Source of the DNA: Armatimonadota bacterium
Lineage (GTDB): Bacteria; Armatimonadota; SYMT01
Assembly: GCA_041690135.1 (NCBI GenBank)
Contig: JAWLHY010000006.1
Location: forward strand, 32,001 to 96,000
Direction: 5' to 3'
DNA length: 64,000 nt
The notes below the pieces were generated by a model. It was given only the letters and a program-made list of their open reading frames with translations, had not been told where the DNA came from and did no database searches. Positions 1 through 64,000 of the stretch are shown here, piece after piece. How positions within the stretch are numbered: the stretch's first letter is position 1; each line of letters opens with the position of its first letter. A program made the position numbers and the translations under genes.

Positions 1-2
1 CC

Positions 3-278
3 AACGATGACCGGGGGGACGCGGCGGAGCTTCCGAGCTACATCCTCGACTTCTTCGGCGGGGAACTGGACGAGTTCGGGACCTTGAGACTTCCGGAGAA
101 GTATGTGCAGTTCGCGGACCTCAAGTTATTGCCCAACGTAGAGTGGCGCTTCTGCGAGCTTGACCATCCTGTAACGTGGGGGGTCTTCTACTTCGAACTG
201 CCCGACGGGGTTGCCCCGACCGCCAAAGGTGCGGTGGAGCCCCTGGACGACGTAGAAGAGGGTATCTGCGACTTCTAG
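3..278 (+). CDS. hypothetical acidic protein, 5' truncated by window edge
   Basis: Frame 3 is open from the window start (NDDRGDAAELPSYILDFFGGELDEFGTLRLPEKY...) to TAG at 276-278; no family recognised. Confidence 0.55.
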   Translation, partial: NDDRGDAAELPSYILDFFGGELDEFGTLRLPEKYVQFADLKLLPNVEWRFCELDHPVTWGVFYFELPDGVAPTAKGAVEPLDDVEEGICDF

Positions 279-694
279 GAAACTCCCACTCGATCCGCTG
301 CGGCCTGGCAATGCGGCTCACGAAGATGGCTTGCCGCCCATCAAGCTCGGCACCTAAAGGATCTCGAAGCCACTTTTGGAGAACGACGATGTGAGCCACG
401 CCGGACGGAAGCGATGTGGGGTGTGTGTCACGGAGACGAACACGGTAGGAGTGTCACGCATGGCGTCCGTACACCAGTAGGGGCAAACGACCCAGGCCGG
501 ACTCGCGAACCACAATGGGCAGGTCGTGGCCCGTCCCACGGGACTGCCCGGCGCGGACCACGTAGCCCGCGTACGTCCTCCACTGCACGTGCTGCGGCCA
601 CACGTATGGCGCAACCGGCTCGGACTTTCACCAGCACAAGTGCCCGCACTGTCAGGCCGTCGCCACGGCTTGCCGTGCTGATTTCCGGGACGGG

Positions 695-1315
695 TTGAGG
701 AACTGGAGGGTGAGAGATTACCTGAACAACGCCGAGGACCGGCTGCACCGCTACTTCGGTGCGGGCGGATGGGAACTGTACGACGGCCTGCCCGTCGCGC
801 AGAACTCGACCCTGACTGTCGCGGACCTACTCGCGTCGGTTGCCCTCAACTCCGGCCTCGATACGCGACGGCAGGTCTGGGAGGTGTGGATCGCCCGACA
901 GCCCATTGAACGGGTACTGGACAGGATTCCGTTGGAGGCTTCCCTGAAAGACGCAGACGTTCCGTGGGACGACCTGCGGGATCTGATGGACGTCTGCTGT
1001 GCGACTCGCAATTTGCTGTGGCCGGTGGCAACGAAGATCCTTCACAAGAAACGCCCGGCTCTTATTCCTGTATACGACCGGCACATGTGGACCTTCTACA
1101 AGCCCCAGGTGCCCCGCCAGCGGAGCTGGAGCGATTGGGACGGCCGCTGGTGGGTCGCGTGCCTGAAGGTCTTCCGCGAGCACCTGCTGGAGCACCGCTC
1201 GGAGATCCACGGCCTCTGCGAATTGTTGGCCCGCAACGGATGGCATGTCACACCGGTACGGGTGCTGGAAGTGCTGATCTGGATGGCACACGAGCCGACT
1301 GGCGAGTACCGGTGA
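695..1315 (+). CDS. DUF6308-like (HhH-glycosylase-like) protein
   Basis: Motifs ATKILHKKRPALIPVYD and C-terminal VRVLEVLIWM resemble DUF6308; start could be GTG 710. Confidence 0.7.
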   Translation: MRNWRVRDYLNNAEDRLHRYFGAGGWELYDGLPVAQNSTLTVADLLASVALNSGLDTRRQVWEVWIARQPIERVLDRIPLEASLKDADVPWDDLRDLMDVCCATRNLLWPVATKILHKKRPALIPVYDRHMWTFYKPQVPRQRSWSDWDGRWWVACLKVFREHLLEHRSEIHGLCELLARNGWHVTPVRVLEVLIWMAHEPTGEYR

Positions 1316-1438
1316 CAGCCGAAGAGGGGTGACGATGGCGACCAATAATGTTCCAGGTAGACGAACCGGCAACATCTGCTCCGTTCAGGGTCGAGACGGC
1401 GATTACTATCTCCTGAAGAAGGGCAAAAAAACAGCCGC

Positions 1439-2101
1439 GTGGCAAATATCGGGGAGGATGGGGAGCCGAGCGAGTGGGCGGATCTTGTTCCTACTACCGA
1501 CGTGCATGCAATCCGTAGCGCTTCCGGCACACAAGAGGTTGCCTGCCCACCTAATGGCCGTCAGGGAGTCGAGACGGGACGGTTGGGGAACTGGTTAACC
1601 GCACTAGTCCGGGAGAGGGGTTCCGACCTCTGTGTCTACTACGACCATGGCGACAAGAGCACAGGTGACCGCATCTGCGAACCCAAGGGCTTCATCGGAA
1701 CGAGTGTGACCAACGCGAACCGCATCAAGGGGATCGACCTGCTGGTCGCCACCTCCGGCGGGGTTGCACGTGTGCTCGTGGAGATCGAGGAGCGCCCAGT
1801 TTCTCCGTCGAAAGTCATAGGCGACGCGTGGGCCATTCTCATGTCTACTGGGTTCGCGGTTCTTGATGGGCGGCACCAGCGATACGTCCGGCCCGATGCG
1901 CACACCGTTCTGATCGTAGCCGGAGTGGTGCCCGACGGAGGGGATCGGCTGGAGAAGATCAAGCTCATCGAGGACAGAATCCAGCAAGGGACTGGCTATC
2001 CATTCTGCGTCCTAGCTGGAAACGTAGAACTCATCTTCGAGAGCCAGCTTCCGACCACGCTGGCTCGTGTTCAGGATCGTCTACGCGAACTCACCGGTTA
2101 A
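1439..2101 (+). CDS. putative PD-(D/E)XK-fold nuclease-like protein (possibly frameshifted, true start 1335)
   Basis: IDLLVATSGGVARVLVEIEE gives a D...E-x-E strand pattern. The upstream ATG 1335 has an RBS and joins this frame with one extra A in the A7 run at 1425-1431. Confidence 0.5.
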   Translation: MANIGEDGEPSEWADLVPTTDVHAIRSASGTQEVACPPNGRQGVETGRLGNWLTALVRERGSDLCVYYDHGDKSTGDRICEPKGFIGTSVTNANRIKGIDLLVATSGGVARVLVEIEERPVSPSKVIGDAWAILMSTGFAVLDGRHQRYVRPDAHTVLIVAGVVPDGGDRLEKIKLIEDRIQQGTGYPFCVLAGNVELIFESQLPTTLARVQDRLRELTG

Positions 2102-2334
2102 CCGCTCTGAACCGCAGTGAAATAGCTCCTTTCGATAGCAGTGGACCTGCGGCTCCGAACGCTCTCCAACCCACTATTCGCGGCTATCGTAACTTCGTCC
2201 CGTCGGCGGGCGAAGCCTGCAGGTGCGCCTCGGCTAGATCCTACGCCGCCAAGTCCGGGATGCCGCCCCACAGTGGTGATATGCGCCATACGGAGACACA
2301 CAGCACCACCACGGGGCGGGGGTCGCCGTACGGA

Positions 2335-2829
2335 TCAGCGCAGATTCATCCGGTCGCCGGGTGAGGCCCGCCGATGTGCCGCTTCCGCGTCGGTCTGGGT
2401 GATGAGCACGTACCGGCGCAGGATCTCCAGGCTCTCGTGCCCCATCAGGACCTGCAACTCGTAGACGTTCCCTCCGGCCCGCAAGAACTCAATGGCGAAG
2501 GTGTGGCGGAACGTGTGAGGTGAGCAGCGCACGCCCTGGACTCCGGCCACCTGTCCGAGCTTGCGGATCACCTGTGTGAATCCCGAACGGGTCATGGCCT
2601 CCCCGGAACGAGTGCCACCTTCCGCCAGGAAGAGCGGCTCCTCGGGCTTTGCGCCCCGGCGCTGGACCTCCAGGTATCGTCGGACCGCCCGCCGCGCATC
2701 CCGACCCAGATAGACCCGACGCCGCTTCCCACCCTTGCCGGTGACCGTGATCTCTCCGGTGCCACTCTCCACGTCCGCAATCCGCAAGGAGCCCACCTCG
2801 CTGATGCGGAGACCGCTGTCCAGGAACAT
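2335..2829 (-). pseudogene. truncated tyrosine integrase (catalytic domain only)
   Basis: 2335-2825 matches 15511-16001 with about 14 mismatches in 491 bp by manual count. Retains GLRISE, HTFRH, MGH and RRY; core-binding domain absent. Confidence 0.85.
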
Positions 2830-3203
2830 CCTGACCACGGCACAATTGCCCCCAATCATTGGCAGAAGCAACCGACACCTTCCAGTGCATGAGTCACTCC
2901 ACCGAACTCCACTCACGCACAGCACCCGCTGGGAATGCGCCATCCGAAGCAAGTTTCACACAGAGGAGAAGCAGTCCCACCTACATAATTAGGTAAACGG
3001 TAGGTTGGCTGATGACACAGCGGGTTAGCAGGGAACTCCGGCAATTGGATAGACGCTTTTCCTCGTGCCTGAAAGTCCATCCCAAGCGCCCTCACCGAGC
3101 CCAGCGTCGGAAAGGCGGTTTCAGCTCTGCAGCAGCGGAGGCACGCGCCATCGGGAGTGACGCACTGACAGCCCCCCGGACAACAGGAGGTAAGGGATAG
3201 GCG

Positions 3204-3647
3204 ATGCATAGCAATTACGTTTTCACTGACGAAGACCAAATCTACCCCGTTTACTGCCCACAATGTCGGTGCCACATTCCCAAGGCAGTCTCGCTGGCCC
3301 AAAGATCTTGCGATGATTGTTTGCAGAGACAGCAGCAGGCACAACAGATACAGGCCGCAGCGCAGGCACAGGCACAGATTGTCCACCAGCAGGCGCTTCA
3401 ACAGACCCATCAGCAGGTCTACAATGTTGACACGGGCGTCGGACCTTGCCCTGTATGCCACAGTAGAAATGTACATCAGTTCACGCAGGGGAATGGGGGT
3501 GGACTGATGGCCTCCTGCATGCTCGGGGGCGTCCTCGGAATGCTCTGCTGCTGGCCTGCACTACTAATCCTTCCGCTCCTTCCCGCCCTTGGCAGAAGTT
3601 CCACGCATCGGCATTGCAATAGCTGTGGGCATCGCTGGCAGGTTTAG
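3204..3647 (+). CDS. zinc-finger / Gln-rich / LITAF-like membrane-associated zinc-ribbon protein
   Basis: CPQC..CDDC, Q/A-rich linker, then CPVC - hydrophobic segment with LCCWP - HRHCNSC; AGGAGG upstream. Confidence 0.75.
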   Translation: MHSNYVFTDEDQIYPVYCPQCRCHIPKAVSLAQRSCDDCLQRQQQAQQIQAAAQAQAQIVHQQALQQTHQQVYNVDTGVGPCPVCHSRNVHQFTQGNGGGLMASCMLGGVLGMLCCWPALLILPLLPALGRSSTHRHCNSCGHRWQV

Positions 3648-4123
3648 AGGTGAACCCCGATCCCCTTTGTTGCCAGAAGGATGACCAATCGACTAACCAG
3701 CGAGGTAGTTGTAGGCAAGGGGTCGCTCGCTGTGCTTCGCCGAAACCTCGCATCCAGGACTGAAGCTCGGGTTGAGCAAAACTGCTCGCTTTCCGAGCAG
3801 TTTCAAATGCTGCGCAATTCAGCGCTCTGTTCGGGGTGAGTGCTCTCGGCACCAATGTGGCTACGAATGGGGCTGGGCCGACGCCTGGCTTCGGGCATAT
3901 GCACTTGTAGAGGGCGGGCTGTACCCGAAGTACCCGGTTCCCCGACCAGCATGCCGCCTTGTGGCAGTCGGAAGCGGGTTTCTTCTGCTCACAGGTTTGC
4001 TCTCGGACCTGTGAGCAGTGGGTAAGCCGTGACGGGACCTAAAAGTAACAGAATACTCTTTCCAGGCACGAATGGGAGCCTCATTGGGAGCGGCCGTGCG
4101 TGAACGGCATGCTCATCCACGCA

Positions 4124-4173
4124 CTCAAAAACCGGTTCCGAAAGGAGTGCGGGTTCGACGCCCGCCTTCGGCA
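4124..4173 (+). mobile_element. att site: 3' half of tRNA-Leu(CAA) starting at the anticodon loop
   Basis: CTCAAAA loop, ACCGG, variable arm TTCC-GAAA-GGAG, T-arm GCGGG-TTCGACG-CCCGC, acceptor strand CTTCGGC-A. No complementary 5' half upstream. Confidence 0.8.
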
Positions 4174-4228
4174 TCTCCGACAGGGCTCACCGCGATGACG
4201 CGAAGTCTCGCAGAGGGCCGCAAAGAAG

Positions 4229-4274
4229 AATGAAGAGGGGCTCCCCGGTGATGCGGGGGGGCCCTTCATTTTTT
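4229..4274 (+). terminator. intrinsic terminator downstream of the tRNA-Leu fragment
   Basis: GC-rich hairpin (GGGCTCCCCG / CGGGGGGGCCC) followed by a T-tract. Confidence 0.65.
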
Positions 4275-4369
4275 GCTTTTGGCGTCAGGATTTCACGCCG
4301 ATTGAGGGGAGCGAACTGCACACTATGCGAACAGTTTCCGGAATGTTCTTGCGGCGCGGAGTTGCGGGA

Positions 4370-4750
4370 CTAGTTTTCGTAAGCAGCACCGGTCGCGGCA
4401 GGATGACGCGGGGCGGACCGCTGGTAATCGTAACAGTAGACCTGCCCTCCGAACCGTTGTGGGCGCTGGGCACAGTAGGCGCGGACCTTCTCGGACAGGT
4501 TCTTCCTGCACGTCGCACACCGGGCGGAGTCGTATGTCGGAGCGACCCAAGCCACCGGTGCCGCCAGGAAGCGCAGGAGATGGCCCAGAAGCCGCTGTAG
4601 GGGCCAGGAGCGCCGTCGAGTCTACCCCCTACGAATAGAGAGGGCGACCACCAGACGGTTCCTGTCCCAGAGCGTGACCCCATTCGCCTCCGCCAGCGTT
4701 GCCGCCTTCCGGGTGAACAGGATTACTGCATGGGCAACCGCCTTCTCCAT
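4370..4750 (-). pseudogene. remnant of Mrr-like restriction endonuclease with C-terminal zinc ribbon
   Basis: FTRKAATLAEANGVTLWDRNRL (Mrr_cat C-terminus-like), in-frame TAG at 4622-4624, then CATC..SEKVRAYC..RFGGQVYCYDYQ in the same frame. Catalytic N-terminal part not found. Confidence 0.6.
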
Positions 4751-5402
4751 CCTCGATTGGTCGGCAACCGGGGAATGGTCCCTGCGTTCTGTCCAATGGC
4801 GGTGCTCGCCTCCGGTTCCGCTGCTGCCGTTGCGCACTCCCGGATCGGCGTTACTACCTGGGAAGCGCCTCATGTTCATCGGCGTGTACGGACAGTGCCT
4901 GGGATGAGCCCGGTATCAAAGGCGGCAGGGATAGCCTCGCGTGTGGTGAGGGCGATACGTCCATGCCATGCGCAAAGCCCTGGGTGATACAGAGGTGACA
5001 GGCACCCCCTAATTTCTGTGTATGGAAGGCAAGCGAGCCGTTGACTGCACCGATACAGGTAAGTAGCCGCTATCAGGAATTTTTCGAGAATCAGGTCTCC
5101 CGCACCGGACATGCACCTGGGCAACGAGTAAGGGTCGCTTTGCTCTATGCCAGCGCCGAATTTCGGAACCGAGAAGGGTCGGGGATGCTGCACCGGCTCT
5201 TGGGTGCGGTGTGCCGGAACCGAAGATCCTGTTTGAGGTTCCAATAATGGGGTGGGCGTGCGCCCGAAGTTCCCTTACGCCTTGCAAACGCGGACTACGG
5301 CGCGGCTGATTGGAAGGCTGGGCACAGGTTATGGACGCTGCCCCAGCGGCCTGTTAAGATCAGACACCCTCCACCCCTTGTAGGCAGTTGCGCAAATCAC
5401 GT

Positions 5403-8400
5403 ATGTCGGATGAGGATCTGGACCCCGTAATGACTTGTGACCGTGCGAGCGTCCTCCTGGTCGATGATCGTCCCGAGAACCTCCTGACGCTGGAGGCCGC
5501 GCTCTCCGACCTGGATGTAGACCTGGTTCGCGCCACTTCCGGTCCCGAGGCGCTGAAGCAGGTCCTGGACCGGCAATTTGCGGTGGTCCTGCTCGACGTG
5601 CAAATGCCCGAGATGGACGGCTTCGAGACGGCGCGACTCATCCGGCAGCGGGAGCGGAGCCGCGACACCCCTATCATCTTCCTGACCGCCGACGAGCGTG
5701 CCCCCACCCAGGTGTTTGACGTCTACGCGGCGGGAGCCGTGGACTTTCTCGTCAAGCCCGTGGTACCGCAAATCCTCAAGGCCAAGGTCTCCACCTTCGT
5801 AGCACTCCACCGGCAGGCGCTGGCCCTCCAGGCTGAAGTGCGGCAGCGCGTACAGGCCGAGCAGGCGCTTCGTGCGGCCGCTCAACAGCGGGAACAAGCC
5901 GAGGCGGAGGTCCGACGCCTGAACCAGGAACTGGAAGCCCGGGTCACCCGCCGCACAGCGGAACTCCAGCGGGTGCGGGACCGCCTGCATTTCCTGGCGG
6001 AAGCCAGCGCCCTCCTCGGGTCCTCTCTGGACTACGAAGTGACCCTCCAGAACGTGGCCCGGTTGGCGGTATCCTGCTGCGCAGATTTCTGCGTAATCGA
6101 CGTGCTCGAACACGACGGACTCCTTCGCCGGGTGGCAGTGGCCCACGCAGACCCCGTACAGGAGGAGCAGTTCGGGCCACTGCTGCGGCAGCACACCCCC
6201 AACCGTGATCGGGGCATGATTGCAGAAGCGCTGCGGGAAGGCCGGTCCTTCCTGGTGCCGGAAGTGACGGAAGCCTGGATGGAGGCCGTAGCGACCAGTG
6301 AAGCCCACCGGGGACTCATGCAGGACCTCGGGGTTCGCTCGGTGATGTTGGTCCCCCTCCAGGCTCGTGGCCGCACCCTGGGCCTGCTCGTCTTCGGATC
6401 TACCGAAGAGGGGCACCGCTATGGCACAGAAGATCTGGCCGTCGCGGAGGCCCTGGCCCACCGGGCGGGCTTGGCGCTCGACAATGCCCGGCTGTACCAG
6501 GAGGCGCGGACCAGTGGGGAACGGCTGCTCCGCTTGACGGAAGCCTCGGCCACGCTCCTGCCGGGCGGGGAGGGGCGATCAATCGTGTCCGCCGTGCTCG
6601 ACCTGGCACAGCGTCTGATCCCGGCCGATGCCTTGGCCCTCTGGAGGCAAGAAGAGCCGCACGGCTGGACGATGGTGGCGCAGGCCAACCTTTCGGCAGG
6701 CTGCCCGGCCGCACTTTCACCCAGCGCAGATCGGCTGTCTGCGGAAGCGGTTTGCATCGAAGATGTGGAAGCCTGGTCCGGCCCGGAAGAGCGGCGCGAA
6801 GCCTACCGCGCTGAAGGTATCCGCTCCCTGCTCCATACTCCGCTCCGCCTGCACGGGGAACTTACCGGCACCCTCACTTTTTACTACCGGAGACCGTACC
6901 CCTTCGAGGAAGGGGAGGTGCGCGTGGCGACCGCCCTCGCCAACCTGGCGGCTTCCGCGATTACTACCGGCGAACTGTACACCGAACAGCGCCGGATGCG
7001 GAACGCGGCGGAGGCCGCGCAGGAGCAACTGCGGTTTCTGGCGGAAGCCAGCACGGTGCTCGCCTCTTCTCTCGACTACCGGACCACTCTGGAGCACGTA
7101 GCCCAACTCGCGGTGCAAAGCCTGGCCGACTGGTGCACCGTGCACCTCGTGGAAGAGGACGGGAATGTGCGGCAGGTCGCCCTAGCCCACGTGGACCCCG
7201 AGAAGGTGAAGTGGGGCCGAGCGCTCGGAGAGCTTTACCCTTACGATCCCGACCAGCCCCGAGGGGTGGCGCACGTATTGCGATCCGGGCAGACCGAAAT
7301 CTACCCGGAGATCACCGACGACTTGCTAGTGCAGACGGCACGAGACCCGGAGCACCTGGAACTACTGCGGAAGGTCGGCTTTACCTCCTGTGTGATCGCG
7401 CCCCTCCGAATCAGGGATCAGGTGCTGGGAGCCATCAGCTTCATCGCTTCCGAATCCGGCAAGCGCTACGATGCCGCCGGAGTGGCGCTCGCGGAAGACC
7501 TGGCGCGGCGGGCGGCCACGGCCATTGACCATGCCCGCCTCTTCCGCCAGGCGGAGGAGGCACTCCGCCAGCGCGAGGAGACGCTGGCACTCTTGGACAC
7601 CCTGTTCGCTTCGGCTCCGGTGGCCCTGGCCTTCCTCGACACAGACCTCCGCTATGTGCGGGTCAATGAAGCCCTCGCGGGCATGCATGGGAAGCGCCCG
7701 GAGGAGATCGTGGGCCGCACCCTTCACGAGATGGTGCCCACCATGGCTGCGATGTTGGAGCCCCTCTACCGGCGCGTCATGGAAAGCGGAGCGCCGCTGC
7801 TGAACCTGGAGGTGAGCGGAGAAACCTCCGCCGCGCCCGGCGAGCAATGCCACTGGCTGGTGAACTATTACCCCGTGCGCAATCCGCAGGGGCAGGTGCT
7901 CGGCGTAGGGGCTGCGGCGGTGGAAATGACGGACCGCATCCGGGTGAGGCAAGCCCTGCAAGCCAGTGAGGCGCGGCTGGGCGGCATCATCGGCTCGGCG
8001 ATGGACGCCATCATTACCGTGGACGCAAGGCATCGGATTACGCTCTTCAACGCGGCGGCGGAGCGAATGTTCCGGTGTTCGGCCGCCTCTGCCCTGGGGG
8101 AGCCGGTGGAACGGTTCATTCCCGAGCGGTTCCGCCGGATGCACGCCGGACACGTGATGGCATTCGAGGAAAAGGGGGAGACGAGCCGCTCCCTCCGGTC
8201 GCTGGGCACGCTCACGGCACTCCGGGCGGATGGCGAGGAGTTCCCTATCGAGGCCGCCATTTCGCAGGTGGAAGTCGGTGGGGAGCGGTTCTTCACGGTT
8301 ATTCTGCGGGACGTGACGGACCGCCTGGCGTTGGAAGCGGAGCTTCGCGAGCGCGTGAAGGACCTCGCGCTGGCCGCACAGCGCAAGGATGAGTTCCTGG

Positions 8401-9482
8401 CCATGCTCGCGCACGAACTGCGGAACCCGCTGGGAGCCATCAGCAACGCCCTGCATGTGATCCAACAGCCCCACGCTCCGGAGGCGGCCCGCCAACGCGC
8501 CCTCCAGGTGTTCCAACGGCAGATCGGGCACCAGAGCCGCATGGTGGACGACCTGCTGGACGTGTCACGGCTCACGCGGGGCCTGGTGGAGATTAGGTCG
8601 GAGCGACTGGATCTGGTCTCCCTCGTCCGGGACACGGCCGAGGACTATCGGGAGAGCCTGGACCGGGAAGGACTCGGCTTCTCCCTGGACCTGCCGGTAC
8701 GGACGCTGTGGGTCGAAGGTGACCCGACCCGTCTCTCCCAGGTGCTGGGCAATCTGATGAGTAACGCCATGAAATTCACCCAGACGGGCGGGCACGTGGC
8801 CGTCTCGGTGGAGGAGGACCGAGAAGCGGATCGGGTAACCGTGCGGGTGCGAGACACCGGAGAGGGGCTTACGGCCGACTTCCTGCCCTACGCTTTCGCT
8901 GCGTTCGCCCAGGCCGACCGCAGTCTTGCCCGCAGCCGGGGGGGGTTGGGGTTGGGCCTGGCTATCGTGAAGGGCCTGATTGAACTCCACGGAGGTGAGG
9001 TTGGCGTTTCCAGCGCGGGGCCTGGCTGCGGGGCGGAGTTCTGGTTTTCCCTGCCGCTGGTGAGCCGGGGTATCGACCTTCCCCCCGCCCGCCTCACAGC
9101 CTCACCCGGAGGCGGGCTCCGCATTCTGGTCGTGGAGGACAATCGGGATGCGGCGGAAACTCTCCGGGACCTGCTGGAGATGTATGGGTATGCAGTGGAG
9201 ATCGCGCTTACAGGGCACGCCGGTCTGCAACTTGCCCGAGAGTGGCAGCCGGACGTGGTGCTGTGCGATATCGGTCTCCCCGGAATGGACGGGCATGAGG
9301 TCGCCAGAAGCCTGCGGCAGGCCGGAAACCCACCGCTCCGGCGGCTCATCGCCGTGACCGGTTACGGGGGCGCGGAAGACCAGGTGCGTTCACGCGAGGC
9401 CGGGTTCGACCACCACCTGGTCAAGCCGCTGAACCCCGAAGAGTTGAAGCAGGTGCTCGATAACGTTGCCGTGGATGGCTGA
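5403..9482 (+). CDS. hybrid sensor histidine kinase REC-GAF-GAF-GAF-PAS-PAS-HisKA-HATPase-REC
   Basis: N-terminal LLDVQMPEMDG, three GAF-like repeats, two PAS, LAHELRNPL H-box, GGLGLGL G-box, C-terminal LCDIGLPGMDG. Confidence 0.95.
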   Translation: MSDEDLDPVMTCDRASVLLVDDRPENLLTLEAALSDLDVDLVRATSGPEALKQVLDRQFAVVLLDVQMPEMDGFETARLIRQRERSRDTPIIFLTADERAPTQVFDVYAAGAVDFLVKPVVPQILKAKVSTFVALHRQALALQAEVRQRVQAEQALRAAAQQREQAEAEVRRLNQELEARVTRRTAELQRVRDRLHFLAEASALLGSSLDYEVTLQNVARLAVSCCADFCVIDVLEHDGLLRRVAVAHADPVQEEQFGPLLRQHTPNRDRGMIAEALREGRSFLVPEVTEAWMEAVATSEAHRGLMQDLGVRSVMLVPLQARGRTLGLLVFGSTEEGHRYGTEDLAVAEALAHRAGLALDNARLYQEARTSGERLLRLTEASATLLPGGEGRSIVSAVLDLAQRLIPADALALWRQEEPHGWTMVAQANLSAGCPAALSPSADRLSAEAVCIEDVEAWSGPEERREAYRAEGIRSLLHTPLRLHGELTGTLTFYYRRPYPFEEGEVRVATALANLAASAITTGELYTEQRRMRNAAEAAQEQLRFLAEASTVLASSLDYRTTLEHVAQLAVQSLADWCTVHLVEEDGNVRQVALAHVDPEKVKWGRALGELYPYDPDQPRGVAHVLRSGQTEIYPEITDDLLVQTARDPEHLELLRKVGFTSCVIAPLRIRDQVLGAISFIASESGKRYDAAGVALAEDLARRAATAIDHARLFRQAEEALRQREETLALLDTLFASAPVALAFLDTDLRYVRVNEALAGMHGKRPEEIVGRTLHEMVPTMAAMLEPLYRRVMESGAPLLNLEVSGETSAAPGEQCHWLVNYYPVRNPQGQVLGVGAAAVEMTDRIRVRQALQASEARLGGIIGSAMDAIITVDARHRITLFNAAAERMFRCSAASALGEPVERFIPERFRRMHAGHVMAFEEKGETSRSLRSLGTLTALRADGEEFPIEAAISQVEVGGERFFTVILRDVTDRLALEAELRERVKDLALAAQRKDEFLAMLAHELRNPLGAISNALHVIQQPHAPEAARQRALQVFQRQIGHQSRMVDDLLDVSRLTRGLVEIRSERLDLVSLVRDTAEDYRESLDREGLGFSLDLPVRTLWVEGDPTRLSQVLGNLMSNAMKFTQTGGHVAVSVEEDREADRVTVRVRDTGEGLTADFLPYAFAAFAQADRSLARSRGGLGLGLAIVKGLIELHGGEVGVSSAGPGCGAEFWFSLPLVSRGIDLPPARLTASPGGGLRILVVEDNRDAAETLRDLLEMYGYAVEIALTGHAGLQLAREWQPDVVLCDIGLPGMDGHEVARSLRQAGNPPLRRLIAVTGYGGAEDQVRSREAGFDHHLVKPLNPEELKQVLDNVAVDG

Positions 9483-9759
9483 TGCGCTGGTAGCCTCACC
9501 TCACGTTGGCCGCGTGGCACTTCGGCATCCTCACGAATGCCCCCTGTGGCTTTGGGCAAGGCCATCCCGACTACTATAAAGGTCACTCGCACTGCGGAAT
9601 GAGGACCGGAGCTTCTCGCCCCTTACGCCTCCGGTTGCAAGACCCGAGAGTACGCCCTTGCCAGCGCGTCTCTTCTCGTAAAGCCTGGTGGCTACGTTTA
9701 TGCGGTGGGTGGGCCTGGGAACTAACGAGCGAGCTAGGCTGGGCTGGGGAACCGGCACG

Positions 9760-10065
9760 ATGGGAATGAAACACGAACTTCAGACCGAGAGTGCGGCTGG
9801 TGCGGATGCATTCGATCCAGAGTATGCTTCGGCCGCGATTCCCGACGCCGAGCGACATTTCCTACTGCTGACCCTCGCCGACGCTCGGCAGCGGGCCGAG
9901 GAAGGCCAGACCTTCTGGGGCTATGCGCTGCTCATTCGGGGCCTGATCCGCGCCGAGAAGGCGCTGCTCGAAGAGCATGTGTGGGCCGGTGAATTGATGC
10001 GGTACTGGCGCAGTGCCATCAGAGACTACTGTGCCCGGCACGACACTGGCGAGGCGGAAGAATAG
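9760..10065 (+). CDS. small three-helix protein, unrecognised paralogue family (copy A)
   Basis: Aligns without gaps over 68 aa to 60833-61153 (23/68 identical by hand) and to 14584-14850. Confidence 0.75.
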   Translation: MGMKHELQTESAAGADAFDPEYASAAIPDAERHFLLLTLADARQRAEEGQTFWGYALLIRGLIRAEKALLEEHVWAGELMRYWRSAIRDYCARHDTGEAEE

Positions 10066-10099
10066 GCACCGCAACCGGTGGTGAGGCCACCGCGCACGG

Positions 10100-13015
10100 C
10101 TAGTCTTCCGTCCCACCCCCGAGCAATCGCTTCAATTCCTGGGGGTTGATCGGCTTGACCAGATGGTGGTCCACCCCGGCTTCCCGCGAGCGCAGGCGAT
10201 CCTCGTCCTGTCCGTATCCGGTGAGCGCCACCACCATTGCCCCCACTGCCTCTGGAGTCTGCCGCAGTCGCCGCGCTACCTCATAGCCGTCCATTCCCGG
10301 CAGACCGATATCCAGCAGCACCACCTCCGGCCGAAACTCGGGTACGACGACAAGCGCGGTCGGACCATCGTGGACGCAGCGGGCGGTATGGCCCCACAAT
10401 TCAAGCAAGTCCACCAGGGTCTGCGCCGCGTCCGCGTCGTCTTCGATCACGAGAACCCGCTTACCTGCTCCCGTCCTATCCCCGTTGGACTCAACCGCTC
10501 CCGGCGTAACAGTAGGCTCTTCCGTGCAGGCGGGCAAGGATACGATGAACTCACTGCCGTGTCCCGGACCTGCGCTGGTGGCGGAAACCGAGCCGCCATG
10601 CAACTCTACCAGGCCCTTGACCAGGGCCAGCCCCAGCCCCAGACCGCCCTCGGAGCGATCCAGCGTGTGGTCGGCTTGAATAAACACTTCAAAGAGGCGA
10701 GGGAGGATTACCGGGTCGATCCCGATACCGGTATCCCGGACCCGGATCTGAACCTGTCCCTCCAGCCGCTCTAGCGCCAAGATTATCTGTCCGCCGGGTT
10801 CCGTGTATTTGGCCGCGTTGTGCAGCAGGTTTCCCAGCACCTGTTCCAGGCGGGTGGCATCCGCCTCGACCCAGATGGTTCCGGAGGGCAAGACCGCCGA
10901 GAGCTGGTGTCGGCGAGCCTCCACCTGCGGGCGGCTGGTTTCGACCACGTGGGAGACGAGCGCCACAAGATCGAGCGGGGTCTTCTGCAAGTGGATCTTG
11001 CCCCGCGTGATCCGCGATACATCGAGGAGATCGTCCACCAGACGCGCCAGGTGTTGCACCTGCCGCTCCATGATCTCCTGGTTCCTTCGCTGTGCTGGAT
11101 CAGTGACCTTTTGCAGGCGCATTAACTCCAGAGCATAGCGGAGGGAAGCCAGCGGATTGCGTAACTCGTGCGCGAGCATGGCCAGGAACTGATCTTTGGC
11201 CTGATCCGCTTCCGCAAGCTGTGCCGCTCGCTGGCGCAACTCCCCTTCGAGTTGCTTTTGCTCCGTGATATCGCGGACGATCCCGGTAAAGAAGCGGCGG
11301 CCTCCCAACTGAAACTCGCTGACCGCCAGGTCCATCGGGAATGTGGAGCCGGTTTTTCGGCGGCCCACCACTTCCCTGCCAAGTCCCATGACTCGTGCCT
11401 GCCCGGAGTGCAGGTAGTTCATGAGGTACGCGTCGTGCTGGCTATGGTACGGCTCCGGCATCAATATCTTGACGTTGCGACCCACCACCTCCTCGGCCCG
11501 GAAGCCGAAGATCCGTTCCGCCGCCGGGTTGAAGGTCTCCACGATGCCATGCGCGTCGATGGTGACGATGGCGTCGAGCACGTGGTCTACGACCGACCGC
11601 ATCCGCGCTTCACTATCGCGCAGGGCCTGCTCGGCTTCGTAGCGCTGGGTAATGTCGCGGATAATTACCGTGAAGAATCGCTGCCCACCCGCGACCACCT
11701 GCGAGATCGTCGCTTCGATGGGGAACTCCTCGCCATCCGCCCGGACTGCGGTCAGGGTGCCGAGCGTGCGCATGGAGCGGCTGGTGTCCCCGGTTTCCCC
11801 AAAGCCCCGCACGTATCCGTCGTGAGCCGCCCGGAAGCGTTCGGGAATAAACCGGTCGAGCGGTTGCCCGATGGCAGCAGACGCGGGACAGCGGAACATT
11901 TGCTCCGCAGCGGCATTGAAGACCCGTATCCGCTGATCTTCCCCGATGCTGATGATGGCGTCCATCGCCGACCCGATGATTCCGGCGAGCCGCGCTTCGC
12001 CTTCCCGTAGCGCCGCTTCCGTCCGCTTCCGTTCGGCGAGTTCTTCTTGCATAGCCTGGTACAGCCGGGTGTACTCGTCGCCCAGGGCAATCCGGTCCGC
12101 AACCACCTGGAGGAGCCCCTCGTCGTCCGGGGTGAAGGGTCGGGGCGAAAAGCTCCCGACGTGCAGAAACCCGGTTATCTTCCCTTGGACGACCAGCGGG
12201 ACCCCGAACTGCGACCGTACGTCCTTTTCTTGCAGCAACGGCTTGAGGATTTCCGAGTAGTCAAAGTTCCGGGTGCAGTCGGGGTGCCGGGCCGAGGCCA
12301 GGTAGTCCGCAAAACGCTTGTCGAGGGGGAAACGCTCCCCGCCTTCAACCTCGCCTTGCAGTCCGGTGGCGGCCCGCACTACCAGCGCCTCGCCTTCCAC
12401 GAGAAGGACCATGGCCAGATCCGCCAGGAGGAGGCTGCGAACGCGGTACAGTAGCTCGGGCAGTAGCTGGTCCAGGGAAAGATACGAGAGGGTCGCTTCG
12501 CTGACGCTCCGCAGCCGCTGTAGTCGCGCTGAAGCGTTCTCGGCTTGCACCTGCGCTGCTTCGGCGACCAGGAGGTGACGCGCATCAGCCTCCGCTCTCC
12601 GGCGCTCGGTGAAATCGCGGGTGATCTTGGCAAATCCGACGAACGTTCCCGCCTCGTAAAGCGCGGTAACAACCACGTTGGCCCAAAAGCGGGACCCGTC
12701 CTTGCGGACCCGCCAGCCTTCTTCCTCGTACCGCCCTGCGCGGCGGGCGATCTCCAGGACCTGCCCGGGGTGGTGGCGCTGCACATCCTCGGGGAGATAG
12801 AACCGGGAGAAGTGCTCGCCGATGATCTCCTCCGCCGCGTAACCTTTGAGTCGTTCCGCCCCGGCATTCCAACTGACGACGCGTCCCACGGGGTCGAGCA
12901 GGAAGATGGCGTAGTCTTGCACGCTCTGGACCAGAAGGCGCAGCGGATCTACACTGACGGGCGAATGGCCCAAGCCATCCCCGCCCCCGCTCGCCTGCTC
13001 CGGTTCTGTTGTCAT
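10100..13015 (-). CDS. hybrid sensor histidine kinase PAS-GAF-PAS-PAS(FixL-like heme)-HisKA-HATPase-REC
   Basis: LAHELRNPL H-box, G-boxes and LLDIGLPGMDG receiver. The last PAS has FixL-like LMPEPYHSQHDAYL. Confidence 0.95.
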   Translation of the reverse strand: MTTEPEQASGGGDGLGHSPVSVDPLRLLVQSVQDYAIFLLDPVGRVVSWNAGAERLKGYAAEEIIGEHFSRFYLPEDVQRHHPGQVLEIARRAGRYEEEGWRVRKDGSRFWANVVVTALYEAGTFVGFAKITRDFTERRRAEADARHLLVAEAAQVQAENASARLQRLRSVSEATLSYLSLDQLLPELLYRVRSLLLADLAMVLLVEGEALVVRAATGLQGEVEGGERFPLDKRFADYLASARHPDCTRNFDYSEILKPLLQEKDVRSQFGVPLVVQGKITGFLHVGSFSPRPFTPDDEGLLQVVADRIALGDEYTRLYQAMQEELAERKRTEAALREGEARLAGIIGSAMDAIISIGEDQRIRVFNAAAEQMFRCPASAAIGQPLDRFIPERFRAAHDGYVRGFGETGDTSRSMRTLGTLTAVRADGEEFPIEATISQVVAGGQRFFTVIIRDITQRYEAEQALRDSEARMRSVVDHVLDAIVTIDAHGIVETFNPAAERIFGFRAEEVVGRNVKILMPEPYHSQHDAYLMNYLHSGQARVMGLGREVVGRRKTGSTFPMDLAVSEFQLGGRRFFTGIVRDITEQKQLEGELRQRAAQLAEADQAKDQFLAMLAHELRNPLASLRYALELMRLQKVTDPAQRRNQEIMERQVQHLARLVDDLLDVSRITRGKIHLQKTPLDLVALVSHVVETSRPQVEARRHQLSAVLPSGTIWVEADATRLEQVLGNLLHNAAKYTEPGGQIILALERLEGQVQIRVRDTGIGIDPVILPRLFEVFIQADHTLDRSEGGLGLGLALVKGLVELHGGSVSATSAGPGHGSEFIVSLPACTEEPTVTPGAVESNGDRTGAGKRVLVIEDDADAAQTLVDLLELWGHTARCVHDGPTALVVVPEFRPEVVLLDIGLPGMDGYEVARRLRQTPEAVGAMVVALTGYGQDEDRLRSREAGVDHHLVKPINPQELKRLLGGGTED

Positions 13016-13564
13016 AGAGTTCTTCCCACCTGCTGGTACGCCGCAGCAGTTTTGAGAGCCTGCTGTCGATGCTGGGGGGAGCCATTCTAACGCCCTTGGG
13101 GTGGTTGGACGTGAGTCAGGGGACCCGATACGGCACAGCGGTTGTGCCCTTGACGCCCGTCACCTCCGGGTTGGATACCGGATATCGGGGTGGCCAGCCG
13201 TTGGCGGCAGCGCGAGGAGTTTGCCGTCCGCAGCTACAGCAAAGCGCATGGGTAACATTCTGCAGGGAACTGGGAAATGCCTGCATCACGGTCAATTTGG
13301 TGATACGGACCCGCCCTGGGCTCACTGCAAATGTTGGCGGTTATGGGGAGCGGCTCCAGGGGGAAGGGTGCAACGCGGTGCAACTCGGTTACTTGTATAG
13401 CGGAATCGACCGGGCACATAGGTGACAGGCAAGCAAAGTCAAGGCCCTCATGGCGCAATGCCGAGGACACAGAACCCTGGATGGTTCGTGCTCGTTTTCC
13501 CACCCTGGATACTGGCGGTGCAGGAAGGCGTCTAGCGCCTGCATTTGCGGACCCCAGAAACGCG

Positions 13565-13604
13565 CAACGAACTCCAGAGAGGACCACGCCCCTGGAGTTC
13601 GTTG
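13565..13604. repeat. 13-bp perfect inverted repeat (hairpin)
   Basis: CAACGAACTCCAG (13565-13577) and CTGGAGTTCGTTG (13592-13604); no T-tract. Confidence 0.6.
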
Positions 13605-13834
13605 GAGGTGACTTAAGCGTCTCGGGCTACCGAAACTTCCCCGTGCTTCGGCAGCCCGAGCACCACCGCTACCTCTACCTGCCCGTGGCGGCGATCCGAC
13701 AAACTCCATTTTGGTTGGGCACCGTGACTTGGGCCGGATCGAGCGGGGTTATCACGCCAGGAACCGGAATAGGTTTACTCGGTAGCCCGGACTAACCTAT
13801 CGTAGTTGGCCAACTTGTATCCTGGAAGCACAGG

Positions 13835-14113
13835 GTGCCTGGCCATGTTTACCCCTTTCCCTATTTGCTCGTCAGCGAGGTGACCGCCGAGGTGATGGAG
13901 ATCTTCAACACCGCCCATGTGTTGGTCAGGCAGGGCAGTTGCGCAGCGGGTTACCGCCATCTGCATGAGGCTCTCGCACGGTGTGCTGCGGGCCTTGAGA
14001 CCGAACCACCGCCCGATGCGGAGTGCTTCCGGTATTCCGCCTACTGCACAGCACTGGCACGCTGCTGCGCTCGTTATCTTCCCGAGGGGCCGCCCACTGA
14101 AGACCGGAAGTGA
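13835..14113 (+). CDS. small three-helix protein, unrecognised paralogue family (copy E, divergent)
   Basis: A-x6-G-x4-GY-x2-L-x3-L-x-R pattern and C-terminal AYCTALARCCARY match the family; start uncertain. Confidence 0.6.
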   Translation: MPGHVYPFPYLLVSEVTAEVMEIFNTAHVLVRQGSCAAGYRHLHEALARCAAGLETEPPPDAECFRYSAYCTALARCCARYLPEGPPTEDRK

Positions 14114-14137
14114 TGAGATCGCGCCGAGAGGTAGATA

Positions 14138-14359
14138 GTGGTTTCCCAAACGGAGATGCTTGAGTTCATCCTGGTCTATTCCGAGGCTGAAGCCCAGGCC
14201 AAGCGGGACAACCGAGCTTGCGGCTATCTGCTGTTGTGGGAGGGGCTGCGCCGAGCGGAGACGTCATGGGTCATGCACCGTGAGGCGCTGGTGGATTTGT
14301 GGCAGCGGGGCATCCAACGGTTTCAGAGTCGGTACCCCACCGAGGGGCACCCGAAGTGA
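14138..14359 (+). CDS. small three-helix protein, unrecognised paralogue family (copy D)
   Basis: GYLLLWEGLRRAE vs GYALLIRGLIRAE in copy A; GAGG RBS before GTG. Confidence 0.7.
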   Translation: MVSQTEMLEFILVYSEAEAQAKRDNRACGYLLLWEGLRRAETSWVMHREALVDLWQRGIQRFQSRYPTEGHPK

Positions 14360-14583
14360 GCCGCCGGAAACCTGCGTAGCGCCGTAGCGCGACCACGCCC
14401 CAGATGCACGCGGTCTCATCCGGGGCGTGGTCGAGGCGAGCCCTCGCAGTCGTAGAACGGAGCGCCTATGCAGGCAGAGCGAGCATCGCCTTGCACTCCC
14501 TCCCTGCCCGTTACAGCGGCCCCTCAAACGTATCTTATTCTCCTGCGCCTACCTCCGAGAGCCAGGCGGCCGGTGCCGACGCG

Positions 14584-14850
14584 TTAGGCACCCGTGGTAG
14601 GCACCCCGCAACGGGCACGGATGGCCGGTTGGTCGGCCAGGCGGCCGTACTCGGCCAGGGCCAACGTGTAGGCGCGACAGAGGTCGGTTGCCCACTCCTC
14701 GCCAGCCGCCGCACACCGACTGGCTCGTGCCAAACCGGCCAATAGACAGCGAGCGCCCGCTTCCGTATCCCCCCAACCGTGGAGGCGGCAGGCTTCGATT
14801 ACCGCTCGGCAGAGCAGCCGGTATTCGGTTAGGGGTAGCGCCGTGTCCAT
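14584..14850 (-). CDS. small three-helix protein, unrecognised paralogue family (copy C)
   Basis: LPLTEYRLL...GDTEAGARCLLAGLARA...WATDL..AY..ALAEY aligns ungapped to copies A and B. Confidence 0.72.
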   Translation of the reverse strand: MDTALPLTEYRLLCRAVIEACRLHGWGDTEAGARCLLAGLARASRCAAAGEEWATDLCRAYTLALAEYGRLADQPAIRARCGVPTTGA

Positions 14851-15510
14851 CAGCGGGGTCTTACCTGCGCGGATGGATTCTTAAGCAGGCGATCCGCCCA
14901 GCCCGCTACTGGGTTGGCGTGGATCTCATTCCGCACCGGGAAAGCCCCGACACGGCGGAGTAGAAGAAATAGGACCGCCGCGAACCTGGGAGCGAGGGTG
15001 CCAACATCGAGCGCTCCCGCGACTCGGAGAGCCGCCCCGGAATGACGTGGGGTTCCGGGGCGGCGAGGCTGTGGTTTAGAAGGACACTCGGGGTTAGGAG
15101 GGACCGTTATAGGGGACGGACCTCTGTCCCATAAGGTGCCCTGGTGTGGGAGTGCTTCAAACCACTTCTTGCTTGCGCCGCACTGTTGTCGTCGTTGGGT
15201 GACGGCTGCTTTGGGAGGCGCTCCGCGCTGCCGGGTTGGGCGCTGCCTGAAGGATTTCCTCAACGGGTGGAGACGGGTAGGTGCTCCTACCCGTCGCGGT
15301 TACTGCGGGCCAAAAGGGCAATGCGACGAACGCCAAGGAAGTGAAAGTTCCGCCCTTCCCATCAAGGGAATATCAAGGCCGGACCGGCTTCCCGAGGCGA
15401 GGGTCTTGGGAAAAGAACAGCCAAGACGCCGCTCCCGCCGCTGCCTGTACACCGAGGCCAGGTATCGTCCCCCGCATAATGCCGGTGAACGGCACTACCT
15501 CCCGTAGACG

Positions 15511-16548
15511 TCAGCGCAAGTTCATCCGGTCGCCGGGTGAGGCCCGCCGATGTGCCGCTTCCGCGTCGGCCTGGGTGATGAGCACGTACCGGCGCAGGAT
15601 CTCCAGGCTCTCGTGCCCCATCAGGACCTGCAACTCGTAAACGTTCCCTCCGGCCCGCAAGAACTCAATCGCGAAGGTGTGGCGGAACGTGTGGGGCGAG
15701 CAGCGCACGCCCTGGACCCCGGCCACCTGTCCGAGCCTGCGGATCACCTGTGTGAATCCCGAACGGGTCATGGCCTCCCCGGAACGAGTGCCACCTTCCG
15801 CCAGGAAGAGCGGCTCCTCGGGCTTTGCGCCCCGGCGCTGGACCTCCAGGTATCGCCGGACCGCCCGCCGCGCATCCCGGCCCAGATAGACCCGACGCCG
15901 CTTACCGCCCTTTCCGGTGACCGTGATCTCTCCGGTGCCACTCTCCACGTCCGCAATCCGCAAGGAGCCCACCTCGCTGATGCGGAGACCGCTGTCCAGG
16001 AGCACCCACAGCAAGGCCCGATTGCGTTCCGGCTGCTGGCTGCGCCGGGCGGCATCCAGGAGTGCCTGTATCTGCTCCGGGGTGAACGGCTGGATCTGAT
16101 CCTTCGGGGTCCGGGGCGGCTTGAGGTTCTGGAGTGGGGAGGCCGGAAGTAGCTCCTCACGGACGCAGAATTCCCCGAAGGCGTGCAGGTTGCGGTAGTC
16201 GTGGAGAAGCGTGTAGGGACGCGCAGGCCGCTTGGCGGTGGGCTTGCCGCAGCCGAACCGTCCTTCCGGGTGAGGCTCCCGCAGGTAGGCCAGGAATCGG
16301 CGGATGCGGTCTTTTGTGAGGGTGTGCAGGCTGGCGGGGACCTGTTCCTCGTGCTCTAGCCACCAAGCCACGCGGCGTAGCCCTTCGCGGCGATCCTGAA
16401 GGGTGCGCTCGGTCCAGCCCTGCGCCCGACCGTCGGCCAACCACAGCTCCACGGCCCGCATGAGGGCCAGGGATGATTCGGAGCGAGGGGAGGAGGTGGG
16501 GGGAGACTGGTGCTCTTTACTCCCCCGAGACTGGTGCTCTATTCTCAC
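15511..16548 (-). CDS. tyrosine recombinase/integrase
   Basis: SAM-like core-binding region, GLRISE, HTFRH, MGH, RRY; AGGAGA RBS before GTG; adjacent to the tRNA 3' end. Confidence 0.95.
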   Translation of the reverse strand: MRIEHQSRGSKEHQSPPTSSPRSESSLALMRAVELWLADGRAQGWTERTLQDRREGLRRVAWWLEHEEQVPASLHTLTKDRIRRFLAYLREPHPEGRFGCGKPTAKRPARPYTLLHDYRNLHAFGEFCVREELLPASPLQNLKPPRTPKDQIQPFTPEQIQALLDAARRSQQPERNRALLWVLLDSGLRISEVGSLRIADVESGTGEITVTGKGGKRRRVYLGRDARRAVRRYLEVQRRGAKPEEPLFLAEGGTRSGEAMTRSGFTQVIRRLGQVAGVQGVRCSPHTFRHTFAIEFLRAGGNVYELQVLMGHESLEILRRYVLITQADAEAAHRRASPGDRMNLR

Positions 16549-16605
16549 GTTTGCGTCTCCTGAACGAAGGGTCCAGCAAGACGCGTAACCGGAGACTGGT
16601 GCTCT
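16503..16605 (-). repeat. three direct 14-bp repeats matching the tRNA-Arg D-stem/anticodon stem
   Basis: GAGACTGGTGCTCT (+ strand) at 16503-16516, 16527-16540 and 16592-16605; AGACTGGTGCTCT also at 16684-16696 inside the tRNA. Confidence 0.9.
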
Positions 16606-16643
16606 ACTTACGCACGAAATGAGCGAGTGGGAAGGAAGGGAAA

Positions 16644-16717
16644 CGCTCGCGGAGGGATTCGAACCCCCGACACCCAGTTCCGAAGACTGGTGCTCTAATC
16701 CACTGAGCTACGCGAGC
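16644..16717 (-). tRNA. tRNA-Arg(TCG)
   Basis: Full cloverleaf: GCTCGCG acceptor, GCTC/GAGC D-stem with A20, CCAGT-CTTCGGA-ACTGG anticodon arm, GGGGG-TTCGAAT-CCCTC T-arm; CCA not encoded. Confidence 0.95.
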
Positions 16718-16844
16718 CTATGAAGGGTCCCAGCGACAACCCGCTTCCCATCTCTGATGGAGTAGTGGAAGACAGGCGGAACCGCCGGGAGCCCGATTAT
16801 AGCAGGTCCGGGATCGCAGCGGAAGACCGTTGAATCGCCGCACT

Positions 16845-17390
16845 TCAGCTTTGCCAGATCCACGCGCCGATCAGCTGTCCGGAGCCATCGATGGCGATGT
16901 CCAGGTAATCGCCGTCCAGCCGCATGCCGCTCCAGTCTCCCAGGTAGTACCGGAGGATCTCTCGCGTCCTCTCGTAACCGCGACCTTCGACCAGCGGCCG
17001 TCCCCGGTACTGCTCCCGGCCATCGGGCGGTCCGAGCAGTCGGACGACCGCCTCCCGCTTCATCCCCTTCTTCAGGTGGCGGCGGACCAGACTTCCCGCC
17101 ATCCGCCCGCGGAGGCTGTCCCGATCTGTCCTGGCCTCCAGCCACCGCTGCTGCTGGAAGGGCGCGCGGTGGAATGGGCTCAGCCGGAGTTGGAGCCACC
17201 CGGCGCCGACCGCACCGAGGGCAAAAACTCCGACGATGATCGCTCCGACCAGCAGGCTCGATCGTTCCGGGAGTGCGCGACGCTTGACGGCACCGAAGAT
17301 CCACGTACCGCCAAATCCGAGTATGGAGATCCCCAGCCCGGCGAGCATCAACAGATACAGAAGCGCCGCAAGCAACTGATCCGGGGTCAT
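16845..17390 (-). CDS. membrane protein with C-terminal SmpA/BamE-like domain
   Basis: Two N-terminal TM helices; LKKGMKREAVVRLLGPPD motif. Confidence 0.7.
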   Translation of the reverse strand: MTPDQLLAALLYLLMLAGLGISILGFGGTWIFGAVKRRALPERSSLLVGAIIVGVFALGAVGAGWLQLRLSPFHRAPFQQQRWLEARTDRDSLRGRMAGSLVRRHLKKGMKREAVVRLLGPPDGREQYRGRPLVEGRGYERTREILRYYLGDWSGMRLDGDYLDIAIDGSGQLIGAWIWQS

Positions 17391-17641
17391 GGGCGTCCGT
17401 CATCTCCGGTCAACGCAGTCTTCAAATACCACAGGTTTGGGAGGGAACGGGGCAGATTTAGCCAGTCTTGGGACACGCCAACCCCGTAGGGGTTTCACCT
17501 TGCAGTAGCCACAGATGCCTCAAACCTCACGTTTCACGTTTCACACAACACGCCCCTATCCGAGGCCCCCGCTGTGCCCATTGCTTTCGTACAGGACGAG
17601 CCGCACACAATGCGCAACTCGCAATGCTCCGTCACCTGCCA

Positions 17642-17664
17642 TATACCACGTGACGAGGTATACT
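17642..17664 (+). promoter_or_regulatory. palindromic operator overlapping the -10 box of a leaderless PadR gene
   Basis: TATACCACGTGACGAGGTATA is 18/21 self-complementary. TATACT (17659-17664) lies 6 nt before ATG 17671, with no SD. Confidence 0.65.
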
Positions 17665-17670
17665 TCCTGT

Positions 17671-18084
17671 ATGGAAGCACAGCGCGAACTTCTGCGAGGC
17701 AGCACACCCACCCTGGTCCTGGCGGTCCTGCGGGACGGTCCCCTTCATGGCTATGGGATCGCCCGCGAGATCGAGCGGCGGAGTGGACAGTCGCTGCAAT
17801 GCCGGGAAGGGACCCTCTACCCCGTGCTCCGAGCCCTGGAAGAGGAAGGGCTGATCGCGGGGGAGTGGCAACTGGCCGGGGAGCGACAGCGGAAGGTCTA
17901 TTCGCTCACTCCGGAAGGGCACGGCGCGTTGGAGCAGCGAGCACGCACCTGGGGAGAGTTCGTGGAGGCCGTGCAGCGCGTGTTGGCCGGAACAGGAGAT
18001 GAAAACGATGCCGCAGCACCTGGAACCCCAAGAGAACGGACTGACAACCCGTCCTTCCCTCTCCGACCCGAACCGGCCGGCTGA
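17671..18084 (+). CDS. PadR family transcriptional regulator
   Basis: LLRGSTPTLVLAVL..PLHGYGI..EGTLYPVLRALE..RKVYSLTPEG. Confidence 0.93.
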   Translation: MEAQRELLRGSTPTLVLAVLRDGPLHGYGIAREIERRSGQSLQCREGTLYPVLRALEEEGLIAGEWQLAGERQRKVYSLTPEGHGALEQRARTWGEFVEAVQRVLAGTGDENDAAAPGTPRERTDNPSFPLRPEPAG

Positions 18085-18751
18085 AGTCCCGCGCGAGGAA
18101 CCGGCTTTCACGGTTTACCTGGACGTGCTCTGCGCTCCATTGGAGAAGCTCGCACCCGGGGAATGGACCCGCGACCTGCGCGCGGAGATACTCTCCCACC
18201 TGGAGGCCCTGGCGGAAGCCTACGAGGAGCTGGGGGAGACGCGGGACGCCGCCATCCTTCAGGCGTGCCGCCAGCTCGGCGATCCCCACCAGCAGGGGAC
18301 CGCCTGGGCGGAGCGCTGGCAGCGGAAGCAGCCAGAACCGCACCGGCAAACTCTGCGGCTCGCCTTCTCCGGCTTCGGGCGCGCGCTCCTGCTCTCGGGG
18401 CTGCTCCTCTGGCTGTCGATGGCCAATAACCTGCACCACCCCGGCTGGATCCTCTCTCCGGGCGACCTGATGCGGATCGTGGGCGTGCTCGTGCTGCCCG
18501 TAATTGCGGGAGCCTGGCTGGGCCGCGTCTCCCGCGGCCGGCGCGTGATTGCCGCGGCCACGGCGATCAGCTCCCTCTCCCTGCTGACCGGTATTCTGGC
18601 GAACGTCTTTCCGGGCGACGATCCCCACGGCTTCCGCCTCTTCCTCTGGATGATGCAGGTGCTCTACTGGCTTCCCATCGGTGTCGCGGCGACGGGCTTC
18701 TCCGGGTGGTTTCACACCCGCTTAACCCAGAAGCGGCTGCTGGCTAAATAG
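18008..18751 (+). CDS. HAAS-domain-like multi-pass membrane protein (PadR partner)
   Basis: YLDVL..EILSHL..AILQACRQLGDP helical N-domain followed by about 4 TM helices; AGGAG RBS before ATG 18008. Confidence 0.75.
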   Translation: MPQHLEPQENGLTTRPSLSDPNRPAEVPREEPAFTVYLDVLCAPLEKLAPGEWTRDLRAEILSHLEALAEAYEELGETRDAAILQACRQLGDPHQQGTAWAERWQRKQPEPHRQTLRLAFSGFGRALLLSGLLLWLSMANNLHHPGWILSPGDLMRIVGVLVLPVIAGAWLGRVSRGRRVIAAATAISSLSLLTGILANVFPGDDPHGFRLFLWMMQVLYWLPIGVAATGFSGWFHTRLTQKRLLAK

Positions 18752-18823
18752 AGCCTTAGAGAAAGCCGTAACCGGAAGCAAGCACTGCGTGTCCCACTCC
18801 GCAGTTGGTTCCAGGAGGGCTCC

Positions 18824-20272
18824 ATGTCACGCCGCTCGGGTCTCCCGCACGCACACCAGCACGCCTTCGGCTCGTTCAATCCCCTCACGGAGGATGGGCT
18901 CGTCTTCCGCACCCGCCGCAACATGCTCAAGGCGGGGCTGGCGGGAATGGCGGGCCTTACCGTTCCCGACCTCCTCCGCACCCGGGCCGCGGCAGCCCAG
19001 GCCGGCCGGTCCATGGGCGGCAACAAGAGCGTTATTCTCCTGTGGATGACCGGCGGGCCGAGCCACATCGATACCTGGGACCCCAAGCCGGATCGCCCGG
19101 TGGAGAACCGCGGACCCTTCGGCACGATCGACACCCGCCTGCCCGGGGTCCGCATCTGCGAGCATCTGCCGAAGATGGCGGGGATGCTCGACCGGTTCAC
19201 GCTGATCCGCTCCCTGGACTGCAGCACCAGCAACCACGAGCCGAACATCGTTTTTCAAACCGGCAACCTGGCCGCGGCGCCGCGGGTCAACCCAAACGGG
19301 CGCAAGTTTCCGGCCATCGCCTCGATCTGCTCCAAAGTGCGGGGCGCGAACGTGCCCGGAATGCCTCCCTACGTCGCCTTCCGGCGTTCGGATTCGCACC
19401 TGGCTTTCGGCGGCTATCTGGGCAAGCAATACGACCCCTTCATCGGGAACGATGCCGCGGTCCTGCCGGTTTACGACCTGGTGGGGAACGACACGGGCAA
19501 GGTTGCCGGTGGGAGCCTCCTGCAGTTCCCCTCCGGACTCTCCGCCCAGCGGGTGCAGCGGCGCCACTCGCTCCGGAAGGACGTTGACCGCCTTCGGCAG
19601 GCAATCGACCAGGATGCGGCCATGGAGAACCTGGACGCCATCGAGCAGCGGGCGGTAGACCTGGTGCTGGGAGGGCGTGCGCGGGATGCCTTCGATCTCA
19701 CTCGCGAGCCGCAAAAGGTCCGCGACCGCTACGGAAAGCACCTCTGGTGCCAGCAGGCCCTCCTGGCGCGTCGCCTGGTAGAGTCCGGCGTGAGTTACGT
19801 GACGATCGACCTGAGCTACCACACCGCATCGGGAACCTGGGACAACCACGGGGACGACATTCCGCCCTATGGCGGCATTACCTCCGGCCTCAAGCCGCTG
19901 CTGCCGTTGTTCGACCACCTGGTCACCACGCTGGTCGAGGACCTGGCGGAGCGCGGTCTCCTCGACGACACCCTCGTCCTCTGTATGGGCGAGTTCGGGC
20001 GCACCCCGACCATGACCAAGGCCGACGGCCGAAACCACTGGACCGCCATCGGGGCCATGGCCATGGCCGGAGGCGGGCTGCGTCACGGTCAGGTGATCGG
20101 CGCTTCCGAGGCGGATGGCGGGCACATCGCGGAACGGCCGGTGACCGCCGGCGACCTGGCGGCCACCATCTACCGGCATATGGAAGTCCCGCTCACCGCC
20201 ACCTACGACGACCACACCGGTCGCCCCCTCCCCATCGTCGAGCACGGCGAACCGATCCGCGAGCTGTTCTAA
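18824..20272 (+). CDS. DUF1501 domain-containing protein
   Basis: RRNMLK Tat-like motif, ILLWMTGGPSHIDTWDPKP, ARRLVESGV, WDNH, GEFGRTP, GRNHW. Confidence 0.93.
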   Translation: MSRRSGLPHAHQHAFGSFNPLTEDGLVFRTRRNMLKAGLAGMAGLTVPDLLRTRAAAAQAGRSMGGNKSVILLWMTGGPSHIDTWDPKPDRPVENRGPFGTIDTRLPGVRICEHLPKMAGMLDRFTLIRSLDCSTSNHEPNIVFQTGNLAAAPRVNPNGRKFPAIASICSKVRGANVPGMPPYVAFRRSDSHLAFGGYLGKQYDPFIGNDAAVLPVYDLVGNDTGKVAGGSLLQFPSGLSAQRVQRRHSLRKDVDRLRQAIDQDAAMENLDAIEQRAVDLVLGGRARDAFDLTREPQKVRDRYGKHLWCQQALLARRLVESGVSYVTIDLSYHTASGTWDNHGDDIPPYGGITSGLKPLLPLFDHLVTTLVEDLAERGLLDDTLVLCMGEFGRTPTMTKADGRNHWTAIGAMAMAGGGLRHGQVIGASEADGGHIAERPVTAGDLAATIYRHMEVPLTATYDDHTGRPLPIVEHGEPIRELF

Positions 20273-20363
20273 AGGGTGGGGGGAAGTATCTGAACAGGTA
20301 TTGACCGCTCGGCACGATCCTGTTTCTTCACCCAGGTCGGCGAGCCTCGCCGGAGTGGCGGCG

Positions 20364-20397
20364 CCGGGTACCCACCGGGTACCCACGCAGTGGGTGG
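20364..20397. repeat. REP-like palindromic unit, shared with 49944-49984
   Basis: CGGGTACCCACG(C/A)AGTGGGTGG at 20376-20397 and 49963-49984 (21/22 identical); both intergenic. Confidence 0.6.
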
Positions 20398-20655
20398 GGT
20401 GTCGGCCCCCCTCTGGGAAACCGTACCTGCTCAGTTACTCGCCCCAGCCCCTGAGCTGGCTCCAATCCGGTCACCACGCTGGGCCCATTCCCGTAACGGC
20501 TGCACTCCCTACCGATCACACCCCGGTAGCGGGTATCCTGAACGGGATTGGGCGCGACGGGCAGGAATTGTCGGAAAACCCCAACGCGAGAATCATTGCT
20601 TGCGACCGTCCATGACTCGTGTATTCTGGAGTCCGGCGATGGAGGCGTAGGGAGA

Positions 20656-22008
20656 ATGCTCGTGCGAAAAGTGGTCAGCAGTGGCAGGTCGGGGGCGAGT
20701 CGGGCGAAGCGGCTGGGGGCGTGGGTCCTCGCGGGGCTACTGGTACCGGCCATCACCGTGGCCGTCGCGCTCCCGTTCGACGACATCGACGATGAGCCAA
20801 TTCGCTACAGTTCCAGCCGACCCGATAATGCCGTTTCCCGCTTGCAGGGGCAAATGGATCGAGGAGAGGTGAAGCTCAAGCGCGATCCCGTCGCCGGCTA
20901 CCTGCCCGCCGTACTGAAGGCGCTGAATGTCCCCGTCTCTTCGCAGACCCTGGTCTGGTCCAAGACCAGCCTCCAGCGCGACTGGATCTCCCCCCGCAAC
21001 CCCCGGGCCCTCTACTTCAACGACGAGGTCTACGTCGGATGGGTGAACGGTGGGCGCGTGCTGGAAATCTCGGCGGTCGATCCGCAATTGGGGGCTGTGT
21101 TCTACGCCGTCAACCAGGATGCCGCTACGCCGGCAAAGTTCGTCCGCCAGACCCATGAGTGCCTGCAGTGCCACGGCTCCACCCTCTCGGCCGGCGTGCC
21201 CGGACACATCATGCGCTCCGTCTTCGCGGATGCCACGGGGCAGCCGATCCTCAACGCCGGCACCTTCCTGACCACTGACCAGAGCCCGTTGGAAGAACGT
21301 TGGGGCGGCTGGTATGTCACGGGGACGCACGGGGCGCAGCGGCACATGGGCAACCTGATCACCCACAGCGCCACCCAGGCCGCCAACGCCAACCTGGCAG
21401 CGGGAGCCAACGTCACCAGTCTCGCGAAGCGCTTCGACACTTCCGCCTACCTCACCGGGCACAGCGACATCGTGGCGCTGATGGTGATGGAACACCAGGC
21501 CCACCTCCACAACCTGATCACCCGCGCTCACCACGAGACGCGACGTGCCCTCCACTTCGAGCAACTCCTGAACCGCGACCTGGGCCGGCCGGCCACGTTC
21601 CGCTCCGATAGCACCACCAGCCGGATCAAGAGTGTGTGCGAGCCGCTGGTGAGGGCCCTGCTGTTCGTGAAGGAAGCCCCCCTCACGTTCCAGATCGAGG
21701 GAACGTCCGGGTTCCGGACGGAATTCGAGAAGGGGGGCCCGCGCGACAAGCAGGGCCGCTCACTCCGGCAACTGGACCTCCGACAACGCCTGCAGCGCTA
21801 TCCCTGCAGCTTCCTGATCCATTCGGACGCCTTCGACGCGCTAGCCCCGGAAGCAAAGCAGTACGTCTACCGGCGCCTGTGGGAGATCCTCGACGGGCGT
21901 GATACCTCGCCGGACTTCTCTCACCTGAGCACTGCAGATCGCAGTGCCGTCCGCGAGATCCTGCTGGAGACGAAGACGGACTTCATTAACTTCCGCCTGT
22001 CGCGCTAA
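20656..22008 (+). CDS. exported c-type heme protein (planctomycete-type hypothetical)
   Basis: Signal-like N-terminus, SKTSLQ..ISPRNPRALYFNDEVYVGWV, CLQCH heme motif, RWGGWYVTG. Confidence 0.8.
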   Translation: MLVRKVVSSGRSGASRAKRLGAWVLAGLLVPAITVAVALPFDDIDDEPIRYSSSRPDNAVSRLQGQMDRGEVKLKRDPVAGYLPAVLKALNVPVSSQTLVWSKTSLQRDWISPRNPRALYFNDEVYVGWVNGGRVLEISAVDPQLGAVFYAVNQDAATPAKFVRQTHECLQCHGSTLSAGVPGHIMRSVFADATGQPILNAGTFLTTDQSPLEERWGGWYVTGTHGAQRHMGNLITHSATQAANANLAAGANVTSLAKRFDTSAYLTGHSDIVALMVMEHQAHLHNLITRAHHETRRALHFEQLLNRDLGRPATFRSDSTTSRIKSVCEPLVRALLFVKEAPLTFQIEGTSGFRTEFEKGGPRDKQGRSLRQLDLRQRLQRYPCSFLIHSDAFDALAPEAKQYVYRRLWEILDGRDTSPDFSHLSTADRSAVREILLETKTDFINFRLSR

Positions 22009-22340
22009 ATGCCGTGCAGGATTCGCAGAGCCGGGGTAGAATTCCTCAACCAAGCCCCAACAAATGCTGTTCCTGTAGGCCGGACGCTCCGGATCACGGG
22101 ACGGCCTTTCGGGAACGGAGCGACGGCGAGGCGAGCTCCGCGCGCGGTCCTTGAGCCGTTTCTCATGGGGTGCGAATCAAGTCACCCAACGTGACGCCAG
22201 CCCCGGCGGCATCTCCGGAGTATCTCCGAAGATGCAGGTTCCGGGTCCACGCAATAGGGGAACGAGCGACCGGCCATCCTGGGCCGGCGCATATCCGTTT
22301 GCCGCTTCCTGAACCGCCCTTCAGGGCAGGAGGAAACCGT

Positions 22341-23075
22341 ATGCGTCGACGTGGGTTCACCTTGATCGAGCTGCTTGTTGTTATTGCTATCATCGCTATT
22401 CTGGCAGCGATTCTCTTCCCGGTGTTCGCGCGAGCACGCGAAACCGCTCGGGCTGCCAGTTGCAAGAGCAACCTCAAACAAATTGCGATGGCCGTCATGA
22501 TGTACACGCAGGATTACGATGAGTGTTTCCCGGCCCGCACCAGCACCAGTGGTAGCGCGGGCGCCCCCGGAGATGTCCGCCCGGACGTCCTGGGACGCGC
22601 CAACGTTGATATGCCGGCCATCTTCAGCAACTGGCCGGTCTTCTTCGCGCCGTACATCAAGAACGGGCCGGTGTTCCTCTGCCCCAGCGGCGTGAAGCCG
22701 GCTGCCACCTTGCCCAATCCGGCAACGCCGGGCCAGGCAGCGATCATCCGCAACTACGCCTACAACTTCGACCTCCTGGCTCCCAGCCCGCTGATTGCAG
22801 TTAGTCTGGCCCAACTGCAACAGCCCGCGGGAACCATCCTGGCACTGGATGCACGCAACAGCTTCTGTATTTCCTCGACCAATAACATGGCCAATCTCCA
22901 GGGCAATCCCTGCCTGGGCCTACAGCATGCCACGAACGAACGGGCGGACCGGCACAACGACACGGCGAATGTCGCGTTCTGCGACGGTCACGTCAAGGCA
23001 GTCAAGCGGAACTTCCTGACCACGGTTAATCAGACTTCGGACCGTCTCCCCTGGGGGTTCACGATCGCGCCATGA
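22341..23075 (+). CDS. DUF1559 / prepilin-type N-terminal cleavage-methylation protein with H-X9-DG motif
   Basis: [53 protein letters not shown]; AGGAGG RBS. Confidence 0.95.
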
Positions 23076-23163
23076 CGGGCCGCGGCGGATGGGCCGAAGG
23101 GCTGCGTGAAAGGTCAACGTGCAGCTAACCAGGCCGATTCACGGATAACGACTGGAGGATACG

Positions 23164-23400
23164 GTGGACACACAATCCCTACCGAAATGGCTGGCATTTA
23201 CCATCATCGGCGCCGTGGCGGTCCTGCTCTTCGGGGCGGCCTTCTTCATCGGGGGCAGCCGCGAGGCCAAGCCCCTTTCGGCGGCCGAGATCGTCGAAAC
23301 TCAGCAGGCGGAGAAGCCGGGGGAAGCACCCTCCGGCGACGCTGCCGACGCACAAAACGCCGCCGCGGAACCGGCGGCCGCGGTCCCAGGGGATCCGTGA
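23164..23400 (+). CDS. small single-TM protein downstream of prepilin gene
   Basis: GGAGG RBS, one hydrophobic helix, Ala/Glu-rich tail. Confidence 0.7.
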   Translation: MDTQSLPKWLAFTIIGAVAVLLFGAAFFIGGSREAKPLSAAEIVETQQAEKPGEAPSGDAADAQNAAAEPAAAVPGDP

Positions 23401-23807
23401 GTCCAGGCGGTCTCACACCGCTAGTCCCCACCCTGGATCCCGGACAGAAGCAGAGGGGGAGGCCGCAGGTACGGACCTGCACGCCTCCCCCGCCTCGCCT
23501 TCCGGCACGTGAGTTGGTGGGTCACCCGGCGCCCGGGTTGGTCTTGTCCGCGCCTACTCTGTTTCAGGCCAGGACTGGCGCCCGGCTAGCGGTAGAGGTC
23601 CTGTCTTTGCACCAGGAGATGTAGGACAGGCTCTCCAATGTCTGCCTGGTCTTGAGTTCGTACCTGTCTTGCCGTGTCGGGCGCCGCTCACCCCGAATAC
23701 GCGAGTCCGCAAGGCAAGACCTACCAGCAGCAGCCACCGTTAGCCCGCGCCGATCAGCATGGAATCGGCAGTGGGCTGGGCTCGGAGCTCACAGCAGCTA
23801 CGGTTTT

Positions 23808-24164
23808 GCTAAGTGGTGCATCCGGCAAGTGGAGGTCAGTTTTCCATAGGTGGCATCGCAGTCACCACGCAAGCTACCGGGCCAATGACGTGCCCTCGGT
23901 GGCCCGGACAGTAGGGAATGTGACGCCGTTCCATTCCGCCGTCGGGGACGCTGATCCCGTTGCGCCAAACCGAACCGGACCGGCGCCGGTGCTGCCACGC
24001 ATTGGCAGAACGGGTTCAGCCCCAGGACGGCGGAACGCTGCGGCGAGACGTTCCCTACCGGTGCCGCTGTCAATGGCTCGCCCGGACGGGACCCGACCCG
24101 CTCCGCCGGACGTGTTCCGGCGCCAGGAAAATCTTACTGGCACTTACCGGATGCACCACTTAGC
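23808..24164. mobile_element. MITE-like element with 24-bp terminal inverted repeats
   Basis: GCTAAGTGGTGCATCCGGCAAGTG (23808-23831) vs CACTTACCGGATGCACCACTTAGC (24141-24164), one mismatch; no transposase inside. Confidence 0.65.
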
Positions 24165-24380
24165 GCCCATCTCGTTCAGGGAAGGGCAACCAGAGCCGAT
24201 GCCCCTACAGAACCGACTGCCATACGCCTTCCCACCTTGCCCCGCGCCCCTCCCCCTCCCCTCTTCCCCCTCGCACCTCTCACCTCTCACTTCGCCCCGC
24301 TCCTCGACCCACGGTATACTTGTAGGGTCAGCAACTCAAACCCACCCGATCGCCCATGGCCGGGTTAAGGAAAACTCCCG

Positions 24381-25895
24381 ATGACTCGTAAGCAGATTCT
24401 CCTCGCCGCGGCAGCCCTGGGGCTCTGCGGGGCCGGGCTGCGCGCCGGTTCCGCGGGTCCGGCTCTTGTGGATGCTCCGTCGCCCCGCCGAGAGTTCCGC
24501 GGCGTCTGGGTGGCCACCGTCGATAACATCGACTGGCCGTCCAAGCGCGGGCTCCCGGTAGACCAGCAGAAGCAAGAACTGATCACGATCCTGGATCGAG
24601 CCGCCGAACTCCGGCTCAACGCCATCGTGCTGCAGGTGCGGCCGGCGTGCGACGCGCTCTACCGATCCGACCTGGAACCCTGGTCCGAGTACCTCACCGG
24701 GAAGATGGGGCAACCACCCGTCCCGTTCTACGACCCGCTGGAGTTCGCCGTGGCGGAAGCGCACGCGCGCGGCCTGGAACTGCATGCGTGGATCAATCCC
24801 TACCGGGCACACCATCCTTCCGCTAAATCCGAGATTTCCGATAACCACCTGAGCAAGAAACGTCCCGAACTGGTACGGCAGTATGGGAAGCATCTCTGGC
24901 TCGATCCGGGCGATCCCCAGGTGCAAAAACATTCGCTGGATGTCGTTCGCGACCTCGTGGCGCGCTACGACCTCGACGGCATCCATATGGACGACTACTT
25001 CTATCCGTACAAGGAAAAGGATGCCGTCGGCACGACGATCCCCTTCCCGGATGACCCGAGCTGGCAGAAGTATGTGGACGCAGGCGGTACGCTCAGCCGG
25101 GACGACTGGCGCCGGGAGAATGTGAACTCGTTCGTTAAGCGCATGCACGACGTGGTCAAGGCGGAGAAGAAGTGGGTAAAAGTGGGCATCAGCCCGTTCG
25201 GCATCTGGCGGCCGGGTCACCCGCCGCAGATCCAGGGCTTCGACCAGTACTCCGAGTTGTATGCCGATGCCCGCAAATGGCTTGTGGAGGGATGGGTCGA
25301 CTACTGGACCCCGCAGCTTTACTGGCCCATAGCCCAGAAGGCCCAAAGTTATCCGGTATTGCTGAAGTGGTGGGTCGAGCAGAACCCCCACGGTCGCCAC
25401 GTCTGGCCCGGCAATTATACGGGGCGCGTGGGTGACGGCTCCGCGCGCGCCTTCCCAGTGGAAGAGGTCAGCAATCAGATCCAGGCTACCCGGGACCAGG
25501 CCGGCGCCACGGGCAACGTCCACTTCAGCATGAAGGTGTTCATGCAGAACCGGCAGGGCTTGAACGATACCCTTCGGAGCGGGGTGTACGCCGAGCCGGC
25601 CCTGGTTCCGGCTTCACCGTGGCTGGATGGAAAAGCCCCGGACGCGCCGAAACTGCGCCGGAAGAAGACGGCAACCGGCGATACGGAAGTGGTGTGGTCG
25701 AACGGTGGCCGCGAAAAGGCGTGGCTCTGGGTTGCGCGGTTCAAGTCCGGGCAGGCGTGGACCACCCAGGTGTTTCCGGCGGCTACTACCTCGCGCGCGC
25801 TGGCTTCCCTCCCGGCGGGCACAGAAGCCGTGGCCCTTTCCGCCGTGGACCGCTGCGGCAATGAGAGCCCCCTGGCGACTTTGAGCCTGAAGTAG
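24381..25895 (+). CDS. glycosyl hydrolase-like 10 (GHL10, YddW/YngK family) exported protein
   Basis: REFRGVWVATVDNIDWPS, LQVRPACDALY, ELHAWINPYR, DGIHMDDYFYPY, GISPFGIWR. Confidence 0.93.
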   Translation: MTRKQILLAAAALGLCGAGLRAGSAGPALVDAPSPRREFRGVWVATVDNIDWPSKRGLPVDQQKQELITILDRAAELRLNAIVLQVRPACDALYRSDLEPWSEYLTGKMGQPPVPFYDPLEFAVAEAHARGLELHAWINPYRAHHPSAKSEISDNHLSKKRPELVRQYGKHLWLDPGDPQVQKHSLDVVRDLVARYDLDGIHMDDYFYPYKEKDAVGTTIPFPDDPSWQKYVDAGGTLSRDDWRRENVNSFVKRMHDVVKAEKKWVKVGISPFGIWRPGHPPQIQGFDQYSELYADARKWLVEGWVDYWTPQLYWPIAQKAQSYPVLLKWWVEQNPHGRHVWPGNYTGRVGDGSARAFPVEEVSNQIQATRDQAGATGNVHFSMKVFMQNRQGLNDTLRSGVYAEPALVPASPWLDGKAPDAPKLRRKKTATGDTEVVWSNGGREKAWLWVARFKSGQAWTTQVFPAATTSRALASLPAGTEAVALSAVDRCGNESPLATLSLK

Positions 25896-26252
25896 CCGCG
25901 AGAGCAAATCGTGGATCCGAAATAGCGGTCGGGCTGCCTGAGGCAGTCCGACCGCTATCAATTGGACAATTGCCACCCGCGCTCTGAAGGTCGTGCCGCA
26001 CGGTGCCGCGGCACGACCGGCTCCCGGTGAACGGGATGAGTTCTGTCGTTGCACCGGTAGATGTAGTTTACGCCCCGCGGGGGTGGCGGGATCTCCGTCC
26101 CCGCCGGGCTTGTGGGCTTGCACTCGTCTGCCGGGTGCGACTCCATCCCCGCCTGGCTCTGGGCTCGCACCCGTCCTGCCGTGTGAACTTCCGCTCACCT
26201 CGGCGTACGCGAACCGACACCCCTCTTGGCTCTTCCGGACGCCGCAGTGACT

Positions 26253-26642
26253 TCAGGCCCCTGCCTGGTAATAGCGTCCGACCGTCTCCAGAAGTTGGCT
26301 GATATCGATCGGCTTGTGGAGGTGACCCGCCACCCGCAGGGTGGCCGCGGCCGCATCCACGTTGGCATCTCCCGAGATGACCACAACGGGAATTCCCGAA
26401 AGTGTTGGGTCGCGCTGCTGTTGCGCGCGGAACTCCCATCCGCTCATCACGGGCATCATCAGGTCCAGCAGGATGAGACGGGGCGTGAGACCGGCCTGCA
26501 GGTACTCCAGGGCCTGCCGTCCGTTGAAGGCACCAACAACCTGGTAACCTTCATCGAACAGAATCTCTCCCAGAGTCTCCTGGATGGCATCATCGTCTTC
26601 GACGATCAGAATGACATTCCGCCCTTGCTGCGCCGAAACCAT
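26253..26642 (-). CDS. single-domain response regulator
   Basis: ILIVEDD, LILLDLMMPVMSGWEF, HKPID. Confidence 0.92.
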   Translation of the reverse strand: MVSAQQGRNVILIVEDDDAIQETLGEILFDEGYQVVGAFNGRQALEYLQAGLTPRLILLDLMMPVMSGWEFRAQQQRDPTLSGIPVVVISGDANVDAAAATLRVAGHLHKPIDISQLLETVGRYYQAGA

Positions 26643-26742
26643 ACTTCTCCCAGGCCCCCTTCCGATGCGGAAGGACCGCCGCAATCCAATTTATTATCGG
26701 CTTTCGGCTCGCAGAAGAAAACACCCACCTCTCGCCTGCTGG

Positions 26743-29196
26743 TTACTCCGCCGGCGGCAGGATGATCGTGAAGGTAGCCCCCTCCCCCACTTCGGATTCC
26801 AATTCGATCGCTCCGCCAAGGGCGTGAACCATCTCCCGGACCAGGGCGAGCCCCAGGCCCACTCCGGGGGTATGCTTCTGGTGGACCGGTTCCAGGTGGG
26901 CGAACGGCTCAAAGATGAGGGCTTGCGCCTCGCGGGGGATCCCCGGACCGGTGTCCCGGACCCGGATTCGATGCAACTGGTCCTCACAAGACAGGACAAC
27001 CTCCACGAACCCGCGGTCGGTGAACTTGATCGCATTGCCGAGGAGGTTGACCAGGATCAGGCGGATCAGGCGGATATCGCTGTTGAGGGGCGGCAGGTGG
27101 GGATCGGGAACATAGCGAATATCGATCCCGCGGCGGGAAGCCTGCGGCTCCAACTCCGACACCACCTCGGCGGCCACCGCGTTGAGATCGGTCGGCTCGA
27201 TCCGCAGGTTCAAGCGACCACTTTCGATACGGGCGTACTCCAGCAGCGACTCGATCAGGTCGAGAAGGCGCCGGGCCGAGCCGCCGATCTTTCCCACGAT
27301 GTCGCGCTGTTTGGGCGTAAGAGTCTGCTCCTGGTCGCGCTCCAGGCGCTGCAATTGCAACTGCAACACCGTTAACGGGGTTCGCAGTTCGTGCGACACC
27401 AGCCGGAGGAAGTTGCTCTTGACCTGGCTGGATTTCTCGGCGTAATCCAGCGCCACCCGCATCGAGTCGAGCGTGGCCTGAAGTTCCTGCTTGCGGGAGG
27501 TGACCTCACCCGCCAGAGCTTCCAGGTCGTGGACCTGGCTGGAGAGTTCGCGCTGCAGCAGGTCACGAGCCCGCTTCGCGACGATGAGGTTGTCGACCCG
27601 GGCGCGCAGTTCTTCGGCCGCGAAGGGCTTCATCACATAATCCTGCGCGCCCTCCCGCAGCATCCGCACGCGCAGTTCATCGTCCGCCTTGGCCGTGAGG
27701 AGCACGATCGGTACCTGCTCCAGGTGAGGATTGGCGCGGACCGCCGCCACCAGTTGGTCGCCGCTCATGCCCGGCATCATGACATCGCTCAGGATCAGGT
27801 CTGGCTTGATCTTGCGCGCCGCCTCGAGACCTTCTAACCCATCAAACGCGGTGCTTACCGTATAAGTATCCCCCAGCGTGTCGGCCACGAAGCGGTTCAT
27901 GTCGGGGTTGTCTTCCACCACCAGGACCGTCGCCCGGCCGTTGCGCTCGTAGACCGTCGCGCCTTCCACCTGCCACCGGAGTTCCGCCAGGGCCTGCCGG
28001 GCTGCCTCTCCACCGGCCCCGGGAGAAGACGCCGGACGGACGGCAGCACCGGCCGGCGCGGTGAGGGGAAGACTGATGGTGAATTGTGCCCCGCCCTCCG
28101 GCGCGTCCCCTACGGATATGGAACCTCCATGGAGTTTCACGAAGTCCTGGGTGATGGCGAGCCCCAGACCAGTCCCTCCGTGCTTGCGGGTGGCCCCGCC
28201 GTCCACCTGCCGGAACCGCTCGAAGATCGCCTGCCGGTGCTCCGGAGGCACTCCGGGCCCGCTGTCGGCGACCTGCAGCCGTGCTTGGCCGGTGTCCAAC
28301 TCCAGCCGACACCGGATGGTACCCCCAGAGGGAGTGAATTTGAACGCGTTCGAGAGCAGGTTCAGAACCATCCGCTCCGTCTTCTCGGCATCGACCTGGG
28401 CCATCAGGGTCTCGGGCGCCTCCACCCGATAGTCGAGCCCGCGCTCGGCCGCCAGCACGTCGAAGTGGGCGGCGGCGAGGCGTACCAGGGCCGCCATGTC
28501 GGTTTCCGCGTAGTCCAGGTCCATGCGGCCCGCTTCCATCCGCGACACGTCAAGCAAGTCATTGACATGTTTCAACAGCGTACGCGCGTTGCGATCCACA
28601 ACCTCCAGGTCGCGCCGCTGCGCCGGAGTGAGATCGCCCGTTCCGAGGAGGCGCTCGGTGGGCCCCAGGATCAACGCCAGCGGGGTGCGTAATTCGTGGC
28701 TTACGTTGGCAAAGAACGCGGTCTTGAGTTCGTCGAACTCCTGAAGGCGAGCGTGCACTTCCGTGAGCTCCGTGTGTGCCTTCTCCAGTTCCCGCTTGTG
28801 CTGCTCCGACTCCCGGGCCGAACGGATCATTCCCAGAATAACGGGTATGAGCGGCGGAAGCGCGAGCGCCGTGATGACCGACGCAAAGGCGGTGATCGCC
28901 TTAACGACCCCGGAAAGCCAGTAGGTGGCCCTCCAGAGCGTCCAAATCTCCATAAAGTGGGTGGCGCCGCACGCCACGATGAAGAGGCCGAACGCCAGGA
29001 ACATCGAGTGGAAAGGGATGTCCTGGCGACCCCGGTACACCAGATAGACGAGCGCCGCCGAGATCCCTACGTAGGAGAGACCGATCAGGCCGTCCGACAC
29101 CACATGCAGCCAGATCAGCCCCGCCACTCCCAGGAAGCAGTGGACATGGGGCATGAACGGATCGGACGAGAACAGGACCCCCAAAAAATCGAGCAT
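26743..29196 (-). CDS. ethylene-receptor-like membrane sensor: EBD-HisKA-HATPase-REC-HisKA-HATPase
   Basis: SDGLIGLSYVGIS...FGLFIVACGATHFM three-TM domain, two SHELRTPL H-boxes, central LSDVMMPGMSG receiver. Confidence 0.9.
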   Translation of the reverse strand: MLDFLGVLFSSDPFMPHVHCFLGVAGLIWLHVVSDGLIGLSYVGISAALVYLVYRGRQDIPFHSMFLAFGLFIVACGATHFMEIWTLWRATYWLSGVVKAITAFASVITALALPPLIPVILGMIRSARESEQHKRELEKAHTELTEVHARLQEFDELKTAFFANVSHELRTPLALILGPTERLLGTGDLTPAQRRDLEVVDRNARTLLKHVNDLLDVSRMEAGRMDLDYAETDMAALVRLAAAHFDVLAAERGLDYRVEAPETLMAQVDAEKTERMVLNLLSNAFKFTPSGGTIRCRLELDTGQARLQVADSGPGVPPEHRQAIFERFRQVDGGATRKHGGTGLGLAITQDFVKLHGGSISVGDAPEGGAQFTISLPLTAPAGAAVRPASSPGAGGEAARQALAELRWQVEGATVYERNGRATVLVVEDNPDMNRFVADTLGDTYTVSTAFDGLEGLEAARKIKPDLILSDVMMPGMSGDQLVAAVRANPHLEQVPIVLLTAKADDELRVRMLREGAQDYVMKPFAAEELRARVDNLIVAKRARDLLQRELSSQVHDLEALAGEVTSRKQELQATLDSMRVALDYAEKSSQVKSNFLRLVSHELRTPLTVLQLQLQRLERDQEQTLTPKQRDIVGKIGGSARRLLDLIESLLEYARIESGRLNLRIEPTDLNAVAAEVVSELEPQASRRGIDIRYVPDPHLPPLNSDIRLIRLILVNLLGNAIKFTDRGFVEVVLSCEDQLHRIRVRDTGPGIPREAQALIFEPFAHLEPVHQKHTPGVGLGLALVREMVHALGGAIELESEVGEGATFTIILPPAE

Positions 29197-29212
29197 AGCG
29201 CTTATCCCTCGT

Positions 29213-29629
29213 TCAGGCGCCGCCGCTCCGGGGGCGCGTGTCGCCCTCTTCCGGTTTCGCGGGCCGGAAGGTCCGGATGTAGTCGATCACCGCGGAAACC
29301 TCATCCGGGGCGAGGCGTTCTTTCCAGCCCGGCATCGCCTTTCGACCCTCTTCGATCACCCGGCGCAGCTCGTCCCGGGGAGTTTCTGCCGCATCAGTGA
29401 GATGGCTGGCGGGCGTCCCCCGAGCGCCGTCCGGTCCGTGACACCCCACGCAATAGACTGCATAGACTCGCGCCCCGGCCGGGCGGCCTTCCGGCGTACG
29501 GGTAGTAGGCGGCCGGCAACCCGTGCCCAACATCAGCAGAACTGCCCCGTAGCCCCAGAGGTGCCGCCAGGAAAATAGTCGCGTAGAAACCGGCAAACGC
29601 AGGGGCGACCAGGTAACCATCTCATCCAT
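29213..29629 (-). CDS. class I monoheme cytochrome c, probable lipoprotein
   Basis: LGTGC lipobox-like, CVGCH, distal Met in AMPGW; start uncertain. Confidence 0.85.
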   Translation of the reverse strand: MDEMVTWSPLRLPVSTRLFSWRHLWGYGAVLLMLGTGCRPPTTRTPEGRPAGARVYAVYCVGCHGPDGARGTPASHLTDAAETPRDELRRVIEEGRKAMPGWKERLAPDEVSAVIDYIRTFRPAKPEEGDTRPRSGGA

Positions 29630-29743
29630 TGCGGAATACGGGAACCAGGAAGGAATTCGTTACTCCACCTACACCGCCTGCCCACCAGGAATCCGTGGGC
29701 GCCGATGCCCAGAATATACCGCACATTTTGCGGTGCCGGGAGC

Positions 29744-30148
29744 TTATGGGCGAAAGCCGTAGGGCCAACGCGTCTCTGCGTTGTGCCGCACACCGGTAAG
29801 GTTCGCGCCCAGGAGAATTGCTCCGGCCAGGTTGGCCCCGGAAAGGTCGGCGCCGGAGAGATCCGTGTTCCACAGAATTGCGCCGGAAAGATCGGCCCCG
29901 GAAAGGTCGGCGCCGGAGAGATCCGCGCCCTCCAGGTTAGCTCCCTGCAGGTTTACTCCGGGGCACGCGAACCCCGCCATCTGCGCGCCCCGCAGGGTAG
30001 CACCCGCCAGGTCGGCATCCGCGAGAGAAGCGCCTTCGATCCGCAGCAGTACCACCTCATGCGCCTTCCGGTGCCGGATCTCAATGATCCGGGCCGTCAG
30101 TGGCAGGAGAACGCCCGCGATTAGCAGTTCTTCAATCAATCGTTGCAT
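29744..30148 (-). CDS. pentapeptide repeat protein
   Basis: Tandem A(D/N)L(S/x)G repeats ending TRWPYGF. Confidence 0.88.
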   Translation of the reverse strand: MQRLIEELLIAGVLLPLTARIIEIRHRKAHEVVLLRIEGASLADADLAGATLRGAQMAGFACPGVNLQGANLEGADLSGADLSGADLSGAILWNTDLSGADLSGANLAGAILLGANLTGVRHNAETRWPYGFRP

Positions 30149-30204
30149 CCGAGGGGGTATCTACCCGGTGCGACCGGGCGTTGCAAGGAAGCGAAGCTCG
30201 AAAC

Positions 30205-30657
30205 CTAGCCACAGTGCCGGCGAACCACCTCCAGGAGCAGGCTCACCTCGATCGGCTTGGCCAGAAACTCGGCGACGTTCAACAAGGCTGCCTGCTGACG
30301 CACGTCCCCGGTTCCCGAAATGATGACGACGGGGATCGCCGCGAGCGCTGGGTCGCGCAGTTGCTGACTGCGGAACTCCCAACCGCTCATCACGGGCATC
30401 ATCAAGTCCAGCAGGATAAGGCAGGGGGCGGAGTGGGCCTTCAGATGGGATATGGCTTGCTCGCCGTTGGCCACGGAAGTGATGTTATAGCCCTCGTAAC
30501 GAAGAATGTCCTCCAGTGTCTCCCGCAAGTCGGAGTTGTCTTCGATGAGGAGGATATGGCCCGTGGACCGCTGCCTTCCCCGTGAATGCGACGGGTCCTT
30601 TTCACCCGAAAACCCCCGGTCGGGGCGATCATTGGTACTGAACAGCAGTGGATACAT
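30205..30657 (-). CDS. single-domain response regulator (paralogue of 26253-26642)
   Basis: ILLIEDN, LILLDLMMPVMSGWEF, AKPIE; start uncertain. Confidence 0.9.
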   Translation of the reverse strand: MYPLLFSTNDRPDRGFSGEKDPSHSRGRQRSTGHILLIEDNSDLRETLEDILRYEGYNITSVANGEQAISHLKAHSAPCLILLDLMMPVMSGWEFRSQQLRDPALAAIPVVIISGTGDVRQQAALLNVAEFLAKPIEVSLLLEVVRRHCG

Positions 30658-31102
30658 AGCGAGTTAGCGACGGACGGGGGACTCGTCGGTCCATTCACCA
30701 ACGGTGGAGTCGTTTCCTGCCGGGTCGGCCTACTTGCAGAACAGCCCACAAAAGCCGCACGCGCGAATTCTATCGCAACCAGCCTTGCTGTCGGAAGACC
30801 TCGTCCAAAGATGACGACCGGCCGGTGTTCGAGGCTCGCACCCGTCGCGCCGTGCGAGACCCCGTTCACCCCGGCAAAGGGGAACCCACGAGACAAACAA
30901 TTGAATAGGAGGTATTCCGAGGCTTCCGTCAGTTTTCGCGGCTTCGGGTGCGGGTTGGCGAGATGTGTAACAGGAGCCCGGCGTGGAAATTGGTGACCCG
31001 TCATGCTGTTTGACGGAGTCCCCCTGTGAGGCGGGCCTTCGCGACTTCGCCACCCTCTCCCGTCGGGACCAACTACGTTCCCGCCTCTGAGCCCGAGGGG
31101 TG

Positions 31103-31148
31103 CTTGGAAGTAACTGATACCCCATCTTGGAAGTAACGGATACCCCAT
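31103..31148. repeat. 23-bp tandem direct repeat (2 copies)
   Basis: CTTGGAAGTAAC(T/G)GATACCCCAT at 31103-31125 and 31126-31148. Confidence 0.8.
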
Positions 31149-31451
31149 ATGGAGTACCTTACCTGCTCCAGCTTGCTCTGCTTGATCGGCTGCAGCGCAT
31201 GCGTCGGGTACCCCGAAGGGCTATCGGGTTGCACTGCGGCGCTCCCGGTCCGGGTCCGGTGTTGGCGCTCCGGGTGATCTGGAGCGACTACGAAAACTTG
31301 AACCGCCTGGGGTCGTGGCTTGGCGGGTCACGAGAGGCCCGCGGTGGTGGCGCGAAAAATCTCCGCCCGTCCAGAAGGAACTTTGCCGCCCTTGGCTAAA
31401 TGGGTAATGATCGTTGCGTAACCAATCACAATTATCCTATGGAGGAACTAA

Positions 31452-32207
31452 ATGCTGTGCGTCCGTAAGGGCACTCGGCGGGGGTTTACCCTGATCGAAT
31501 TGCTCGTAGTCATTGCGATCATCGCCATCCTGGCCGCCATCCTCTTCCCCGTATTTGCTCAGGCGCGAGAATCGGCCCGGAAGACTTCCTGTCAGAACAA
31601 CCTGAAGCAGTGGGCGACGGCCTGGTCGATGTACGTCCAGGATTACGATGAAACCACGGTCCCAATCCGGACCGGGGGCATCGGCACTTCCGCTTTCCTG
31701 TGGAACGTCATTCTCCAACCCTACATCAAGAACACCGGCGTCCAGACGTGTCCCAGCAACAGCAACCGGGGGATCGGTTACACCTACAACTTCGCCCTGG
31801 GTGGTCCCAACGGGCGGGCGATGGCTGAAGTGAAACTCCCCGCGCAGACGGTCGCCTTCGCGGACGCGGTGGGCTCCACGGACCCGCGTCAATCGCCGAT
31901 CTTCCTCATCCCGAGCGGAACGGGTGGCCCACGCACCCACCTCGGGCGCTGGCTCAGCAATGTCACCGCGGTTCCGCCGGCGGGACATACGGACAATCGG
32001 GGCGGCTTGATTCACGCCCACATCCACCACGACACCGCGAACTACGCATTTGTGGATGGACACGTGAAGGCGTTCCGCTACCAGGACATCGCGGCGAACG
32101 AAGTCTACAACGGCGGTGGCCCCAACGGAGTAGATCGCAAGGCGCCCCCGAAAGCCAACATGGACTACAACTGCGACGGCAACGTCGGTGGCACGGCTTA
32201 CGACTAA
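31452..32207 (+). CDS. DUF1559 / prepilin-type N-terminal cleavage-methylation protein with H-X9-DG motif
   Basis: [42 protein letters not shown]; GGAGG RBS. Confidence 0.95.
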
Positions 32208-32240
32208 GGCCGACGCCAAGCACTAGGGTCCGTGACCTGG

Positions 32241-32271
32241 AAAAGGCCGAGCCGGCTGGCTCGGCCTTTTT
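32241..32271 (+). terminator. intrinsic (bidirectional-type) terminator
   Basis: AAAAGGCCGAGCC-GGCT-GGCTCGGCCTTTTT. Confidence 0.85.
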
Positions 32272-32404
32272 GCATTCCGGCGGGCGACCTTCCTTCGACC
32301 TCAGTACGTACAGGGGACCGGCACAAGGGGTTTGGGGGATGCTTGCCGAATGTTTCTGCGGACCAACGTGGGCATGAGCCGACAGGACCGACGGAGAGAA
32401 AGCA

Positions 32405-33241
32405 GTGCAGGCCCCACCCCAGTTCAAGACCATTCCCACCCAGGATGAGCTCGGCCGCGTCGAGCGGGACCTCCGGTTCCATCCCAGCCCCGTCACCGAG
32501 CCCAAAGCCCTCGCGCGCGAGGAGATCGACCGGTTCAACCGGGAAGGATACCTCAAGGGCTACCGGATCTTTAGTGAAGATGAAATGGCGGACCACCGCG
32601 CCTATTTCGATCGCCTGCTGGAGGAGGCGATGGCGGCCGGGGGCAGCAGCTACTCGATCAGCACCGCCCATCTCAAGCACGGCAAGGTTTACGATCTCCT
32701 GACGCATCCCCGCATCGTCGCCATGGTCCAGGACCTGCTGGGGGAAAACGTAATCGGCTGGGGCTCCCACTACTTCTGCAAGCTGCCCCATGACGGCAAA
32801 GTCGTCAACTGGCACCAGGATGCCAGCTACTGGCCCCTCACCCCTTCCAAAGCCGTTACGGTGTGGCTCGCGATCGATGATGCCGACCGCGAAAACGCCT
32901 GCATGAAGTACCTGGCAGGTACTCACCACTACGGCCACCTCACCTACCGCCTCACCGAAGACGGCGAGGACGCGGTGCTCAACCAGGTGGTGGAGAACGT
33001 GGAGCAGTTCGGCGATCCCGTGTACGTCGAATTGAAGGCGGGTGAGTGCTCGATCCATTCGGACTTGCTGCTCCACGGCTCCGAAGCCAACACCTCGGGG
33101 CGACGGCGCTGCGGGTTAACCCTCCGCTACTGCGCCGCGGACGTCCACGCCGGCCTGGACTGGAACCAGAAGGGGGTGCTGGTGAGTGGCGTCGACCCGA
33201 CGGGCCATTGGTCCAACCATCCCCGGCCAAGCTCGGAGTGA
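32405..33241 (+). CDS. phytanoyl-CoA dioxygenase (PhyH) family Fe(II)/2OG dioxygenase
   Basis: WHQD, VTVWLAIDDA..N.CM, LLHGS.AN.S.RRRCGL. Confidence 0.92.
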   Translation: MQAPPQFKTIPTQDELGRVERDLRFHPSPVTEPKALAREEIDRFNREGYLKGYRIFSEDEMADHRAYFDRLLEEAMAAGGSSYSISTAHLKHGKVYDLLTHPRIVAMVQDLLGENVIGWGSHYFCKLPHDGKVVNWHQDASYWPLTPSKAVTVWLAIDDADRENACMKYLAGTHHYGHLTYRLTEDGEDAVLNQVVENVEQFGDPVYVELKAGECSIHSDLLLHGSEANTSGRRRCGLTLRYCAADVHAGLDWNQKGVLVSGVDPTGHWSNHPRPSSE

Positions 33242-33475
33242 GGATCTCCTTCATCCGGAGCCATCGCACGCAATGCGCAACTGGCCTGGCCATAGCTGTC
33301 CGGTAGTGGACTATGTCATCCTGAACGGATGCCGGCCCGTATGGGTGAAGGATCTCCTTGCGAGGTTCGTCCTGGTCACCCGTGATGCCCGGTTGCATTG
33401 ACCACCAGGACCCGTGGAACGAAATCGGGTTCCGGTCGGCCCTTCACGGGAATCCGGAAGAAGTAAAGGGTTAGA

Positions 33476-34594
33476 ATGAGAGAGCCACGACACTTCGCCA
33501 GGGCCAAGGGAAGCTTGGTGATGACCGCCAATATGCTTGCCGCACTGCTGATGGCGGGGCCGGGAGCCGCCGCCGGCAAGGAGCTGCCGCCGGACGAGCC
33601 CGGGCGCCTTCCCGAGCCGACTCGCCAGCTTACCGTACCGGTGCATCGCCCGGGGCTGGCGAAGTTCGAGCCGAAGGAGGGCTGCTTTCTCGGTGCATTC
33701 GTCTATAACGAACACCACCTGGAAGGCAGTATGGCCCGCTGGGAAGAAGCCACCGGCAAGGGGCATGCTTCTTATCTACTGTACGTCGGATACGGACAGC
33801 CGTTCCCCACCGCCTGGGTGGACCAGGTCCGGGCGTTGGGCGCGGTGCCCAACATCGCCTGGGAGCCGAACCAGGGTCTCGACCAGGTGCAAGAAGACGA
33901 CTACCTCCGCAGTTGGGCGAAGGCGGCCGCCGAGTCCGGGGGGCCGGTCTTTCTGCGCTTCGCCAGCGAGATGAACGGCCCCTGGGTTCGGTATCACGGC
34001 GACCCCGAGAAATATCGTGAGAAGTTCCGGCTGGTGGCCCAGACAATGCGCCGGGAAGCGCGCAACGTGGCGATGGTGTGGACCCCCTACTGCACCCCCG
34101 CTGCCACCGCGCTCCAGTACTACCCGGGCCACTGGGCCGTGGACTGGGTGGGGGTAAACATCTACAGCGTGCATCACCACAACGGCAAGCGGGATGCTCC
34201 CGCGCACGAAGAGGACCCCACGGAGTTTCTCCAGTTCTTTTACGACCGCTTCGCCCGGCACAAGCCGATCCAGATCTCCGAGTACGCGTCCACACACTTC
34301 TGTCTTGCCTGCGACTCGGTTACGGAACAGTTCGCCATCGAGAAGATGGAGCGCCTGTACACACACCTCCAGCAGCGCTTCCCGCGCGTCAAGGGCATTT
34401 ACTGGTTCAGTTGGGACACGATCAAGGGTGGGGCGGCCGAGAACAACTACTCCCTGGTGGAGAACGCCCGCAAACTGGACGCGTATCGCCGCCTCATCCG
34501 CCCCACCTACTTTCTCCCGCGCCTGGAGGAGGGGGAATTCTACGTCCTCCGGGACGTTCCGGCGGACGACAATGCCGATCCAGGCGCGAGATGA
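33476..34594 (+). CDS. glycoside hydrolase family 26 protein, exported
   Basis: LRFASEMNG acid/base motif, YYPG..VDWVG, KPIQISEY nucleophile; start may be 33518-33521. Confidence 0.85.
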   Translation: MREPRHFARAKGSLVMTANMLAALLMAGPGAAAGKELPPDEPGRLPEPTRQLTVPVHRPGLAKFEPKEGCFLGAFVYNEHHLEGSMARWEEATGKGHASYLLYVGYGQPFPTAWVDQVRALGAVPNIAWEPNQGLDQVQEDDYLRSWAKAAAESGGPVFLRFASEMNGPWVRYHGDPEKYREKFRLVAQTMRREARNVAMVWTPYCTPAATALQYYPGHWAVDWVGVNIYSVHHHNGKRDAPAHEEDPTEFLQFFYDRFARHKPIQISEYASTHFCLACDSVTEQFAIEKMERLYTHLQQRFPRVKGIYWFSWDTIKGGAAENNYSLVENARKLDAYRRLIRPTYFLPRLEEGEFYVLRDVPADDNADPGAR

Positions 34595-34604
34595 AAGGTC
34601 GCCA

Positions 34605-35348
34605 CTAACGGACGGAGAAACCGCACCGGTGCTCGAAAGCCAGGAATCCGGGCACGTGGACAATCTGGCCGTCCGCTTCCCGGTAGTAGTTGGCGTTTAG
34701 CGGACGCGGGTACAAGAGGTCGCCGCACCGGGCGCAGCGGTTGGCCGCCTGGCATTTGCAGCGAACCCGCATCACCTGGCCCGCAAACCGGGGGTTCGGG
34801 TCGAGGCACTCCCCCTTCCACTCGCCACAGACGGGGCAGAGCTCCAGGCCGCGGGGCACGCCGTTCTCCTGAAAGCCGTTGAGGCTTTCGATCTCCTGCG
34901 GCCGGACCGGCCGCCCCCCCTTGCCGAGATCGCCGAACAGGAAGGCATCCCCGGCTTCCCGCGCCTGGAGCTGGAAGGCATCCGCCCAGGCCCCCAGGCG
35001 TTCGGACCGCCGGCGCAGCTCGGCGGTTGGCGGAAAGACTTCCACCGGCTGGAGCTCCCCGGCCACCTGGAAGCCACCCCGGGGCGGGCGGATGGAGGGC
35101 GCGGCTTCCCCGTCTTCCGTGAAGAAGAAGCAGCGGTCCGCCGCCAGCACCAGGCATGTCTCGAACCGATTGGCCTGCGCCTGGGCCTCCGCGAGGTGAT
35201 ACAGGGTCTCGACGCTGCGCTCTCCGGGCAAGAGCGAGAGGTGATAAAGGGCGGGGACAACCCGCGTCATCAAGTAGGGATAGCCGTCGAAAGCCGGCAG
35301 CGCGCGCAGGAGCGCTTCCCCCGCGCGGGGGGTCAATACAGCGTGCAT
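34605..35348 (-). CDS. hypothetical protein with Cys-rich C-terminal zinc-binding region
   Basis: GGAGG RBS; CPVC..C..CKC..CARC..HRC. Confidence 0.75.
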   Translation of the reverse strand: MHAVLTPRAGEALLRALPAFDGYPYLMTRVVPALYHLSLLPGERSVETLYHLAEAQAQANRFETCLVLAADRCFFFTEDGEAAPSIRPPRGGFQVAGELQPVEVFPPTAELRRRSERLGAWADAFQLQAREAGDAFLFGDLGKGGRPVRPQEIESLNGFQENGVPRGLELCPVCGEWKGECLDPNPRFAGQVMRVRCKCQAANRCARCGDLLYPRPLNANYYREADGQIVHVPGFLAFEHRCGFSVR

Positions 35349-35573
35349 GGTTCCATCCTCCTTGGATAAGGCGCATCAGGAGGGTGGATATAGAAACGCC
35401 GCCGGACGCATCAGCGCACGGCGGCGTTAAGTGGAGCGGAGACTTTCTGTTCGAGTAGCACTGGCTCTCGCACATCGAGGGGAGCTTCCCTCGGGGCACC
35501 GTTGGCGTCTCCAGCCCGGTTGCCGGGTCCTTGCGGACCACTCCTGATGCAAGGAAAATATATCACGCGTTGC

Positions 35574-36236
35574 CTAGCCGCGCCCGACGTTGAGAATTGC
35601 CTTCAGGGGCCCCACCACCACGATAATATCGTCGTGGTTGAGCAGCGTCGTGTGATCGAGGGGCAGCACCTGTCCCGCGGGCGTCAGGTGCGCCAGGATC
35701 TTCAGGCTGGATTGGTGTAGATCGCTCCACTGTGCCAGGGTGGTGCCGGCCCGCTTCTCGGGCACCTTGAGAGCGCCCAGTTCCCGATCGTGGGCGAGGT
35801 CGATCCACTCCACCAGATGGGGAGACTGCAGCGCTTCCGCCAGGTGCGTGCCGGCGTCCCGCTCGGGAAACACGATCCGATCGACTCCCAGTCGCTGGAG
35901 AACGCGCGCGTGCTGCTCGCTGGCCGCCTTGGCCACGATCTGCTTCGCCCCCAGTTGCTGGAGGTTCAGTACCAGCAGGATGCTGCTCTCCATGCTGGTG
36001 CCGCGACTCACAATACAGACATCGAAATCGGGAACACCGACGGTCGCCAACGCTTCTTCGTCGCTGGCATCGAGTTGAACGGCGTGCCCGAGTCGGTCCC
36101 GCGCGGTCTGCACCACCTCCGCGCTCAGGTCCACCCCAACCACGTCCCAGCCCAGGGCCACCAGGCGGCAGGCCGCGGCGGTCCCAAAGCGTCCGAGGCC
36201 GACGACCAGCGCGCTGCTCTTTCTCTGTCTCCTCAT
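35574..36236 (-). CDS. ktrA: TrkA/KtrA family K+ uptake regulatory (RCK) subunit
   Basis: GLGRFG Rossmann motif, IVAKA, VFPERDAG; overlaps the stop of the TrkH/KtrB gene. Confidence 0.88.
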   Translation of the reverse strand: MRRQRKSSALVVGLGRFGTAAACRLVALGWDVVGVDLSAEVVQTARDRLGHAVQLDASDEEALATVGVPDFDVCIVSRGTSMESSILLVLNLQQLGAKQIVAKAASEQHARVLQRLGVDRIVFPERDAGTHLAEALQSPHLVEWIDLAHDRELGALKVPEKRAGTTLAQWSDLHQSSLKILAHLTPAGQVLPLDHTTLLNHDDIIVVVGPLKAILNVGRG

Positions 36237-37648
36237 CCCAGGGGCACTCTCTCTTCGGGATAATGCCGCTTCGGCGGCGGGCCCGGCACGGTCCAGGCGT
36301 TGGCCAGCGTGATGGTGCCGACCCGCCCAATAAACATGAGGACCATAATCACCAATCGGCCCGGCTCGCTGAGGAGCGGCGTGATTCCGGTGCTCAGTCC
36401 CACGGTGGCGAAGGCGGACATCGCTTCGAACTGGATGCGCACGAAAAGGTTATCGCGGATGCCGCCCGCCGCGATGACTGCAGGCTCGGTAAACACCAGA
36501 ATCAGGGTCCCCGCGATCAGCACCGCCAGCGCCAACACGATCAGGGCGAGGGCGCGGAACACGACATCGATGGGAATCCGCCGGTTGAAGACCTCCGCTT
36601 CCACATGGCCGCGTAGTGAAGCGTAAACGGCGGCGGCGGTTACCGCCACGGTGGTTGTCTTGATGCCACCACCGGTGCCCGCCGGAGAGGCACCGATCAC
36701 CATCAGCACCCCCATCACCATGAGGGTGATCGAGCGGAGGTGGTTGAAATCCACGGTCGCGAACCCGGCGGTACGCGTCGTCACCGATTGGAAGAGGGCC
36801 ACCAACACCTTCTCCCCGAGCGGCATGGGCCCCAGGGTCTGGCGGTTGGTCCATTCCGTAGCCAGAATGGTGAGAAACCCGAACAGGATCAGCGCTCCGG
36901 TCGCACCCAACACCAATCGGGTGTGGAGCGACAGCAAGCGCCGCGGCCGGAATCGGAGCAGTTCCAGGCAAACGGCGAAACCCAGCCCACCGATGATGAT
37001 GAGGGCCATCACCGTGAGATTCACCACCCAATCCGCCCGATAGCCCGCCAGGCTGCCGAAAGGGCCATAGTCCCGACCGAACAGGTCGAAGCCCGCGTTG
37101 CAGAAGGCGGAGATGGACGTAAATACCGCCCACCAGGCCGCTTCGCCCGGCTCGCGGCCCGGCTCTTGTGCGAAGCGGACCAGGAGAATCAACGCGCCGA
37201 CCGCTTCCACCGTAAAGGTAAAGGCCACGGCGCCGCGGAGCAAGCGCAGGGTATCGCTCAGGGTCACCTCGCCCAGCGTCTCCCGCAGGAGCAGGCGTGA
37301 GTGGAGATCGGGTTGCCGGCGGAACAGCACGATCAGCATCGTGGAGGCCAGCATGTAGCCCAGGCCGCCGAGTTGAATCAACACCAGGATCACCACCTGA
37401 CCCACGGGGGACCAGTACGTGGCGGTGTCCACCACCGCCAGCCCGGTAACGCAGGCGGCCGAAGTAGCCGTGAAGTAGGCAGTGCTCCACTCCGGCACTC
37501 CTTCCTGCGCGCAGATCGGCAGGCGCAGCACCATGCCGCCTAGCAGGATCATGATCAGGAACAGGAGCACGAGCGTCCGCGCGGGGTGCTGCGGCCGCAC
37601 GAACACCTCGTGGCTGGTTGGCAGTAAAGTATGGTAGCGACGGCGCAT
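36233..37648 (-). CDS. ktrB: TrkH/KtrB family K+ uptake membrane subunit
   Basis: ATSAACVTGL, SAFCNAGF, TTRTAGF, SPAGTGGGIKTTT, SAFATVGLS, MFIGRVG. Confidence 0.92.
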   Translation of the reverse strand: MRRRYHTLLPTSHEVFVRPQHPARTLVLLFLIMILLGGMVLRLPICAQEGVPEWSTAYFTATSAACVTGLAVVDTATYWSPVGQVVILVLIQLGGLGYMLASTMLIVLFRRQPDLHSRLLLRETLGEVTLSDTLRLLRGAVAFTFTVEAVGALILLVRFAQEPGREPGEAAWWAVFTSISAFCNAGFDLFGRDYGPFGSLAGYRADWVVNLTVMALIIIGGLGFAVCLELLRFRPRRLLSLHTRLVLGATGALILFGFLTILATEWTNRQTLGPMPLGEKVLVALFQSVTTRTAGFATVDFNHLRSITLMVMGVLMVIGASPAGTGGGIKTTTVAVTAAAVYASLRGHVEAEVFNRRIPIDVVFRALALIVLALAVLIAGTLILVFTEPAVIAAGGIRDNLFVRIQFEAMSAFATVGLSTGITPLLSEPGRLVIMVLMFIGRVGTITLANAWTVPGPPPKRHYPEERVPLG

Positions 37649-37985
37649 GAGTCTGCGGCAGTTATACTCGAACCGGTCCACCGGTTGGCAATCCCCTACC
37701 GAACTTGCCGACGCGTTCAGGGATAGGAAAGAACTTGCCGATAAGGATAAAGAGAAAGAGGGTTGAGCCGGAGAAGACTCTGCCGCAGGTCTCCCTCCAA
37801 TTCCTATTTGCTGCAGCCCACCGTCCGGTGCCGCTAACCACCCTATCCTGTGGACCTCGCTGCATTCTACTTGCTCTTCCTTACAACCATAATCATCGCT
37901 CGGTAGTATCCACAACTTATCCTTTTCTTCATACTCATCGCTATCCTAGTCCTGGTCCTAATCGGCGAAGCCACCCGGAGTTGCT

Positions 37986-39197
37986 ATGGCAGCACACAAC
38001 CTGAAATCCCTGACCCTGGGTCGCGCGACCCTCCTCACGGCCACCGTCGCCGCCTGTGCCGCCGGGGCGATGATGCCAACGATGCGGGCGGGCGCCGCCC
38101 AACCCGATACGAAAGGCCGGAAAATGCTCGTCTACATCGGCACTTACACCCAGCGCGGCAGCGAGGGGATCTACCGGTTTCAACTCGACACCGAGACCGG
38201 AGCCCTCACCGCCCCAATGGTCGCGGCGAAAACTCCCAACCCCTCGTTCCTGGCCCTGCACCCGAGCGGCCGCTATCTCTACGCATGCAACGAGACGACC
38301 AGCTACCAGGGTACGAAAAGCGGCTCGATCAGCGCCTTCGCCGTGGATCCCAACACCGGCGATCTCACCTTTCTCAACCAGCAGTCGTCGCGCGGTGGGG
38401 CTCCCTGCCACGTAGTGGTGGATAAGCTGGGGAAGAACGTGCTGGTCGCCAACTACGTGGGCGGCAACGTCGCCAGCCTACCGGTACAGGCCGACGGTAA
38501 GCTGGGCGAGGCGACCGGATTCGTGCAGCACCAGGGCTCGAGCGTGAATCCCCGCCGCCAGGAAAGCCCGCATGCGCACTCCATCAACCTGGATGCGGCG
38601 AACCGTTTCGCCTTTGCGGCCGACCTGGGCCTGGACAAGGTGCTGATCTACCGGTTCGACTCGGCGACGGGCAACCTGACTCCGAACACGCCTGGGTACG
38701 CCAGCGTCGATCCGGGTTCCGGGCCGCGACATTTCACCTTCCACCCCTCCGGCAAGTTCGCCTACGTCATCAACGAGATGCTCTCGACCGTGACGATGTT
38801 CCACTACAATGCCGAAAAGGGAGCGCTCGACCGGATCCAGGCGATCACCACGCTGCCCGACGATTTCAAGGGGAACACCAGCACCGCGGAGGTACAGGTG
38901 CACCCATCCGGCAAGTTCCTGTATGGCTCGAACCGCGGTCACGACAGCATCGCCATCTTCACCATCGATCCTTCCACGGGCCTCCTCCGCAAGGCAGGAC
39001 ACCAGTCCACGGGCGGGAAGACACCGCGTAACTTTGGGATCGATCCGAGCGGCAAGTTCCTGCTGGCGGCCAATCAGGACTCCGGTACGGTGAACGTCTT
39101 CCGTATCGACGCCAGCACCGGAGCCCTCACGCCCACGGGACATTCCGCCCAGGTGCCGATGCCGGTGTGCGTGAAGTTCGTGACCCCGGCGGAGTAG
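37986..39197 (+). CDS. lactonase family (6-phosphogluconolactonase-like) beta-propeller, exported
   Basis: YIGTYT, NPSFLA, VANY.GG, PHAH, ADLGLD, GPRH, SNRGHDS, PRNF. Confidence 0.92.
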   Translation: MAAHNLKSLTLGRATLLTATVAACAAGAMMPTMRAGAAQPDTKGRKMLVYIGTYTQRGSEGIYRFQLDTETGALTAPMVAAKTPNPSFLALHPSGRYLYACNETTSYQGTKSGSISAFAVDPNTGDLTFLNQQSSRGGAPCHVVVDKLGKNVLVANYVGGNVASLPVQADGKLGEATGFVQHQGSSVNPRRQESPHAHSINLDAANRFAFAADLGLDKVLIYRFDSATGNLTPNTPGYASVDPGSGPRHFTFHPSGKFAYVINEMLSTVTMFHYNAEKGALDRIQAITTLPDDFKGNTSTAEVQVHPSGKFLYGSNRGHDSIAIFTIDPSTGLLRKAGHQSTGGKTPRNFGIDPSGKFLLAANQDSGTVNVFRIDASTGALTPTGHSAQVPMPVCVKFVTPAE

Positions 39198-39302
39198 CGC
39201 CACCAAAACGCCCAAACCGGCGGTGGCTTCGCTATCGTCTAAGAGATTGGTGAGTTAGCAGCGGGCCCAGTCCGTCCCCACCTGGGCCCGCTTCCCATTG
39301 TT

Positions 39303-40682
39303 ATGACCAGATCCGCGCTTACCGGCCTTTCCACTGTCCTCATCCTCGGCTCCCTATCCGTGCTGCCCGCCGCGCACGGCGCCAAACGGGTGGTGCTGCC
39401 GCCCCGGCTCCAGGAGTTCCCCAACGCCTCCGGCAGCGAAGCGACCTACGCCACGGGTGCGCGGGTCGAGCCCAGCCATCCCTTCTTCCAGAGCCTGGGA
39501 ACGAATGGCCGGTCGTGCGGCAGTTGTCACGATCCCGCGGCTGGTTGGACCCTCACCCCCGCCCTGGCCCAGGCCCGGTTCGCGACTACGAATGGTCTCG
39601 ACCCCCTCTTCCGGCTGCACGACGGCGCCAATTCGCCCCTGGCGGATGTCTCCACCCCGGAAGCCCGGGCTGCGGCGTACAGCATGCTGCTCACCCGCGG
39701 CGTGATCCGTATCGAATTGCCGGTGCCTGCCGACGGGGAGTTTGAAGTAACGGCGGTGGACGATCCCTACGGTTATGCCAATGCGGAGCGCCTTTCGCTC
39801 TTCCGGAGGCCGCTTCCCGCCACGAACCTCAAGTTCCATATCCAGGTAATGTGGGACGGACGGAATACGCAGCCGACCGGCGACCTGGTGGCCGGCCTGC
39901 GCGCGCAGGCGCAGGGGGCCCACACCGGGCACGCGCAGGGCACGCCCCTGGGCGACGAAGCGCTCCAGTCGCTCGTGGATTTCGAGCTGGGCCTCTTCTC
40001 CGCGCAGATTAAGGACTCTCTCGCCGGAGCCGTGGACCGCGGCGGGGTGCGCGGTGGGCCCCGGCCGCTCGTGAAGCAGAAGTTCTACCCGGGCATCAAC
40101 AACCCGTTCGAGCTCGATCCGAAGCGGAAGAAGTTCAACCCCAACGTCTTCCAGCTCTTCAAGAAGTGGCAGCGTTACCCCGCGATCCATAAGAAACCGC
40201 AACTTGCTGCCCGGGGCAACGTGGGACGCGGAGAGAAGCTGTTCAACACGTTCCCGATCAACATCTTCGGGGTCCGCGGGCTGAACGACGTCCGGGGGCA
40301 GACGGTCATTCAGGGCACCTGCGCCACCTGCCACAACGTGCCCAACGTGGGCACGTTCTCGCTGGACCAGACGATGAACATCGGGACGGAACTCCTCTTT
40401 CCGCGCCAGCCCGATCAGCCGCTTTACACTCTCCGGAACAAGAACACGCTGGAAGTGACCCAGACCACCGATCCGGGTCGCGCCCTCATCACCGGAAAGT
40501 GGGAAGACGTGGGCAAGTTCAAAACACCTTCCCTGCGCGGTTTGGCGAGCCGCGCCCCGTATTTCCACGATGGCTCCGCGGAGACGCTGGAAGAAGTGGT
40601 CGATTTCTACGTCCGCCGCTTCGGGGTGGCCATGAACCAGCAGCAGGTGCGGGACATCGCCGCCTTCCTACGCGCGTTGTGA
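39303..40682 (+). CDS. di-heme cytochrome c peroxidase (CCP/MauG) superfamily protein
   Basis: NGRSCGSCH and CATCH heme motifs; FKTPSLRGL..RAPYFHDGSA.TL.EVV.FY. Confidence 0.88.
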   Translation: MTRSALTGLSTVLILGSLSVLPAAHGAKRVVLPPRLQEFPNASGSEATYATGARVEPSHPFFQSLGTNGRSCGSCHDPAAGWTLTPALAQARFATTNGLDPLFRLHDGANSPLADVSTPEARAAAYSMLLTRGVIRIELPVPADGEFEVTAVDDPYGYANAERLSLFRRPLPATNLKFHIQVMWDGRNTQPTGDLVAGLRAQAQGAHTGHAQGTPLGDEALQSLVDFELGLFSAQIKDSLAGAVDRGGVRGGPRPLVKQKFYPGINNPFELDPKRKKFNPNVFQLFKKWQRYPAIHKKPQLAARGNVGRGEKLFNTFPINIFGVRGLNDVRGQTVIQGTCATCHNVPNVGTFSLDQTMNIGTELLFPRQPDQPLYTLRNKNTLEVTQTTDPGRALITGKWEDVGKFKTPSLRGLASRAPYFHDGSAETLEEVVDFYVRRFGVAMNQQQVRDIAAFLRAL

Positions 40683-41708
40683 GAGGGCCGCGTCCAGGTT
40701 GTCCGCGTAAACTTTAAACCCCGCGGCGAACAGGTGGAGCCCATCCGGGTAGTAGCGCGGATCCTTCGGGGAGAGGTCCCCTACTACTTCCAAGCGGGGG
40801 GAATAAGCTTGCAACCGTTCCCGCAGCGTGTCACGGACACGGCGGACGCGGTCGCCCGCCTCCCGATTAAGGGGAACCCCCATGAAGTCCGGCGGCCCCT
40901 TTCCTTCTTCGCACGGCTTGTAGGACGGCAATAGCCAGGCCACGCGCACGTGACCGCCGGAAAGCGCCATTTCCGCCAGCCTTGCAGCCTGCTCACCCAC
41001 CGTTCCCACGTCGCTCTCGTTCCAGGCGTGGTTGCTGCCTAGGGCAATCGTCACCAGGTCCCACCGGCGGTCGGCCAGGGCCCAATCCACCACTCCCGGC
41101 TCGACCTTCAACCCACCGACCCCGAGGTTCCATGCCGGCAGGTCCCAGCGACGCATCAACCGGTGCACCCAGTTCTGTGTGGGGCACTGCACCGAGAAGC
41201 CCTGGGTCAGGCTGTCGCCGATCGCCAGCCAGCGAGCCCTGGGAGGCTCGCCGGCCTGGACGACGCTTCCCTCCGCCACTGCCACCCCCGCAACGCCGCA
41301 GGTGGAGATGAGCGGCAGCCAGAGCATCACCGTGGCAGGCTCTCCCCCCCGCTCCAGTCCGGTGGGAAAGCTCACCGCCACGTCGCCCGCCTGCTCGCGC
41401 AGGTCGAGGCTGGAGGAGGCCTGCCAGCAGCCATCCGCACGACGGATTTCACAGGCGACTCCCTGCGGCACCAACTGGTGATGGCGGAGGCGCTGCAGGT
41501 GCAACTCGACGGTGGGACTGTCGGTGTGGAGAACGACTGCGCAACCGCTGGATGAGCGCAGATTGGCCAGTGGCCCGATCTTTCCCGCCACGGCATCGTA
41601 AGCCGAGCGGGGGAAACGCTCCAGTCGGGGGTCCGTGCGGAGACGGTCGAACGGTTGAGGACAGTAATAGCCGAGGCGGGGGTCGTCCGGTGCAAGCAGG
41701 TGCGTCAT
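40668..41708 (-). CDS. SGNH/GDSL hydrolase with N-terminal beta domain
   Basis: IGDSLTQG, NLGVGG, LGSNH, DGLH. Confidence 0.88.
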   Translation of the reverse strand: MTHLLAPDDPRLGYYCPQPFDRLRTDPRLERFPRSAYDAVAGKIGPLANLRSSSGCAVVLHTDSPTVELHLQRLRHHQLVPQGVACEIRRADGCWQASSSLDLREQAGDVAVSFPTGLERGGEPATVMLWLPLISTCGVAGVAVAEGSVVQAGEPPRARWLAIGDSLTQGFSVQCPTQNWVHRLMRRWDLPAWNLGVGGLKVEPGVVDWALADRRWDLVTIALGSNHAWNESDVGTVGEQAARLAEMALSGGHVRVAWLLPSYKPCEEGKGPPDFMGVPLNREAGDRVRRVRDTLRERLQAYSPRLEVVGDLSPKDPRYYPDGLHLFAAGFKVYADNLDAALSQRA

Positions 41709-41973
41709 GGTGCATCCGGCAGCCCAGGTGAAATTGGCCCATCGCGGCGGGATGGCTGGCTGCCCGACGACAGTATAACGCGCTCCCGTCTCTTCGCGTT
41801 GCCGGCGAGCCGCACTACGAGTGTTTTCCTGACATAGCAAACGGCGTGCCCATCATCCTCCAACGGCGCGGGGGCATAAATGACGTGTAAGACTGCAGCC
41901 TGTGGGCAAAAGAGCATACGAGAGCTAATCCAGCCTAAACTGAGTGACTTTCGCCTCATTCGCCGTCGGACTC

Positions 41974-43284
41974 ATGCACTTTCCTCATCTTCGATTGGTC
42001 TGTGGAGTGTCCTTGTTTCTGGGCACTGTCACCTGGAGTTGCGCCTGGCGCTCCACGCATGACCCGGCTCCCGCCGCTGCGGTCGTAGCGGAGAGCCGAT
42101 TTCCGGGCCACGCGTGGCGGCAGGTAAATCCCGGTGTCCAGGGACTGGACGCCGTCCGGCTGCGCGAAGCCGTGCGCTTCCTGGAGCGACATGGCTGCGC
42201 CGACGGAGCCCGGAGCCTGGTCGTTGTGCGGAATGGAGACCTGGTCTGGAGCGGTCCGGACGCGGATCGGATGTACGGGGTGTACTCGTGCACCAAGTCG
42301 TTCACCGGCGCCGTGCTGGGACTATTGATCGACGACGGCAAGTGTACCCTGGAGACCCGTGCCGCGGACGTGCTCCCGGATCTGGCCCCCGCTTACGGGG
42401 AGGTCACCTTCCGCCACTTTGCAACCATGACGTCGGGGTATCGGGCCGCCTGGGACGAACCGCAGGGCGATTACACGAACGGACCGAGCATGACCCCTTT
42501 CGTGCCGGCCTCCACGCCCCTCTTCCAGCCTCCGGGGTCGGCTTACGCCTACTGGGACTCGGCGATGAACATGTTTGCGCGGGTGCTTACCCGAATCGCC
42601 GGTGAGCCGTTGGAAGACCTCTTCCGCCGCCGCATCGCGGACCCGATCGGAATGCTCCCAGGGCGCTGGAAGTGGGGCACCTATGGCATGATCGACGGCG
42701 TGCCGATCAACGGCGGGGCGGGTAACCACAAGGCGCACGTCCTCATCAGTGCCCGCGAGATGGCCCGCTTCGGGCATCTGTATCTCCATCGGGGTCGCTG
42801 GAAGGACCGCCAACTGCTCAGCGCGAAATGGGTGGAAGAGGCGACAAGCCCCCAAGTCCCGGCGGATTACGCAATAAAGAGCGCCGCATTCGACGGGCGC
42901 GGAGTCTACGCTTACAACTGGTGGACCAACGGCATCGGGCCGGACGGGAAGCGGAAGTGGCCGGAAGCCCCGGCAGGCACGTTCGCCGCCAGCGGGTTCA
43001 ACAACAACGACATGTTCGTCATACCCGAGTGGCAGATGGTCGTAGTGCGCCTGGGACAGGACCAGAACGGGTGCGAGATCTCGGACGATACCTATGGGAC
43101 CTTTCTTTCCCTCCTTGGTAAGGCGCTGGTCGACCCACCGCGGGACCCCCTCCCGGATCCTGCGGAGACCGCCGACTCGTCAGCGGTCTCTCCAGCCGTT
43201 GCGGGTGCCCGCCCTGGGACTGATGCTCCTCATGCCGTTCGCGTCCGCGCCGCACGCATCGCCATCCGGGGAGACGACGAGTAA
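41974..43284 (+). CDS. serine hydrolase, beta-lactamase/AmpC-like family
   Basis: SCTKS SxxK motif, TMTSG, PGSAYAY, AREMARFG.LYL..G.W. Confidence 0.88.
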   Translation: MHFPHLRLVCGVSLFLGTVTWSCAWRSTHDPAPAAAVVAESRFPGHAWRQVNPGVQGLDAVRLREAVRFLERHGCADGARSLVVVRNGDLVWSGPDADRMYGVYSCTKSFTGAVLGLLIDDGKCTLETRAADVLPDLAPAYGEVTFRHFATMTSGYRAAWDEPQGDYTNGPSMTPFVPASTPLFQPPGSAYAYWDSAMNMFARVLTRIAGEPLEDLFRRRIADPIGMLPGRWKWGTYGMIDGVPINGGAGNHKAHVLISAREMARFGHLYLHRGRWKDRQLLSAKWVEEATSPQVPADYAIKSAAFDGRGVYAYNWWTNGIGPDGKRKWPEAPAGTFAASGFNNNDMFVIPEWQMVVVRLGQDQNGCEISDDTYGTFLSLLGKALVDPPRDPLPDPAETADSSAVSPAVAGARPGTDAPHAVRVRAARIAIRGDDE

Positions 43285-44338
43285 GGGGATGATCTTTCCC
43301 GGCAGGGAATGGCAGGAAGCGAGCCCCGCTTCGCAGGGACTTGATCCGGAAGGGCTCCGCGGCGCCATCGACTACCTGGAACGCCACGCCGGACAAGACG
43401 GAGCCCGGGAACTGGTGATCGTTCGCAACGGCTATCTGGTGTGGCGCGGGCCGGCGGCGGACAAGGTGCACGGGGTCTGGTCCTGCACCAAGGCGTTCAC
43501 CAGTACTACCCTGGGCCTGTTGATCGACGACGGCAAATGCTCTCTCGACACCCCGGCGCGCGAAATCGTCCCGGCTCTGGCGGACCGCTACGGAGAGGTG
43601 ACTCTCCGCCAGTTCACCACGATGACCTCGGGCTATCGTGCCGTGGGCGATGAGCCACAGGGAACCTACGTTCACGGCCCCAGCAAGACTCCCTTCACGC
43701 CGGGCCTGGAACCCCTCTTCTCCCCACCCGGCTCTGCGTACGCCTATTGGGATTCCGCGATGAACCAGTTCGCGCACGTCCTGACCCGCGTCGCCGGTGA
43801 ACCACTCCACACCCTTTTCCGCCGCCGGATCGCCGAGCCGATCGGCATGGATCCGTCTCACTGGCGCTGGGGGGACTTCGGCCAGGTAGAAGGAACTTCC
43901 GCCGTTGTCAACGGCGGCGCCGGCAACCAGGGACGGAACGTGTTCATCAATGCGCGGGAACTCGCCCGCCTCGGGCACCTCTTTCTCAATCGCGGACGCT
44001 GGAAGGACCGCCAACTGCTCAGCGAGAAGTGGGTGAGCCTGGCTACCAGCGTGCAAGTTCCCGCCGGCCTGGAGCTCCGCGGCGCGCCCATCGACGGGCG
44101 CGGAGTCTACGGATTCAACTGGTGGGTCAACGGCATCACCGTGGACGGTGAGCGGAAGTGGCCGGGAGCGCCGCCGGGCACCTTCGCCGCCAGCGGGTTC
44201 AACAACAACGACATGTTCGTCATCCCGGAGTGGCGGATGGTCGTGGTGCGCCTGGGCCTGGACGAGGGTACCCGTGAGATCACCGATGCGGTCTACGGCA
44301 GCTTCCTGGCGAAACTGGGCGCGGCCCTGCGGAACTGA
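43094..44338 (+). CDS. serine hydrolase, tandem paralogue of the upstream gene
   Basis: SCTKA motif and long identical blocks (PPGSAYAYWDSAMN, FAASGFNNNDMFVIPEW); start uncertain (43094-43223). Confidence 0.88.
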   Translation: MGPFFPSLVRRWSTHRGTPSRILRRPPTRQRSLQPLRVPALGLMLLMPFASAPHASPSGETTSKGMIFPGREWQEASPASQGLDPEGLRGAIDYLERHAGQDGARELVIVRNGYLVWRGPAADKVHGVWSCTKAFTSTTLGLLIDDGKCSLDTPAREIVPALADRYGEVTLRQFTTMTSGYRAVGDEPQGTYVHGPSKTPFTPGLEPLFSPPGSAYAYWDSAMNQFAHVLTRVAGEPLHTLFRRRIAEPIGMDPSHWRWGDFGQVEGTSAVVNGGAGNQGRNVFINARELARLGHLFLNRGRWKDRQLLSEKWVSLATSVQVPAGLELRGAPIDGRGVYGFNWWVNGITVDGERKWPGAPPGTFAASGFNNNDMFVIPEWRMVVVRLGLDEGTREITDAVYGSFLAKLGAALRN

Positions 44339-44384
44339 TCCGGAGAGGACAGTGCCGGCGGCGCCGGCCTAGAAAGGAGCGGGG

Positions 44385-45638
44385 ATGCCCCTGACGCACC
44401 GGATCATTCTCACCTCGCTGGCCGTGCCGTTTGCTCTCTCCGCCGTCCTTGCAGGGGAAACCGGAAAGCCCTGGAAGCGCCACACGATCGACGCTTCCTC
44501 GCGCGGAGCGGACGGAGTGCGCCTGGGGGACGTTAACGGCGATCGGCTTCCGGACCTCACCACGGGCTGGGAAGAAGGCGGTCAGGTACGGGTCTATCTC
44601 CATCCCGGTGCCGCTCGGACGAAACAAGCGTGGCCGGCGATTACTGTCGGACAGGCGCGAGCCGTCGAAGACGCGGTGATGGTCGACCTCGACTCGGACG
44701 GAGCCGTCGACGTGGTGAGCTGCGCCGAGGGGAGCACCCGCTCCATGTTCGTCCACTGGGCACCCCGGGAGCCAAAGCGTTACGTTCGGCCGGAGGAGTG
44801 GATCACGCAGCCCCTACCGGCCTCGCGGGGAATGATGGCGTGGATGTTCTGCATCCCGCTGCAGGTGGATGGGAAGCGAGGGGTGGACCTGGTCGCCGCG
44901 GGTAAGGGCGCTTCCGCCGCCCTGGGCTGGTGGGAAGCCCCGGCCGATTCCCGCGGCCTAGAAGCCTGGAAGTGGCACCCGCTGCGCCCGGTCGGCTGGA
45001 TCATGTCACTCGCGGCCGAAGATATGGATGGGGATGGAGACGCGGACATCCTGGCCACCGATCGGAAAGGAGCGGCCACCGGTTGCTTCTGGCTCGAGAA
45101 CCCCGGCTCCGGTCCCCGGTCGGCCCAACCGTGGCGCGAGCACCCGGTCGGGGGGCAGGGGCGGGAGGTCATGTTCCTCTCCGTGGCCGATGTAGACGGC
45201 GACGGCCTGCGGGACGTGGTGACCTGCGCCAAGCCCCAGGAGATTCTCTTTCTGAAGCGACTGAGCCGGACCGGCCGCGACTGGGAAACACGCTCGATCC
45301 CGATGCCGGCCAGCGCGGGACGCGCGAAAGCCGTCAACGCCGGCGATCTCGACGGCGACGGAACCACCGACCTGGTCTTTACGTGTGAGAACGCTGTGGA
45401 CGGCAAGTCCGGCGTCATGGCACTGCTCCAGGAGAAAGGCCCGAACGGCTTGCGCTGGCGGCCGTGGGACGTCAGCGGTCCGGACGGAGTGAAGCACGAT
45501 CTGGTGGAACCCCTCGATCTGGACGGCGACGGCGACCTGGACCTGTTGACCTGCGAGGAAACCAAGAATCTCGGGGTCTTCTGGTATGAGAACCCTGCCC
45601 GGCAGCAGATGCGAACAGGAGCTGGCACCCGGAATTGA
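44385..45638 (+). CDS. FG-GAP/VCBS repeat exported protein
   Basis: Repeated DxDGDGxxD motifs, signal peptide, VFWYENP end. Confidence 0.88.
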   Translation: MPLTHRIILTSLAVPFALSAVLAGETGKPWKRHTIDASSRGADGVRLGDVNGDRLPDLTTGWEEGGQVRVYLHPGAARTKQAWPAITVGQARAVEDAVMVDLDSDGAVDVVSCAEGSTRSMFVHWAPREPKRYVRPEEWITQPLPASRGMMAWMFCIPLQVDGKRGVDLVAAGKGASAALGWWEAPADSRGLEAWKWHPLRPVGWIMSLAAEDMDGDGDADILATDRKGAATGCFWLENPGSGPRSAQPWREHPVGGQGREVMFLSVADVDGDGLRDVVTCAKPQEILFLKRLSRTGRDWETRSIPMPASAGRAKAVNAGDLDGDGTTDLVFTCENAVDGKSGVMALLQEKGPNGLRWRPWDVSGPDGVKHDLVEPLDLDGDGDLDLLTCEETKNLGVFWYENPARQQMRTGAGTRN

Positions 45639-45666
45639 TGCGAGCGGGTTGCCCGGCCGCTGGTAG

Positions 45667-46140
45667 TTATGTCCGCTTCCGGACCGCCAGCTTGCGCCTT
45701 TTCCGCCTGGGCTCATCGACCACCTGCCCGAAGTAGCGCAGACGACGCCGCAGGTAGACCCGGTATTTCTTTCCCACGGCAAGTAAAAACGCGGCGGAAA
45801 GACACAGCGCAGCGGACCCGAGGAAGATACCGGGAACGACGCTGAGCCACTGCGCTTCGTTCGGGCCCGAATCGATCAGCCGGAAGCAGCCCATGCCCAG
45901 GGCAATCAATCCCATACCCACGGCGGCGGCACTGAGGCCCACGCGGCCTTCCAGGCGCCGCACGCGAAAAGCCGTCTCTTCGGCCCAGCGGATCTCCTCC
46001 TCACGCCACCGCTGATCTTCCTGCTGCGCCTGGTCCAGGGTACGACCGGAGTTATCCCGCAGCGCAGAGCCGCCCGTAGCCTCAAGGGCCGGCTCCCAAC
46101 CGGCCTTCTGGCCGGGCTCTAGCTCTTGTTCGAGGGGCAT
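45667..46140 (-). CDS. hypothetical 2-TM membrane protein
   Basis: Charged helix, two hydrophobic segments, basic tail. Confidence 0.65.
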   Translation of the reverse strand: MPLEQELEPGQKAGWEPALEATGGSALRDNSGRTLDQAQQEDQRWREEEIRWAEETAFRVRRLEGRVGLSAAAVGMGLIALGMGCFRLIDSGPNEAQWLSVVPGIFLGSAALCLSAAFLLAVGKKYRVYLRRRLRYFGQVVDEPRRKRRKLAVRKRT

Positions 46141-46261
46141 CTGCGTTCCGGAAGTCTAAAGCCGACGTCGCAGGTGACGCCGGGTCCTTCCTCACCATTG
46201 TGTCGCGAGCAGCGGGGAGTTGAAAAGCCCGTTTGCGCGACCGGCCCGGATCGCGTGTACC

Positions 46262-46780
46262 CTACCGGTGGGACGAGGTGGCGGTCGCGCTGCCGACCTC
46301 GATGCAATAACAGTCCGCCCACCGCAGCAGGAGCCGCCGCAAGAGGGAGACGCACCGCCGCGGCAAGGTAACGCAGAAGGCCAGCGCCAGCACTCCGGCC
46401 ACTGCGGAGGCGCACACCGTAAAGCTTTCACCATACAAGAAAGCCGCTTCGACGTGGTTCCGTGTTTCCGGAGGACTCACGCAAAGCAACCAGAAAGCAA
46501 CCACCAGCACAATGGGTTCGACGACGAGCAGTGTGAGGCAGAGCCACGGGAAGGCGCGCTCTTCCACCCGTTCCAGGCGCTCCATGCGCCGCAGGTATCG
46601 TCGCATTCGCCGGGAGCGCTGCGCGCGCCAAAGATGGTCTACCTTTCGGGCTCTTTCCAGCGCCGCACCTGCCGAGGCTTCCGGATCCGAAGTATCCCTT
46701 CCTTGCAGGCATTCCAGGGAGCATGGATCCACGATGAAGGGGGACTCCGGAGCCACTGGGAAGGAGTGTAGACGCGGCAT
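46262..46780 (-). CDS. hypothetical 2-TM membrane protein (distant paralogue of 45667-46140)
   Basis: AGGAG RBS before ATG 46780; same architecture as its neighbour. Confidence 0.6.
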   Translation of the reverse strand: MPRLHSFPVAPESPFIVDPCSLECLQGRDTSDPEASAGAALERARKVDHLWRAQRSRRMRRYLRRMERLERVEERAFPWLCLTLLVVEPIVLVVAFWLLCVSPPETRNHVEAAFLYGESFTVCASAVAGVLALAFCVTLPRRCVSLLRRLLLRWADCYCIEVGSATATSSHR

Positions 46781-46931
46781 GCTGCGCTCCTGTCGGGTCA
46801 CGGTCCACTGATCCTCTTGTACGCCGGTGCAACCGTACCCAAACCCCCGGCAACAGCACCCTGCCGTTTCCGCTGACAAAAAAGCGGGCATCAGTTCAGC
46901 GGAGACTGCACGAGAGTTGAGGAGCCTGATA

Positions 46932-48248
46932 ATGCGTAGACAGAAGCCAGCCGGCCTGGGTGTCCTGGCAATCGCCGCGATCGGATTGTGGAGCGCCGGT
47001 TGCAATAACAACGGTCGCGATCCGGCTGCCCGCACCAGTCTACCCGGCGAACAAACGGTAGAAGCGCAGAGCCCCCTCTCCGGCCGCGAGCCATGGTATC
47101 CCGGCGCCCTGGAGATCCCCGAGTCGATCCGGGGACAGGAGTTGATTGAAAACCAGGAGGGAAGTCGCGCCTTCCCCTCGGTCCTGTCACCCACCGATAC
47201 CCGCATGAGCCGCCTACAGCTTCCCGCGGGTTTCCGGATCACCCGCTTCGCGGAGGGACTGGGCTCACCGCGGATGATGGCGGTGGGAGACGATGGGACG
47301 CTCTACGTTACCCGGCCGAAGAGCGCCGACGTGTTGGCCCTGCGGGATACGAATAGCGATGGCCGAGCGGAAGCTCCTGACCGGGTGATCCAGGGTCTGG
47401 CGGATGTGCACGGCATTGCCCTCCGCTCCGGACAGATGTTCGTCGCCACGGTGGACGCCGTTTACTCGGCGCCCATCCAGAACAACAGAGTCGGCGAGCG
47501 CCGGAAGGTGCTCGACGGACTCCCTCCCGGCGGGCGTCACCCGAACCGCACCCTTGCCTTCGGGCCGGACGGCATGCTCTACCTAACGGTGGGAAGCACC
47601 TGTAACTGCTGCGTGGAGCGGAGCCCGGAGAGCGCGACCGTTCTCCGGGTGCGCCCGGACAGCGGCAGCCGGGAGATCTTCGCGACCGGCCTCCGCAACA
47701 CGGTGGGATTCGGATTTCATCCCGCGACCGGGGAACTGTGGGGGATGGACCACGGCACGGACTGGCTCGGCGACGAAGTGCCGCCGGAGGAACTCAACCG
47801 CCTTGAGCAGGGGAACCACTACGGATGGCCCTTCGCCTACGGCGATAACCAGCTCATCGAGATCCAGGACTACCCCAGCTTCCTTAACCCGCAGCAATAT
47901 CTGGCCCGCTCCACTCCGTCGGTCCTGCAATACGCGGCCCACGCGGCCCCGCTGCAGATGGTCTTCTATACCGGAAGCCAGTTCCCAGCCGAGTACCGGA
48001 ATGACGCCTTCGTGGCCATGCACGGTTCGTGGAACCGGCGACCACCCGTGGGTTACGAAGTGGCGCGCATCCGGTTCCAGAACGGCAAGCCGGCCCGCAT
48101 CGAACCGTTCCTCACCGGCTTCCTCCTAAACGAACAACCCACCACCTTCGGTCGCCCCTGCGGCCTGGCCGTGGGCCGTGACGGCTCCCTCTTCCTGGGA
48201 GACGACGCCACGGGCGTGATCTACAAGATCATGTACGGAGGGAGCTAA
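46932..48248 (+). CDS. PQQ-dependent sugar / sorbosone dehydrogenase family lipoprotein
   Basis: WSAGC lipobox, FGPDG.LY..VGS.CN.C, GLRNTVG, PPEELN, YGWP, HGSWNR, GRPCG. Confidence 0.9.
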   Translation: MRRQKPAGLGVLAIAAIGLWSAGCNNNGRDPAARTSLPGEQTVEAQSPLSGREPWYPGALEIPESIRGQELIENQEGSRAFPSVLSPTDTRMSRLQLPAGFRITRFAEGLGSPRMMAVGDDGTLYVTRPKSADVLALRDTNSDGRAEAPDRVIQGLADVHGIALRSGQMFVATVDAVYSAPIQNNRVGERRKVLDGLPPGGRHPNRTLAFGPDGMLYLTVGSTCNCCVERSPESATVLRVRPDSGSREIFATGLRNTVGFGFHPATGELWGMDHGTDWLGDEVPPEELNRLEQGNHYGWPFAYGDNQLIEIQDYPSFLNPQQYLARSTPSVLQYAAHAAPLQMVFYTGSQFPAEYRNDAFVAMHGSWNRRPPVGYEVARIRFQNGKPARIEPFLTGFLLNEQPTTFGRPCGLAVGRDGSLFLGDDATGVIYKIMYGGS

Positions 48249-48284
48249 CGGGTGAAGCACCGCACCCTTCGCTAACCTTAGGTT

Positions 48285-49610
48285 TCACGGGTTGGAGCCC
48301 CAGGCGCCACGAGCCCAGTCCGCCATCCGACGCGGGTCACCCTGCCAGAGCCGGTCCTGCGCCCACGGCCGGGCCTCCGGCGGGGTGTCGAAATCCAGTC
48401 GGATCACCGGAAAGAGCGGGGTGGGTGGCGACTGCGGCAGGCATGATAGGGTTAAATAATCTTCGGTTTGTGAGTGAGGCAGTTCCTGCCCGGTGGTCAG
48501 CAGGACCGCGCGCTTCACCGCGGTTTCCAGACCGGCCAGTGTCAGGGTATCGCGCCCGTCCCAGAAGCGGATCACCAGGTAGAGCGAATTCCCCTTGCGG
48601 ATCTGACGGCCATAGGTGATGAACTCACACACTTCCCCTGGTTCGGACCCGTAGATTGCTTCTCCGTGGACGTGCATCCATTCGCCGATCTGCTCCATCC
48701 GTTCCACGAATGGCTGTGGCAGGGGACCCTCCGGCTCGGGGCCGACGTTCAAGAGGAGGTTGCCCCCTTTGCTTGCGGAGTCGATCAGCATGTCGAGGAG
48801 CACGTCGGCCGGGCGCCACCGCTCGCCGATCGTATAGCCCCATAGCCGCCAGGTGCTCACCTGGCACGATTCCCAGAGCCGGTCCGGGTCGGGCGTGATG
48901 TGGTGCTCCGGGGTGCCGAAGTCACCCAGGGCGGCGGAATGGCCCACGGCCTCGATCACTCCGCCACCCGAAACCCCGTCGGCCGCATCCACTTTGCCGA
49001 GCCGATTGTTGATGAGGATTTCCGGCTGCAGCGACCGCATCATCTCCACCAGCTCGAAGCTCTTCCAGCGCTGCGCCGAATGCGGCCAGGCCCCGTCGAA
49101 CCAGATTACGTCGATCTTCCCGTAGTTCGAGAGCAGTTCCCGCACCTGCGCGTGGACGGAGTCCCGGAACTCGGCCCAACCCCGGCGGTCCACCTCGGGC
49201 CCCTCCCAGTAGGCGGGAATGCGCCAGTCGGCCAGTGAGTAATAAAGACCCACGCGCAATCCGGCCGACCGGAACGCTTCCACATACTCTCCTACGAAGT
49301 CCCGCTTGGGAGCCTGAGCGGCGCTGGTGTAGTCCGTTGTCCGGGAATCCCAAAGGCAGTACCCGTCGTGGTGCCGGGTAGTGAGGACCCCATAACGCAT
49401 GCCCGCCCTCCTGGCGGTAGCTGCCCACTCCCGCGCATCAAACTGCTGCGGGTTCCAGGCGCAGGCGTTGCGGATGTACTCCCGCTGGTCCAGGTGCTCT
49501 CGGAAGAGGACCTGCTCACCGCGTCCGTACTGCGAGTACGGGCCCCAGTGGATAAAAAGGCCAAAGCGAGCTTCGGGAAACCAACGCCAGTGTTCGGGAA
49601 TACGGCTCAT
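48285..49610 (-). CDS. alpha-L-fucosidase (GH29)
   Basis: ARFGLFIHWG, LTTRHHDGYCLW, GLYYS..DW, IWFDG, INNR, GNLLLNVGP. Confidence 0.93.
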   Translation of the reverse strand: MSRIPEHWRWFPEARFGLFIHWGPYSQYGRGEQVLFREHLDQREYIRNACAWNPQQFDAREWAATARRAGMRYGVLTTRHHDGYCLWDSRTTDYTSAAQAPKRDFVGEYVEAFRSAGLRVGLYYSLADWRIPAYWEGPEVDRRGWAEFRDSVHAQVRELLSNYGKIDVIWFDGAWPHSAQRWKSFELVEMMRSLQPEILINNRLGKVDAADGVSGGGVIEAVGHSAALGDFGTPEHHITPDPDRLWESCQVSTWRLWGYTIGERWRPADVLLDMLIDSASKGGNLLLNVGPEPEGPLPQPFVERMEQIGEWMHVHGEAIYGSEPGEVCEFITYGRQIRKGNSLYLVIRFWDGRDTLTLAGLETAVKRAVLLTTGQELPHSQTEDYLTLSCLPQSPPTPLFPVIRLDFDTPPEARPWAQDRLWQGDPRRMADWARGAWGSNP

Positions 49611-49943
49611 TGTAAGTTAGTCCAGGGTCAGCAAGTCGGGTGATGGCCGCTTACCCGTTCAACTCCGACCAGAGCAGGAACCTGCTTCGGACTACACCCT
49701 CCGCCGTCCCTACCATAAACAGACAGGAACCTCACCTGCGGCCGCCGTGGCGAGCAAGGCGCGCCCCACCGGTCAGCAACCTGGATGCGCTCTGATCGCC
49801 GAAGCACGACTCTGGTCGGGAACAGCGCCCCGCCCCTTACCCCATTTGCGCTGGCTTAATTTGGCATGAGCGTGGATGCGGGAACTCCGAGCTGGTTCTC
49901 CCATACCCATTCATTGCGTGGACTCCCCCTCTCTGTGTCGGAG

Positions 49944-49984
49944 CCGGGCACCCTTTGGGTGGCGGGTACCCACGAAGTGGGTGG
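49944..49984. repeat. REP-like palindromic unit (second copy)
   Basis: Matches 20376-20397; preceded by a related unit CCGGGCACCCTTTGGGTGG. Confidence 0.55.
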
Positions 49985-50286
49985 CGGGGGGGTGAGGTTA
50001 CCCTGGGTACCGTAGTCGCTAAAGTTGACGCATATACCCGCACCCCTCACCAGAAGGGAACCGGCAACGTTCTGGCCAACAGGATCTCGCGATGTCGCCG
50101 CCGTTCTCCATCCGCGGACCATCTGAGGAATAACCCGGATACGGGTGACGGCCGAGCGGATCGGCTCGCATTCCGATCCGAGCCGATCCGCGAACTCGAA
50201 CCCACCCAAACCAACCCTCGGCTCGGCGACGCGCGCTCGGACGCTCGCGTCTCCGCAAGACAGTAAACAGAAAGAATCCGGGACCC

Positions 50287-50544
50287 ATGAACTTCAAAGC
50301 CATTCTCGAGAAGTGCAAAGGCGAGACGGTGGTCGTGAACAACTCCGAGGAGCGTACGCTCGTCGACGTCGCCGACGACTTCATCGTGTTGCAGGGCGGC
50401 AACACACAGATGAAGATCATCGACTTCATCCCCTTCAACGCCATCGTCAAGGTCATCCGGGCCGAATACGCAACCGGCTCCCATTCGATTTCGCTGGACC
50501 TGACCATGTCGGCTGGAGACCAGCGGCGCTCGGGCGGCCACTAG
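50287..50544 (+). CDS. small hypothetical beta-rich protein
   Basis: Strong GC3 codon bias; 15 nt upstream of the nucleotidyltransferase gene. Confidence 0.78.
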   Translation: MNFKAILEKCKGETVVVNNSEERTLVDVADDFIVLQGGNTQMKIIDFIPFNAIVKVIRAEYATGSHSISLDLTMSAGDQRRSGGH

Positions 50545-50559
50545 GGCTATTCCGGCTGC

Positions 50560-51333
50560 ATGGACGTCGTAATCCTCGCCGGCGGCGAGTTGGAGGTCGA
50601 GCGGTTCCAGGGTCTGGAACCGCTCGTGCCGTACAAGGCGGCCGTGCCGATCCTGGGGCGGCCGATGGTGGAATGGGTGATCGTGGCCGCCCGCAGTTGC
50701 CCGACGGTCGCCCGAATCCGCGTAGTGACCTATCCCGAACTGCAAAGTCCGGAATGGGAGGAGCTTGAGGCGACCCTGGTTCCGCAAGTGGGAAGTATCG
50801 CCGGCAACCTCCGCGCCGGGCTGGAGGCACTCCCGGATGCGGACCGGGTACTGGTGCTCTCGGGCGACCTCCCCCTGGTGACGCGCGAAGCCCTGGAAAA
50901 CCTGCTCGCCCACGCTCCGGATGCCGATGTCGTTTTTCCTTATGTAGAACGGCGGGATGTACTTCGGGCCTTTCCGGACCGGGAGTGGATCTTTTCGGAA
51001 ACTCCCGAGGGCGCGTTCACGGGCAGCGCGGTCGGCCTGTGCCGTCCCCAGGCGCTTCTTGAGCACTGGCGCTGGGTGGAAGACCTTCTGGAAGCCCGGC
51101 GCAAGAAGCCGCTCGAGCTGGCGGCGATGTTCGGGCTCCCCTTCCTGCTGAAACTCTTCTTCCGGCGTCTCCGCGTACGGGACATCGAGGCGAAGCTCTC
51201 CCATCTCATCCACATCACCGGCCGCGGTTATCAGTCGCCGCATGCTGAACTCGCGATGGACGTGGACAAATTTTCCGATATCGCGTTTGTCGAGGGTGTG
51301 TTGGCCGGCCGCGAGCGACTCCCCAACGTTTGA
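50560..51333 (+). CDS. MobA-like NTP transferase (GT-A fold nucleotidyltransferase)
   Basis: VVILAGG, KAAVPILGRPMVEWV, LSGDLPLV, MDVDK. Confidence 0.9.
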   Translation: MDVVILAGGELEVERFQGLEPLVPYKAAVPILGRPMVEWVIVAARSCPTVARIRVVTYPELQSPEWEELEATLVPQVGSIAGNLRAGLEALPDADRVLVLSGDLPLVTREALENLLAHAPDADVVFPYVERRDVLRAFPDREWIFSETPEGAFTGSAVGLCRPQALLEHWRWVEDLLEARRKKPLELAAMFGLPFLLKLFFRRLRVRDIEAKLSHLIHITGRGYQSPHAELAMDVDKFSDIAFVEGVLAGRERLPNV

Positions 51334-51403
51334 ACCGGCACACTCCCGGAAACCATCGGACCAAAGGCCACCAAGAGCCTGGAACGAAATGGGAACGGGA
51401 GAG

Positions 51404-52054
51404 ATGGAACGCAAAGAAGGTTGGGAGTACGGAAATCATGGTCCGGACGATCCGGGCAATGCTACGCTCGTCGACACGGTTACCCCCTATGATCCCACCC
51501 TCCAGTGGGAAACGCTCCGCGAGCCGACCATAGCCTGGACGGCCCAAACGGTAGAGGAGCCCACCCCCTACTGGCGCCACGGGTTGGCCGTGGCCGGCGT
51601 GTTGGCGGCCGTAACCGCGGGGTTCTTCCTAGGGCGGGGTGCCACGGCGCCGGAAAAGGCGCCGCTACCGAACGTACCGCAGAGCAGCGCCGCAGCTCCG
51701 GTCCCCACCGGACCCGCGCCGTCGGTCCCGGTAGTGCTGCCGCAGCCGCCGGACTTACCGCCAGCGATTTCGCCGGCGCCGAGTTTGCAGGCTCGCTCCT
51801 ATTCGCTGCCCGCGCCGCCACCGCATATGGCAGCGCCGGCTCCGCAGCGAAGGATGCCTCCGCCACCGGCGACGGTCGCACGACGCGCGGTCCCGCCACA
51901 GAGTAAGCCGCAAACGGCGCAGCACCCGGTTCGCCCCGAGGCCCCAATGCCGCCGCCCGTCCATCTGTACGGCGTGCGCCGCCCGGAGACGCCTCGGGTG
52001 GTGGCGTCGTGGCAGGCCCGGTTGCCCTCTGTGGAGACCTCCCGGAGCTTCTAA
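51404..52054 (+). CDS. single-TM proline-rich hypothetical protein
   Basis: One TM (LAVAGVLAAVTAGFFLG) followed by a P/A-rich region; GGGAGAG upstream. Confidence 0.65.
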   Translation: MERKEGWEYGNHGPDDPGNATLVDTVTPYDPTLQWETLREPTIAWTAQTVEEPTPYWRHGLAVAGVLAAVTAGFFLGRGATAPEKAPLPNVPQSSAAAPVPTGPAPSVPVVLPQPPDLPPAISPAPSLQARSYSLPAPPPHMAAPAPQRRMPPPPATVARRAVPPQSKPQTAQHPVRPEAPMPPPVHLYGVRRPETPRVVASWQARLPSVETSRSF

Positions 52055-52078
52055 CGACCACCGACGGAACTGGTACTG

Positions 52079-52118
52079 GTCAGAGTGGCTGCCTGGATCG
52101 AAAGCCAGCCACTCTGAC
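52079..52118 (+). terminator. hairpin downstream of the operon, terminator-like
   Basis: GTCAGAGTGGCTG / CAGCCACTCTGAC 13-bp stem. Confidence 0.55.
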
Positions 52119-52206
52119 TTGCGGGAAAGTAGTATGAACCACTGCGGGGTTCAGTAGGCAGAGATTCCGGTTGAACGCTCCTCTACTCTGCGTACGGTCG
52201 GTTCCG

Positions 52207-52274
52207 AGTCCGCGAAGGTTTACGTCCCGTGGGAGTGCGGACTTCGTTCAGCCGGCCACGGGTTTCAACCCGTG
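52207..52274. repeat. REP-like double hairpin
   Basis: AGTCCGC...GCGGACT followed by CACGGG-TTTCAA-CCCGTG. Confidence 0.5.
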
Positions 52275-52377
52275 CAAGAGTCGGTCACGAGCGCCCGCCT
52301 TTGTCGGCTGGGAACAACGGAACAGTTATTCCTGACCAGTTCCTGACCCGGCATAGCGGGAAGCAAGAGGGAAACGG

Positions 52378-52634
52378 CGTCATTGCGAAGGAGCCTTAGC
52401 GACTGCGGCAATCCCCCTGCCTTCCGCGCCGCCGCCTTTGCCAGCATACGCAGCTATTGCAGTCTTTACTGCGGAACTCCGGGACCGGAGGGCGGCCTCC
52501 GGGGGTCGAGACCCGCTGCGGTCACCAGGGGGATTGCCGCGCCCCGCAATGGCCGAACCTCGCACCCGACAGCAACACCCGCCAAAGCACGGCACGCGTA
52601 CCTACCGACGGGCCGGTCAGGGCTCGCAATGACG
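52378..52634. repeat. nested palindromic element (RPE-like, GTCATTGCGA...TCGCAATGAC)
   Basis: 11-bp outer IR (52378-52388 / 52624-52634) and 15-bp inner IR (52405-52419 / 52526-52540). Confidence 0.7.
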
Positions 52635-52836
52635 TGCGTTGGCTTTCTGAAGCTACGCCATTGGTGCGCGTTTTGCGCAGAAGTGCACTGGTAAGAGACT
52701 AATCACCCCGGAAAGGATCGCGTTACCCCTCGCAGTATTCCGACGTCCTTCTCCATAACCCGGGCGCCAGGGGCGGGCGCAAACGCCGCCAGCCACCCTG
52801 GCGCCGGTATTCGGGAATACCCACAGGAAGACAGGG

Positions 52837-53934
52837 ATGAAGACCTCCCGGCCGCGAGACGGCAACAAGCGCAATCCCCTTGGGAAAAAGATCCGCCGCG
52901 GGATCGCTGCCCTGGTGGTCGCGGCGGCGCTCGCGACCTACCTCTTCCATTACTTCTGGCTGGAGATGCCGATGGGCAGCGGACCTGCCGGCCCCGCGGT
53001 GGACCGGGAAGCCTTCGCCACCCCCTGGTCGGATCGTCCTGTGCTCCTGCTCGGCTTGGGGGATAGCGTTACCGCCGGGTACGGCGCCTCGCCGGGATTG
53101 AGCTACTTCGATCGGTTGGCGGCAAATCCGCCGGGAGAGTTTCCGGAGATGCAGGGAATCTGCCTGCGGGCCGTGCTGCCGAGCCTGCGGGCCGAGAATC
53201 GGTCGATCTCCGGCAGCACCTCCCTGGAGCACTGGGACCGCCAGGTGCGCAAACTGCCGGAGTATCCCCGCGACACCTGGGGCGTGGTCGTCCTGACCAC
53301 CGGGGGCAACGACATCATCCACGACTACGGACGAAGTGCCCCGCGCGAAGGGGCCATGTTCGGTGCATCGATCGCGCAGGCAAAACCCTGGATCGCCAAC
53401 TTCGAGAGCCGCCTGGAGCGGATGCTGGAGCGCATCGGGCAGAGCTTTCCCGGCGGCTGCGACATCTTCCTGGCGAACATCTACGATCCCACGGACGGCG
53501 TGGGCGTGGCGGGCACCGTGGGACTGCCGGCCTGGAAGGATGGCATGGCGATCCACCGCGAGTACAACGAGGTGATTCTCCGGGTCGCCGAGCGGAGCGA
53601 GTGGGTGCACCTGGTGGATATCCACGGCCCCATGCTGGGGCACGGCATCCACAGCCGCCAGTTCTGGCGCAAGCACTACCATCCGCAAGACCCGCACTAC
53701 TGGTTCTACGACAACTTCGAGGACCCGAACGACCGGGGTTACGACGCCATCCGCCGCCTCTTCCTGAACGGGATGGCGGAGGTGCTGCCCAAGAGCCTCA
53801 ACGGGGGAATGGCGCGGGCTCCGGCGGAAAATGACCGAACCGGTCCTCACCGCGCAGCAGGATCGCCCGCCAGGGACGCTTCATGGAATTCCCGGTCACC
53901 ACGCGTACGTGCGGCGGCACATACCGGATCGTGA
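52837..53934 (+). CDS. SGNH/GDSL hydrolase, membrane-anchored
   Basis: LGDSVTAG, SISGS, TTGGND, EDPNDRGY; N-terminal TM. Confidence 0.85.
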   Translation: MKTSRPRDGNKRNPLGKKIRRGIAALVVAAALATYLFHYFWLEMPMGSGPAGPAVDREAFATPWSDRPVLLLGLGDSVTAGYGASPGLSYFDRLAANPPGEFPEMQGICLRAVLPSLRAENRSISGSTSLEHWDRQVRKLPEYPRDTWGVVVLTTGGNDIIHDYGRSAPREGAMFGASIAQAKPWIANFESRLERMLERIGQSFPGGCDIFLANIYDPTDGVGVAGTVGLPAWKDGMAIHREYNEVILRVAERSEWVHLVDIHGPMLGHGIHSRQFWRKHYHPQDPHYWFYDNFEDPNDRGYDAIRRLFLNGMAEVLPKSLNGGMARAPAENDRTGPHRAAGSPARDASWNSRSPRVRAAAHTGS

Positions 53935-54592
53935 GCCCGCAGCGCCGCCGGGAGGAGCGGTTCGGGTTGCTGCCGTGGATCAACATTCCATGATGCAGGG
54001 AAATCTCCCCCGCCTTCAAGCAGAGATCGACCGCACGCGCCTCTTCTTCCGGGCTGACGGGGACTTCCTGATTGATGCTGAGGAGATTGCCCTCTCGCTG
54101 GGAGGTTGCGTGCTCGCGCAGCCCGGTGTGGGTGCCGGGAATGACACGCATGCAGCCGTTCGCGGTATCGCTGTCGTCCACGGCGTACCACGCGGTCAGC
54201 GCGTAGGGCGGCTCGAGGCCCCAGTAGGTGACGTCCTGGTGCCACGCCACAAACCGTTCCCGGGTTCCTTCCGCGGCACCCTCCCTCGCCGGCCCCTCGG
54301 CACTCGCGGGCGAAGGGTACTTGCAGAAGAAGTGGGTCGCCAGGAGAAGGATGTCGGGCCCCATCACGGTCTCGACCGCATCCAGGATGGCGGGGTGGGT
54401 GGCGAGCTCCCAGACGAACTGCTGATCGAAGTGGCGGTCCACCAGCCCAATCTGGCAGCGCTCGCGACCTTCCGCAGCTTCCAGCACGTCGAACTGGGCG
54501 CGCACCTTCGCCCCACTCTCTCCCATGTGCACGGGGACGCGGTGTAGGTAGCCGTCACGCTCGAAGGCCGCCGCGATCAAATGCCGGTCCAT
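53798..54592 (-). CDS. phytanoyl-CoA dioxygenase (PhyH) family protein
   Basis: WHQDVTYW, NGCMRVIPGTH, IHGSNPN.S.RRRCGL. Confidence 0.92.
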   Translation of the reverse strand: MDRHLIAAAFERDGYLHRVPVHMGESGAKVRAQFDVLEAAEGRERCQIGLVDRHFDQQFVWELATHPAILDAVETVMGPDILLLATHFFCKYPSPASAEGPAREGAAEGTRERFVAWHQDVTYWGLEPPYALTAWYAVDDSDTANGCMRVIPGTHTGLREHATSQREGNLLSINQEVPVSPEEEARAVDLCLKAGEISLHHGMLIHGSNPNRSSRRRCGLTIRYVPPHVRVVTGNSMKRPWRAILLRGEDRFGHFPPEPAPFPR

Positions 54593-54831
54593 TGGGATCG
54601 TCTCCTCGGTGGAATTCGTGGTAACCGGCACGCAGGCAGAGGCGTCAATCGCCTATAGAGGTATGGGGAGGTTCGCTGCCGGGTACACACTTTATGGAGG
54701 TGCAAAACACCTCTCCTGCCGTATCACATGCGTATTAAGCGGTTCCGTGTCTCTGCTGCGCATTCCTTGGAAGAATCGACCTCTTGCATTCGAGGTCTTG
54801 CCTCTTCATAGATGGATTGGGAGAACAGGTA

Positions 54832-57800
54832 ATGAGCGTTCGGGTGGCTCCCACCTTTAAAAACTGGATCATCGTGTTGTCCGCGTCCGGCACGATGACC
54901 CTCCTCGGGCATCCGGGGCAAAGCGCCCCCGCGGCGAAGCGCCCGCCGGTGAAGCGTGCACCGGTGAACAAGGCGGTCGTTCCGGCCAAACAGCACACCA
55001 AAGCCCCGGCGCCCGGCGCCGCCGTTAGCCCAACCAACCAACGCCCCTCGCTGCCGGGAGCGCCGGCGCCGGTGGTCCGGTTGGAAGATTACCCGCCGCC
55101 GAGCAGCGAGATCATGAAGGTCTCCGACGTGCGGGCGGGGATGAAGGGGTACGGCCTCACCGTTTTCCGTGGGACCAAAATCGAGCGTTTCGGGGTCGAG
55201 GTGGTCGGCGTGATGCCGAACACCTATTTCGGCCAGCCGCTCATCCTGGTCAAGCTCCACGGGGGTCCCATCACCGAGCGCGGCGCCTTCCTGATCCAGG
55301 GGATGAGCGGCAGCCCCATCTACATCAACGGCAAGCTCCTGGGCGCCTTCTCCCAGGGCAACGCGTGGCCCAAGGACGCGCTGGGAATGGTCACGCCGAT
55401 CGAGGCGATGCAGGAAGCCCTCGATCCCAAGCTCTCCACCATCCCCGCGGGCATCACCGCCGCCGATCTGGTAGACCCCGCGCCGGCAAAGAGTGATGTC
55501 GCGACTGGCGACCCGTTTACCACGCCGCTGTTCCGTTCTCCGCTTTCGAATCTGGACCCGATCGCCGTCGGCGGGCAGAGCTTCCGGCCGATGGCGCTGC
55601 CGGTGACGGTGAGCGGCCTCTCGGGCCGAAATCTCGACCGGGTATCCAAGATCCTGCAACCGCTCAATATGTCGGTGATGCAGGGCCCCGGCGGTATGGG
55701 GGAGCAGGTCAAGGCGGAGCTGGTTCCGGGCGCGGCGATCGGGGTTGCGCTGATGACCGGCGACATCGACATGACCGCCATCGGCACGGTGACCTACCGC
55801 GAAGGGAACAAGCTGCTGGCCTTCGGGCACCCGATGATGCAGCTCGGCGCCACCCAGTTCCCGATCACTACGGCCTGGATCCACGACGTCTTCTCCGGCT
55901 TCCAGATCTCCCACAAGATCGGTTCCGCCGGCCAGATCTGCGGCACCCTCACGCAGGACCGGCCCTTCTCCATCGCCGGCCAGCTCGGGGCTGCCCCGCC
56001 GATGATCCCGGTGCGCTACCACGTTTCCGATAAAACGACCGGTCGGAGCCGCACCTACAACGTCCAGGCGGCCAACCATCCTCTTCTGGTCAGCCAGCTC
56101 CTCCCCATCGCCGTCAACCAGGGTCTCTTCAACCTCCGGCCCGTTCCGGGGGACGCCGTGGCCCACGTGAAGATGAAGCTGGAGACGGAAGGCGCAGGTA
56201 CGATCACACGGGAGAATATCGTTTACGATCCCGGCGCGATCGACGTGGCCGCCGTCCAGGAACTCCTGGAAGTGATGCGGACGCTGAGCACCAACTCGTT
56301 CCGGCGAGTACCGGTGAAGAAGCTCGACATGGAGATCACGATCGAGGACAAGCGCCCAACCGCCGTCATCGACCGGATCTACCTCCCGCGGGACAAGTTC
56401 GAACCGGGCGAGGAAGTGGAAGTCGGCGTGGCCGTGCGCCCCTACCGCAAGGACCCGGTGATCACCAAGACGAAGATCCGGATCCCGCAGAACGCGACCA
56501 ACGGCCGCGCGATGCTGCTGGTGCAGGGCGGCGCCACCCGCGTGGTGCTGAACACGCAGATGCCCACGGGCACCACTGGAGCCATGCCCACCCCGGCGCC
56601 GGACGCCAGCCTCCGCCAGGTCCTCAAGAAGTTCATGGACCGCGAGCGCAACGACCAGATCGTGGTGCGCCTGGTCTTCCCCTCGACTGCGGTAAACGTG
56701 AACGGCGAGCGGATCTCGCAGCTCCCTTCCTCGCTGGTCGAAGTAATGAAGAGCTCCAAGACCACCGGCTTCCGCCTGGAGCGGGATGAAGCGAAGGTGC
56801 TGGAGAACTCCGATTACATCGTCACCGGCCTCCAGACCCTCCCCATCACCGTGCAAAAGGAAGACCGGCTGGAGAAGCCCAAGTCCGGCAACTCCAGCAC
56901 CTCCACCACGGGTGGCATCAGCGTGGGCGGCACTACGGCCGGCAACCTTTCCACCGGCGGCGACTACGAAGATCTCTCCACCGGCGTGCTGCGCCTGACC
57001 GTAGACGGCCAGCCGCGTGCCATCCGCCTCTTCACGCCCGAAGAAGAAGAGGAAGAGGAAGCTCCGAAGGCTGAGGACAAGAAGGAGCGGAAGAAGGCCG
57101 AGAAGCCGGAGAAGAGGGAGCCCAAGGGGGCGAAGTCCGCGGCAAGCGGCAAAGGCAAGAGCGGGCAGAAGAGCACACCGGTATCCGCCGCGGCCAAGAC
57201 GGACGCCGAGGATGAAAAGCCAAATGCTCCCACTACCGCAACCGCCTCCGCCACGGACGATAAGCTGGTGGCCCGGGCCGCCACGGCCTGGACCCAGACC
57301 AGCCAGGCCGACTTCGAGCGCGGCACCCTGAAGGGGACCGCCGTCACCACCAACGGCGACGTGCGGATGGCGCCCAGCCTTAGCCAGTCCTACGAGTCGA
57401 ACGAGCAGTTCGTCTGGAGCGTGGTTGCGCTGAAGGGCGCGCTCTACGCCGGCACCGGCAACGGCGGCCAGGTCCTCAAGATCACCGGCAAGAACCAGGG
57501 GACCGTCTTCTGCCGCACGGGTGAGCTCCAGGTCCACGCCCTGACCAAGGACAAGGCCGGCAATCTCTACGCCGGCACCAGCCCGAACGGGAAGATCCTG
57601 AAGATCGGCGCGGACGGCAAGGCGACCGAGCTGTTCTCCATGAACGGCAATGAGGCCGCCTCCGATGCCGGCAGCAAGTTCGTCCTGAGCTTGGTGACGG
57701 CGGACGACGGCACCCTTTACGCCGGCACCGGCCCGGACGGCAAGATCTACCGGATGGCTCCCGGCGGCGCCGTGCAGGAGTTTGCCAGCGTGCCGAAGCA

Positions 57801-59418
57801 GTCCGTGACGGCCCTGGCGCTGGGCGCGGACGGAACCCTCTATGCGGGCACCGCCGAAGACGGCAGCGTCTACCGCATCACCCCGGACGGGCGCGCGGCG
57901 ATGCTCTACGACACGGACCAGGCGGTGATCACCGGGCTCGCGATCGACGGCGAGCGCAACGTCTTCGCGGCCACTTCCCCCGCCGGGCAGATCGTGAAGA
58001 TCGACCCGACCGGCACGCCGAAGGTCTTCTTCAGCAAGAACAAGAGCGCGGCGTATGGACTGCTGATCGACCGCGGCGGCAACCTCTACACCGCCAACGC
58101 CAGCTCCATCCTGCGGGTGGAGCCGGACGGGGACGCGATCCTTCTCACGGATAAGCAGGACGCGCTGTTCACCTGCCTGGCGTGGGACGAGGAAGGCCGC
58201 ATCGCCGCCGGCAGCGCCAACGTGGGCGGCCTCTATCGACTGGGACCGACCACTGAAGGGGAGTTCCAGTCGTCCGTCCACGACGCGAAGCTGCCGGCCC
58301 GCTGGGGACGCATCCGCTACTCCGGCGCGCTTCCGGAAGGCGGCACGCTGAAGTTCCAGACCCGCAGCGGCAACAGCCCGGACCCGGACGCCACCTGGAG
58401 CGCCTGGCAGGACCCTACAGTCCGCGAGTCCAGCGTCTATGTGGCCAGCCCCGCCGCGCGCTTCCTTCAGTATCGCGTGCTCTTCAGCGCCACTTCGGGA
58501 ATGCCGACGCTGCGCGACGTGACCATCTACTACCTGCCCCGCAACCAGGCCCCGCGCCTGACGCTGGCGGTGCCGCAGGGTGGCGAGATCATCCGCGGCA
58601 CCAAGGAGCTGAAGTGGGCCGCCGCCGATCCCGACAAGGACACGCTCACCTACGAGCTCGCCTACAGCGCGGACAACGGGCGCACCTGGAAGCCCGTGGG
58701 GCAGAAGGCGGTGACGGAGAAGGCGGCCACGCCCGCCACCACCGAGAAGGGGAATGACCCCGCTAGCGGTCCCACCCGGGCCTCCGCCGAGGAAGCGTTG
58801 AAGCGCTACCGCGACCTGCTGGACAAGGACGACAAGCTCACCCCGCAGCAAAAGGAGGAGAGCTTCACTCGCGCCAAGGGCCTGGTGGAGAAGTACTTCC
58901 AGAACAACCCCGAGGGTGAGGTAACGGCCGCGGCTCCCAAAGTGGAGCCCAAGGCCGCGGCTTCGAGCCGGCCCACCGGCACCACCCGCGAGGCGACCTT
59001 CAAGTGGGACACCACCCAGGTACCGGACGGGATCTACATGCTGCGGATCACCGCGACCGACAAAGCGAGCAATCCCGGTGAGCCCCAAGCGGACGTGAAA
59101 GTCACCGAGCCGTTCATCGTGGCCAACACCCCGCCGCAGGTGTTCGTGTTCGAGCGCGGGATCACGGTGGATGCCCAGAAGCAGGCCAGCGTCGTCGGGT
59201 TCTCCAGCGGCCGGGTCACGCTCAAGGGCGCCCAGTACCGCGTGGGCGACGGCGATTGGAGCGCCATCGAGCCGGAAGACGGCATCTGGGACAGCGCCGC
59301 CGAGCACTTCCGGTTCGTCATCCCCGCACTGCCTTCCGGCGAGAAAACGCTGGAGGTCAAGGTGGTGGATGTCGCCGGCAACTCGCAGCTCAGCAAGGTG
59401 AAGTTCACCGTGCCGTAG
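54832..59418 (+). CDS. large exported SpoIVB/S55-type peptidase fused to beta-propeller and Ig/FN3-like domains
   Basis: GMKGYGLTVF.G, QGMSGSPIYINGKLLGA, AIGTVT..LLAFGHP; LYAGT repeats; C-terminal beta-sandwich motifs. Confidence 0.88.
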   Translation: MSVRVAPTFKNWIIVLSASGTMTLLGHPGQSAPAAKRPPVKRAPVNKAVVPAKQHTKAPAPGAAVSPTNQRPSLPGAPAPVVRLEDYPPPSSEIMKVSDVRAGMKGYGLTVFRGTKIERFGVEVVGVMPNTYFGQPLILVKLHGGPITERGAFLIQGMSGSPIYINGKLLGAFSQGNAWPKDALGMVTPIEAMQEALDPKLSTIPAGITAADLVDPAPAKSDVATGDPFTTPLFRSPLSNLDPIAVGGQSFRPMALPVTVSGLSGRNLDRVSKILQPLNMSVMQGPGGMGEQVKAELVPGAAIGVALMTGDIDMTAIGTVTYREGNKLLAFGHPMMQLGATQFPITTAWIHDVFSGFQISHKIGSAGQICGTLTQDRPFSIAGQLGAAPPMIPVRYHVSDKTTGRSRTYNVQAANHPLLVSQLLPIAVNQGLFNLRPVPGDAVAHVKMKLETEGAGTITRENIVYDPGAIDVAAVQELLEVMRTLSTNSFRRVPVKKLDMEITIEDKRPTAVIDRIYLPRDKFEPGEEVEVGVAVRPYRKDPVITKTKIRIPQNATNGRAMLLVQGGATRVVLNTQMPTGTTGAMPTPAPDASLRQVLKKFMDRERNDQIVVRLVFPSTAVNVNGERISQLPSSLVEVMKSSKTTGFRLERDEAKVLENSDYIVTGLQTLPITVQKEDRLEKPKSGNSSTSTTGGISVGGTTAGNLSTGGDYEDLSTGVLRLTVDGQPRAIRLFTPEEEEEEEAPKAEDKKERKKAEKPEKREPKGAKSAASGKGKSGQKSTPVSAAAKTDAEDEKPNAPTTATASATDDKLVARAATAWTQTSQADFERGTLKGTAVTTNGDVRMAPSLSQSYESNEQFVWSVVALKGALYAGTGNGGQVLKITGKNQGTVFCRTGELQVHALTKDKAGNLYAGTSPNGKILKIGADGKATELFSMNGNEAASDAGSKFVLSLVTADDGTLYAGTGPDGKIYRMAPGGAVQEFASVPKQSVTALALGADGTLYAGTAEDGSVYRITPDGRAAMLYDTDQAVITGLAIDGERNVFAATSPAGQIVKIDPTGTPKVFFSKNKSAAYGLLIDRGGNLYTANASSILRVEPDGDAILLTDKQDALFTCLAWDEEGRIAAGSANVGGLYRLGPTTEGEFQSSVHDAKLPARWGRIRYSGALPEGGTLKFQTRSGNSPDPDATWSAWQDPTVRESSVYVASPAARFLQYRVLFSATSGMPTLRDVTIYYLPRNQAPRLTLAVPQGGEIIRGTKELKWAAADPDKDTLTYELAYSADNGRTWKPVGQKAVTEKAATPATTEKGNDPASGPTRASAEEALKRYRDLLDKDDKLTPQQKEESFTRAKGLVEKYFQNNPEGEVTAAAPKVEPKAAASSRPTGTTREATFKWDTTQVPDGIYMLRITATDKASNPGEPQADVKVTEPFIVANTPPQVFVFERGITVDAQKQASVVGFSSGRVTLKGAQYRVGDGDWSAIEPEDGIWDSAAEHFRFVIPALPSGEKTLEVKVVDVAGNSQLSKVKFTVP

Positions 59419-59465
59419 CGCCGCGAGCCCCCAACCCATAAGCACACCCCTCCGGGGTGCGTTCC

Positions 59466-59499
59466 GGAAGGCCGGGCTCCCACGAGCCCGGCCTTTCTT
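59466..59499 (+). terminator. intrinsic terminator
   Basis: GGAAGGCCGGGCTC-CCAC-GAGCCCGGCCTTTC. Confidence 0.7.
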
Positions 59500-59598
59500 C
59501 GTAAGATACCCGGTCACGGCAGGACTGTCCCTCCCGACCGTGCAACTGTCTGCCGGATCCGGCCGTTGCCGGCACAGACCCGGAGAGACAGCTTTACC

Positions 59599-60819
59599 AT
59601 GCCCTCGTTCGTCACCCACCTGGAATGCACCCGCTGCGGCAAGCCCTACGATCATCGTCAACTCCAGACCCTGTGTCACGACTGCGCGCGCCCACTCTAC
59701 GCCCGCTATGACCTGGACGCCGTGCGGAGCGCGGTGCGGAAGGAGGACCTGCGCGGTCGTGAGGCCAGCCTCTGGCGCTATGCGGAACTGCTGCCCGTCG
59801 GCGACGAAGTGGAGCGCGCCACGCTGGGAGAGGGCTGGACCCCGCTCCTACCGTGCCCGCGTCTCGGGGCTCACCTGGGACTGACCGATCTGCTGATCAA
59901 AGACGAAGGACAGATCCCCACGGGAAGCTTTAAGGCGCGCGGAATGGCCCTGGCCGTGACAAAGGCGAAGGAGCTAGGCGCCACATCTCTCGCCGTCCCC
60001 AGCGCCGGAAATGCCGGTGGGGCGATGGCGCAGTATGGCGCGCGCGCGGGCCTGCCGTGCCATGTGTTCATGCCGGCCGACGTGCCGGAACTGAACCGCA
60101 TCGAATGCGTGGCAGCCGGGGCGAAGACGTACCTGGTGAAAGGGCTCATCACCGATTGCGGCAAGATCGTCCGCGAAGGCACCCCCATTCGGGGCTGGTT
60201 CGACGTTTCCACCCTGAAGGAGCCGTACCGGGTGGAAGGGAAGAAGACGATGGGCCTGGAGATTGCCGAGCAACTGGACTGGCAGTTGCCGGACGTCATC
60301 CTCTACCCCACGGGGGGCGGTACCGGCCTGGTGGGGATGTGGAAGGCGTTCGCGGAGCTGGAGGCGCTCGGCTGGATCGACGGGAAGCGCCCGCGCATGG
60401 TGGCGGTACAGAGCGAAGGCTGCGCACCGATCGCCCGGGCGTTTGCTGCCGGCGCCGAATTCGCCGAGCCGTGGGAGAACGCGCAAACGATGGCCAGCGG
60501 GATTCGGGTCCCCGCAGCGGTGGGGGACTTCCTAATGCTGCGCGCCCTGCGGGAGAGCGGAGGGACGGCGGTGACCGTATCCGACGCGGAGATCGCCACG
60601 GCGACCCGGCTCGCCACCCAACTCGAAGGTCTGTTCGTCTGCCCCGAGGGAGCAGCAGTCGTGGCCGGGCTCCAGAAGCTGCGGGAGGCCGGATGGGTCC
60701 AGGCCGATGAGAAAGTGGTGGTGTTCAACACCGGTAGCGGCCTCAAATACCCCGAATGCTTCCCCGTGAGCCTTCCCGTGCTCGACCCCGCGGAGCCCAT
60801 CGACTATCTCAGTCTTTAA
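59599..60819 (+). CDS. thrC: threonine synthase
   Basis: TLGEGWTPL, PTGSFKARG (PLP lysine), SAGNAG, YRVEGKKT, PTGGG.G, FNTGSGLKY. Confidence 0.88.
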   Translation: MPSFVTHLECTRCGKPYDHRQLQTLCHDCARPLYARYDLDAVRSAVRKEDLRGREASLWRYAELLPVGDEVERATLGEGWTPLLPCPRLGAHLGLTDLLIKDEGQIPTGSFKARGMALAVTKAKELGATSLAVPSAGNAGGAMAQYGARAGLPCHVFMPADVPELNRIECVAAGAKTYLVKGLITDCGKIVREGTPIRGWFDVSTLKEPYRVEGKKTMGLEIAEQLDWQLPDVILYPTGGGTGLVGMWKAFAELEALGWIDGKRPRMVAVQSEGCAPIARAFAAGAEFAEPWENAQTMASGIRVPAAVGDFLMLRALRESGGTAVTVSDAEIATATRLATQLEGLFVCPEGAAVVAGLQKLREAGWVQADEKVVVFNTGSGLKYPECFPVSLPVLDPAEPIDYLSL

Positions 60820-60832
60820 CTGCGGTACGAGA

Positions 60833-61153
60833 CTAGCGGTTGAGGCGGTGGCGTTCCCGGAACCGGGCCAGGGCCGTCTCCCAGCGCTTGATCAATTCCA
60901 GCTTGTACGGCATATCGGCCCGGACGGTGGTGTCCGCCAGTGCCAGCCCGTCTTGCAGGCAATCCGCTCCCGATGTCGCGAGGCCCTCGGTAGCCATTCG
61001 CTCGGCATTCATCAGCGTGAGGGTTAGCAGGCGTACTTCCGCCCCCGGTATTTGCGAGCTATTCGCCGGAACATCGACAGTTCCGTAGACGTGTGAATTA
61101 CGTGAGCCCTGGTTACTGCTTTGCACGGAGTCTCGTAGAAGGGTGTCGCTCAT
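60833..61153 (-). CDS. small three-helix protein, unrecognised paralogue family (copy B)
   Basis: IPGAEVRLLTLTL..A...A.EG....G...L..GL..A...ELIKRWETAL.RF..RH aligns ungapped to copy A. Confidence 0.72.
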   Translation of the reverse strand: MSDTLLRDSVQSSNQGSRNSHVYGTVDVPANSSQIPGAEVRLLTLTLMNAERMATEGLATSGADCLQDGLALADTTVRADMPYKLELIKRWETALARFRERHRLNR

Positions 61154-61396
61154 GCTCTTACCCGGTCGCTCGGCCGAGGCGGGTGCGAACACGGACGACC
61201 CACCCTGCCGATCCGAACGCTTAGATCCCCTGACCCCTCCGTCTTGTTGGTACTCTCAAAAGAATTTTTTCTGCGCGAACGCTTTCCGCCCTAGCAGTAC
61301 CCGAACCGTCCGAACACACGGGAAGGGAATCGGCCGCGCGCGGGCGTAAACTGACAGCAGTTCCGGCTCCACCTAGCCCAGACAGGACTCGAGACC

Positions 61397-62428
61397 ATGC
61401 AGCTTTCGCGTCGATCTTGCTTGTTCGTTCTTCCGTTCGCCACCATCACTGCAACCGTTGCGGTCGCGGCCGCGCTTCCCGCCACCGCCCGCTCTACGGA
61501 GATGGCCGCCACTCCGGTGAAACCCGAACTCGTCTCCGTCAAGAAGATTTGGGATCGGGCGCCGCACAACGCCTTCACCGACCTGGTGCGGTTCAAGAAT
61601 GAGTGGTTCTGTGTGTTCCGGGAGGGCCAGGGCCATGTCTCCTCGGATGGCCTGCTGCGCGTGATCTCGTCCCGCGACGGAGAGCGCTGGACTTCCGCGG
61701 CCGTGGTCCTCTACTCGGGAGCGGACCTGCGGGACGCCAAGATCACCATCACCCCGGATAACCGCCTGATGCTGAGCGGGGCCGGCGCCCTCCACCCGCC
61801 GACGGACTACACGCACCAGTCCTTCGTCTGGTTTTCTGACGATGGCCGCAAGTGGACCCCGGCAACTCCCGTGGCCGATCGGAACGTGTGGTTGTGGCGC
61901 ACCACCTGGCACGAAGGCACCGCCTACGGGGTGGGCTACGGCGTGGGCAAGGAGCGGTTCGCGCGGCTCTACTCCAGCAAAGACGGATCCCGGTTTGCTA
62001 CCCTGGTGCCCACCCTCTTCTCCGAGGGGTACCCGAACGAACATTCCCTCGTGTTCCTGGAAGACGACACTGCGCTGTGCCTGCTCCGGCGCGACGGAAC
62101 GCCGAACACCGGCCAGCTCGGCACCAGCAAGCCGCCCTACACCCAGTGGAACTGGAAGGACCTGGGCACCCGCATCGGCGGCCCGCACATGCTGCGCCTG
62201 CCGGACGGGCGCTACGTGGCCGCGGTCCGGCTCTACGATAAGAAGGTCCGCACGTCCCTCTGCTGGCTCGACCCCCAGGCCGGCAAGCTCACGGAATTCC
62301 AGGCGCTCCCCTCCGGCGGCGACACCAGCTACGCCGGCATGGTGTGGCACGACAACCTGCTGTGGGTGAGCTACTATTCCTCCCACGAGGGGAAAACGAA
62401 CATCTACCTCGCCAAAGTCAAACTCTAG
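61397..62428 (+). CDS. BNR/Asp-box repeat (sialidase-like) exported protein
   Basis: HNAFTDL, SRDGERW, SDDGRKW, SKDGSRF, SGGDTSY, VSYYSSHEG. Confidence 0.88.
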   Translation: MQLSRRSCLFVLPFATITATVAVAAALPATARSTEMAATPVKPELVSVKKIWDRAPHNAFTDLVRFKNEWFCVFREGQGHVSSDGLLRVISSRDGERWTSAAVVLYSGADLRDAKITITPDNRLMLSGAGALHPPTDYTHQSFVWFSDDGRKWTPATPVADRNVWLWRTTWHEGTAYGVGYGVGKERFARLYSSKDGSRFATLVPTLFSEGYPNEHSLVFLEDDTALCLLRRDGTPNTGQLGTSKPPYTQWNWKDLGTRIGGPHMLRLPDGRYVAAVRLYDKKVRTSLCWLDPQAGKLTEFQALPSGGDTSYAGMVWHDNLLWVSYYSSHEGKTNIYLAKVKL

Positions 62429-62446
62429 CCCGAAGGGAGAGGCACC

Positions 62447-62630
62447 CTGACTGACCCCGAACGTCGGAGGAACATTTGGCGGCGCTGGCTAGTGCCCGCT
62501 GCTCTCATTGGGTTAGTCGCTGGAACCGGGGCGGTGGGAATGGTTCTGACCTACACGCCACCGCCCCTGGCCGTACGTCGCACTCCAGACGGCTCGGCAC
62601 TCTCTATCGAGCAAATCAGTTGGGGTCGCG
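62447..62630 (+). pseudogene. possible N-terminal remnant of an exported protein gene
   Basis: RBS-like AGGGAGAGG then CTG; signal-like WRRWLVPAALIGLVAG and TPDGSALSIEQISWG; the frame then runs antisense into the next gene. Confidence 0.3.
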
Positions 62631-62707
62631 GAAGTGCAGGGAGGTCTCGTAACAGTACACGAAGATCCAGGATTCCCCTATTCCCCGTCGCAGGTGTAGC
62701 GGCAGCG

Positions 62708-64000
62708 TCAGGACCCCCGCGGTGTCTGTTCGATCACCACGACCTCGCCGGTGCGGGGCTTGATCTTGTTGTACGGTACGCCGTGGGGCCAGAGCACCCG
62801 GAGGGTGGTGATGTTCTCTGCCCGCCCGAGGCCGATATGCGTTTGCGGACGGGTCACCAGCACCGCCTGGTCATCCCAGGGAGTCCGCGCCTTGAGTTCC
62901 GCGCCGATCGCGAAGCTGTTGTTTCGCTGATGCCTTGGGTTCTGCAGGCCCTGAAGCTCCACCTTCACCCAGGGGCGCCGGTTAGCGCCTACGTTGCTGA
63001 GCACGCGGAGTTGACCGTCGTCCGTCACCGCAACCAGGTCCAGATCGCCGTCCATGTCGAAATCGGTCGGGGCCACGAAGCGGGAGGGATCCGCCAGGGC
63101 CGACTCTTCCGCGCTAAAAGTTCCCAAGTCGTTGCGGTACAGTCGGAGCCCGGCGCTCCCCGCTAGCACCAGGTCGAGCCAGCTATCGTTGTTGTAGTCC
63201 GCGAACTCCGCCCAATCGTGCCGGCTGCTCTCCGTCAGTTCGGGGAGAGCATCAGGGACCACTTCGAAACCGGTACCGGTATTGTGGTAAAGGACGGTGC
63301 CATGCGGCGGCAGTCCGGTCACCACCAGGTCCCAGCGGCCGTCGCGGTCGAAGTCCGCGACGGAAGCCGCTCGCGCGCCGGGTTCTTGCCGGACCCCCCA
63401 TTCTTCCGTGGCGTTCCGGAAGCGATCTTGCCGCCGGTTCAGAAAGAGCTGGCTGCCCCCTTCGGAACGCACCACGAACAGGTCCGGATCCCCGTCATCA
63501 TCGAAGTCGCCAAACACGGACTGGCGCGCGCCCTGCGAGGGCATTTTCAGTCCCGCGGATGCGGTCAGATCGGTGAACGTGAAGTTGCCGTTGTTCCGTA
63601 AGTAGCGGACTGCCGGCTGGTCGGGGGCCGTACTCGCCCTGACGATATCCAGGTCGCCATCCTGATCCAGATCCACGGGCAGGGCGCTTCCTGGGCCCTC
63701 ACCCGCCGTCTTGGGGCCCTGGCGCCACGCGCCCTTCGCGTTGCCCTGGTAGGTGATGCCATTCTGCCCGGTCGTTCCCCGGACGGGGTTGATCCAGACC
63801 CGGTCGCCGTCTTCCGCGGCAACGTACAGATCGAGCGTAAAGTCGTTGTTGAGATCGGCCAACTGGGGGGAATTGGCCGTTGCGGGTACGCGGGCGGAGC
63901 TCTTGAAGGCGTCCGGAGTGTTCCACAGGATGCCCTGGGGCGGCGCCCCAACCACCAGTTCAGGACGGTCCTGCGCGCGCGAGCGCTCCCCGCCCGCCGC
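62708..64000 (-). CDS. FG-GAP repeat / CRTAC1-like protein with ASPIC-UnbV-like C-terminus, 5' end outside window
   Basis: Multiple DxDxDGDxD repeats, NSFAIGA, HIGLG, VLWPHG. Confidence 0.88.
   Translation of the reverse strand, partial: AAGGERSRAQDRPELVVGAPPQGILWNTPDAFKSSARVPATANSPQLADLNNDFTLDLYVAAEDGDRVWINPVRGTTGQNGITYQGNAKGAWRQGPKTAGEGPGSALPVDLDQDGDLDIVRASTAPDQPAVRYLRNNGNFTFTDLTASAGLKMPSQGARQSVFGDFDDDGDPDLFVVRSEGGSQLFLNRRQDRFRNATEEWGVRQEPGARAASVADFDRDGRWDLVVTGLPPHGTVLYHNTGTGFEVVPDALPELTESSRHDWAEFADYNNDSWLDLVLAGSAGLRLYRNDLGTFSAEESALADPSRFVAPTDFDMDGDLDLVAVTDDGQLRVLSNVGANRRPWVKVELQGLQNPRHQRNNSFAIGAELKARTPWDDQAVLVTRPQTHIGLGRAENITTLRVLWPHGVPYNKIKPRTGEVVVIEQTPRGS

Follow-up and report, generated by a model that had tools for sequence, protein, structure and literature searches.

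The gene of a simple tyrosine integrase of an Armatimonadota bacterium was found to carry, in its leader and first codons, three copies of one half of the site at which the enzyme would recombine, the neighbouring tRNA-Arg gene. We think it likely (probability about 0.6) that these copies, called here P'1, P'2 and P'3, serve attP/attL as accessory "arm" sites of the core type to which extra integrase protomers bind, and that the EHQS-EHQS peptide encoded by two of them is a by-product of this constraint at the DNA level. The window analyzed is a stretch of 64,000 nucleotides, and the features discussed are listed in Table 1.

A search of the window with the exact 13-mer AGAGCACCAGTCT revealed four minus-strand copies within 194 bp, at 16504-16516, 16528-16540, 16593-16605 and 16684-16696, the last being located inside the tRNA. 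This confirmed the preliminary description of the repeat, which was accurate in both its coordinates and its wording. When up to two mismatches were allowed, five matches were found in the window against a mean of 1.18 in 100 shuffles, and 1 of the 100 shuffled windows reached five. In the whole assembly (9,098,857 bp) the 13-mer occurs exactly five times and its reversed control pattern not at all; the copy outside the window belongs to a truncated tRNA-Arg on contig C23. The template of the copies in the tRNA, half-site B of the core, is composed of the 3' strand of the D-stem, nucleotide 26, the 5' strand of the anticodon stem and the first two loop bases. All three arm copies are identical to it at 13 of 13 positions and lie beside the core with which they share the motif, as do the accessory repeats of TnpI/IRS and IntI1/attI1. 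The copy nearest the tRNA, noticed earlier as longer than the others, is identical to the tRNA at 17 of 18 positions (16589-16606 versus 16680-16697).

Table 1. Features of the integrase and tRNA-Arg region, in window positions
Feature	Position	Strand	Basis
Integrase gene (int), 345-aa simple XerD-like tyrosine recombinase (core-binding and catalytic domains)	15511..16548	-	Pfam, AlphaFold, fold matches
Arm copy P'3 (AGAGCACCAGTCT), +180 from core, 24 bp past P'2, encodes second EHQS	16504..16516	-	sequence match
Arm copy P'2 (TAGAGCACCAGTCT), +156 from core, ~9-10 nt into the ORF, encodes first EHQS	16528..16541	-	sequence match
GTG, probable start codon of int, 8 nt past the Shine-Dalgarno (SD) sequence, 95 nt past the tRNA 3' end	16546..16548	-	ORF reading
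GC-rich hairpin, 3' arm containing SD AGGAG (plus-strand 16557-16561)	16553..16584	-	RNA fold
Arm copy P'1 (TAGAGCACCAGTCTCCGG), 91 bp downstream of core half-site	16589..16606	-	sequence match
Motif ATTTCGTGCGTAA, adjoining P'1 on its upstream side, candidate second accessory site	16608..16620	-	sequence comparison
tRNA-Arg(TCG), integration target, attL core of the integrated element	16644..16717	-	ARAGORN; Rfam tRNA 68.5 bits
Anticodon loop CTTCGGA, putative 7-bp crossover (overlap) region	16679..16685	-	edges of identity blocks
Core half-site B (TAGAGCACCAGTCT) in the tRNA, template of the copies	16684..16697	-	sequence comparison

The integrase ORF opens with GTG and reads MRIEHQSRGSKEHQS. 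Its sole Pfam family is PF00589 (residues 155-322, E 1.8e-34), and no arm-binding family was found in it down to E 0.1. Residues R189, K213, H286, R289, H312 and Y321 are invariant across 50 aligned sequences, which places the protein in the tyrosine recombinase superfamily. The AlphaFold model has a mean pLDDT of 89.1; residues 1-23 (pLDDT below 50) are predicted to be disordered, and the first helix and the fold begin at residue 29. The closest solved sequence is XerD (1a0p, E 4.7e-23), the top fold matches, XerA (5hxy), Tn1549 Int (82-397) and IntI4, are all two-domain recombinases, and the Brujita integrase (5vfz) also matches. By Pfam search and model, the enzyme is thus a simple tyrosine recombinase without an N-terminal arm-binding domain, in the sense in which passages of PMC8138268 define this class. 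The preliminary description, which had seen no obvious arm-binding domain in this 345-aa protein, was correct here. A heterobivalent integrase of the lambda type would have such a domain and arm sites unlike the core, whereas here the domain is absent and the copies are exact core half-sites.

Judging from the alignment of loci, the GTG at 16548 is probably the true start of int, since homologues have a start codon at the equivalent place; it lies 82-115 nt past the tRNA end in 26 of 30 loci. An ATG at 16459-16461 (MRAVELW), at the onset of homologue similarity, would leave the repeats untranslated. It was rejected as the start because in most homologues the start codon has the same position, 4-8 nt past the hairpin bearing the SD sequence. 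An equivalent SD-pairing hairpin, with varied stems, was revealed in 23 of 27 homologous loci. A scan of 16350-16900 found no sigma-70-like promoter or terminator between the tRNA and int, and Rfam gave no family above its gathering score on the leader, the tRNA being the sole match.

According to ARAGORN, the target is the only tRNA-Arg(TCG) gene in the assembly. In elements of the 3' type, the blocks of identity between full and partial tRNA begin at tRNA positions 4-31, while in a tRNA-Ser element of the 5' type the block ends at position 43. Because these edges jointly bracket the anticodon loop and the 3' stem, we infer that crossover occurs in the anticodon loop. The partial tRNA repeats were found 10.6-52.6 kb away in five of seven elements examined, and 49 kb away in the tRNA-Ser element. 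With int beside the tRNA and a partial tRNA repeat spanning the anticodon stem-loop, the family would belong with the anticodon-loop tRNA integrases; in 2002 Williams reportedly described a class of tRNA-gene integrases that cross over there.

To follow the repeats beyond the window, we surveyed the family, which was detected in 64 genomes out of 401 taken from one phylum, has 1046 database relatives at E <= 1e-20 and also occurs in viral contigs. The homologues are ~35-56% identical and adjoin 24 different tRNA species; in 62 of 75 oriented loci, representing these 24 species, the tRNA is directly upstream of int. The tRNA segment ending just 5' of the anticodon was sought in each element's spacer on the int-sense strand. 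An exact 8-mer of the own tRNA was present in 17 of 62 self comparisons versus 11 of 2594 non-self ones, and a 12-mer with at most two mismatches in 25/62 versus 18/1774. At least two own-tRNA copies were found in 12/62 self and 0/1774 non-self comparisons. When the comparison was anchored on codons 2-10, all seven anticodon-stem and loop bases (7/7) were matched in 11 of 27 loci, against 0 of 452 non-self pairs. None of 5000 label permutations reached the observed sum of matches, a figure that overstates the significance because the loci are kin and not independent samples. The preliminary description had proposed to look for such target-matched repeats in homologues at other tRNAs, and had held that, should they be missing and the integrase not bind the copies, the latter would be mere slippage scars. 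The homologues do carry repeats matched to their own tRNAs; therefore, that outcome is removed and core-type accessory sites, the first of its hypotheses, are favoured.

The same relation holds within the genome itself. At E <= 1e-100 it contains three family members. Besides the window integrase, these are a C-terminal fragment (95% identical) and a paralogue (49% identical); in other genomes, up to four matches per genome were found. The paralogue lies beside tRNA-Ser(CGA) and has three copies of GGAGCCTGTCT, the equivalent part of its own tRNA, whose orientation relative to int is unchanged though the tRNA is divergent. The tRNA-Ser and tRNA-Arg elements of this genome have only int in common.

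It should be mentioned that the co-variation is partial, the own-tRNA 12-mer (at most two mismatches) being absent in 37 of 62 loci. This threshold was reached in none of the loci at tRNA-Glu (0/4), tRNA-Lys (0/1) and tRNA-Pro-TGG (0/2). The three copies of locus L013, TAGAGCAACTAC, do not match the tRNA-Arg(CCT) fragment next to them in its anticodon stem; the copies of L017 resemble the other half-site, B', and the viral-contig relative L208 has repeats that bear no relation to the anticodon arm. Among the more distant viral-contig relatives (30-36% identity), most are without the layout. No close relative was found in the phage and plasmid collections (best 31% and 29.5%). A profile search of genome contigs with a generic Xer motif returned only relatives at 24-36%, which were left out of the survey, and a search of metagenome contigs with the single protein gave 11 loci, none of them useful.

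The copies of the family are not scattered but located at definite distances from the core. Own-tRNA matches were found at +89..91 or +151..157 in 38 of 63 cases: 14 at the first offset, where P'1 of the window lies at +91, and 24 at the second, ~10 nt into the ORF, where P'2 lies at +156. Additional copies occur at 24-bp steps beyond these main offsets. Copies were also revealed on the other arm. Far ends were found for five of seven elements examined, and at four of these five (L100, L113, L114 and L124) copies are located 78-80 bp upstream of the core at the partial tRNA; L102 has no clear P-arm copy, and no far ends of L112 and L121 were found within 60 kb. The far end of the 49-kb tRNA-Ser element of the same genome has two copies, and five viral contigs contain the contiguous order P1, partial tRNA, P'1/P'2, int.

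The far end of the window element is not on its own contig. On contig C23, copies were found at -80 and -103 beside the truncated tRNA-Arg. This candidate far end could not be linked to the window element, and no ORFs are open at the ends that would be joined (the end of C23 and the start of C6). The motif ATTTCGTGCGTAA of the window has a 12-nt inverted partner, TTACGCACGAAA, on the putative P arm of C23, and inverted pairs resembling this one are also present in L113 and L114.

Thus, P'1, P'2 and P'3 are likely to be accessory sites in the attachment site of an integrative element whose simple integrase would act by crossover within the tRNA-Arg(UCG) anticodon loop. With a length of ~13 bp, each copy would represent a core-type half-site. 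Since the enzyme is without a separate arm-binding domain, extra protomers would recognize the copies through the core-binding and catalytic domains also used on the tRNA core. The sites, phased at +91, +156 and +180 on the int side and at about -80 (and -103) on the other arm, may form a higher-order complex with the core-bound subunits. Such a complex would tell attP/attL from the bare tRNA and set the efficiency and direction of recombination, a role that lambda-type integrases fulfil through an arm-binding domain and TnpI and IntI1 through direct-repeat accessory sites. P'1 on one side and P'2/P'3 on the other bracket the hairpin that hides the ribosome-binding site, together with the start codon, and therefore probably throttle int expression; occupancy by Int would limit it, including read-through from the tRNA promoter. 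Of the hypothesis in the preliminary description, that core-type accessory sites over the start codon also serve autorepression, the first part gained own-tRNA matching, fixed offsets and copies on the other arm far from int, while autorepression is what the placement of the sites would suggest.

Several other readings of the copies were weighed. They may be arm sites bound not by the integrase but by another protein, a directionality factor or repressor encoded by the element, or a host factor. Other factors probably act at the site, since the core is also flanked by a second conserved motif in inverted copies (TTACGCACGAAA / TTTCGTGCGTAA); in 5 of 35 loci, a small Xre-like HTH ORF follows int downstream at a distance of at most 1.5 kb. 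However, the copies vary with the half-site of the core, which the integrase itself has to read, and another protein would have no reason to follow each tRNA. There is no family-wide partner gene, given the low frequency of the HTH ORF and the two elements that share int alone, and the copy length of ~13 bp fits a tyrosine-recombinase half-site, which is about as long. We consider this reading unlikely. A role of the copies as RNA in the int leader and first codons is very unlikely in our view, whether in translation control with the hairpin hiding the ribosome-binding site, in pairing with the tRNA or as a guide sequence. The wide conservation of the SD-pairing hairpin, the position of P'2 and P'3 inside the transcribed ORF and the scan that detected no terminator between the tRNA and int are consistent with it, and pairing with the co-transcribed tRNA had been put forward in the preliminary description. 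But the copies are identical, not complementary, to the tRNA segment, and pairing would be restricted to the 5-nt stem and 4-nt D-stem strands of the tRNA. The layout is kept in loci whose tRNA and int lie on opposite strands (L016, L115), copies on the far arm lie outside the int leader and 10-50 kb from int when the element is integrated, their reading frame varies among loci (EHQS, RAT, RVT, TAL), and the leader matches no Rfam family.

That the copies are alternative or secondary crossover sites, at which recombination with the tRNA core would remodel the 5' end of int or delete the element, appears highly improbable. One tandem array in another genome ends in a unit that keeps only the 3' part of the tRNA and the leader up to P'2 and breaks directly after CTACCTT+GCC, as expected for an event at P'2; in addition, P'1 reaches into the loop with its 17/18 match. 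This is, however, a single anecdotal case. The copies are lone half-sites with no inverted partner at loop distance, the ORF and all three copies of the window are intact, and the positions in the family are fixed, so that remodelling of int, also suggested in the preliminary description, found no support in the window. The least credible reading is that the copies are functionless, left behind by slippage, by repeated rounds of integration and excision, or by gene conversion with the tRNA as donor. P'2 and P'3 do form a 24-bp tandem, and such elements often stand in tandem arrays at one tRNA, but the same offsets recur at 24 tRNA species in integrases ~35-45% identical. No part of the tRNA other than its B half is copied. 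Many copies of the tRNA-Val group follow a consensus of their own, with CAGC or CACC in place of the GAGC of the tRNA, and copies are kept while their flanks diverge in L109, L114 and L124. At the level of sequence comparison, this reading appears already largely refuted. Finally, the arm copies may act as a reference for the attB half-site of the host, so that the repeats and not the protein alone would carry the target address; as DNA or leader RNA they would provide a template or licence for recognizing the tRNA gene, and rewritten repeats would retarget the integrase. In three of five contiguous attP-like sites the arm copies have the host-type anticodon stem, while the left core half of attP is degenerate. 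We regard this as a remote prospect, though slightly less so than crossover at the copies; if true, it would mean a nucleic-acid-specified tyrosine recombinase, akin in spirit to guide-directed recombinases.

Comparison of the favoured arrangement of accessory arm sites with known systems revealed likenesses and differences. The arm-type sites of lambda attP are named P1, P2 and P'1-P'3. As in lambda-type systems, several accessory sites are located on both arms of a core within a tRNA or host site, the P' sites are in tandem beside int, and only the element side would require the sites; unlike them, the window integrase is without an arm-binding domain and its arm sites copy the core half-site instead of having a distinct sequence. 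A classical example lies next door. A neighbouring island at the same tRNA-Arg, on C23, encodes an integrase matching Arm-DNA-bind_4 at the Pfam threshold (E 1.1e-4; 22.2 bits versus a curated cut-off of 22.3), and both ends of this island contain pairs of GTTTGCAAAC, unrelated to the tRNA, which account for all four genomic copies of this sequence.

Among simple recombinases, TnpI of Tn4430 is close in design. Passages of PMC2847244 describe its accessory motifs DR1 and DR2 as having a 9-bp sequence in common with the core motifs, and these core-motif direct repeats of the internal resolution site as binding extra regulatory subunits that set the synapse architecture and direction. TnpI, however, resolves cointegrates at an internal transposon site, with accessory motifs that are one-sided and unrelated to a host gene, whereas the sites of the window family are on both arms of a tRNA core and follow the target of each element. 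Similarly, DR1 and DR2 of attI1 are supplementary IntI1-binding sites that lie beside a simple site, favour one reaction and are proposed to be topological filters, according to excerpts of PMC8946536. The integron system differs in having no tRNA target, in its partner attC, a folded single-stranded DNA, and in repeats that do not lie over the integrase start codon. Brujita-type integrases are described in parts of PMC8138268 as simple tyrosine recombinases that drive phage integration and excision without an arm-binding domain. These mycobacteriophage enzymes resemble the window integrase in being simple and free of an arm domain, and structure 5vfz is among its fold matches. The Brujita paper is said to bear the title words "arm-less, directionless and promiscuous"; in contrast to an enzyme so titled, the window family has elaborate, phased arms.

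For IntS of KplE1, the control region of int coincides in part with attL, and the gene is repressed by its own product; such overlap of attL and int promoter with negative autoregulation is reported in PMC2951348 as widespread and proposed to be general for tRNA-associated integrases. IntS is of the arm-binding class and its overlap is with a promoter, whereas the window sites bracket the hairpin at the ribosome-binding site and lie in the first codons, where regulation would follow from their position. XerC, XerD and XerA provide the closest solved sequences and folds (XerD 1a0p, XerA 5hxy), and sources annotate the family as "XerC/XerD". Unlike a Xer resolvase of chromosome dimers, with a single chromosomal copy at dif unlinked to mobile DNA, the members of the window family are present in multiple copies per genome, are adjacent to tRNA genes, and lie at the ends of insertions, 10-50 kb long, that have partial tRNA repeats as borders.

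No description of tRNA-copy arm sites for a simple integrase was found in the full-text literature searched, which covered mostly openly available journals. It appears that, by copying its own core half-site, a simple enzyme has here acquired phased arms to either side of the core. The disordered, repeat-encoded N-terminus of the integrase would show clearly how constraints on a DNA site can be imposed on the first codons of a gene. If binding is confirmed, the arrangement would explain how an arm-less enzyme tells attP from attB and controls direction. It would also give a sequence-readable rule, in which the repeats of the int leader name the target tRNA, as an aid to the annotation of islands and prophages, and provide compact integrases with predictable, perhaps redesignable, attP, attB and regulatory sites.

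The integrase gene (int) of the window follows a tRNA-Arg(TCG) gene, and an exact 13-mer of this tRNA, AGAGCACCAGTCT, is repeated in the leader and in the int ORF just as the preliminary description had reported. The 13-mer corresponds to tRNA positions 22–34 and comprises the 3′ strand of the D-stem, nucleotide 26, the 5′ strand of the anticodon stem and the first two bases of the loop. The tRNA-proximal copy (P′1) is identical to tRNA-Arg(TCG) at 17 of 18 positions, and the two distal copies (P′2 and P′3) form codons 4–7 and 12–15 of int, thus encoding EHQS twice. In the whole assembly (9.1 Mb, 25 contigs) only five exact occurrences of AGAGCACCAGTCT were found, the fifth inside a truncated tRNA-Arg on another contig, C23, and none of the reversed control sequence.

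Location of the main features in the window and on contig C23
Feature	Position	Strand	Remarks
tRNA-Arg(TCG)	16644–16717	-	
int ORF	15511–16548	-	3′ of tRNA-Arg(TCG); GTG start, 345 aa
AGAGCACCAGTCT, exact 13-mer in tRNA-Arg(TCG)	16684–16696	-	
AGAGCACCAGTCT, exact copies outside the tRNA	16593–16605; 16528–16540; 16504–16516	-	
SD-bearing hairpin	16553–16584		
Inverted pair TTTCGTGCGTAA / TTACGCACGAAA	window 16608–16620; C23 ~38240		L005 ~1535–1550
Sensor histidine-kinase ORFs	5388–9482; 10100–13015	+; -	very large, convergent

Several other features of the window should be mentioned. A 491-bp copy of the 3′ part of int (15511–16001), 97% identical to it, is located at 2335–2825 on the minus strand; its homology starts exactly at the stop codon and ends within the catalytic domain, and a second element of the same integrase family may have left it behind. 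The ~2.5 kb 3′ of int (13016–15510) contain no ORF longer than ~150 aa on either strand, although long chance ORFs are common in this genome (~64% G+C). The imperfect inverted repeats at 9240–9459 and 10120–10339 (103 nt at 74% and 81 nt at 79%) coincide with the 3′ ends of the two histidine-kinase ORFs and probably reflect paralogous C-terminal domains.

Pfam recognized only the Phage_integrase catalytic domain (PF00589 type, residues 155–322) in the integrase, and R189, K213, H286, R289, H312 and Y321 were invariant in an alignment of 50 sequences; judged by its sequence, the protein is a complete tyrosine recombinase. The AlphaFold model obtained from this alignment had a mean pLDDT of 89.1, with values below 50 for residues 1–23 and the first helix starting from residue 29, and the repeat-encoded N-terminal part is predicted to be disordered. 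The closest solved sequences were those of XerD, a XerC-like archaeal enzyme and XerA, and the top fold matches were XerA, Tn1549 Int (residues 82–397), IntI4, XerH, the core domains of lambda Int, and Cre. Based on Pfam, the model and the fold matches, this is a simple enzyme composed of core-binding and catalytic domains, and the earlier remark that it lacks an obvious arm-binding domain was borne out.

In total, the database search (E ≤ 1e-20) yielded 1046 relatives, most of them without a name or annotated as XerC/XerD. Of 401 genomes sampled from the phylum, 64 encode the family (E ≤ 1e-50), frequently with multiple copies. Among 75 oriented loci (35, then 40 more), 62 had a tRNA gene directly upstream of int, representing 24 tRNA species; tRNA and int were on the same strand in sixty of them and divergent in two. 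The remaining 13 loci lack a full tRNA; some of them (e.g., L012 and L013) have truncated tRNAs within tandem arrays. In five of 35 loci (L103, L106, L111, L113 and L116) an Xre-like helix-turn-helix ORF of 59–130 aa was located within 1.5 kb 3′ of int and may encode a repressor or directionality factor in some elements.

The preliminary description had raised the question of whether repeats in homologues follow their own target tRNA, and such a match was indeed revealed. The tRNA segment ending directly 5′ of the anticodon was compared with the int-sense strand of the tRNA–int spacer in the 62 loci, with non-self pairings limited to clearly different tRNAs. Exact 8-mers were present in 17/62 self versus 11/2594 non-self pairings, 10-mers with at most one mismatch in 22/62 versus 19/2134, and 12-mers with at most two mismatches in 25/62 versus 18/1774, with two or more copies of the 12-mer in 12/62 versus 0/1774. 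No antisense self matches (10-mer) were found in the first 30 loci. In an anchored test of codons 2–10 in 27 loci, where five anticodon-stem and two loop bases were scored, 7/7 bases agreed with the own tRNA in 11 loci and 6/7 in six, compared with 0 and 13 of 452 non-self pairings, and none of 5000 label permutations was as high as the observed total; the loci are related, not independent, so that the self versus non-self and permutation figures overstate significance, but the own-tRNA pattern nonetheless extends over many different tRNAs. For example, a paralogue from the same genome (49% identical) at tRNA-Ser(CGA) has three copies of GGAGCCTGTCT, the equivalent part of its tRNA, before and within its first codons, and in a relative (56% identical) at tRNA-Gly(TCC) the sequence (T)AGAGTCACT(A/G)C is present four times.

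The own-tRNA 12-mer (at most two mismatches) was absent from 37 of the 62 loci, and no match was found for tRNA-Glu (0/4), tRNA-Lys and some tRNA-Ala and tRNA-Pro loci. The copies in L013 do not match the anticodon stem of its tRNA, and those in L017 are similar to the opposite half-site. In the viral contig L208 (integrase 35% identical), a partial tRNA is surrounded by repeats of the form RGRCCACACA, which are found in both orientations and are unlike the anticodon arm; the arm sites of this more remote subfamily may correspond to a different region of the tRNA or be unrelated to it.

The position of the copies is also regular. Measured from the core half-site (the tRNA segment that is copied), 63 own-tRNA 12-mer matches (at most three mismatches) started mainly at +151..157 (24/63) and +89..91 (14/63), with smaller groups at +142..145, +176..180 and +201..204; the window copies lie at +91, +156 and +180 and those of the tRNA-Gly relative at +91, +156, +180 and +204. 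In 26 of 30 loci, 82–115 nt separate the int start codon from the tRNA end, and the second copy usually starts 10 nt into the ORF. The start codon is directly preceded by a hairpin with the Shine-Dalgarno (SD) sequence in its 3′ arm; the SD is paired in 23 of 27 loci, with stems of varied sequence. The peptide encoded by the copies varies with the reading frame (EHQS, RAT, RVT or TAL), and these differences between loci point to a constraint acting at the level of nucleic acid, not of peptide.

If the copies are attP arm sites, they should also be expected at the far end of each element, opposite int. In the 49-kb tRNA-Ser element, this end carries a duplicate of tRNA positions 1–43 followed by two more copies, GGAGCCTGTCGCGGGCG, in int-sense orientation. 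A survey of 40–60 kb 3′ of int in seven other elements revealed a partial tRNA repeat in five (at 10.6–52.6 kb), and four of these five far ends contained a copy 78–79 bp upstream of the core position, that of L113 being exact (12/12). The only other tRNA-Arg(TCG) copies in the genome are two on the 40.5-kb contig C23: one (positions 17–74, 100% identical) has two AGCACCAGTTT copies 80 and 103 bp upstream, and the second (positions 25–70) is older. Five viral contigs contain, contiguously, a copy, partial tRNA, copy, hairpin, start codon, copy and int, with the first copy 222–235 nt upstream of the in-ORF copy. This arrangement could alternatively have originated as a junction between two tandem elements; in both cases, the element to which the copy beside the partial tRNA belongs is a member of this integrase family.

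Since the identity blocks begin between tRNA positions 4 and 31 in 3′-type elements and stop at position 43 in the tRNA-Ser element, we infer that crossover occurs in the anticodon loop or 3′ stem. The tRNA core is also flanked by the 12-nt inverted pair TTTCGTGCGTAA / TTACGCACGAAA, which lies outside the half-site copies and may be bound by a second factor; comparable pairs are present in L113 and L114.

At C23:22776–38218 (loci L005 and L010), two truncated tRNA-Arg(TCG) copies enclose a 15.4-kb island whose 445-aa integrase combines SAM_3 and catalytic domains with a borderline match to Arm-DNA-bind_4 (E 1.1e-4; 22.2 bits, the curated cut-off being 22.3). The genome contains four copies of the palindrome GTTTGCAAAC in all, two at either end of the island, which looks like a classical arm-site system at the same tRNA as the window int. 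Comparison of these pairs and this domain with the window int copies suggests two solutions at one tRNA: an apparent arm-binding domain with tRNA-unrelated sites versus a domain-less enzyme with half-site copies.

The copies, their phasing, own-tRNA matching and presence in both arms, the enzyme domain content and the SD-hiding hairpin were established by computation. We favor, with a probability of about 0.6, the reading that the copies are integrase-bound accessory arm sites shaping the complex, direction and int expression. Extra integrase protomers would bind them through the domains that read the core, and would be assembled with the core-bound subunits into a defined complex, distinguishing the element-side site and governing efficiency and direction. 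Accessory DR1–DR2 of TnpI (PMC2847244) and DR1/DR2 of IntI1 (PMC8946536) are used likewise, in the role proposed here for the tRNA half-site copies. P′1 and P′2/P′3 bracket the hairpin and start codon, and their occupancy could limit int expression, including that by read-through from the tRNA promoter. This autoregulatory part is more tentative, at somewhat less than even odds; a parallel is the autoregulation reported (PMC2951348) for tRNA-associated integrases in which attL and the control region of int overlap. In three of the five contiguous sites (L201, L204 and L258) the arm copies carry the host-type half-site stem, complementary to the 3′ strand of the anticodon stem in attP, whereas attP's own left core half is degenerate. 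This suggests that the arms are strong sites helping to load a weak core, and there is room for a bolder reading, in which the copies would contribute to target choice.

Binding of the copies by another protein seems unlikely and would give no account of why they follow the tRNA. An RNA-level role is less probable still, as the copies are identical, not complementary, to the tRNA, and both the divergent tRNA/int loci and the far-arm copies count against it. One anecdote speaks for secondary crossover sites: in a tandem array at tRNA-Gly(GCC) (G040:C1, loci L126–L128), ~33.8 kb 3′ of the L100 int, all that is left of the last unit is the 3′ portion of the tRNA plus the int leader as far as the in-ORF copy. 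This unit breaks off directly after CTACCTT+GCC, as would be expected from a recombination event at this arm copy. No partner half-site accompanies the copies, and we regard this explanation as very improbable. Functionless scars, contradicted by the fixed offsets across distant relatives, are the least credible.

Integrases targeting tRNAs, arm sites, accessory core-type repeats and attL autoregulation are already known separately; no account of them in combination was found in the full texts searched, where subscription journals are poorly covered. What is apparently new is that simple integrases form a widespread family in which the putative phased arms on both sides of the core copy the half-site of the target tRNA, at least two of these copies being located within the first codons of int. 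These tRNA-copy arms bear on the claim (PMC8138268) that acquisition of an arm-binding domain was indispensable for the integrases of mobile elements.
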